From assembly GCA_964252035.1 (NCBI GenBank), contig CAXUOO010000090.1: DNA of 64,000 bases. One strand, given 5' to 3'. Position 1 is the first letter of the stretch; each line of letters starts with the position of its first letter. Below are positions 1-64,000 of the stretch, one piece after another. A program made the position numbers and the translations under genes. This stretch comes from Podarcis erhardii. Its lineage: Eukaryota. The notes beneath the pieces were generated by a model, which did no database searches, was not told the origin of the DNA, and saw nothing but the letters and a program-made list of their open reading frames with translations.

Positions 1-13625: not shown

Positions 13626-14925
13626 CCTGTGAAGCGAACTTAGCACGCGGCAGCAGAAATGAAAAAAAGAAATTAACACGAGAGAAATAGAGGAAGAAAC
13701 AGCCACAGAGAGCAGGCTACAACACAAGGTGTGTTCGCTCTCGTAGGAATGGACGGAGGACGGAGGAACGACGACGACGCAGAGCTTGGGAGAGGAGGAC
13801 CGCAAGCGAAGGAAATGGGGGAAAAAAATAAAGGAAAAAAAAGGTTTTGAACAGACGGTGGAAATGGAGAAAGAGATGGGTAAGCAGGAACGGAAAAGTG
13901 TAGGAAGGAACGTGAAGAAACGAACCCAAAACCACTTGAGGCGAAGAAAAGGCGGGGAAGACGCGGTAGTAGCAGACCACAGAAAGACGGAAAAAAATGA
14001 AAGATAAACGGAAAAGGATGCACACACGGCAGACAAACACACAAAATTTCAATTTGGTAGAGATGCGTGCCAGTTATGTATGTTCTACACGAACATTAAA
14101 AAGGCGCTTAGCAGAAGTGCTGCGTAAACGGATTTCCTGCGACGAGAGCGAAGCGGAAAGAATATACGTAACGTAGCCAGCCCCCGCTTCGACGAAGGAA
14201 AGAAAGCAAATGTCAAGTACATTGAGGCGGAAATGTACCGGAGAGAGAGAAGCGAGCTGCCAACCTCACGATGAAAGCGAGATACTTACACACCCAAATG
14301 GGAAATCAGCCCTGAGAAAATGCAGGATGTAATCGACGACGCAACGCGATAAAATTGTTTCACTAGAGGCGTGATTTAAGGAGGTAGTGCATATTGCGCG
14401 GCGAAAATGACCTGTAATTAATTCAAAGCGCTGAAACAGAAAATTGAACGGAAGAAATCAAAATCAATTGTAGAGCGCAGACGGCAAACAGGTGCAAGTA
14501 CATATGAAAAGTGCTGTCCAAATAAGATTTGTAACACGTGCTCTTTTTTGGCTGGTAAAATGTAAATTGTTACAGAGCGTGTGTAGGATAGTAAGAAACG
14601 TACTAGTGACTAAGCGTGTTGCAGGAAAAAGCACACAATTTCCGGTCAAACTTATTCCTTTCTAATGAAGGCGGAAAACTCTTGATAAGTAGCTATATTG
14701 CATACATTGATTGAAGCCGATTACATAATATACTACGAAAAGAGTAGTCAGGACACATACGTGGACAATGACGAGCTGTGAACTTCAAGAAAACAGACGG
14801 GCGCTTTGTGAAGCTTTCGAGAAGGCGTTTTCTCAATGCAGAGGGCGGAAGACAATACACATGCAAGCTTCAGTCGATGTACGCATGTGCAGTGCATCCA
14901 TACATATTCTCATGAATATATATTT

Positions 14926-14932
<7 letters not shown>

Positions 14933-14991
<59 letters not shown>
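14933..14991. repeat. (AT)n microsatellite
   Basis: Seen directly. Confidence 0.95.
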
Positions 14992-14992
<1 letters not shown>

Positions 14993-15266
14993 TCAGGGAG
15001 TGCTTAAAATTGAATTGGACTTTTGTGTGTATATATATACATACAAAGTATATATTTGGAAATATTATAAAAGTAAATACATGAAAAAAAGTGTGCACTG
15101 CATTGTGTATACGTCACACGTAAGCTGCCAGGTCCACATGCTTATACAGGTCTACTGCACCTAAGCTTTGCTCGCTGAAAGTACAAATTTTTCTGACATC
15201 ACATATATAGCTGCTCCAACCGCTCCTCTGTTTAATATAATACACACACTTCTATTCATCGTCACA

Positions 15267-15440
15267 NNNNNNNNNNNNNNNNNNNNNNNNNNNNNNNNNN
15301 NNNNNNNNNNNNNNNNNNNNNNNNNNNNNNNNNNNNNNNNNNNNNNNNNNNNNNNNNNNNNNNNNNNNNNNNNNNNNNNNNNNNNNNNNNNNNNNNNNNN
15401 NNNNNNNNNNNNNNNNNNNNNNNNNNNNNNNNNNNNNNNN
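15267..15440. other. Assembly gap (174 N)
   Basis: Run of N. Confidence 1.
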
Positions 15441-16729
15441 AGAGATATAAATATATTGATAAAGTTATATGGAGAACAAGCATCAGTTCCAACTAAGATC
15501 GTGTTGTTGATCTTTACATGTGCAGCTGTCTATATATTCATACAAAATTCTTGCGCGAAAACCTCTACGAGTCCACTACAGGAAGAGGCTGTCCTGTGTG
15601 GGTTTTACCTGAGGGTAGCCTCTCGTAAACAGTCCTTCATGTACACAAAGTATAGAACCACGTTCAATTATTTGTAGGCGTCTGGTAGGACGTCCTCCAC
15701 CGGTTCAGGTGCTACGGGCAGTTCACCTCTACATTTTTCCGGACTGCTTCTGTTCTTCTTCCTCTGCGCATTTAAGGTTGTCTAAGGTCGTCTATCTCTA
15801 CTTCTAAAATTTTCCTTTTTTCGTGTCCTTTCCTACAATTTTTTTGTGTGCATATGCATCTGTAGAGGTATGTATTGAAACACACTATGACTCTTCTCAT
15901 GAATGTATTCTATACACGCGCTCATAAGGTGTTTACGTGGTCGCTGCCAACCAGACGACCACTTTGCGACTGTAATTTCTTCACAAACATACACATCTTC
16001 TTCATGGTGGCCAACAAAAATGAGTTGTTAGTTTTTTCTTCAATAACCACTGCGCGCATTGTGTAAGACAAGTGATATCGCAGAGAAAATACTCTACATA
16101 GAAGAAGAGTCGGCTTCCACCAATAAAAAAGACAATAATTGAAAAAGCGTCTATAATTGTCGGAGGTGTAGAAGATTCCAAAACTACTCCCTCATGAAAC
16201 ACACTAGTCACGGTATAACTTTTGCTCCTGATTGCATGAAGGGGCTTTCGCACTGGTAGTTCACGTTTCGTGGTTAAGTTTTAAAACAAAGGCGGCTCCC
16301 TCTCCTATATTTGCTCTTCGTCATATAGAAAGACTTTAGGTGAAGTCTGATTCAAGCGCAGCATCACTTCATATTAGGGACACACGGAGCTTGCGAATGC
16401 TTCATATCTGTCCAAAAACAGTTGGTGTAAACTTTCATGTGAAGCATTGTATGATTGATGCTTTGTGCTATAGTTCCACGGTACAGCGACCACATTGCAA
16501 ATACATCGTTGCCTTAGAGAACACGAGCATAAATTCATCGAACAGTACATATATATACATATGCATTCGTATACAATCATATATATATATATATATACAT
16601 ATTCATATATAAAGTGACCATGTTTAGACATGGAATGTGTCCCCACCGTACTGAGAGTCTGTTTTTCATTGACCCACGTAATATTTGGCAAGCTTATCTG
16701 CGCGTGGCTGTGAGTGTATGTTTGTGTGG

Positions 16730-16732
<3 letters not shown>

Positions 16733-16785
<53 letters not shown>
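16733..16785. repeat. (TG)n microsatellite
   Basis: Seen directly. Confidence 0.95.
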
Positions 16786-16788
<3 letters not shown>

Positions 16789-17044
16789 TGTGTATGTGCG
16801 TCTGTAAAGGCTTGATGTTAATGAACATAGACACATGCACAGTTTTAAATTGCAGTAGGCGTAAAGTTTATATGTATAATGTTGATGAACATACATCCAA
16901 TCACATTCGTGAATTGTGTTGGTATTCATTTGTGCTGAACGGCACATATATTCAAGTCGATTTAGAAGAACCCCCGCCAGTTGATTTGAAGCAAACCGTT
17001 CAGGCGTCAAGGTGATACGGTGTGGACGTCCGCGCTAAAACACG

Positions 17045-17085
<41 letters not shown>

Positions 17086-18678
17086 CATATTTATATATTT
17101 GTGCTTCTGTGTCTGGCAATCTTAAAGAAGTGAAATCTGCGCATGTACGACCTCCCCCAATGAACAAACAAGCGTATTTCAAAAATTGATAGGACGAAGA
17201 AGTATGTTCGAAAAACCATGTAACCAGCCCATTAATCGTTTTCTTTCTGACGTCCAAATTACCGATGATCACGAATCAACACGGTGACGACACTGTTTGG
17301 AAGGTAATAATTTAGATGAAAAGCAGTACTCTTTCTATAAAAAAAACGATAATTTGTGTACAGTTGGAAGAAATTAGTACATTTGAAAAAAATCAATTCA
17401 CTAAGCTATAAGTGCACGACGCTTTTCAAGTGAATGTTTTAAGACAACCGATGAAGTGTACACATTCAGAGGAGAAATTTCACTGAGATATTAGTGCACT
17501 AACTTTTTCAGTCGAAGATTCCAAGAAAGGATAATGTGTATACAGTACTACTTTGTTTACTGGCGTAAAGTCAACCCTCTTGGAGATTTGTTTACTGCTT
17601 TATGCGAGTAGATACTGACGGATCTTCTGTACGATATGTGCTTGTGCGCGGTTATCAAATTTTTTTCAACCCGTTGTGCTAGAGCTAGTGGCGTTCCTTT
17701 ACATCAATATGCTTTACATATGCGTTAGCTTAGGCTTTACCCACCACAAGATGCAACCGCATTGTAAGTTGCTCTGTTCTGACAATTCTATGGCGCGCGC
17801 AAATACTTTTGCTTGAACTTGTCGCTCGGCTACTATAAAGATCTTTTGTCAACTGATGTCCTGAGAAAACATGGTAGATTCATTTGTTGCGATGAGTATA
17901 GTCGACGTACTTGTGCATAGAAATGTAGTAGAGGTATAAACTTGTCTGCATATACCTATATGGATAAATCACGCTGTCTCTAACCAAAGTTCTACTCAAA
18001 TAAACCAGCAGGGTGAACTTCAAAGTATTGTGCGCTTCGTTTGTTACTTGCCTGACTTTCTCAGGTAATATAAAAAAACTATATTCACTTTTACTCAGTC
18101 GTACACCTATCCCATTTTCGATTGATGTACAGTAGAGATAAGAACGCAATAAGACTACATATATTTGCATATTCACATTCGGAGACTGGAATAGTTCCAA
18201 TTCTAAAAATATATATATTCAGCGTTTGAAAAGACTTCTGCAGAGCAACGCACTATACTGTAATGGTGACGAAATTACTGAGACCGTTAGATCCACCAGC
18301 CAGCGACAAACCCTACTGGGTATAAATTTGCGTGTTCGAATATAGACGAATATACAACATAGACGGCGAGCGTTTAAGCAATTGTTTTGCGAAATTGAAT
18401 GCCTCCCCATCATGTCCTAGAGGTGAATCAATTAGGAAAACATGTATATAAGGCATTGATAAAAACTGAAGTGTACATACGTACGCTAGAAAGTATCATT
18501 CGCTTATTTATGTCCTATATATGTGTGTGTATAATTTGGAGGTTGACTTGCTTAATTTTTCTACGAAAATATACACATACATGTGATTTCTGCACAACAG
18601 GGATGTGCGCTTATACACAAGAGAAAGTAGTACATATATACATAATCTTATATCTATATATACATAAATATTTATATT

Positions 18679-18680
<2 letters not shown>

Positions 18681-18735
<55 letters not shown>
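18681..18735. repeat. (TA)n microsatellite
   Basis: Seen directly. Confidence 0.95.
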
Positions 18736-18740
<5 letters not shown>

Positions 18741-19621
18741 TAATACTTGTATTCATGTATAAGGCACTAGATTTTCGTCTGCTATGACCAGAAAGCTCCA
18801 AAGTTGCTCTCCAGCATCGCATATACCAGTTTGATGTATATGTTTATAGCTTGCGTGTTGAGTTGAGGCGTATGCGGACTTCAGGGGAGTTCTAGTATAC
18901 TAGATCCCTTATATTTGACAATATATATATATATATATATATATGTATATGTGTAACTTATCGGATGTGGTAAAGGGAAATATGCGTACAGACGTCAAAA
19001 ATGGTCAAGTCAGCAGGTATGCTTCACAGATGTATATAAATTCATGCAAGTTGAAAAACCTTGTATATATACATATATATGCCCTGATGTGGTGCAGCGT
19101 GTCTGTAGACAAACAAACTTGACCAATTTTTGAGTCTGTCGATGTGCGTGAAAATACACGTGTTTTTGCCTTCAGGCTTTATAATCGTGCATACGAAAAA
19201 CAGTAGTCTTTCGACAAACAGACTGCAATCCAATCAATACAAATAGACAATGTTGTATCAGCGTGTGTTTGTGCACATATACGTACGAACTTATATAATT
19301 TACCTGGTAAATTTGTATACATATATAAAATATATATATATATATATGTATAAGCACACACAAATTCACACTTTATTTGAGTCTGCGATTGTCTTCCATT
19401 CCTTACCATCAATGGTTTTGCGTATAATTGCATGCGGTTTAAGAAGATGATCCAATTTACATACTATACTTGTATACATATTGATATGTACTTGTAATGT
19501 TGTCGCGTACACAAACTGTGTAGAGCAAAGAAAACAAATTCGAATTGTCGCCATATACTCAATATTCGATCGAGTGAACACCAAAATCTGTGCAAGAAGA
19601 TGAAACTAACTTTTCTTATTC

Positions 19622-19652
<31 letters not shown>

Positions 19653-20389
19653 GCTTCTTTATATGGAAGAATATATATATTTGCCCATAATTACCATATT
19701 TTGAAATATATATACACAGTAGCTTTTATATTATATTATATATATACATACATACATACGTACATACATACATACAAGTATTCAAAAAGTACCGGTCATA
19801 CAGGCATGGAAGACTTTTAACTAAGTATTCACTCATACAGCTAGAAGAGAAAGTGCTGAGACACACAAAAGAGAAAGAATACATCTGCACAGATCAATTG
19901 TACTGACAAACATATGTATGTCTGTACGTACACATTCGTCTTACCACAAATATATATACTTATTTAGTATCGGATGACCTGACATAGCGGCTTTGCATAT
20001 ACAACCGTATGTAACTATGTGTAGATATATACATAAGTATATTTGGAACTATATGTGAATGCAAAGTAGCTTTCGAAAGCGGGATCTTTTCTCATTTTAT
20101 ACAAATGTACACGAGGAGATTTTAATTTATTCAAAGAACTCACGCGTTGAAGCATTTAGTCAAACGGAGGAAGTCGCAGACAATATGCTTATATATCCGT
20201 TCAATTTTCGTTCATATCTACACATGTTCATATATGCTATATATATATGTGCGCATGCACTTATGCATGCACTTACGCACCGAAAAAGATTCAAAATATT
20301 TTTCTTCAGAAAGCGTGCTAAAGTGAAAAAGTAGGCATGCTACATTTTACCAAAAGACTTTATGTCATCTGTTGAACGAACAATTTAAT

Positions 20390-20392
<3 letters not shown>

Positions 20393-20444
<52 letters not shown>
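20393..20444. repeat. (AT)n microsatellite
   Basis: Seen directly. Confidence 0.95.
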
Positions 20445-20447
<3 letters not shown>

Positions 20448-21333
20448 ACGTGATCTTATACGATAGATTGGCAAGTGCGAGTCAATAGAGGAAACGTATC
20501 AATTAAATGCAAATAAACGATTGCAAGTCCAAGCATTTGGTCTATTGATCTCCATCCCTCCACATATGTCTACAAGTGCCAAGCTGAACAGCTTATATAC
20601 ATGTGCGTTAGCAAATCACCAGTAGATGCACCGATGTACAGCATCAATGTGTGTCACCATGCACTACATATCATTTCATATTCTTACACACGATTGCAAA
20701 TTGATATTTGAATAATTACATACATATAGCTATCTATAGACAGCCATATAAACGATACAGACAGATAGATAGATATACATAGATAGACAAATAGACACAT
20801 AGGCACTGATTGGGTAGATAGTTGTGCTGTACCATGAAGAGAAAGCACCAGCGCTGCTTTGCTTCGAGATCAGTCATGGAGATATATGCAGTCGTTCGCT
20901 CAGATGTAAGCGATTACGCAGAAACATATGCATATGCGAAATGACCAATTTGTATGAATACATATACAAATATATGTATTTTCGTTTGTTCCTTTGCTGG
21001 TATAGGAAAATGAGAAACAATTGTTCCTATCTGTTAAATCCATAAACGTCCCCCAACACACAATCACGCACAATTGTGCACATGGAAAAGTATAGCTTTA
21101 ACTCTCCATACATATGATAATCACGTACACACGGAAACGAAGACGAAAACTTCTATCCCGTAAACTCTATACTACGTCAAGAAGCTCAATGCTTCGGTAG
21201 CGTATGTTTTTTCTCACAGTCGCGCTGTTTTCATCACCCTGAATTTGAGCTCCAGATAGAGTCGCGCGGTACCGGGCAATACACAGTGCAGCTTGAAGAC
21301 ATTTTCTTGTATACAATCAAGTACTGAATAAAG

Positions 21334-21365
<32 letters not shown>

Positions 21366-22484
21366 TGACGAGAACTAGCGGCTGCTTGTGCTGCAGCACT
21401 GGTGAAATCCGTCGCTATGTTTGAAAAGACGGTCACCAATATGATGGTATAGAGCAATTTTTGTGCAGTCTAGTCGTTGTTGCTACTATGCAGTCCCGCT
21501 GTTGGTGCGTTGTTGCCGACTGTGCTGCTGCTGCACCTCCCTGTTGGAAAACTAGGCTCTTTTTTTTGGGTTGCAACTGTCGCGTTGCTGCCACTTTAGC
21601 GCAGCTTGAGTGGAACAGCACCGTCCTTTTACTTTTTTTTGTGCTAAAGAGAAGCAGCAGTTGCTTCCAATTAGAGTCAGTGCTTCACTACATCTTTGCG
21701 GCAACAAGTGCTCAAAGAATTGAGTCGATGTGTTCACCTTCAATACTTATCTCATTTTGTGACGTTTAGAACACATCAGGACAAGTGTCGAGCAGCAGAT
21801 ATGCGACTCACTACGATCGACTCCTCTTCTTACTGAGATCATGATTAGCATTACGTGGGGATCCCCCGACATTCTCCATCAACAGATTTGATGATCAGTA
21901 TTAAGTCACGAATACATGTTTAGGTGTGGAGTTGAGCTGACACTTCCTGACAAGATCACTATCAAGAAAGTACGTTCCTTGATATGTGCTTGAGAAGATG
22001 ATATTTTTTCAGAATAACTATCAGAACCATATCAGAAACTTCACTTCCTGCTTCTGAATGACTGCTGCTTGTCACACTAGTCTCTCATGCCAACAGAACC
22101 AACACCCACACAGAGAAAGCCATTGAAAAACACCGAAAACCCGTCTCCTAATTCCGCAGCACCCTGTACACATGTGTACGTTTTTGTTGAAACGTGCAAA
22201 TGCACATCATCATCACAACTTCCTCGGTTGAACTCGTCACTTCACGCGTGTGTATATACACCCAGCAACTGGAGGAGTCAGTTTTTCGACCAAGACACTC
22301 CTTTCTCGCTCCAACAGGGAAAACGTTTCGGTTTGATTCATGTGAACGAGGAACTATTTTATTGTCCTAAAAAAAACCAACCCAGCAGCGGGTTTTCGAC
22401 GACTAAACACAGAAACATACACACACATCCGCAAAAATGTCCAAACCATCGATGAATTCGTAGTTGCTGTGCAAGTTGGGCGCT

Positions 22485-23875
22485 CTACTGGAAAAATGTC
22501 GTGCCAGTGTGGTGGGGATTGACGGGATTTCCGTACTGGTCAACGTGAACAGCAGCGACACGCGGCCCACCGATAAGACGCATAATCAAGATGAAGCCAC
22601 AATAGAAAGCAATAGAAGAAATGAAAGCAACGAACAACTGCCAGCCCAGAGACAGTCTCTGACTGCCCTGGAAATGCGGAAAGCGCTGGTCCCCATAGTA
22701 GTAGTAGGAAGAGTAGTCGTGACTTCTACCGTAGGAAGATACAGGCTGCTGTGGCTGCTGATGTTGCAAGGCATCATTCGAGGATCTGGGCCGACGCATT
22801 TGCTGCTCCTGCTCCAAGCGTTGCTGTCTAGTGCGGGCCCCGAAGCGCCGTCGCTGCTGGTGAAGAAAGGAGTTCTGTTGCGCATGCAGTTGCGAGCAGA
22901 GACCCAGCTTTGAAACCTCAGAAACTGCCGATTTTTCTGCAGCAGCGGCTTCTCTTGCCAGAAACAAGACAGGCGCTCTCTCAGAACTCCACCACTCGAT
23001 AAAGCTTCGATGATGACAGCAGCGCAAGTGTGTTGGTGTGGTAGCTGGTGGACCCTTTTCTGCCACTGCGTACGGTGCTGTTTTTTCGGAGAAACTGCGA
23101 GCAACAGCGCCAGGTGGAGTAGTGGCGGACGATGAGGCCGTGACAACAGTACTCGAAAGAAGAGCAAGAATAGACAGGGAAGAGCCAAAAACCGAAGGAG
23201 TCGAAGCTGAAGCAGCCAGTGCACGGGAATCAGCAGCAGCAAAAGCAGCTCTGGCAGTGGCAGTCGCTTGGGGCAGAGTCGTCGCTGGATTAAAGTCGGA
23301 GGAAAAAACGGGTGGTGCTGCAGCAGCGAAAGCGCCAGCAGTGCGAGAAAAAGCCAGCGACTTTGGGGGGAGAAAGCCCCACTTGGGAGGAGCGGAGTCG
23401 TCAGGGAAGACGACGCAGAGTCGAGGAAAGAGGCCACTGCATGCGTCGTTGCGAGTGGCTTTTTTGCAGCAGCTGCAGACGCATGCAGTGCAGGCACCAA
23501 CCCCGCGAAGGAGTGGAAAAACTGCGGAGAGGAAAAACACGGAAAACAAAGACTGCCTGAGAAGAGCGGAGTGCTGCAAAAGGCGTGGCGAAGAAAAGGC
23601 TGAGGAAACGACGCGACAAAGAAGGGCTCACCAGTGGAGGCTGCGTTGCGAGACATGTCAACTGCGGGAGGAGAGGAAAAAACAGCTGCTTTAGCACGAC
23701 AAGTTGCAGCACGTGCATGCACAGAAGCACTAGCAACAACTGCACGACCCCTCGCAAGCACCGCTGAAGGAGCAGCTGCTACTGCGTCGCCGGTGATGAC
23801 AGAGAAAGAGCAGCTCTTCGCTGCTGCAGCAGCCAGCAGCTCGGAACCAGTACCGCGCGCTACGAGAGGCAGCAT
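22485..23875 (-). CDS. Hypothetical protein (~426-463 aa), Ala/Ser-rich N-terminus resembling a mitochondrial presequence, one C-proximal transmembrane helix
   Basis: Two overlapping long minus-strand ORFs. Start MLPLVARGTGSELLAAAAAK at ATG 23875. C-terminal frame ends ...QRLSLGWQLFVAFISSIAFYCGFILIMRLIGGPRVAAVHVDQYGNPVNPHHTGTTFFQ*. The two frames join either through an intron 23631-23522 (G|GTGAGC ... TTCCTCTCCGCAG, phase-compatible) or through a 1-nt shift near G6 at 23365-23370. Targeting and function are inference. Confidence 0.65.
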
Positions 23876-24806
23876 TTTCACGAAAACGGACGGATACACG
23901 CACCCGACATTCATATCTCTCGAGTTATACAGAAATTCATACGCTCATCATATACAGAGAGGTGTTTCTGCGTCGCTAGAATTGTATGTGCAAAAATGTA
24001 CATTCAAACAGTGCACGTGCGGACCTTCTCCTGCTGCTGTCCTCAGGAGCATACAGAGAAACATAGGTTTGTCAATCTCTGGTTTCTACCCTTCGTCTGA
24101 CGTTGCTCAGGCGTGTCGGCTCTTGCAATTGTACATATATATATTCTCCAATACACTCACATCATTCGTCAGATCCAGCAGCCTTCAAGTCTACACATTA
24201 CTCTTCACTCCATTACAAATATATACGTATGTATAGGTTGTGCTGCACGAGTGCAACTTCGAGAACAACTTCACACAACGAAAGCAAATATGTCACGCAG
24301 GAACTGAATGTCGACCTTCTCATCAAGGGCCGCTGAAAAGAAGTTCGTTTTTTTATGGATTCTGATTCAAACAAGTCGCTAGTTTATCGAATTCTAGTGG
24401 AAGAGTCTGGAATGTATTTCAAAGCACGTGTGCAGGTTGTTATAAACACATATATGTATCTACATATGCATACAAGCTGGAATCGAGCAGAATTAGTTGG
24501 AGTGATATGGGAATGGCAGATGCGACGAATATATAAGTGAGTAGATGAAAACATAGTGGTTTCACCTGTTGTGCCTACCTAGACTGACATGGTGCATTAG
24601 CAAGCTCACCAGGTTTCGCAGAGTTTAACGGATGGAGACACGCCAGTTATTGTAAACACATTCACAAAATTCTTTGCCGGGAAAGTACGATATAGCTAAA
24701 TTACATACATATACGTACACGAGTATACTGTCGACAGACATAATCGTATACATATATAATAAATATATTTATATAGTTATGTAGATAGTGTTCCACTATT
24801 GTAATA

Positions 24807-24844
24807 TGCGTGTAGCGTGTATATATTTACACACGCTACACGCA
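24807..24844. promoter_or_regulatory. Perfect 14-bp inverted repeat with a 10-nt loop in the divergent intergenic region
   Basis: TGCGTGTAGCGTGT-atatatttac-ACACGCTACACGCA. A regulatory role is only inferred from position. Confidence 0.35.
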
Positions 24845-26399
24845 GCATCTTGTAAGTTTACACAGCATTTCATGTAGTCATTTTTGCAGAATTCCACCGG
24901 CATTAGGGCAGAGGGTGCTTGAGAAATGTCGAAAAAAGACGTGTGTGCTCAATTCGCTATTATGTACTGAAGAAAAAAGTAATGGTGCGAGAAAACTTCA
25001 TGTGAAATGGCGGTGAAAAAAAATTACTAACCAACACAGGAGAGACGATACATGACGAACAAGACAGACAGTATAATGGCTGAAAAAAATGCACAGGCGA
25101 GATTTAACTGGACAAATAAGATTTCAGACAGGTTAAGAAAAGTTTGAGATAAATAAGTAAAGAAGTCCAGCAGAGGGTTACACAAGAGAAACTCAAAAAA
25201 GAAAGCCAGCAAGAACCACCTACTCGAGTAAGACAAAATAGAGTATACAAAGTTTTCCAAACCGTTCACTCTCGTTAGTTTTTTTTTACAGCCAATGGAA
25301 ACTACTTCTTAAAGTAGAAAAAAAAAATAGTGGGAGGAGGTAAATACTGAGAAGAATGTTTTATGTGTATGTGGTTTCTTCTGTGCACGCAACCTCAAGT
25401 GTCAGACGTCGATTTGTGTATATAACAGAAGCCCGTTAGACACGGATACACCAAATCTACGGAAAAAGAAGGACGCTTGGAAACCGACAGAGCGATAAAT
25501 GAATGTTTCTGATTAGATGCACTTTATCAGCGGTAAAATTTCTCACTCGATTGTTTAAACACGGCTGGCTGGTGCGGACTGTGCGCATGCAGGTCGAGCC
25601 GTAGCAGCAAGGCACGCTCCTTGAAGACAAGCAACATGGAAAAGTCGTGTAAAATGGAGCATTTGTCTTCATTTGTGGAACAGTGGAATAACCTTGAGTG
25701 CGAGTCCAATTTTATGAATCACTCAGGTTGATCCAACGGCTCAGCGCACGGTTTCCATGTCAAATATGGGTAGAATATCCCCTCAATTTATGGTTTGATT
25801 ATCACCTAAAATACAGTGAATGAGACTCACTAATGAAGCAATCTCTGTCGTATGGTTTTCGGTACACGCCCTGCTTTTCCCTTTTTAGTCTGAACAGTAT
25901 ATACTGCCGGTTCATCACTTGAGTACACTTTTTGTAGAACGGCGGGTGCTTCTCCTTTCAGAAGCGTCACTCTTGTCTCTTTACTCTCTTGCTATCGACT
26001 TTTCTCCACTCCCAGTCAAACCCCCTGTTTGAGCTTATATCCCGTACCTAATCTTTCTTCCTCGTCTTCTCCTTCCATGTAGTTTAGGTTTTCAACTCTC
26101 GTTCTCTCTTCTTGCCGCTGATTCTCTTCATTTGTGGTCTCCTAGCCTTTCTTCTCTGCTATCTGTACGCAAATTTATGACTTGCGTGGATATTATCTTA
26201 TATTCACTGTCTCGTTTTCATGAATCATTTTACCCTTTTGAATTCACACTGTTTCCTCTCGGACCTCGTTGCATTCCTCGTTACCCTTTTTTCTATTTTG
26301 GGGAGAATATCAATCTTTTATTCACTAAGCGCCAAAATAATTTCATTTGTCCACGTTTTGTAACAAAGACTATTTCATTCAGCGTACTTCTTAACCCAG

Positions 26400-26950
26400 A
26401 TGGCGGCAAAACATCGTAAGCTATACACGCGCTCATATGCTTCCTCTTTCGAATAAGTTTCAGTTACGTATTTCGCTAAAATGTGGATCTCCGCCTCTTG
26501 ATACTCTTCTTTACAATTTATAGAATACTTGCAGTTTTTTTTTTATATATTATAACAGAGTTTGAACTTCGTATAATTCTTTCTACTCATCTTGTTTTAC
26601 AACGGCCTAAGCGACGAAAACATGCAATGTAATTTGTGTAACTGCTGATCAGAATAAGGTTATATAATACATATATATATATATATATATATATTTGTGT
26701 ACATATGTATGTGGAATACTTGTATATAATATTGTTGTATATCTATTGAAGTGTGTCTGTTGAAGTAGATTGATTTTTATCTTTTCGTTCCATCAGTAGA
26801 GGAAGCGTTCACGTACTTGGTTATCAAAAGATTTGCTGATAAAAAGCCAAGTAGACGTATTCTTCTAACTTATATCTATACGTACACGCTATTGTTTGTA
26901 TATGTATAAAATATATCTTATGTGTTTATACGCAATTTCATATACTCACT

Positions 26951-27000
<50 letters not shown>

Positions 27001-29129
27001 TATTCGTAATAAAATCCAGCAGATCATTATTATTAGTACATATACACGTATTTACATATATATATAAATCTGTTTCTTACACAGATGAAATGTATACTAC
27101 ATAGTCACGTTATATATACATATATGTATATATATATATATAAATGTATCTACGTATATATGTGTATAAAGTATTCTCTGTACGTAATTGTATATAACTT
27201 ACTTTTCCCTAGCATCAAATTTGCAGTGGAGCCCTGTTTGAACTTGCATGACTTGAACATGTATGTATCGTGTCAATCGTATAATTATGTGTATGCTCCT
27301 CTTGCTGCAGATCCGGACCTTATCATGTGCCGCAAACAACCAGGCATAGGTAAACAACAATTTAATATGATCGAATCTTTTACTTTGCTGAGTATACGTA
27401 TACGTGTAAGGGATCTTCTCGATAATATATTTTTGCAGATCTACACCTGCATACATGTCTATATTTGTTCACCAAATTCTTCGCCTGATATAATTTATTT
27501 ATTCGTCTCTTCGTGTACAACTTTTGTCGCGCATCTTAGCTTTTTCACAAAGTCGTCTGTGCACTAATACAGTAAGATCCTGTGCAAACACATATGTATA
27601 CACATATATATGAAAATTTAACTAACGCTTTGTTCTCACATGCGGGATGATGTGCATATACACACTGGCTATATAATAATGTAATATATCCGTTGTACGT
27701 TGTTCGCAGTACTCTATTCAACTTCTTGAGCAGACACAGTGTATATACACTGCATGAGGTATAAATTTAGCGCTGCCGCATTAATTCGGATTTCTTAGTT
27801 GCAACGATATAGGTGAGCTGGAAGAGACACAAAGTATGAATGTACGAACGCCTATTTTTTTCCCTTCTATCTAAATGTCGATACCTGTCAACAACACGAA
27901 GGTACATAAACATATATATAGAGAGAGAGAGAGGTTATTTATAGTTGTAGTAGCCGATTGGGCTTCTATGCATATTTATATTGTTAGTACGTATTATTAG
28001 GTGATGACGGGTTTTTGTAAAGAATGTGAGACTCGAATTTTTTATTTACGGAGCTGATCGCTCTTCTCATACAGTCCCTAAATGTCACCATCTTACTTGG
28101 GTAAATACTTGAATGATTTTGTTGCTATACAACTGCAGTACTTTTCGACTAGCAAAGGTGAGCCCTTTTTCCAAAAAGAGAAATGTACACTTTCCATATG
28201 AATCTCAGAATATGTGGAACAGTTGTTTCTCTACAAATACAGATCCGGTAGCTACTAACTTTGATCTAGAACACGATATTCAGGAGTGAATGAATATCTC
28301 AGTGCGGCTGCAATAGGGTATTCAGTCCCTTCACCAGCGTCTCTGCCGTCTTTTTCGTGAAACTTGTGGCCACGGCGCTACTACGGTTTAGATATTCTTT
28401 CAGTACTCAAACGCAGTTGAATTTTCAATATATTTGCGTATCAGTAGTAGAAGATCCGCTGTGTAGCTGTATGAGAATCGCTGCTAAGCCGCCACCATTG
28501 TTGAGAAGGTTGACTGGGAAAATACACTAATGCTTAGTTGTAGCTGGTCCTGCCTTTGCTGTTGCTTATCTGCTGTGCGTAAATATAGTTACGCATATAT
28601 CTCATATATATATATATATATTTACTTGGGGAATTTTGCTATATTTGTGCCTGATGTTTGTAGAAAAATGACGCCGTTGTGTTCTCTGAGGCTGCTACTC
28701 ACTAGTGCTCGCGATATATGCATACATGATAGTCATACAAATGTACACATATGATATGTATGTAGAGAGAAAAATCTACATGTACTATTACATATATATA
28801 TATATATAGGTGAAATTAGATCTTTTTGTATGATGGTGGCTTGTACCGATAGTGTATGCACCACAATTTGCGAGTGGCAGGGAAGACGAAACAGGAAAAT
28901 TAGAAAACTTCAACTTCGATGTGACCTATCATATGTAGGAGTTTGATTTTGTAAGACTTTTGCGCAATGGCATGCTTGTTCTGCTTATCTTCTAAGGCAG
29001 TGGTGCTATTGCGCTTGCTTCAACACGTACGTATACTATGCAAATATACACGGAAATATATATATGTTCAATTCTGGATATATCTGTATTTCGATACGCG
29101 CGTTTCTATGCTCAGCCAGAGTAGTAAAC

Positions 29130-29188
<59 letters not shown>

Positions 29189-31004
29189 CTGCGGTTGTTA
29201 ATAAAGAAGAGACTGTGAGTCTGTAGCTATGGTGTTGGTGGTTTTGTGTATGCTGCGGCTGCTGCGGCAGTAGTCACACGCTGCTGATGTGGGTTTGTAT
29301 TGGTACTGTTTGTGCCGATTTCTTGTTGGTGCTGTTGTATGCGTGTCACTTTTTCCGTGTATAGTGTAAAGGGTGGGTATCGGTGGATGTCGCAGCAGAA
29401 GATATAACGGTCAAGTTGCTGTAGCACGAGTCCCTCTGCTTGACTGCAAAAGCTGATTTTTCTGGTTGTTGCTGCATGCGTTGTGCGAAATTCATGCCAA
29501 ACTGCTACTAGTGTTGACTGTTGCACCATATATAAATGCCACTTTTGTTGCGTCCGTTGTGGTGTGCTTCTATCCTCTCTTTACAAGCTCTTCTTTAGCG
29601 CATAGTTTGCGGCAGTTGCTGGTGCAGCGGCTGCTGGAGCTGTTGTGTGTCTTGTAGACAACCCCTGAATTTACTGCTAACGTTTGTGATATCCTTGCTG
29701 CAGTGCAACTTCCGTAGCACGTTTTTTTCCTGCATGCATCGCTGTTGTTGCAGCTGCATGCATTGCTGCGTTTGATGCTGTTGCTGGGTTTGTTTTCTTT
29801 TAAGCGATAGGGCGTTTGTGCGAAAAATGCGATGGAAAGTGCCCAATTTGCGACAGCTATGTGAGACCCCACACGTTAGTGCGCATCTGCGATGAATGCA
29901 ATTACGGCAGTTATCAAGGCAGATGTGTTATTTGTGGAGGGCCTGGAATCTCCGACGCTTACTACTGCAGAGAGTGCTGTCAAATGGAGAAAGACGTAAG
30001 CAGACAGTCGCATTACATAGGTCCAACTGTGTACATACACCCGTGAGAAAGAAAGAGAAAGAGAGAGAGTCGGCTTTTTCTCTGCGAGACAATGTGCAGG
30101 TTGTTGTTGCAGGAGAACGGGTGTTTGTATAGAAGGGAAAGACTTTTATCGCGAAAGGGTGATGGTGTATAAGCCAGTGGAAGAAGTTCTGATGAAGAAT
30201 ATGCACTTTGTGTCTCTTTGGGCGTGTGAAAACGAGCAGTTCGCGCAGTTCAGCGGTAACACTGGGTCATGTAGAGAAAGAGGACTACTCTCGCTTTTTC
30301 AGTTGCGATTGAAATGGAAAAGTGTAGAATTTTCACGTTTCGCATTTTTTCAGGGGTCAGATTTTTCGTGAGAGTCTGCGTGTCTGAAAGCTGAACGAGT
30401 TTTGATGTGCTGAAATCTGGCAGACGCTTTTCCGAATATAATACGGGCTCGTACACGAATGCGTCCGTGCGTGTTCAAGTGTCAACTTCGTAATAGAGAG
30501 TAGTGTGCTTGTATGGAGAGTATAGGGGCCTGAATTGTAAAGCTGTACAGTAGTAGTAGTAGAGAAAACTCAGCTTTTATCTTCTTGCCGACGAGTCGTC
30601 AGATGTCAAAGTTGCTTCAGATGCGGGAAAAAAACACAATAAAAGCAATGCTATATCTAATTGTTTGTGAAAAGCAACTTTTTAGACTTCAGCAGATCTG
30701 CATATATGTATATATGTGTATATACAAGAGAGAGAGAGAGTGTGTGTTTTCTTCTGTGAAGGCAACTTTTGATGAAGTTTTTCTATCGGAATGCTTCTCT
30801 CCCCTTTGTACATATATATATCTAGTGAGTGTCAACTATATGAATGCGGGTACGTTATAGTTACTAGTGTGCGACTCTGCAGAAACGGCTGTCCGTCAAT
30901 GTATAAATATGTGAATACTTCGTGTAAAATTGTTCTGCGTAGGAGGAGATATTTGTGAGAAAGTAGCATCTGCGCTTATACATTTAAATATATATAGATA
31001 TATA

Positions 31005-31045
<41 letters not shown>

Positions 31046-32934
31046 GCATCGATCGGTATATTCCTTTGTCATGCTTACATATACATATGAATACACATAA
31101 GAATATGTCGTAAAAAGAGGGAAGTAGGCGAGACAAGCTGCTTTCTGTATCAGGAGGGATTGTAGTTTAGGGACAACATCTTTTTTCTAATAGCGGGAAC
31201 AGGGGAGCAGCAGCAGGAACTACACTGCGGCAGACTCGTTTTCTTCACATATGTATATATATATATTATTTATGGAGATAGGGGTGCGTGACGGGTAGAT
31301 ATTGAACTCTGCGGTATGGCGTTCCAATGGTTTGTCGTCGTGTTTGTCAAGCGCTCCACCAACCGCAATCCGTTTTGCAATCCGTGTTTCGGTGCATGTT
31401 ATCAAGTATTGCTTAGGAGATTCTCTGACTACAAGAATAGGTACTGTGGACTTTGATTTTTTTTTCAAAAGTGATTTGCTGTGCTTCGCACCTCTCTGTT
31501 TATTAATTCTTCTTTCATTCTTCTGATATGCCTCTCTGTGTCACAAAGGTAGCAATCTACGCTGGTATTGCTATTTTTTCCAGTATGCTGATGCGGCTGG
31601 TGCTGGTAGTGGTCTCTTTGTTATGATACATGTTGCAGCGGTAGATGGGATATTTTACTGCCGTGGCTGCGGAGCGCTTGTCGTATTTTTTCACCCTTTA
31701 TTACTGTTTGAAGTTCGAGATATTTTCGCAATCTTCCAGCTTTCAGTACTATTATTTTCGAATTTTTTGATAAACATAATGTATGTATATATATGTAATT
31801 TAGCAGCACCTGGAGATCATAGGCCTTGCAGAACAGCGTGCTGTTATCGCATTTAGCTTCATTTATGCTAATATCTACTTACTGGATGGAGTGAGAAAGG
31901 GATAACAGAGAGAAAGAGAAATATGCAGAGTAACAAAGCCGTACAGCCTTGCAATCATACTAGATATGAATTCATGTTTCTATATGTATATCTAATGTCT
32001 TTAGTGGACGTTTATGTCAATGTAACCTAATATATATATATATATACATTTATATTGATTTATGTAGAGGGAGAATGAGAGAGAGACGGTGAGTGCGCAC
32101 TAAAAGCGTTTGTATGAATATGTACCTGCCCGTGTCAAAATATACATACACATGCGTAAATTTTGTTCGTCGAAAATGTATGATATAAAAGCTGAAAGAT
32201 CTGTCTATGTTTTGCCAGCAGCTGATTATATATTTTGTTTTCCATAACACTGCTGTTATTTTCTGCCCTACGCCGCTTTGTATTCTCAAACGCATTCCAG
32301 TGTATACATGGGAAAAGTAAAATTACGCTTGCATAAGTCTTTTGAAACTCACATCTTTTTACATATACGTATATATATAAAATAGATCTACCACAGCCCT
32401 AATTTGTCAGTGTTATTTCCGTCAGTCTATGTATGGACGTCTTACGGCTCCGTCGAGCGCTAGAAGCATCAATGTCAAGGTTTTTGTGTAAGATGATATT
32501 TGATAATCAAATACATCTACTACGGAGACTTGATTACATTCCAGTATGAATTCCTATTATTACACAAAAGGTCTGCACAGATATATATATCTATATATAT
32601 ATATATATATCTTCTTATATATATACAATAAAAATCACAAACGCGTAAATACATGAATATAAATATATATATATATATACTGTATATGTGTATCCTGCTC
32701 TTGATATGATGTAGGCTGGCTTACGTTTCGAGAGATTTTTCGTGTAGTCATTCTGCTATAGTGTGCTGATGTTATCTGCATCTACAAAACAGCAAGAAAG
32801 TTTATCACCAAAGCGTAATTTGAGTGGCTGGATGATTTTTGCAGCGAGACGGATGTCCGAAAATCGTGAACTTGGGTAGCGCCAAAACAGATCTCTTCTA
32901 TGAAAGAAAAAAATACAGCTTCAAACGAACTTGA
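26400..32934 (+). CDS. PHF5A: PHD finger-like domain protein 5A (SF3b subunit, Rds3), 111 aa, 4 exons
   Basis: Exons 26400-26415, 27311-27349, 29805-29995, 32845-32934, all GT-AG, 336 nt in frame: [111 protein letters not shown]. Near-identical to the well-known PHF5A sequence. Confidence 0.98.
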
Positions 32935-33533
32935 TCGATGATATTCATTTTCGAAGGGAAAGCTTCACATGAAAGCATTCGATATTATCAAGCAGCCTAA
33001 AAGTTGTGTATCGCCGTCGACGGGGGTACGGACATAATGTCAAAGAGCCGGAAGAAAGCAGAGATCCTGATAGGCGGCGAGCATTGTTACCTCAGAAGTA
33101 GTTGTATCGATTTTTTTATGTTAACAATGGGAAAATTATCATTGAAAAAAGTAAATAACGGTATAAACGTACATGAATATGTTGATATATATATATGCTT
33201 TTATACATATATGTACACGTGCACACACACATTTAGTAAACCTATACGGATAGCCGCTTCTCACTTGCTGGGATGACGTGCATGTTTTTATAATAAATTT
33301 CTCAAATTTCTTTACCCGATTCAGTCATTTCTGCTGCGGGTCTCTGGTTCCACATATTCAAATGTATGTATATATATATATTTCAAAATTCAGATAAATG
33401 TGAATATACTCATATATCTGAATATATATATATATATATATATGTAGATATGTATATATCTCTCTCCTGAGCATATGGGGCTTGAAAGGTGAGATAAGAA
33501 TGAATTTGCGCATGCGTATTTTCAAACAGTGGT

Positions 33534-33590
33534 CTCAACTTAGTATTGTACTGTTCTTTGTGACCTCAACTTAGTATTATGCTGTTTGTG
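33534..33590. repeat. 31-bp period tandem repeat, 2 copies, core ctcaacttagtatt
   Basis: Core found at 33534 and 33565. Confidence 0.75.
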
Positions 33591-33874
33591 TCGCTTACCT
33601 TGGTAAATGGAGGGTACAGTCAATTCAAACTTAGCTTTGCACAACTCTTGATGTTAGTTTACTGGAAAACATCTAAGCTTCTTTTGAAAGAATGCGGATG
33701 TGCAAATCTGCATAGCATATACTAATTGATATATTTCTCATCAAATTGGTCACGCAGGGGATGTTTCTTTTTGCCTTAACACTACACATCACAGTTTTTT
33801 CTAACTATTTTAGAGTACTTCCTACTATTCTTCGACCAAAATCATGTCTTTCGGGTGGTTCCGAGTGTTCTTTT

Positions 33875-34022
33875 NNNNNNNNNNNNNNNNNNNNNNNNNN
33901 NNNNNNNNNNNNNNNNNNNNNNNNNNNNNNNNNNNNNNNNNNNNNNNNNNNNNNNNNNNNNNNNNNNNNNNNNNNNNNNNNNNNNNNNNNNNNNNNNNNN
34001 NNNNNNNNNNNNNNNNNNNNNN
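33875..34022. other. Assembly gap (148 N)
   Basis: Run of N. Confidence 1.
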
Positions 34023-34121
34023 TCTTACGCAGTGTATGCAAAGATGAAGCTCTGTATGTTACACGACAGTGTGGATGAAACCTTGTTCTGAATAGCGTTA
34101 GGAATGTTTTGTATACATATG

Positions 34122-34173
<52 letters not shown>

Positions 34174-35557
34174 TTTCGTGCACACAGCAATTCACATTGT
34201 TGTTGCGCCTTCTTTTCGGCAAAGTGTATTTAATTCTTCAATCGATGGCGTCTTCTCTGGCTTTCCTCGTGTTCGTGGCAACTTGCATACCAGTATTGTA
34301 TTCGGGTGGCTACTGAAAGTATTGCGTAGGGGATGCTTTGGGAAGGACATTATCCTGAACACCCTGATCTACGCTAGAAACACATGAGAGGTAATATCTC
34401 AACAACTTTCCATTGTGAAAGAAAGGAATTTTTTCCATCATTTGGCTGTCGTTATATCTATTTGAATGATTAGGAATTATATTGTTGCTTATTAATATAC
34501 ATTCAGTTTCAGTATAAATTTATGTCAAGGTTTGTTTACATCGACTTATAGATCAATTATATTAAAAATAACGCAAATATAAGACATACGTTTATGTGTA
34601 AATGTATCACACTTCCAAAATTTACCCACAGTCAACTTTGGTGAAGGACAGTAAACGTTCGCTGTTTTAGCAACCCGAAGCCATGCCATTTCAGTATTTT
34701 TCTTTACCTGCAGCTAATACAGGAAACACGAAGCCGATAATCGAGTGGAATTTTATATCGCTGGATTTTAATACGGCAAAAAGTCCACACGCCGGACACG
34801 TATACTGAATCACGTGTATTATGTGTTCGAATTTCAGTGCTACCACATGCTTCAAACTGCACCATCTCGACCGCCCTCAATATATAGCTTTTTTTAAAAT
34901 GAAAGAAGTGCTCGGCACACATGTTGCTTGTGCCAAGTTTTTTGCGTATACAAGCGTTACAAGTTCAAGAAAATTATTCCATCACTAAAAGCTCGTCACA
35001 GACGTTGCAAAAAGCTTCTGCTTTCTATATTCTAGGGCCCGTAACAACCCAATTCTCAACGTATAGGACTTTTCAATTAGGTTAATATTCCAATAGATAT
35101 TACTCAATTGCGACCCTAGCTATGGAGTACCACTACAGCGGTTTTCGTACGAATTCGAGTGTCATCACAAAGACATTTAGGAAGGACGTTCACTTACCTT
35201 GCAAATTCGATCAGCTGATCTGAGTACCTCATGATGTTCAAACTGTTTTTCCAAAAAATTATATATGGCTGAGAATCATGATAGACTGATCGTAAAAGCT
35301 TCAAGCTTTCAGATAGAGCTCAACATGAATATGCACTTTGTTCGGTACAGCAGTTAAAGCAGTGATCGTTGAAAATTTCAAGCTTTCACATAGAGCCCAA
35401 TATAAATATGCACTTTTTTTGATACAGTAGTTAAAGGGATTGATTACATTGGACATTTCTGGCCGCACGACAGAGGGGTTATTGAGCACTTGTTCTATAC
35501 ATAAACTCGTATAAATGTAGCTATTGAGCGCCTCCGCTACTCAGTCGAGAACACGAA

Positions 35558-35667
35558 AGTAGCTGCTTCAAAACGCATAAACAGCTACGGTGCCTGATCG
35601 ATTGAGAGGATTAGTAGCTGCTTTGAAACGCATGAACAGCTTCGGTGCCTAATCGTTTGACAGGATG
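35558..35667. repeat. 55-bp tandem repeat, 2 diverged copies
   Basis: agtagctgcttcaaaacgcataaacagctacggtgcctgatcgattgagaggatt versus agtagctgctttgaaacgcatgaacagcttcggtgcctaatcgtttgacaggatg. Confidence 0.85.
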
Positions 35668-36145
35668 CCGCGTCATATGAAGTCTTTTACCTCACATTTC
35701 CACAAGGTTGCTAATGTTCCTGCCTGCCTTATGATGCCGCAAAAACTTGAACAATATCAGAAAGTGTTTATCTTTGCTTAATTGGTTGTGGAGTTGGCAT
35801 ACGACGAAAACGCTTTTCTTACAGATGTACGCGGCTGCTAATGTACTCGTATACGTGATACATACAAAGACGCACGATTTGAGGAAGGCAAGAATGTGTT
35901 TTACGAGCGGCTCCTTATGAGGAGACTCTCCCCTTAGAACATAAACTGACTTCAAAACAGATTGGTGTTGCTTACAGCCGGAAAAAATCGATAATCGCCA
36001 CAGCAGCATGCATGTTTTCCAATAGTCTACACACTTGAATCAAAGGTCTTCTGAAATGACGAGTAAACACAGAGGCGTAAAAGCCGCAAGCGCGCTTCCC
36101 TTCAACAACTTAAACAGGAATACTTCTCACTTCATCTCGCATGGT

Positions 36146-39100
36146 TCATCCGCTGGGCAACGGAGGCAAATCATTCGCAGCTACGGAAGCTGTTTGTACC
36201 GCTTCTGTTGTTATGCCACGCGTAGATACCGTGCACTTTCCTCCTGGTGTCGGATAGACCGTTGCGGACGCGCTGCTACTGGAGCTGTGGCCCTTTTTAC
36301 TGATTGTCGCCAATTTATGACGTTCTGCTCCTGTGCTTCGTTCGGTGAGTTGAAAGTTACCACGACCTCGCATGGTGGGATTCCTTGCAAGAACCTCTTT
36401 CACTGGCACTGAACAAGTTTGCTTGCTTGATTTGTTCACTCTGGAGCTGTTGTCACAGGTGGCACCGCAGTGTGCTGGCTGCTCGCTACTCCTTGTCTTT
36501 GATGAATTGCTATATTTGGGAAAGGGTGTGCCCCTCATATTTTGCTGTCTGCCATCAGCTCTCCGACTCTCAGCAAAACGAGAATTAAATTTACTCTTTG
36601 CATCGCACAGAGTTGGCTTCTGCACGAGTGAGCTTTGTGTCGAAAAAGAATGTTTTGCCTGTAGCCTAGCTCCATTAGTGTCGCTGCTGCGACGGTCCTC
36701 TAAGCTCTTTCCTGTAGCTAGTCTCCTAGCGGCTGACACCCTCGCATTTGCTTGAAATGATGAGTAAGGAGGCCTAGCTGACACTTGTTTTACGTGCGCG
36801 CTCGGAAGGTGAAGAACTGGCCCAGCGCTCAATTGAAGCGTTTGCTCGCCCTGAAGATTTGGCTGGGATAGGAAAGAATCACGATTACTAGAGAGGCTAC
36901 TAGTTCCTGTTGCTGCGGAAGTAGGGCGTGAAAAAATCCGTTCCGCGTCTCGTAGTTCGCGGCGGAGAGTCTGGTCTTCACACGCACGCTCTAAAGAAGG
37001 TACCTGATTTCAAAGTATAAAGTGGTTTCCACAAATATCGGTTTTGCAGCATTGCTCAGTCCTGTTTTTGGTGGAGTAACCTCAGTGAGAGACGTCGTGC
37101 TGGGTGTTGATGTAGAGTGCTAAAAACTTCTCACCAGTAACGCTGAAAATGTGGCTCTGTCGTTCCTTTTTTGAAAAGCGTGAGCTAGAGTACTGACGAA
37201 AGATCAGGCATTGCGTGTGCATCTTTTTGTAAAAGTTTAACTTTCCCGTTTTGTCCTCCACATTAGCAGAGAACAAGAGATAGGATTGCTGATGAAATAC
37301 CGAACTTCGATCGGGGTTCTTCCGCATTGTACTATGAACATGGCATAAGAATAATAAATGCTCACCTACGCTGCAGCGAAGCAACCTAATTGCGAATATC
37401 AGACTTCTCTGTCATAAGCTTTGCTCGACATTCGCCAGAAAATCTGTTTATACGTAACTGTATAGGTCTGATTTTTCCCTTTCTTCTAATTAGATCGTGC
37501 GGTAGGGTTTTGAAGCGATACTAGCTTATGTACCTTACACAAAAAATCTGAACATATCTTTGTTTTCATATTACCTACAACAAAGAGATAGGATTTAGAA
37601 CAAATACGGTACATCGATTGTGTGGAATGAAGTACACAAATTAAATACTATGCTTACAGCATGTAGTTTGAACAGGATATAGACACACTACATGATATCA
37701 AAAGGATCTTCTGTGCTCACCAGCGAGCAAAAGTCGCACGACACAAGACGATAAACCGACCCTTCGAGCTGGAAAAACGAAGGTTGTGGTGTATTTACCT
37801 TCAAGCTCATGCCACCCACTTGCAACGCGTCTTCAATTTCTTCATTTTCCTGCTGAACCGGTATCGTCTCCGCTTTCCCCCTCTCCTCGTTGAGTTCAGC
37901 TCTTCTGCGGATACCGAGCTTATCATTCACGTCGCAATCCTTGATTTCTGCGTTGTATACTGCAATGGAATTTGCTTGAAGCGGCTCATTCTTTTTCTGC
38001 TCGTCTTTCACAAGTTCCACCTCAGCGTTTTTTAGCAATAACTCAGACTGAGGGTTTCCGAAAGAAACTTCAGAATCTGGTAGTCGTCTACAATTTTCGT
38101 TCGTGAGTAGAAGGCCTTGCCGCGCATTCGCAGGATTGTATTCATCACAAATGGCGGATGCATGTGAATCTGACACTTGAAGCTTAGCCAAGTTTTCCCA
38201 GATACTCTTCTCATCAAAGTCGCTGTCACCTGAACTGTGGACTTCTTGTGGATCTTGTTGTGCTTCATCCGAACTTTGCGACGCTTTAGACGAGGAGGTC
38301 GATTTACTCTCTGAACTGGGAAATTCCTCAAGCGTCGTTTGGCTCTCAAAAAAACAAGGATTTTCCGGCAGGTACCCTAATTTAGGTAATTTTGTTTTTA
38401 AATTTGTTCTTGAATTAGTGCAATTCTTAGCACAAAGGTCGTCGGAAATATCTCGGCGGTTCTAGCACGCAACAGGATACCGATTGGAAACAACAATTTT
38501 GAACTCATATATTGGAATCGTCGATGGCTTAGATGCTATTAGTGACAAGTTCAGTATGTTGTCTTCGTGGGTCACTTATGTTATATCATCGTCGCTCTAA
38601 CAACCTCTCTGCACTTATATCTAGCGAAGAATCGACAAGACTATATATTATATTGACTAATTGGCTGATTCTACTGGATTTGCCTGGTGTGTATTATCAT
38701 CTAATCTAAACTGTTTACAGCATAGTACTTATACGTCCGTATCTAGCAGCTAAGGAGCAACGCTGAGTTTGGACTCTATCAGAGATTGGCCCTCAACCAC
38801 TGTTGGGAAGACAGAAGATCTTAATTAGATGGATTTCTAAGGGCTTCATTTAGTAAAGAAAGCTGGTTCTTTCTTTACCTAGTCGCTTGACTCTAATTTG
38901 AACGAAGCTGAGCCAAGCACAATTTATTGAAAGACTTTTGTACTTAAGGTAGCGAAGTTTATGGTCAACACTACGTCCCAGTGAATGCGAGACTTCCTCA
39001 ACTTCGCTGCAGTGCCACTGCAACACAAGTTGTTCCTAACTGCCATTCGAAGCAGAATTTTGCAGTGATGCAAATATTATTGCATCTGATTCTGATGAAC

Positions 39101-42100
39101 GAGTTAACGCACCTTTGTCTTCCCTCCGCAGTGCAAATCATGTCGCGCCTTCCATAAATCTCCCCGCAAAAGGTTTACGTACTGCACCATCCGGGACAAC
39201 CTTTTTTTCAAAAGATTATTTTCCCACTTTAACATCTTAATTTCACTCGTTGCGTCCTCGCGGCCTGCCGCACAATTTCAAATTCCGCTATTAATTTTGA
39301 CAATAGTGCAATCCGACGCTGACATAGTTTCAACAGAGACCATGAAGAGCATAGCTGCCGAACCTGGCTCCACAGCAAACTCACCTCTTTGCTCTTGGTT
39401 ATTATTTACCCCGCTTCCTAGCTGCGTTTCGTCAGTTTTACTATCTGAAGTCCTGTGTTTATTAGTAAGACGTTCTTCTGTGTCACGATCGAATACTGTT
39501 GCCCCCGCGCTATGCGACTTGTCAAAGGGACTATTGTAACTGTGCTCCGCAGAAGCAGCTTTATTGAGAGCTGTGGGCTTTTTAACCTGTGCACATATGG
39601 GAGCTGCATGTACGAAAAGGTGTGGACAACTTCTGCCCCGATGTTAAGCGAAGGGAAAACTCCGTAAGCACAAATGGCACAAAAGAATCTAGACACACTT
39701 ATATCTGGTCGATTATTCTATCTCAGCCGAAAATGCGGGAACAATGTACGGTATGTTGACGACATGACAGGTATGAAGGAATCTGCTTCCAAATACACTA
39801 TGGCAACCACTTTTTCCACGTTCAGGTTTGCATCTAATTCTAAACCCCGAAACGATGCAATGTGTGGAACCCAATCTGGAATGCAACAGGACAAAGCTTG
39901 TTTGTGGTGTTTGAAGTGCTACCTCGTTTATGGCACTGTTGCTTAGCATTCAAGTGGTGTGCAAAGTTGTTTCTTTTTTGCCACTTGTGCATTTCTTTTT
40001 AAATTGCGAGCAAAATAATACTGCATCTGCTCGAGGCCCGCAGGTTTACCTTATCCATAGATTCAGAAGAAATTCTTATAGTTGAGGGCATAGCCGTCTC
40101 CGATCTAGCTTTAGAAAAGACATCTCTTCTGTTCTGTGTTTGTGACTCATCTGTGAAAAAGGAGAATGAGCATGCGCTTTGACAGCGCATGTCCAATGTT
40201 TGACTTCTCGAATAAGGGAATAAGCTGGCACTGAATTTGAGCTCATGACGAAGTTTTTCGTTCTCGTCTAACACGCTGTACATATTGCGATTCTCTTTCG
40301 TCAGTTGCCGTAGTTTCGTTTTCAACTCTCGCAAATCTGTATTCTCCTTTGTGTCCGACTTGCTCTCTTCTGCTGGTTGTCTGCTTTCGCTGCCATTCGA
40401 CTCGCTGCAATAGCGTTCCACGTATTCTATATCTCCCATTTGAGCCTTGATACTGTCAGAAGGGCTTGCATCTGCCTCTGAATAAGCAGGAGATGTCTGA
40501 TCTTTGCAATTCACCGATCCGGGTGAGGCAGATAAAGACCTGCAGATCTCTACCGATCTGTCGCAACAATTGCTTCTCTGTTTTCCGACCAGTTTGCCGT
40601 TGAGCTGTGTTACGCCATCGGGTTGCTCGTCAGTAAATATTGTTTCGCTGCATTCTACGCTAAGAGTTGTTTGAAGAAGATGCACTGCGGTGCCTCCAAA
40701 TACTTTCAAAGAAGGGCATTTTTGAAGAATAAGCTGCAAGAATCCATAATTGTCTACAATTGATGATTGCGACAAAGTCGCTGATTGTGAACTGATTGTG
40801 TCGCATGTCGATACAGTAGTTGAGTTAGGTTTTTCTTCCACGACAAGTTGTAAAAATGGGTTCTCATCCACGTCTAACTCGCGGAGCCCAGGAAGCTTGG
40901 AAAGCTGGTCTAGCATCTGTAATATTTTGCCTTGGAGACAGTTGTGGAAGAGGATGAGCGCTTTGATACCAGTGCAGCTTTCTATTCCTTTGATAGACTG
41001 GATTTGATTGTGAGCTGCCGAGAGTCTCTGTAGAAATTTGCACGAGAAAAGTGCAGAAATGTCTGTCAAATCGTTGAAATTGAGATTGATATCTACGAGA
41101 GTTGGAGCAAGTACGGATAGGGGTTCTACATCCGTCAAATTGTTATGAGATAGTGACAATACTGTTAAACTAGTAAAAGTTCTCCAGTCGCACGCCCCCT
41201 TTCGAACATCGATTGTTGTCAGTTTCATCCCGGAAGCCACTATAATCTGAACCTCTTTACAATCCTCATTGTCAGTAAGCGTAGCTACACATTCGGGGGT
41301 GAGCGCCTTTTCCGGCTGTAAATCACTTTCTTTTAGTAGTTGTGTCCCTTCCGAGGATAACGTATTCTTTTGTTTGCCATCCTGGAAAAGAAGCGAGGAG
41401 CAGTGTCTGGCAGCTCCTGATGAGGAAGAAGAGTGTGGATTATAAGAATTTTTTATACTTTGTGAAAGAAGAGGGCCAGAAGTTTCGACTTTAAATGCAC
41501 TGGTTCTCCCGCTGTGCTGTATCTTTTGTGCAGGTGTGGAACTGCGCAGGATGCCACTAGGATACAGCAAAGGGTCTCCATCATCAACAAGTTGTTGGTC
41601 CGAACAGCTTGTAGTTGACAAACCTGGTCCTAGGATTTTTCCGGTATCTTCGAAAAGATTGAAAGCCTCTTCAACGGACTGCGGCGCATGGCTCGAAATC
41701 TTGGTACACGAGCATGCGCCACAGTTTTCATTTTCGGCACCGTGACTTCCATTGTTGATGCGATCGAAAGAGACTCCGGCATTACAGCAGGACATGTCTT
41801 GGTTGGTGGCATCGCACATTACTGGAGTACTAGTAGGGTTTGGAAAAGGAATTTCCACTTTGCCGAAAGCAGTGATCTTGTTTTTATCTACGTGCTCGTG
41901 GTTACTAGAATTTTTAGAGAAGGGCGAGAAAAATTTGACGTTGTGGTCTTGTTGATCAGTCTCCGCTGATGCTCTGCGACCAGGAAAGCTAAGAAATTGA
42001 GCCACAGGAGATGTGTGCGCAGCTGTTGTTCCGCGATTCCAATAGGCAGGTATTGTGAGAGAATCAGCTGTAGGCTTATTCTTCATGTGTTTGTCTTCCT

Positions 42101-42137
42101 CTACTATACTCATATCGAGGCATCGGGCTGACGCCAT
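36146..42137 (-). CDS. SDS22-type leucine-rich repeat plus short coiled-coil protein, ~1241 aa, 4 exons
   Basis: Exons 42137-40050, 39586-39385, 38376-37799, 37003-36146, GT-AG with matching phases, 3726 nt in total. LRRs: LTVLSLSHNNL, LVDINLNFNDL, LQRLSAAHNQI, IKALILFHNCL, LRELDVDENPF, followed by an LRRcap-like LQLILQKCPSLKVF. Coiled coil: LRELKTKLRQLTKENRNMYSVLDENEKLRHELK. The start codon and exons 2-4 are less certain than exon 1. Confidence 0.8.
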
Positions 42138-43556
42138 TACTAGGAATGATTTTAGTTTAGCTGCATTGAAGCAATAACGTTAGGTCATCACCATTTCTGA
42201 GCACCGACATTTATCCATCACACCTGTGGTAAATGTTGGAGCTGCAGAAGAAGTCTGTATGATATGTAAAAAAGTAAACGTAACAACAGCTGCAGATCTA
42301 CATTTGCGTGTGCGGAGCGCGAAAGCAGTAGGTTTCAAGAACATGTTCTGTCCTTTCTTTGCTTCACACCGCTCAACAACATGCCTGTCAAAAAATGCTC
42401 ATGAGGTGAGCATCTCAGATCTCAAAATACTACGTCGCGTTGTGATGTATAAATGGTCATTCCTACTGCGTGGGGCCCCTCGTATTCTGCTTGTGCAAAA
42501 CTATTGTCAATGGCTGCGACTGCGATTACATAAAGCATAATAAAGCCACGTTCTTTGAAAAACGTAAAGTATAAGCAGCGTGATCTTCTCGTGCCAGAGC
42601 GCCTCAAGTGTTATATGCGAATGTAGGAGTTTGAAGCAAAAAAAGTTTCATATAACGTATTCGACAGCCACCTGTTATCATAGAAGGCCAAATATGCTGT
42701 ACAGCTTGCCGGCAGCAATCAGACCCAAAGTATGTGCAGCCTACCGACATGTGGAACTGCTGCAACGTCGTCAGAGCCCCGCGCCCAACAAGAGCGTGAA
42801 GGAGGATGGATCTCGCTAAGTTTATAGGTACAATTTAAAGTCATCGAGCGTCAAATCTCCTCCAAATTTCGTTCAGCTGATTTTTACATAGCGAGTGGCA
42901 CACAGATCTGGTACAGGGTTTATAATTCTAAAGCAGTCTCAGTAATTGTGTTCAAGTTATCAAGACGGGCAACAGCTTGTCAACGCCGCACTCACCAAAC
43001 AATCAGAAATTTATGGGGAAATCAATCATGCCCGTTTCTTTAGCTCCCAAGAAACGTTATCAGCCGTCAAGTAATACTTGTCAGGCTGCTGTGGTACTCT
43101 CTGATCACATCTCATTCTTTGTGGTGACTTCTGTTGACAAAGCAAATCTATAGTTCACGAGATAGTATGCCAGGCCGCTTTTTCTCAACAGAACTTTGAA
43201 AAAAAACTCGTTTCTCTGTTTAGGGTAGCTGGAGCGCGAAATGTACCACTCGAACAAGTTAATCGATCACTCCAGTCAGAATCAGGGATCGTATTCAAGA
43301 ATATAGGTTACTGATGAAATTCTGAGCAACGACACGTTAAGTTTTCCTGGCTCCATGTACCAAGCACCCTTTCCTCAGTGCCGCTACTATCCGCAGCATG
43401 TAGCGCACAGAGGCTGAAAATTAGAACATGCATAATGAACCTTGAGATGAATCGCACGCAATCGCCGTCATCAGTGAAGTTTGTCGAACATCGGTTCATT
43501 TGCGGTGTTTTTTAAAGCGGATAAATTTGAATAGAGCTGAACACCATGTTCTGTGA

Positions 43557-46500
43557 TCATGAAAGTGTTTTGGGGACAAATTCCAAGTCTTCAATGGCTG
43601 CACCGTCTGCGGCCATGCAGCCTGCAAACTGTTCTAAAGCAGAAGCGTGCATTTGCTGAATATACAAGTTTGAAAAGCAAACAGAAAAGCTAGCTCGTTT
43701 CAGTAGGATACAGGGGGTTTTTTCACCGTATGCTGCTGACGAAATTGGGAAGTAGTGTATGTGGCATTTTCGGACGGAGTTGCACATTCACTAAGGGCTA
43801 GAGTACACCGCCCGGCTTGTAGATGAAATCAAGACTGTGGCGTACATCATGAGTCGTAAGCTCATTTGCAGACAGCACAAGCAGCGAAGCAAAGCTGTGT
43901 GATGAATAGGGATTATTTAAAGTACCAGTGATCATGGAACTCTGTGACGCGTACCTTTATTGTTTGTATCTCTTTTTTTATTTCCGCTGTCACAGCATCC
44001 TGTGCATGGATTAGAGCGTCAACTTTTTGAGAAAGTCCCGAAAGGTGCTCGGTTTCAGGGCGCTCCTGAATTTTCAGTTCTTCGATCTAACACCAATACG
44101 CATAGCAATCATGGGAGTTATTTTTTGCTGCCATCGTTCAATCCGCCTTGAAGAAAAAATGTAGAGGTCCAGTATGTTGACAACTCGACAGCTGCATAAT
44201 AAGTTCTAATAAACGGTTTATGTACCACCGCAAAACTTCTCAGCGTCTGCAATCGATAGTGGGCCGTCGTAAATACGAATACCCGTAACATTCTGTCCGC
44301 GTAATGTAGGGAGTGCGATTTCGTGGATAATGTCTTCTTCGATTTAATAAGAGTGTGCAGCACACCTCGCATCATTTTGCCGGTCCGATTTGCTTACTTG
44401 TGCAATAGCAACAGCCTCAGCGTCCTGCAGGGCCTCAATTTTTTTTTCGAGAATTAAAGCCTGTCAGAATATTATGAAAAAGTACATTTGAGAGGTGACT
44501 TCAGAGTCAAATTCGAAAAGCGAGTTTAGAACCTATATACCTCTGCATTCTATGTCGTCTACCAGATTTTTTGCAAGGTGCATGGAATCTGAGGCACAAT
44601 TGAAGGTTGAAGGCCACACAGTGAAGCCCGCAAGCCATTGAATGTGCAACCCTATCATCTCGTCGCTTGCATTTCTCGTCTTCCAAGCTTGAAACAAAGT
44701 CGATTTTGACAAACTTTTCAGTTTTTTTTTTTGTCTTAGTCAGTAACCGGCGTTGAGAAAGTAGGGGCAATTTTCGTACCTTCAAACTGGCTTTCTGCTG
44801 AAGATCGTAGACTGCAGTTTGGTATCGGTGCTGCAGCTCGTTTTTATTCTTTTGAAGTATTGCTGTTTGCTGCTTAAGTATTTCTGCTTGGTGCTCGATT
44901 CGCTGTAAGGTTGCAGTCTGCTCAATCAGCTTTTGCTTCGCCTCCGCCAATCTCATTTTTTCTCCCTCGTAAAGTTGGAGCTCTTCTTGAAAATTGTCAG
45001 TTTCCTGTGTAGTCTGCTTGAGAGGTTCTATGGGTATGGTAACAATAGAGTCGCAACAAATTTTGTTCCAAGGCGCGCTTGAGATAGTACGCTAACGGGA
45101 GAAATCAAGATTGAACATCACCGAACTGTGACGTCACCTTCAGTATGTAGAGGTCCACTGCAAAGTAGCTCAACACTAAAATATCGGGGATTGATGCCGT
45201 GTCCAGAAGGCGTTGCTTCATGATTGAATCTATATGTGACGGCCCAAAACCGGGTCCGAAATTTTTTCTAAGGCTGATTTGTATCCAAATCGGCGTGTTT
45301 TCGCAGATCGTTTCGTTCGTGCATGACTAACTAACTAACCACAGACGGACACTCACCGACAAGTCCTTTGTTTTTTGCTGTCAGCTCTGCCAGCCTCTTC
45401 TCTTCACGAACCTCCTCCAGTTTTAAGGCAGCGTGTTCACTCTAAAAGAGTTAAGAGGAATTTCACAAGGTTAAGCTTGTGTGCCAGTAGTTTGAGGTAC
45501 CCCAGACACGTCAGCGTACCAATTTGTGTTCTAATCAGCGTACACTGTCGCGTACCTTCAAGCATTTAATAAGCTCAAGGTTAGAGGTCGCTATGTCGCC
45601 ATAATAACGTTTGATCGCTTGCGCTCTTTTTGTGTTCTGAGACTGCACCATGCTGAAGCGCACAAATTACTCATGCGTCGTCTGCACCTCAACGTCAACA
45701 CAGGGCAGCTCAAATGTCTAAAAGAAGATCTCACCACATTTTACTATTTATGCATGTGCCACTGTTCCTAGAATGGAAAAGAGGTTCCTTTCCGGGCCGA
45801 ATATGCGGTTTGTGCAGTCGACTTGCGCGTTTATTGAGGAGTATGGGGTGCTCGCCAACTTTAAAACGATCAACAAAAGAAAAGGGGTTTTTTTCTACGT
45901 ATGCTATTTCCTGCAGGAGCATGACAGTCCCTGACAAAGGCCTCCACGCGTCGAGTGATTCCACGTTGTTATTTGTCGGCTTACAGAACGTGATTATTTT
46001 TGCTTTCTTCGAGATTTGCAATTACTTGTGTACGTCGTTTCTGCATGTCTTCTCTGAGCTGGAAGGACGTGACCACATAGCAGCAGCCGGCTCAATTTTT
46101 ACCAAAGCACCGTGATTGCACTTCAGCTGCATTTCCGGATGTTGCGCTGATCCTTACACCGCGGCTAGCAATTATCTACGTTCATCCACATCAATATACT
46201 TAAAAGAAAGCTTAATGAAGTTTGGTCTGAAAAGTTAGTGCAGTTTTTCGGATTTCAATGAAGCATACATTTTCAAGTCGAAGCTTCCACTTTTGGTGAA
46301 GATCTCGAGCGCTTCTTTGAAACTCGTTGCGTAGCTCAAGAACTCTCTCATCTTGTAAAAGTCCCAGTTGAAGAATGAGCTGTTCATGAGCGATATGCGC
46401 CTCTGTATTTGCAGCCAGCTTACTTCTTTCCACGCTTTTATTGTGTTGTTCCTTCTCTCTGTGCAAGTGGTAGTGTAAAGGCGGATTTGTACATCGTTAT

Positions 46501-47585
46501 GAACGCTCAAGCAGTTTACGCAGCGATATATAGTGGCAGTGGCAGCGCATCACCTTCAGCACTTGAAATTACCTGTGAATGTCTTCACGCAGCTTCAACG
46601 CAGCCTCCGCATTGATCTTCAGTCTCGCGGCTTCTTCTGTTTGCTCCGCTAGCAGCTGCTTAATTCGAAGCTTGCAAAGTCTGCGTTGCATTGAGTGACC
46701 TTCTAGCTCGTCTTGGAATTCCTTTTCCTTCTTACGCAACAAATCCTTTTTTGTCTGCATGCTCAAGGTAAATCAAGAGTGCTTGTGTCCCATTTTGTTG
46801 GGGCATATACCCTCGTATCAGCGGAGGGGACGCGCGCAGCTAAATGTTTTGTCAAAAAAAACAGATCGTGCTAACTTTTTTTTAAGCTCATTCTTGAAGG
46901 ATGCGACAAATCCAGCCCCTTTATTATCCTATAAAATATATCAATTTTGCGTCCAAACATTGTGACCCGTCGACCGCTACAGCAGACTACCTCCAGGTGC
47001 GGTGTCAAATGCAGCTTACAAACGCACCGATTCCAACACTTACAATCGGCAGAATGCTTTACTGACCTCAGCAGCATTCTGCTCCAGTGTTCGTAAATTT
47101 TGAATTTGCTCTTTTTCGGCCTCTAAATCCTTGCGAAGCTTTTCTTCTGCTTCGCACTTTGATTTCAGAGACCTGATCTGCAGGTTCGAGTAATCAAAGC
47201 AACAAAAAAAATAGTACATCAACCGTTTGAACTGCGAACTTTGGGAGAAACAGCAACGCTGCACAGTTTGCTGCGACACGACTAAGTTGTGATAAAAAAC
47301 AACACTATATTTCTTATTTTATTTTTTTATGACACGTTAATTAATTTTCTCCTTAGTTGTGTTTCTTTCCCAATACTGAGGACCCATCAGGGTGGCAGAG
47401 CAGAGTCCACAAATCAGATATGTTAGAAGGCCGTTGAGCAGGTGATATGCTCGCTATTATACCTCTTCCAAAAGTCGTTTTTTTTCCACTTCTTCATCGA
47501 ATTCCGGGGATGAAGCTTCCGCTCCAGAACCCTTCTTCCGAGAAGTTGCTTCCGAAATGCCTGCCTTTTTTCTCTTGGGCGGCAT
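43557..47585 (-). CDS. GAS8: Growth arrest-specific 8 / dynein regulatory complex subunit 4 (DRC4, trypanin family), 467 aa, 11 exons
   Basis: Exons 47585-47463, 47177-47067, 46754-46573, 46458-46269, 46058-45985, 45652-45556, 45441-45357, 45027-44780, 44460-44398, 44086-43955, 43655-43557. All GT-AG, phases consistent, 1404 nt. Colinear with GAS8: MPPKRKK start; IKRYYGDIATSNLELIKCLK (cf. [20 protein letters not shown]); VYDLQQKASLKALILEKKIEAL (cf. IQEVQQKTGFKNLVLERKLQAL); C-terminal AAIEDLEFVP (cf. IPLDNVGFKP). Confidence 0.92.
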
Positions 47586-49312
47586 TGGTGCAATGCTTGC
47601 TCAAAGGCAGCTCAATATATCTTCGAAAGCTGACCTTTCTGTTCTGGGCGGCCTTCTTTATACCCTGAACTTCTTCATTTACAGTTGATCAATGGTAGCA
47701 GTAAAAGCTAGTCGAGCTTAGTAAGGTTTTTGAATTCTCTACCCACTCTTGCTTTTATCTGTGGAAGAAGTAGTGACTTTATAGGATATAATAGAAATGG
47801 CTCAGTAGATTAGGAAAAAGAAGTGTTTTTTTATGATTTTCCAGTTGTTCAAGCAGCTATGGCAAGCAGAATTACAGGCAACTAGAACTGCCCGTTAACG
47901 GAAAACTACTGAGAATATATAGGCCAGTTGCATATTTTCAATTTGGGAATGCTTTCAATGCATTTGAGCTCCTGGAAATGTTCAGTTAACAGCATCGAAT
48001 TAAGTCCCTGAACCACTACACTGATTGTGGGAATTGCTGTATACAGAATTCGTGGATGGAGATGGCGAAACCTTGCTGTGCGATCTGTCTGCTGATGGCT
48101 AGAGCTTTATAAAATAGCTTCTGCTTTGCACATACTATATAACCATGCCTAGGTTCAAATTAGTCGTGAGGAAAGGTCTGAACGGACTTGGCTTAACCTA
48201 TGTCATCTTGTGTCGAAAGGTTGTAGACCACGAAGTGACTCTCTACACGTTTTTATGTTTCTATAGTTCTTCACGGAATATCTCCTCAATTTGAAAATGT
48301 GCAGCAGTTAATTTGGCGTATGGTCGTATACTCATACTGAGATCTGAAGGACATTATTTTCTTGGTCTGCACGTGTATAGTTACGAGCGCCATGCATACT
48401 AAAATTAGCCAGTTTTGCTTTGAGTTTCTACTTTGCAGCCAACTTCCTTCAGAAGGCTTCAAATCCCGCCGCTACGGTGTCGGGGCCCCGCAGGTCCAGT
48501 CAAACATAAGTTATGTACGGCATTTTATATGGACCAGCTCTTGCAAATTTCGGTTAGAAAGCTTGAAATAAAAGCTTTCATATGGCGCACACTGCAGCTG
48601 TCAAAACTGTTACAAAACGAACCATTCATCGACTGTGCACTGCACCTACAAAAGATTTGACTTTCATGACAGGTAGTGCCGGCGCATGGCGTCTAATTTT
48701 AAAAATTAGCAGTGGCTTTAACGGTGAGCCTTGCGTCCGTTTGATAATGTCATGTAAGTAGTTCTTCTAATATAACTAATCTTTTTCGAATGTCAATATT
48801 TTGGGGTTTTTCTAGCTTATCATTGGTATTGACGGCACTCTGCTGCTGACTGGTAGTGCCAGCAGTTATGCGTTTCTTAAAAAGCAAGTCCCACATACCT
48901 TGGGAAAACATCCGATAGTGCACACGGATGTAGCGAGCAGAAGTCTGCAATTATATACAAAGAATCGCTCACCGTACGCACCGGAAAAACCAGAGAATGC
49001 CAAACAGCATGCAGCCACTCCATTTGTAATGCCAAAGTTAGCCGCCCAGGATTTAGGTACCGAAAAAAAGCTAAAATAGCGGACCGCCCTTACAAATAAT
49101 GTGCTTCTTTCGCTTTCGGTTTATTTATTGGTTCTATCAAAACGACACAGTACTTCTAGCTAGTGACACCGGTCTTTCATTGAAAAGAGGAGCTTGTCTT
49201 TCACTGTAACGACTAAAACTGAGCCATCGTACAAGGAGAAGTTAAACATATATTTATATATATATACATATACTTATTTATATATAAATATACATATATT
49301 GCCTCCAAGGCG

Positions 49313-50011
49313 ATGGAGAGAGTAGGGCCGCAGCCGGCTGGCGAAAATGAAGTATTCAATGATAAGGATGCCAACTGTCCGTATGAAGGTTTATTCAAGG
49401 GATTCGGCCTGAGCGGCAAACCAGACCCACCACTATCGCACACGATGGTACGGGTGAATCCGCAGCACAACAAATCCACGTTGTTTTTCGGCGAAGAAAA
49501 GTCACCTCGAGAACGATTCGAGTTTGCTGAACAACAGCGCCATCAAAAGCCCTTTGAACCTTCATTTTACATTGAGCAAGCAGCTGCCGCAAATAAGCAT
49601 GTTGACAGGAACAAGAGTAGTATAGTAATGGGAGATGACGGACCACCTTTTGTGTACCCGGAGCATAAGGAGCATCTGTGGACGGCACAGACAACGGTAG
49701 ATCCGCACCATGCGCGACACACTCATAATCAACACAACAAATCATCGCTGGTGTTTGGGGATGCCACCGATTCAGAGCGCTATGCGTATGCCCAAGAACG
49801 TCGGGGTCAGGGGACTTTTGGCCAGAGAGGGCAAGAAGAGTTGCTGTTTGCAGCAGTTGCAGAGAAGGAGAAACAAATGGTCAACAGAAACAGAAGAAAC
49901 GACTCAACTTTCGTCTTTGGCACAGAAGTAGCTGACGTGCCTTCGGGGACACTGAAAAACTACTCCACACAATGCAGTAAGAAGGCCGATAGCACCGTCA
50001 TTTACCTTTGA
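49313..50011 (+). CDS. Uncharacterised 232 aa protein with four N[KD]S[ST]xxxG repeats; C-terminus may instead be spliced to end at 50116
   Basis: Clean ORF with ATG and no repeat artefact. Motifs NKSTLFFG, NKSSIVMG, NKSSLVFG, NDSTFVFG at aa 53, 100, 142 and 196. Internal repetition supports a real protein. Confidence 0.8.
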   Translation: MERVGPQPAGENEVFNDKDANCPYEGLFKGFGLSGKPDPPLSHTMVRVNPQHNKSTLFFGEEKSPRERFEFAEQQRHQKPFEPSFYIEQAAAANKHVDRNKSSIVMGDDGPPFVYPEHKEHLWTAQTTVDPHHARHTHNQHNKSSLVFGDATDSERYAYAQERRGQGTFGQRGQEELLFAAVAEKEKQMVNRNRRNDSTFVFGTEVADVPSGTLKNYSTQCSKKADSTVIYL

Positions 50012-51741
50012 GTTTCCAGATGTAGTGAAGACTTAGCTGACGTACCACCGGTACCACAAGGCGCAGCGCTCTCATGGCCAGCCTCCCTCGAACGTTGCAT
50101 GAGTCGAAGTTGGTGATTCAGTGCATAGTGCTGAACTGTGTAAATCACAGTGGTTAAATATCTTTTATGTAATGTAAGCTGATTGAAAGAATATGATGAG
50201 CTGCAGACGGTATAGTCAAGCGTAAATACGTGCCTCTTTTAACGTGAGGTCACCTTTCACACGAGCTCATCCTCATTTCTAAATGTAGCTGTTTGTTAAA
50301 TAATGTATGTACATGATTCCACTTGCCTTGGCAAATGCAAGTGAAGACGCTTCACCTCTTCTTAAAGTAGACAAATGATCAAGCAGCTTTCCACTCTTCT
50401 GTCGCTTCAAATTTCCAGCTTCAACATTTGTATTAGCTGCATATTGCTCAATCTAGGTTTATTTGGTATATATTTTCATGATACCAAATTCTTCAAGGTT
50501 CATGTAACCCTTTATACACATATGGATATGACGCTTCCCGTTACCCCCGTCCTACAGGATTTGACTGTCGTTTTCAGAATTTTTTTTTTGCAACTGCACT
50601 CGTGTGAAATTACTTCCCGTATCTTATTCGGTGCTTAAGAGCCCAGTAGTATCTATAACTAGTTGTAGTTCAAGATGTCGACGAGATGCATCTAACTTTA
50701 TCATTTCGCAGATCTGCGGACGTCAAAACAAGGTGGAGTTTAAAGAAGCAGGAGTAGGTACGGGAGATATTTTATTTTTTGACAGGTGTTAGCCTCTCAC
50801 AGAACTTCCAGCGGAATTGACATTTGAGTTTTCTAGGAAACTGGTAAGTTCTCGTGTACAGTTATTATCAAGTCAATTGCTGATGCCTTTTCGCATTTTT
50901 CGCATCTCAGGTCTGTCGACTCCTACTTTTTCCACCTTTTCAATGCAGAATTGAACGAACAACTCAGCATCTACCTGTAAAACTTGAGAACAAAGGTGGG
51001 AAACGATATCTGTGGATTTTTGTTTACGTCCAATCATTATAGGGCAAATATTTCTGTATTTCCTGCACGCTGCGCCAATCATTTTTATCAATTTGTCTCA
51101 ACACCCACCTAGGTATGGACAATCAGACAATTGTGCAACCCAGATATTGTGCACTTTTGTTTTGTGAGTTCCACATTATAAGTGCAACTATTGAAAGGTT
51201 TTAATTGCAACTTCAATATCGCATTAACATCGGTAGCTTTAAAAGAAGCTATCAGTACCTCGATTGACACATGAGCCCTCCCTGCCGTCTACGTCTCCAT
51301 CAACTTCATGGATCCCGTAATCTCTATATAACACAGTACACAATTTTGCGCTCAACTGATGCGCGACAAAGAATTCTATGAGTAAACAAAGCAGCTAAAG
51401 CTATTCTGATATAAATGTATGCGATCGCTCTGTTTATTCGTTTTTTCGCTGAATTCTCGCTGTTTTTATAATGTAGGATATCTCCGAGCATCTGTGAAAG
51501 CGGGAACAGCTTACGCAAACATTGTCCGCGTGCAATAGTTATACCTACTGTGTACAAAAGTACGTCTTCTACGTACATACGCATAATCAAGTCTCTTCAA
51601 AGCAAACAGATGTAACATATTCAACATCGTGTACATACTGGGCAGTTCGTTTGTGAATACGTGAAATTTGGCTGGAAACTTTTATTAAAATATACTGAGG
51701 AAAAGAACGCGTTCAAAAATTTGCAAATATGAGTGTAGCCG

Positions 51742-53521
51742 CTATTCTTCATCATCGTCCATCCGCTGCTTATCCGAATCATCATCGTAGAAAAAGTACT
51801 CGTCAATGCCTGTAGAAGACGCAAAATGGTAAGCTTCGCAAATGTGAGAGAAATCTAAAATAAAATTACAATAGGTATGGCTGAAGATGATATCAATTTT
51901 AGAAATCACAAGCAGCTTTGGTAAAAAATACTAAAAACGCTCAGAAACTACCCTTTCGGACCTCGAGAAGTTCATACTATATATGATACAACTATATCTT
52001 TAAACCTCTATATCTTTCGATAATAACGCACAGTCATCAACTTCGCGAAGCCAAATTTGCAGCAGCTGCAACAGGTAGCACTTCCCTCACAAGTATGAAG
52101 CAGAAGCACCGAAGCAAATTTATGCACGTTAATTTTTCCTAAATGCCAATTAAACCCGTAGCAGACAGATAGAGCACAAAAAATAGCATTTCAACTTCCT
52201 ACAAGTAGAAGAATTCTGCAAGCTCTTGCGTCGAACCTGTACATGCATATGCCTTTAAATGATTATAATGAAAAACACGACGTATACCCACTTAGTAGGT
52301 GAACGTGAAAGGTGTTTGAAGTCATCATATATACACCTTCGTAATAATTATTCACTGGTACGCATCAAGAAAGGAGCTCGCAAAGCAATAATTATTGTTT
52401 ACTACGGGCAGTGCTAGCCTGAAACCCGCATCATATAAGAATAAGATGGCGTGATTCTCTGAAATATATTGGCAAAGAGGGAAGACACCCGAAGAAATGT
52501 GCAGCTATAGCATAAAGACTGCCATACAGAGAAAATCGCCTCGTAATCGAGAAAGGAAAAAAATTCAGCAGCGATGATGACCATCCACCTTTTAGCTAAT
52601 TTCAACTGCCAACATATACGATGAAACAAATAACCTCAAAAAACGAGACCGACCCGCGGAGTTGCCAGAAAAAATTATATAACATAAATGGAGACAGCCT
52701 TTCATACACGGCGCTGAGTAAGCAAGGCTTGAGCACTGATATGATTCAGCGTCTATGACACTGAAGCCGGAACGTGACTCAGTCTGAATGCTCGACTGTC
52801 CACAAGAACATCTGCCCGGTAGATCATTTAAAAATACGTGTACAGCAATCTACTGCAAAGTTTCTTGGCGCAGCGGTCGCAACAGGTGGCAAGCAAAATT
52901 CAGAGAGGAGATAGACATTGTAACATCTCTCCCTTACCCGCAAGCTGACTGACTCCGCTTTCATTATCCGCTTTCCTCGCAGAATCACCATCTACTATAC
53001 CTGTAGCAGCAGAGGGAGAGAGGCTGGCTACATTGACAAAGTGTATGCCCTTTTTATTGAAAGCAAGCAGCAAGCCGAAAAATGTATCTATGCCGATGGA
53101 AATACTTCGTCTTTCTTTTAAATTTGTTTCCTCCAGTACGCTCAAACAGTATTCACGAAAAGGGGTGGATGTAGGAATTTCTTCATTTAAAGAGCACCAT
53201 GTTTTGTAGTTACTCTCCAGCATTGAGATCACAGAGCTCCGACGGAAAAGTGCATGCAAAGTGCGATTTTTTCGCCCGAAGCAAATGCGCATGAGGCCAT
53301 CCCACTCTTTGAAATCCAGCTGAAAAAAGAGACAGGATCGTCGTGCTAATCCCATAATGCATTTGCTAATCAAATGAGTCTGAATTATACCAATATTTAA
53401 CATACATATTTATATTGTACATACTAGCATCCGAAAACAGAACCTTATGTACTCCTATTGGACATATAGTGTTCAACAACAGACATATACATGTGTATGC
53501 AAATACGCATAAAATATATAT

Positions 53522-53568
<47 letters not shown>

Positions 53569-53747
53569 CATGCGTACAAAACTTCCTTTTGCGTCCGTCA
53601 ACGCAAACAGATACAAAACTTTGTGTATTAAACATTCTGGTCTTGACCAATACGAAAAGTAAAAGTATAAACGCAATAGCACGCTTGAAAATAAAAAGGC
53701 GCGTGCTACAAACAATTCTAAAAGAACATTCACTTACTCGACGTATG

Positions 53748-53791
<44 letters not shown>

Positions 53792-53991
53792 ACTACTAAA
53801 TGCAAATATGCACCAACGTGTCCATATCCCCATTATGTCCGAATTTGGCTGTACGTGCGGTGGTAGGTGATTAGTTAAACGAAGAATGAGAAAAGAACGA
53901 GAGAGATTTCAAAGACTAGTTGACTAAATTACGTGAATAGTAAATGGAGAAAGACACCAATGCGCGTATACACATGTGCGTGGATAGTTGA

Positions 53992-54028
<37 letters not shown>

Positions 54029-56096
54029 AGTCACATGAAAACAATATTCCTTTATGCCGCGTACGACAAATTACTGCAAGTAAATGCACGCAAACTTGAT
54101 TCGTTCTTAGCAACTTGCTGCAGGAAGAGCTCGATATGTATGCACGTAAGTAATTTTTAGAAAAGCCAGCTTCAATGTTTACCCCACCTGCAGAAGTACC
54201 TTTGCAAGAAGACTGAATTACCTGGAAAAGCTTAGGGCGAGGCACAATTTTCACTACTACAGAGTCGACTTTAGGCGGCGGACTGAAGTGCTTAGCTTCC
54301 ACTTTACACACCCGTTGCACGGTGCAGAAAAGGCTAACGTTGACAGCTAATCGACAGTAGTTCTTATCTCCAGGTTGCGCCATTAGCCTCTCTCCAAACT
54401 CCTTTTGAAACATCAACACTGCGCAACTGAAAAAGCACCCACATACGCAAGCAAGGATCTCAGAAACGTGTGCTCAGTTTTTGTCTGAACAGTTTTTTGA
54501 AAGTCATTCCACAAATAATTACTTACAAATCTATAAAAGCAGCACCATGCCACTGCAGTGAACGTGTAAGGCTCTAGATCGGATATATTTTTTCCACCGA
54601 ATTTGAAACTGCGAATACGGATAGACTGACACCGACTGTCTACACTCCCTAATACATTTACTTAAAATTTAAATATATATATATATATAATATACGAAAG
54701 ATCATAGTGTGCCTAAAAGCCGGAATTATATCTGCACAAGCAGGCTTTCTACAAAACTGCTGCTTTGAACAAGGCATGGTGAACTGAGTGGACATGAATA
54801 TTGCCACCTTGAAAGGTAGAATTACCCATTTAAAGGACAAAAGTATCATCCCCAAAGAAGCTGCGACATATATATAAATGGAGAATTGTCTTGCCTACGT
54901 GTGGGAGTGAAAGGAGCGACAGCCAGCGTTTTTGCTGCTGGCAGTAAACATGCATAGCCCTATGTATGCAAGTGAAAATCACACCTCGCAGGCGTAACCG
55001 CACGCGTATGTTTCAACAAAGGTGTTGGAGAGCGAAACAGTTCGTACAAGCATAAAATAAATGGAATTCTACTTCTTTGCAATCACTTGTGAACCAACAC
55101 TTACGTGTAGATAAACAACCCGCGCGCAACTGGTTTGTTCACTGGTGCTGCGGGGTATAATTTGCATTGCTGTGCCCATACACAGGTACTTATACAGTAA
55201 CTCAAAAACTCGGCTATACAGTAGCATACACTTGATAATATATATGCAAACACAGAGCTATATATAAGTATATATATATATACATTGGTACGGTTACGAA
55301 TCCAGACGATATACCGCTAGTAAGTCAATGTAACGCTTGAGAAATTGAATAACGCAGATATACTGCTGTAGACGTGAAATCTATCGACGGATTACATGCT
55401 ATAAACGGATACGTCTCTTGTACACATTCACGTAGAATTGAAACGCTTATATATACATACTTATACACATACACATACAGAGACGTAATGAAAACGAGTG
55501 GTCATAACCCCTGCGCACCTTCACGTTGCACCCCCTCGAATAGGGATGCACTTCAGTTTTTTCTGAAGTAAAGAAAGCCTCTTTTTATCAAGGCATTAAT
55601 CATCCCACTCCCTTTTTCGACGCATTTATCAGTAATATGCACCAGCTAAAAGCAACGCTCTGCCGCGGCAAGCATGCGGACAGTGTAATGCTATTTCATG
55701 TGACATAGAATGCATAGGTCGCGGGCAAAGATGCAAGAGGGAAAGAAACCGAGGGAAAGAGTGCATAACGGCTTTATTCCCAGCATAAGATGTGCGAGAG
55801 AACTAATCCCAATTTACGTATAGGGCATGCATACAAGCGCAAGACATTCTTCAACCAACGCCGGTGTCACATGTACTCAGGGTTACGGTAGTCCTTTAAA
55901 TGGCAAAGAGAGACTTGCGGAAGAATTGATTAATGCGACAGCCAACTGGCAAAAAGACATTTCCACGGTATACCATAAACGCGATAAAACTATTAATACG
56001 GGTCATAAAGCTCAAACCTAGCCTTTCCTACGCTCAACACACGCGCTTCATGGTGTTTCTGTCCGCCTGCTTCTAGACAAGTAGTTCTACATACAG

Positions 56097-56145
<49 letters not shown>

Positions 56146-56189
56146 CTCTTGCCGTGTACTCTTTCTATCGGAATACGTTTTGACTTGTA

Positions 56190-56242
<53 letters not shown>

Positions 56243-56842
56243 TTATATGCGTAGCTCTGTTGGTATTGACATATATGTAAACGGGTATGTACTCCCGGTG
56301 TGTGGACCACCTTCAAACAATACATATAAGATTTTTAGTCCATTAGTCACCGCAGCATAGCAAACTTGAAAAAGAATACAAGAAAAGATTCTTTCATTGA
56401 AAATGCTAGTGATGTACGAATCTGGCATTATGCAAACAGAACTTTCACAACCGCCGCGGCATAAGAGGAAAGAAAAAAGCGTTTCATCAAAGTCATGCAA
56501 TTATTGCTAAGCGTTTTTCAATTCAATAAAATGGAAGGAATATACGTCTAAGCTTTTTAACAAGCGGGGGATACGTACATGTACGCAGAAGTCCGAGATA
56601 ATTTTTGAACGAGGCAAATCGCATGAGAATCGCAAAAATGAGCAGCGGACACACACGCGGACTTTCCTCTATAGAGATGTACAAATGAATAAACGGAGGC
56701 ACTCACAGATCTCCTACTCATGTCTTGTGTGCAACTGCGACTAGATACTGGTTTCCGTAAATTAGAAAAGTCTTTTCTTTCCGTACATTGCTTGAAACTC
56801 GTCAAACGCCAGGTATTCAAGCATTAGCGATCGTATATGTAG

Positions 56843-56875
<33 letters not shown>

Positions 56876-59085
56876 TATCTTAAAAAATACGTGACCAGAC
56901 AGAAAAAACTTGTATGATTCTACATAAATCCGTGCACTGATAGCGCGCGTTTTAAAGAGGCAGACGCATAATGATTGTGTAGTTGAGAACCGCTTGATAA
57001 GTAGACGGCACAGGTACGTAAATAAATGCATCTTCGCAGCAGCCTCAGCAGCACCATCAGCTCCGGCAACAACATCAACAGCCACAACAGCAACAGCATC
57101 AATAGCAACCGCAGAACCAATAGTATATGCGCCAGCACTTGGATCGATACACGACTGCAGCAGCATACACCGCTGCCGTAGTAGAAGCTTCAGCACAGCC
57201 ACAGCAACTCCAGCATGTTCCCCAACAAGAAAGGAACCGCTTTTCTGGCATAAGAAGACGATTTGTACATGTGTAAAGAGTCCAAGTGAAGCATCCCAGG
57301 GGGCGTAGCGGAAAGAAAATCAGTTGAAACAAGTAGACAAAATGAGAGGTCCACGTTATCAACAGCCGACCTGTCATTTGAAAATTGAGTAGAAGGTCAA
57401 ACTCGATGACAACTAAGGATACCTCCTCGCCAACATTGATATACTCGTCTTTCTGTGTAATTCGAGGCACTGTAAGATCCTAACATGTATCAAAGCTCTG
57501 TCCACCACTACCACTTGAGAGATATGCAGACCACATCAGACGATTCAGCCAAGCAGCATGAGTTGTACCAGCATCTGCAGAAAGTAAAACAGCACCAGAT
57601 TATGGACAAAAAAACTAGCTGCCCCCACTCGTGCTTATCGATGACACCAGAAAAAAAAACTATGCCAAGTTTTTACTACGTACGACGCATGCACATGTGT
57701 AGACGTCACTGTTCTTCTTCCTGACTAACCGAAAAGGGGGACGATGTGCCAGGAGCCGCAAAAGAAAATGAGAAGAAATCTGATATGGAAGGTTAGCAGC
57801 ACAAACGTCAAAAACGCCCAAAGGCGCTCGCAAGGCATCGCCGTGCCGAACTGTCAGATTGAAAAAGCCATTACTTAAAGCGCGCTTCTTTACTTCACTG
57901 ACCATACGCTCATCAACATCCAACGCAACTACTTCCCTAACCAGCGGCAGCAACCGCATTGTCAAGTTGCCCGTTCCTGTGCAACATAACAACAGCAGAG
58001 TAACTGCCATTAGCAATAAAAGGGAGCATGCGCAGCAGCAGCAGCTACATGCTGAGTTACACAAGTAGCAGCAGATGGAAAGGAAAAACCATTCGAACGC
58101 AGCATAGACAACAGCAGCAACCGGAGCTTTCGTGTTCCCCAAGTTTGAGACAACCACTCGCAGCAGTAGTAGCATGAACGGCTAGCATACCCAGAGGGCA
58201 ACAACTACACAATGCACCATTGAGTATCAATACACGCTTGTTTGCTTTCCTTTTTCAAGCATGCACACGCCTAGACAGACAACTCACTCTTACATATGGC
58301 GATATACACATATATATATATATGCATATGTATATATTTGTCTATTTAGACTGAAGTTTGCTTGTGGAAACTGCTTTAGATATCAAGCTTTGTGGAGACT
58401 TGTAATGTGAGGTCGTTCTAATGGTCTCTGGTTGGTTGAAATAACGTTTTGTGGTTGACACGATCTCCCGCTGATCAGAACTCGAACACGGCAGCAATCT
58501 CGCACGCAATACACACGTACTTATAGATATAGTTATGTATCTGTAAGTGGATCGAAGAGAGCTGAATGAAGAAAATCACACAGGTAAAAGGGTTCTAAGT
58601 AGTGTTATGCATGTCGTTTGAACTGTATCATAAGTGCTCCGCGCATTATTTTATGTATACACAATTAGGCACATCTATCAATAGAGAGAGAGTGAGAAAC
58701 GATATACAAGATTAAAATATGTATATGAGGGTGAAAGCAGAAGAGAAATTCAGTCCAAACTAGCATTTGTTAATTCGCAGTATTGCGCTTTACCCGGTCC
58801 TATTTCCAGCACGGTATCTGAACTTCGCAAATCTGCGGCTCTGATCATTTTTTCCAGAACAGCTGGATTCTTCAGAAGATGCTGACCAAACTTTTTATGC
58901 AGAGCCAAGCCTGACGTCAGGAGCGGCTGCGCATGCAGTTTGCTACTGCTGCTGCTGTTTCTTTTGCATACCGCTGGTATTGGTGCTGCTGGTGCTGCAA
59001 ACTCTGAAAGACGTTTGTAGGGCGCACTGTAGGGCCCACTGCGAATTGCAGCAGATTTTTTCGTAGAAAAGCCTCGCCACGCCAT
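51742..59085 (-). CDS. DIM1: 18S rRNA adenine dimethyltransferase (DIM1/KsgA family), ~397 aa, 5 exons; 387 aa ending at 52900 if the last intron is not used
   Basis: Exons 59085-58794, 57976-57730, 54426-54222, 53319-52938, 51809-51742. Motifs: [23 protein letters not shown] (SAM binding), [66 protein letters not shown]. All junctions are GT-AG and in phase. Confidence 0.95.
56195..56241. repeat. (AT)n microsatellite in DIM1 intron 2
   Basis: Seen directly. Confidence 0.95.
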
Positions 59086-59106
59086 TGTTGCTGAAGCGAG
59101 CGCAAA

Positions 59107-59510
59107 CTGCAGGACAAAGAAAATGAATTGAAACAATATAAGCCCAACTATGTAAATTAGTACCTTAGTATATATATATATATATATGGATATGGATAGA
59201 AAATATTAGTGAGAGAGAGGTCTACAGAGAGAGAACGAGAAAGAAAGGAGGTGGGAAAAGAAGAAGCGAAGGTGAAAAAAGAAATTGACCAATCAAAAAC
59301 TGCGCAAAAAACGCCGGAATTAGCTCCAACAAATTATTGGATTAGTATATATACGTGAACATATATATTGGTATACGTATATATAGGTCTCCAGCAGAAT
59401 AAAGGTAGAGAAAACGGCTAAGGGTTTAGACGGAATAGAGCAGTGGGGATAGGGACAGTACTAAATAAGTTGACAACGAATGCAGTAACACTGGTGCGCC
59501 GCATACTCAC
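59107..59510 (-). other. Probable 5'-UTR intron of DIM1 (404 nt)
   Basis: Donor CAA|GTGAGT at 59510 and acceptor CTTTTGTCCTGCAG| at 59107, 21 nt upstream of the ATG; contains a (TA)n tract like the other DIM1 introns. Confidence 0.55.
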
Positions 59511-62500
59511 TTGTCCGGAAGAAAAACAAGATGCAGAAACGAGACAGAGACTCGAAGAGAAAAATCAATGGACAACTTAACCTTTTGAAAATGAGGTATA
59601 TATGCAATACCGGCGCGGCAGAGACCGATAAGCACAAGAAGCGGAGAGAGAACCAACAGCGTATGACTCCATGAAATATTGAACAAAACCACCTGCCGCA
59701 GTATAAGTCATGTGAAGGCAGACGGAAGGCAGGCACTGCGTTTCGCGATACGAGGAAATCTCTCGTCGGAAGGAGAGAATTACTTTTGCTAAAACACGCA
59801 CAGCTGGTAGGAAAAACAAATTAGAGACTCAGCAACAAAGATGAACACCTTACTCTTGGAGCTGCCTTTATTGAAAAAATCTCACAGGAAAAACAGGTGA
59901 ACCTGTGGCTCATGCTGGCGGTGTTTTTGCTGCTGCAGCTCCCTCACATTTGGTAAAATAAATTATGTAAGTGGGTACCGCATCTCTTCGGTGACAGGCG
60001 AGCAACTTCACACAGAAAAACGATATTTGTATATCTATTTGAGTTGGAATATCATACAAGCATATATCGACAAGCGTCTTAAGGGATCTACCAAACACTT
60101 TGTTCGGCCGTGTGCTGAGGCTTTGAAAAATTGCGGCTCTTTTCAAAGTTTGTAAATCGCACCTGGAACAAATTCTCGCACAGCTGCTGACGCTTTTGAC
60201 GCTTCGCCGGCTGGATCCGTAAAGTAGTCTTTTGATGACCAGGAATTTGCTGAGACAAGGTAGTGAACGCTGTCGTGGCTATTTCTTGCCGTTGCTGGCG
60301 GTGCTGCAGATTTGACAGTTGCTGCGCTTTAGAGGAAAGCCGAAGTCGCATGCCTGCGCATGGTATGAAAAATCATATTCTCATGCAATGGAAGAATAGG
60401 TAGCCGATACAAGAGGTATACTAACAACAGCCTTTACCGCTATTTGGGCGGTGAAATTGGTGAAAATAGTTAAACCTGCAGTATACAGTAGAGAGTCATT
60501 ACCTCACAAGAGATTATTCCTATCCATTTTGTGAAAGGCGCTAATGAAAAATTTATCATCTAGCCACTTACGTATGTGTGCCAGCAAACATTTGGTTCTT
60601 ACAAACGAATACCCAAGAAAAAATACGACAAAGATGAAGTCGCGAACAAATCGATGTGATTCTGATATGTAAGTACCGAATTTTTTGTAGATGTTTTGCT
60701 GACTAACAGAAAGGGTAAAAACGACAAAGAGAGGAAAGTATAGAATTTACATTTCAGGAAGTGAATACAAAACTGTAGGGCGATTATAAGAGAAAAAATG
60801 AGAAAAATGAACTGAGATATAATTGGGAAAACATATTATGGATTTGGGTATATGCATGCTCACACATGCAGACGTGTACATGCAAACATTAAGCGACCCT
60901 TGCATATCCCGCCTCCAGACACAAAAATGGTTTACTCCAATGATTGAGGAACAAAAACTTGAGACAGGAAATTAAACCAGCGGCAGACTTTAGAAGAAGT
61001 ACGACTACGATCTCTTCTGTAAGGCAGTTTGAAGGACACATTTACGTTCCCTATAGAGAGTGGGGAAACTTTACTTAGCGCATTAGATATGTCAAGATCC
61101 TTTCTGTAGTGTACATCGCTTTTTTGAGTACAAGTTTTCTTGGACTCTCTTTACCTCCTGCCCTCTCAAGCGGTTGCAAAAGCATTTTCTTCCTGGACTT
61201 AGGTGCTGCTAGTGCAAATTTATAATTACTAAACCATGCAGTTGACACTGTCTAGTTCTACACTGGTATAAGCAATACGGTATCTGCCTGGGTTAAAACT
61301 TGCAGTTATATGTGACACTACTTGAGTGATCTGCTCTTCATATTCTCCATATAACCCCGAATTTGCTTGCACAATCTAGCTCTTTTTACCTCTAAACCCC
61401 GAATTTTGTTCAATTTACTTCCGCAGATCCGGAACAGCTGCTGATTAGAAAAGAAGCTATATGAAGTTGTAATTTGCATAACAAGGACGATGGCGGAAAA
61501 AGAAAAAATTACTTGTCTATAAAATATTATACTACATATATATGCATATATGTAGATGTACACTTGTAATTTTTTTTCTTTCAAAACGTAAACTGATTGG
61601 CGTTGAATTTCTTATCGCTTTCTTGAAATTAAACTGTAAACTCGTTTACATTGTAGGAAAAGTACAGCATTTCAAACCCCCGGTCTAAATACGAAAAATG
61701 ATATTTCAAGCGCACAAATTTTTAACAAAAACGCATACCCGACATACACATGGAGAAGCCTCTGATGTATTTTCGTACCAACGAAGTTACTGCAAGAAGT
61801 TTACTGCTGATGACTCTTGTCCGCGCTCAATTAAGCAAATCTTCTACCTTTAAATACAGTCTATGCAAAAGTTTCTGCAAATAAAATTACCTTCTGGGTG
61901 CATAATTCATATCAAACAGACGTAGCATTTTTGCTACACGATGGTGTATCTGTGTCGCTGCGCACCTCAGTAAAGTTTGTTTGTTCGGAATTTCGCTTAG
62001 AGGTCAGTTGCAATATGATTTCTGCTCATTTGATGTGAGATTCCAGGTGCGACGACTCGAAGATTTTGCAAGAAGCATTGCGAGACTACACACTCGCAAT
62101 GTTTCCTACGTTTTCAAAGCTGCTCCCGGTTACCGTCCAGATGTGATTAGAAAAGCAAATTGCACTGCATTCAAGAGTGAAACTTTGGCGTGCATATGCA
62201 CACGTAGACACCTCTATACTCTTATTATACTCTCGATAGAAAAAGCGAGATGAGGGCAATATTCACCAGTATAAATGTGCGCACATACACGGCATTATAT
62301 ATCATACCACAGTTAAATTACCGTCTGCACAATGCTTCAGAACTACCAAATAGAGCCTAGAATAAGCTGCAAATTGATACGTCTTTCAAAGCTTGTGTTC
62401 TCACGCGTATGTATTGTATCAGAAGGAACTCAGAAAGAAGCTTTTTTTGGTAAAACGAATCGCTAAACCTTCTGAAGCTCACGAAAAACCTTAGTGTACA

Positions 62501-64000
62501 CACAATTGTCTCGTACTAGAGTCGCACGCCCTTCAGATCAAGTAAAGTATCGTTGAGCTAATTTGTACATTAACAGATAACACAAGCACTCTACAGATTG
62601 TGACTTCATCCTAAACGTTGGTGCAGACATATAGTGACCGGTTTACATGTGTTTTTTCACCTCTTAATAAAAGCATAGACCATTGACACAGATTTTGTTT
62701 TAATTTATGATTGTAAACATCGATCGGCTTGTGTTGAGGTCCATGTCCTCAATGTGTACCACTTTTCGCCAGGGTTACGTACGCCCGTGTATACATTCAA
62801 CAAAGCACAAACCACATGGGAAATTCTACAGCGGTGACTGAGTCAGTGGAGAGGGTGGAGAGAATTAGACAAAAGGTTTCACGTCATTTCGAAGTTCCTA
62901 CGGGACGAGTCAGTACATGAGAAACGGCGTGTGCAGAAGAAACAAAAAAAAAAACCAGCCCTTGAATCTTTTATGTGCACTATTCAAGTCAAGACTGCCT
63001 TACCTTTCGATGAAGTCATGTTTACACGACAAGGACAAAAAAGAAGTCACTGATGCTGCCTGACAGTCGAGAATTGGGATATGGCTGTGTTGCTCTGTGA
63101 GCGAATCATTAACCACCATACACCTCCTTGCGGCCGGCGGTTCTTTCCCCTAGAACAACGTACGATCACAACCACAGGTGAACCTATAGTAATGGATAGC
63201 GAAAAGACGAATCCAACTTTATATTTGCAAGGAAACAGGCAATGACATTCTACGGAATTTCGGCACAAAGTTTCGATTTGATTCACGCGTATGCAGAGTG
63301 TTTTAGATGTGTCATAGTATCCTTACTGCAAATGAGTTGTACACGGGGAAAATTGTGTATTTGGCGCCAACCGCAGCCCAAGTATTGCAGCTGCGTACCT
63401 TTTCAGCAGATCTCGAAAGAATATACAACTAGTCAACTTGCATTTCCTCTAAGATTCCTTTTGTTGTCACCAACATCCCAAACTCTATCAATTGATTATA
63501 CGGATATATGTTAATTCAAAACATGTTTATCAAGTATCGCTTTCAGGAAATCGATACTTTCCAAACAAAGGACTTCTACAGAGATCGCGCAACGAAAGCG
63601 CATTACAGAAGATGGAGTAGGGAAAGGATAGGGAAGTCTAGTGCATTTCTGAAGAATCCATAAGCCCGTAACTTCTTAAAATAAACAAGCCAGGTAAAGC
63701 TGGATTGTCATTCTCTACCACCTGACGCCAAACGCTGAAGTGTTTGGCCGAATTTTATTGAATATATTTCTACTCCGCAGACCTTAAACTGCATAACAGC
63801 TAGCTGTGTGCGTGCCCAGTTGCTTGCTAACAGAAAAAGTATAAAACCGGCCGCTGAGCTTCCGTACCCATTAATTTTATGTCAGAAGTCTGCAATGGAT
63901 GCTTCTTTTTTGTGACATGCATACTTTTTTGTACCGCGTTCAACACGAGCACTCTCTGCGTGTCCGATTTGTTAAAATCAACCGAATGTCTACTAGTTTC

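What the first reader, a model, noticed from the sequence alone, without database searches (positions are those of the whole stretch)
49313..50011. Uncharacterised repeat protein with N[KD]S[ST]-hydrophobic-x-FG/MG motifs, head-to-head with GAS8: candidate microgamete microtubule-binding protein
Seen: four motifs spaced 47, 42 and 54 aa apart, arranged as two ~90 aa super-repeats (NPQHNKSTLFFGEEKSPRERFEFAEQQRHQKPF versus NQHNKSSLVFGDATDSERYAYAQERRGQGTF; ANKHVDRNKSSIVMGDD versus KQMVNRNRRNDSTFVFGTE). It has no signal peptide or TM segment, and the N-terminus carries PYEG and GFG. Established: short S-S-hydrophobic-x-(F/L)G motifs occur in the microtubule-binding Jupiter/JPT1 and SPIRAL1 proteins, and many axonemal inner proteins are small disordered repeat proteins. 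Inference: given its position next to DRC4, this may be an undescribed axonemal or microtubule-lattice protein of the flagellated microgamete. I do not recognise it as a named gene.
Basis: partly seen in the sequence, partly recalled or inferred. Interest (0 to 1): 0.7.

Follow-up and report, generated by a model that had tools for sequence, protein, structure and literature searches.

The report
Orphan four-motif disordered coccidian protein
This is a real gene for a small, floppy protein with four copies of a short conserved motif; it occurs only in Toxoplasma-like parasites and is the counterpart of the unstudied Toxoplasma gene TGME49_248210, which is silent in culture stages and switched on in cat-gut stages, but nothing yet shows that it binds microtubules or belongs to the sperm-like microgamete.

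Summary
Window 49313-50011 (+) is an intact 232-aa ORF with no signal peptide or TM segment. It is built from two ~60-aa homologous units and carries four copies of [HRK]-N-x-S-[ST]-hydrophobic-x-hydrophobic-G at the stated spacing (47, 42, 54 aa).

It is the orthologue of Toxoplasma TGME49_248210, also found in Hammondia, Neospora, Besnoitia BESB_005200 and two unnamed Logan assemblies. All are unnamed 'hypothetical' proteins. The gene order GAS-domain gene (-) / this gene (+) / RrnaAD methyltransferase (-) is the same in every lineage checked.

An exhaustive HMM search of 1.84 billion proteins found no other relatives. Pfam (including JUPITER) and PDB give nothing. AlphaFold predicts disorder (pLDDT 48). 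Toxoplasma versus Besnoitia gives dN/dS 0.13.

Published Toxoplasma data show 0 FPKM in untreated tachyzoite cultures and at most a trace under alkaline (bradyzoite) induction, and at least 8-fold more transcript in a cat-derived merozoite preparation that lacked flagellar transcripts. The GAS neighbour (TGME49_248225) rises towards the gamete stages.

The motif shares only K-S-S-hydrophobic-x-F with JPT2. It lacks the PPGG/GGG turn that is functionally critical in JPT2 and SPIRAL1.

Verdict: a conserved, stage-restricted, multivalent disordered protein. The microtubule or microgamete role is plausible but untested.

The parts
49313..50011 (+). Single-exon CDS (232 aa plus stop); orthologue of Toxoplasma TGME49_248210 and Besnoitia BESB_005200
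   Evidence: dN/dS is 0.13 for Toxoplasma versus Besnoitia; dS is saturated for the window pairs.
49370..49408 (+). Conserved N-terminal box ANCPYEGLFKGFG (A, N, P, Y, G, F, K, G invariant in 7 orthologues)
49466..49492 (+). Motif 1, HNKSTLFFG
49607..49633 (+). Motif 2, RNKSSIVMG
49733..49759 (+). Motif 3, HNKSSLVFG
49895..49921 (+). Motif 4, RNDSTFVFG, preceded by the basic run NRNRR
49463..49633 (+). Super-repeat 1 (motif, two predicted short helices, basic stretch, motif)
   Evidence: internal alignment E 4e-8; helices 65-76 and 83-92
49730..49921 (+). Super-repeat 2, the duplicate of super-repeat 1
   Evidence: (helices 153-163 and 172-183)
49247..49300 (.). TA-rich low-complexity tract directly upstream of the start codon
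43557..47192 (-). Divergently oriented GAS-domain gene (the detected exons only; the first exon was not located); syntenic counterpart of TGME49_248225
   Evidence: Compared exon by exon by tblastx; the exons were not joined.
52997..58917 (-). Downstream RrnaAD-type methyltransferase gene (detected exons); the same neighbour as in Toxoplasma, Besnoitia and locus L001
39999..42137 (-). Leucine-rich-repeat protein exon beyond the GAS gene; the same position as in Toxoplasma and Besnoitia

Best explanation
The ORF encodes a 26-kDa cytosolic, intrinsically disordered protein. It is the orthologue of the uncharacterised Toxoplasma gene TGME49_248210, in a family confined to Toxoplasma-like (tissue-cyst-forming) coccidia. 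The protein arose by duplication of a unit made of a motif, two short helices, a basic stretch and a second motif. It therefore presents four equivalent short linear motifs, [HRK]-N-x-S-[ST]-hydrophobic-x-hydrophobic-G followed by acidic residues, about 42-54 residues apart, plus an N-terminal PYEGLFKGFG box. These points are shown: the gene, the conservation, purifying selection concentrated on the motifs, the predicted disorder, and stage-restricted transcription of the Toxoplasma orthologue (0 FPKM in untreated tachyzoite cultures and at most a trace under alkaline bradyzoite induction, present in cat-gut stages). The mechanism is inferred. It most likely works as a multivalent docking protein: each motif adds a short strand-like segment to one copy of a repeating partner, so the four motifs clamp a periodic or oligomeric structure in the definitive-host (pre-sexual and sexual) stages. 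A basic or His residue at -3 from the invariant Ser would allow control by basophilic kinases. The partner is unknown. The microtubule lattice is the leading single candidate (about 0.25-0.3), but it is not demonstrated.
For: The gene and its relatives: (61-40% identity to seven orthologues). Synteny GAS(-)/gene(+)/RrnaAD(-) holds in the window, Toxoplasma, Besnoitia and L001. Selection: dN/dS 0.13 for Toxoplasma versus Besnoitia, and dN 0.33 with saturated dS for window versus P0001; DNA conservation between the window and L002 stops at the CDS ends. Motifs: 4 observed against about 1e-5 expected, with N, S and G invariant in 24 of 24 aligned copies. Internal duplication: E 4e-8. Disorder: mean pLDDT 47.8, with only four short helices. 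No TM segment or signal peptide. Expression of the Toxoplasma orthologue: listed among genes at least 8-fold higher in cat-derived merozoites than in tachyzoites, log2 -3.2. It has 0 FPKM in all eight untreated pH 7.4 samples and in seven of eight untreated pH 8.2 samples (0.3 in one), and at most 0.66 FPKM after AP2XI-2 or AP2XII-1 depletion. It is absent from the held hyperLOPIT tachyzoite proteome supplements.
Against: No partner has been identified, and no structure or interaction prediction could be run. Multivalent docking is a generic reading of a repeat-motif disordered protein. The expression evidence is indirect: it comes from another species, and the fold change is close to the study's threshold. 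The Sci Rep tables that would give per-stage values were cut in storage. The invariant N-x-S could serve another purpose, for example a turn, or a sequon if the protein were secreted unconventionally. The window copy and P0001 lack the conserved C-terminal tail of the other orthologues, so part of the family's function may be missing or different here.
Confidence: 0.5

Rival explanations
1. One reading: a microgamete axonemal or microtubule-lattice (possibly luminal) protein, working like Jupiter/JPT or SPIRAL1. Each of the four motifs would bind one tubulin subunit along a protofilament, and the gene would be co-regulated with the adjacent GAS8-like gene through a shared divergent promoter.
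For: Like JPT2, it has four imperfect motifs in a small disordered protein. JPT2's microtubule-targeting C-terminus is printed as LNPPGGKSSISFY, which shares K-S-S-hydrophobic-x-F with the motif here. The divergent pairing with a GAS-domain gene, 1.2-2 kb apart, is conserved in four lineages. That neighbour in Toxoplasma (TGME49_248225) rises through the enteric stages and is listed as a microgamete candidate. The orthologue is silent in tachyzoites and essentially silent under bradyzoite induction. Its small fold change in the cat-gut preparation is compatible with a minor gametocyte fraction, which the authors did not exclude.
Against: There is no Pfam JUPITER match in any orthologue, even at E up to 10. 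No PPGG, PGG or GGG occurs anywhere in the protein, yet these are the residues whose deletion or mutation abolishes microtubule localisation of JPT2 and plus-end tracking of SPR1. No PDB chain matches, and the PDB includes deposited microtubule-inner-protein structures. The family was not found in Eimeria, Plasmodium or any other flagellate lineage among 1.84 billion representatives. TGME49_248210 passed the 8-fold threshold in a merozoite preparation said to lack flagellar transcripts, while no neighbouring 2481xx or 2482xx gene did. Depletion of AP2XI-2 or AP2XII-1 induced only trace levels. Synteny is not specific evidence, because the unrelated RrnaAD neighbour is conserved just as well. 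No 8-mer is shared by the four intergenic regions.
Confidence: 0.25
2. A hydrophilin or LEA-like protective disordered protein, made late in the definitive-host stages and carried into the oocyst, that acts without a specific partner.
For: It is very hydrophilic (GRAVY -0.97), has 6.9% Gly, is predicted disordered, has no TM segment, and is silent in tachyzoites. That Toxoplasma oocysts express LEA-type proteins is established knowledge recalled from memory; it was not checked here.
Against: No LEA or other Pfam family matches. The strict invariance of three motif residues in 24 of 24 copies, and the fixed motif positions, point to specific recognition, not to bulk physicochemical action. No oocyst expression data were obtained.
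Confidence: 0.1
3. An FxFG-type, nucleoporin-like ligand for transport receptors (the fourth window motif reads F-V-F-G).
For: S-[ST]-hydrophobic-x-F-G followed by charged spacers resembles FxFG repeats (a resemblance from memory). The window protein has five FG dipeptides.
Against: The residue before G is F in only 13 of 24 motif copies, and L, M or I otherwise. The invariant residues are N, S and G, not F. There are only four copies, and there is no nucleoporin Pfam hit.
Confidence: 0.03
4. Not a functional gene: a chance ORF or a decaying pseudogene.
For: The window copy and P0001 lack the C-terminal tail found in the other orthologues. No transcript evidence could be obtained for this organism.
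Against: The reading frame is intact in seven lineages, with conserved start, length and motif positions. dN/dS is 0.13. Conservation is confined to the CDS. The truncated C-terminus is shared by two diverged species, so it is a lineage trait and not fresh decay.
Confidence: 0.02

Closest known systems
TGME49_248210 / HHA_248210 / Neospora CBZ55994 / Besnoitia BESB_005200 (annotated 'hypothetical protein')
   Same: It is an orthologue: 40-51% identity over the whole length, the same start, the same four motif positions and N-terminal box, a single exon, and the same flanking genes.
   Different: The window protein (like its closest relative P0001) is about 20 aa shorter. It lacks the conserved C-terminal tail ending YGNFDQSE, and no hidden exon encoding it was found. 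No member of the family has a described function, and no paper in the searched library mentions the gene in its main text.
Jupiter / JPT1 / JPT2 microtubule-associated proteins (Pfam JUPITER)
   Same: Both are small, disordered proteins with four imperfect short repeats. The segment K-S-S-hydrophobic-x-F of JPT2's microtubule-targeting C-terminus resembles N-K-S-S-L-V-F-G here.
   Different: The JPT motif is defined as PPGGK*S, and the glycine turn is the functional element. The coccidian motif has [HRK]-N in its place, and the protein has no PPGG, PGG or GGG at all. There is no Pfam JUPITER match. The resemblance is analogy at most.
SPIRAL1 (plant plus-end tracking protein)
   Same: A short S-S-L...F-G-G-D segment follows the N-terminal glycines (my translation of the primer printed in the paper), which is the same flavour of motif.
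   Different: The GGG triplet is what SPR1 activity requires, and it is absent here. Four residues separate SS from FG in SPR1, against two here. SPR1 carries one motif at each end, not four internal ones, and it is plant-specific.
Microtubule inner proteins with short periodic repeats (for example Toxoplasma SPM1, recalled from memory)
   Same: The concept only: a disordered protein whose repeat period could match the tubulin lattice.
   Different: No sequence similarity to any PDB chain by single sequence, family profile or motif profile. In addition, the Toxoplasma orthologue is not expressed in tachyzoites, where those proteins act.

Membership tests
TGME49_248210 orthologous group (Toxoplasma-like coccidia) | Full-length significant similarity with a conserved start and length | tested here: met
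   E 7e-76 to 1e-36 with a single sequence; 2e-124 to 3e-92 with the profile. Alignment.
TGME49_248210 orthologous group (Toxoplasma-like coccidia) | Conserved position between the GAS-domain gene and the RrnaAD methyltransferase gene | tested here: met
TGME49_248210 orthologous group (Toxoplasma-like coccidia) | Four [HRK]-N-x-S-[ST]-hydrophobic-x-hydrophobic-G motifs plus the N-terminal PY[DE]G.FKG box | tested here: met
TGME49_248210 orthologous group (Toxoplasma-like coccidia) | C-terminal tail KEFG...YGNFDQSE | tested here: not met
   Absent from the window ORF and from P0001. No exon was found within 3.5 kb downstream. This is a lineage difference, not grounds for exclusion.
Jupiter/JPT (Pfam JUPITER) | Match to the family HMM | tested here: not met
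   No JUPITER hit at E up to 10 for any of the seven orthologues
Jupiter/JPT (Pfam JUPITER) | Repeated PPGG(K)xS motif required for microtubule localisation | tested here: not met
   The definition comes from PMC12773733. The window protein contains no PPGG or PGG.
Jupiter/JPT (Pfam JUPITER) | Four imperfect repeats in a small disordered protein | tested here: met
Jupiter/JPT (Pfam JUPITER) | Direct microtubule binding | not testable with these tools
   Needs co-sedimentation, TIRF or localisation experiments
SPIRAL1 | [quoted passage not shown] | tested here: not met
   The definition comes from bioRxiv 10.1101/521047. The protein has no GGG or PGG.
Pfam DUF7360 (PF24059) | Score above the curated cut-off (27.6 bits) | tested here: not met
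   17.6 and 16.7 bits, in only 2 of 7 orthologues, covering the first motif only. Treated as chance.
FxFG nucleoporin repeats | Invariant Phe in the FG core, in many copies | tested here: not met
   F precedes G in 13 of 24 motif copies; there are only four copies
Solved microtubule inner or associated proteins (PDB) | Detectable sequence similarity to any solved chain | tested here: not met
   0 hits with the sequence and with the family profile. The motif profile hit only antibody J-regions, at E about 0.8.
Hydrophilin/LEA-like | High hydrophilicity, Gly above 6%, and LEA repeats | tested here: inconclusive
   GRAVY is -0.97 and Gly is 6.9%, but there is no LEA Pfam match. The criteria were recalled from memory.

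The most novel reading that the evidence does not exclude
The motif [HRK]-N-x-S-[ST]-hydrophobic-x-hydrophobic-G is a new tubulin-binding short linear motif, convergent on the K-S-S-hydrophobic-x-F part of Jupiter/JPT but without the glycine turn. On this reading, the protein is a lineage-specific microtubule (possibly luminal or axonemal) protein of the sexual stages of tissue-cyst coccidia, paired with a GAS8-like gene since the family's origin.
Probability: 0.2. Interest if true: 0.6.

Novelty: new member of a known kind. Interest (0 to 1): 0.33.

Why it matters
The definitive-host (pre-sexual and sexual) stages of Toxoplasma-like parasites are the least accessible part of their life cycle. 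Most genes specific to those stages are unnamed 'hypotheticals'. This work ties an anonymous ORF in a lizard-associated coccidian to TGME49_248210. It shows that the family is narrow, under purifying selection and silent in tachyzoites, and it defines a precise four-copy motif that can be mutated. That makes one concrete question testable: what does the motif bind, and is it tubulin? If it does bind tubulin, it would add a new microtubule-binding motif and a lineage-specific component of coccidian gamete or merozoite cytoskeletons. If it does not, it is one more stage-specific disordered protein of modest interest.

Tried and rejected
(1) Pfam DUF7360. The hit is weak (17.6 bits against a cut-off of 27.6), occurs in 2 of 7 orthologues and covers one motif, so I rejected it as chance. 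No paper mentions the family.

(2) P0004. This was the only extra hit of the exhaustive search (E 3e-9). It is a translated tandem satellite with a recurring KHCSSALVFGD, not a homologue.

(3) A hidden C-terminal exon. A regex scan, tblastn/tblastx and an HMM of the tail against six-frame translations of window 49801-53500 and of L002 all found nothing.

(4) PDB searches with the sequence, the family profile and a 22-column motif profile. Only antibody J-segments appeared, at E about 0.8.

(5) A shared cis-element in the GAS/ORF intergenic region. No 8-mer is common to the four lineages, and the 7-mers are at shuffle level.

(6) Literature. No main-text mention of TGME49_248210, TGGT1_248210 or BESB_005200. 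There was no occurrence in the held supplements of the hyperLOPIT atlas or the Nature 2023 pre-sexual-stage paper. The single-cell sexual atlas has no supplements held. The Sci Rep 2019 per-gene tables were cut when stored, so absence there means nothing.

There is no transcript evidence for this organism.

(8) A fold search was not run. The model has no residue at pLDDT 70 or above, so any match would be meaningless.

(9) An LC8-type (TQT) or PP1 RVxF reading of the motif was considered from memory and dropped, because the anchor residues do not fit.

(10) The exons of the GAS and RrnaAD genes were compared one by one (tblastx).

Full report
**Observation**

Window 49313-50011 (+) is an uninterrupted 232-codon ORF.
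- The motifs NKSTLFFG, NKSSIVMG, NKSSLVFG and NDSTFVFG begin at residues 53, 100, 142 and 196, giving spacings of 47, 42 and 54 aa.
- The N-terminal box reads ANCPYEGLFKGFG.
- There is no hydrophobic segment: the maximum 19-residue Kyte-Doolittle window is 0.19, GRAVY is -0.97, the pI is 6.4 and the mass is 26 kDa.

The motif recurrence is not chance. Of 200,000 shuffles of the protein, only two contained even one match, against four observed. The two halves align with each other at E 4e-8, so the protein arose by internal duplication of a unit made of a motif, two short helices, a basic stretch and a second motif.

**What it is**

A word-based search, followed by a profile search, of the 5.8-billion-protein collection found the following relatives:
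- Besnoitia BESB_005200 (51% identity);
- a Neospora 'conserved hypothetical protein' (50%);
- Hammondia HHA_248210 and Toxoplasma TGME49_248210 / TGGT1_248210 (about 46%; 253 aa);
- two unnamed Logan assemblies, P0001 (61%) and P0003 (44%).

An exhaustive HMM search of 1.84 billion cluster representatives added only P0004. That hit is a translated tandem satellite and not a relative. The family is therefore confined, as far as annotation shows, to Toxoplasma-like coccidia. Earlier notes of this scan describe this genome as a coccidian co-assembled with a wall lizard, and the orthologue pattern agrees with that.

In all seven proteins the start, the N-terminal box and the four motifs occupy the same alignment columns. 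Over the 24 motif copies aligned, from six of the seven proteins, the consensus is [HRK]-N-[K>E,D]-S-[T/S]-[L/V/I]-x-[F/L/M/I]-G-[D/E/T]-[D/E/A]. N, S and G are invariant in 24 of 24 copies.

**Evidence that it is a real gene**
- Toxoplasma versus Besnoitia gives dN 0.24, dS 1.9 and dN/dS 0.13.
- Window versus P0001 gives dN 0.33 with saturated dS.
- DNA similarity between the window and the P0001 contig is limited to the coding region.
- The Toxoplasma, Besnoitia and P0003 genes are single exons.

One real difference exists. The window protein and P0001 end about 20-25 residues after motif 4. They lack the roughly 40-residue tail ending YGNFDQSE that the other five orthologues share. I found no downstream exon encoding that tail.

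**Neighbourhood**

I compared the Toxoplasma locus with the window exon by exon, by tblastx. The order in the window is:
- LRR protein (-), about 40.2-41.3 kb;
- GAS-domain gene (-), exons at 43557-47192;
- this ORF (+);
- RrnaAD-type methyltransferase (-), 52997-58917.

The same order holds in Toxoplasma and Besnoitia, and the GAS/ORF/RrnaAD part holds on the P0003 contig. The Toxoplasma GAS neighbour is TGME49_248225, 'PF2 arrest specific protein 8/11'. Its published coordinates, chrXII:3747903-3751855, match the locus exactly.

The head-to-head arrangement is therefore real and old. However, the unrelated RrnaAD neighbour is conserved just as well, so synteny alone says little about function. 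No 8-mer is shared by the four divergent intergenic regions.

**Structure and family tests**

Pfam gives only a sub-threshold DUF7360 match (17.6 bits against a cut-off of 27.6), covering the first motif in two of seven orthologues. JUPITER is not hit at E up to 10. The PDB gives nothing with the sequence or the family profile, and the motif profile finds only antibody J-regions.

AlphaFold2, run with the seven-sequence alignment, gives a mean pLDDT of 47.8. No residue reaches 70, and there are four short helices: 65-76, 83-92, 153-163 and 172-183. The prediction is disorder. I did not run a fold search on such a model.

**Expression (Toxoplasma orthologue, from papers)**
- Hehl et al. 2015 (PMC4340605), Table S1A, lists TGME49_248210 among the 312 genes at least 8-fold higher in cat-derived merozoites (5 days post infection) than in tachyzoites, at log2 -3.2.
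- No other gene with an ID in the 2481xx or 2482xx range is in either list.
- The authors state that flagellar and oocyst-wall transcripts were lacking in that preparation. They also state that a minor gametocyte contribution could not be excluded.
- In PMC10817966, Supplementary Data 1, the gene has 0 FPKM in all eight untreated pH 7.4 samples and in seven of eight untreated pH 8.2 samples (0.3 in one). It reaches at most 0.66 FPKM after AP2XI-2 or AP2XII-1 depletion.
- It does not occur in the held hyperLOPIT supplements.
- Ramakrishnan et al. 2019 (PMC6365665), Table S5, lists the neighbour TGME49_248225 as a microgamete candidate, with counts rising from 0 in the first columns to 328 in the last. 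That table was selected by annotation and GO terms, so the absence of a 'hypothetical' gene from it is uninformative. The full per-gene tables were cut in storage.

In sum, the orthologue is silent in tachyzoite culture and essentially silent under bradyzoite induction, and it is transcribed at a low level in cat-gut stages. Whether the source is merozoites or early gametocytes is open.

There is therefore no transcript evidence for this organism itself.

**Comparison with the named microtubule proteins**

For JPT2, a 2025 PNAS paper (PMC12773733) reports four imperfect repeats defined as PPGGK*S. Deleting the last three abolishes microtubule localisation, and the C-terminal targeting peptide is printed as LNPPGGKSSISFY. 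For SPIRAL1, the N-terminal GGG is required for plus-end tracking. The primer printed in that paper translates to ...GGGQSSLDYLFGGD.

The coccidian motif shares the K-S-S-hydrophobic-x-F flavour and the four-repeat, disordered architecture. It has [HRK]-N where those families have the functionally critical glycine turn, and the whole protein contains no PPGG, PGG or GGG. It is therefore not a member of either family. At most it might work like them.

An FxFG-nucleoporin reading fails because the Phe is not conserved: F precedes G in only 13 of 24 copies.

**Mechanism**

These points are shown:
- a conserved, selected, disordered protein that presents four equivalent linear motifs about 42-54 residues apart;
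- transcription, in Toxoplasma, restricted to definitive-host stages.

The following is inferred. The protein acts as a multivalent docking protein, and each motif engages one copy of a repeating partner. Invariant N, S and G flanking alternating hydrophobic residues suggests a short strand plus a turn. A basic or His residue at -3 from the invariant Ser fits basophilic-kinase sites, so binding could be phospho-regulated.

I put this general reading at about 0.5. A partner-less hydrophilin role gets about 0.1.

**Novelty and score**

The gene is a new member, in an unannotated lizard-associated coccidian, of an already annotated but wholly uncharacterised orthologous group. The functional claim is untested, and two of its supports have weakened: membership of the JPT/SPIRAL1 motif families, and association with flagella across lineages. 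Interest is 0.33. If the motif proved to be a new tubulin-binding element (probability about 0.2), interest would be about 0.6.

Noticed in passing
window 43557-47192 (-); L004:4829-8781: [quoted passage not shown] The window's GAS gene is the syntenic counterpart of 248225, so calling it DRC4/GAS8 outright is premature.
   Followed up: partly
window 49922-50011; alignment A2 columns 215-260: The window protein and its closest relative P0001 lack the conserved ~40-aa C-terminal tail (ending YGNFDQSE) present in Toxoplasma, Hammondia, Neospora, Besnoitia and P0003. No exon encoding it was found downstream.
   Followed up: yes
L003:1-16963 (ENA metagenome contig): P0004 and its neighbours are back-to-back ORFs of about 330 aa called on a tandem satellite. 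The repeated peptide KHCSSALVFGD mimics the family motif and produced a spurious E 3e-9 profile hit.
   Followed up: partly
window 49247-49300: A TA-rich low-complexity tract (TATA/TACA repeats) lies immediately upstream of the start codon, inside the divergent intergenic region shared with the GAS gene.
   Followed up: no
window 12001-14000 and 22001-24000: Two 2-kb bins have GC of about 0.52 against a background of about 0.40. They are probably large coding exons of other genes.
   Followed up: no
window 51737-51822: A short block is conserved with both L002 (3059-3144) and L001 (6354-6443) between the ORF and the RrnaAD exons. It may be a small exon of the downstream gene or a conserved non-coding element.
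   Followed up: no
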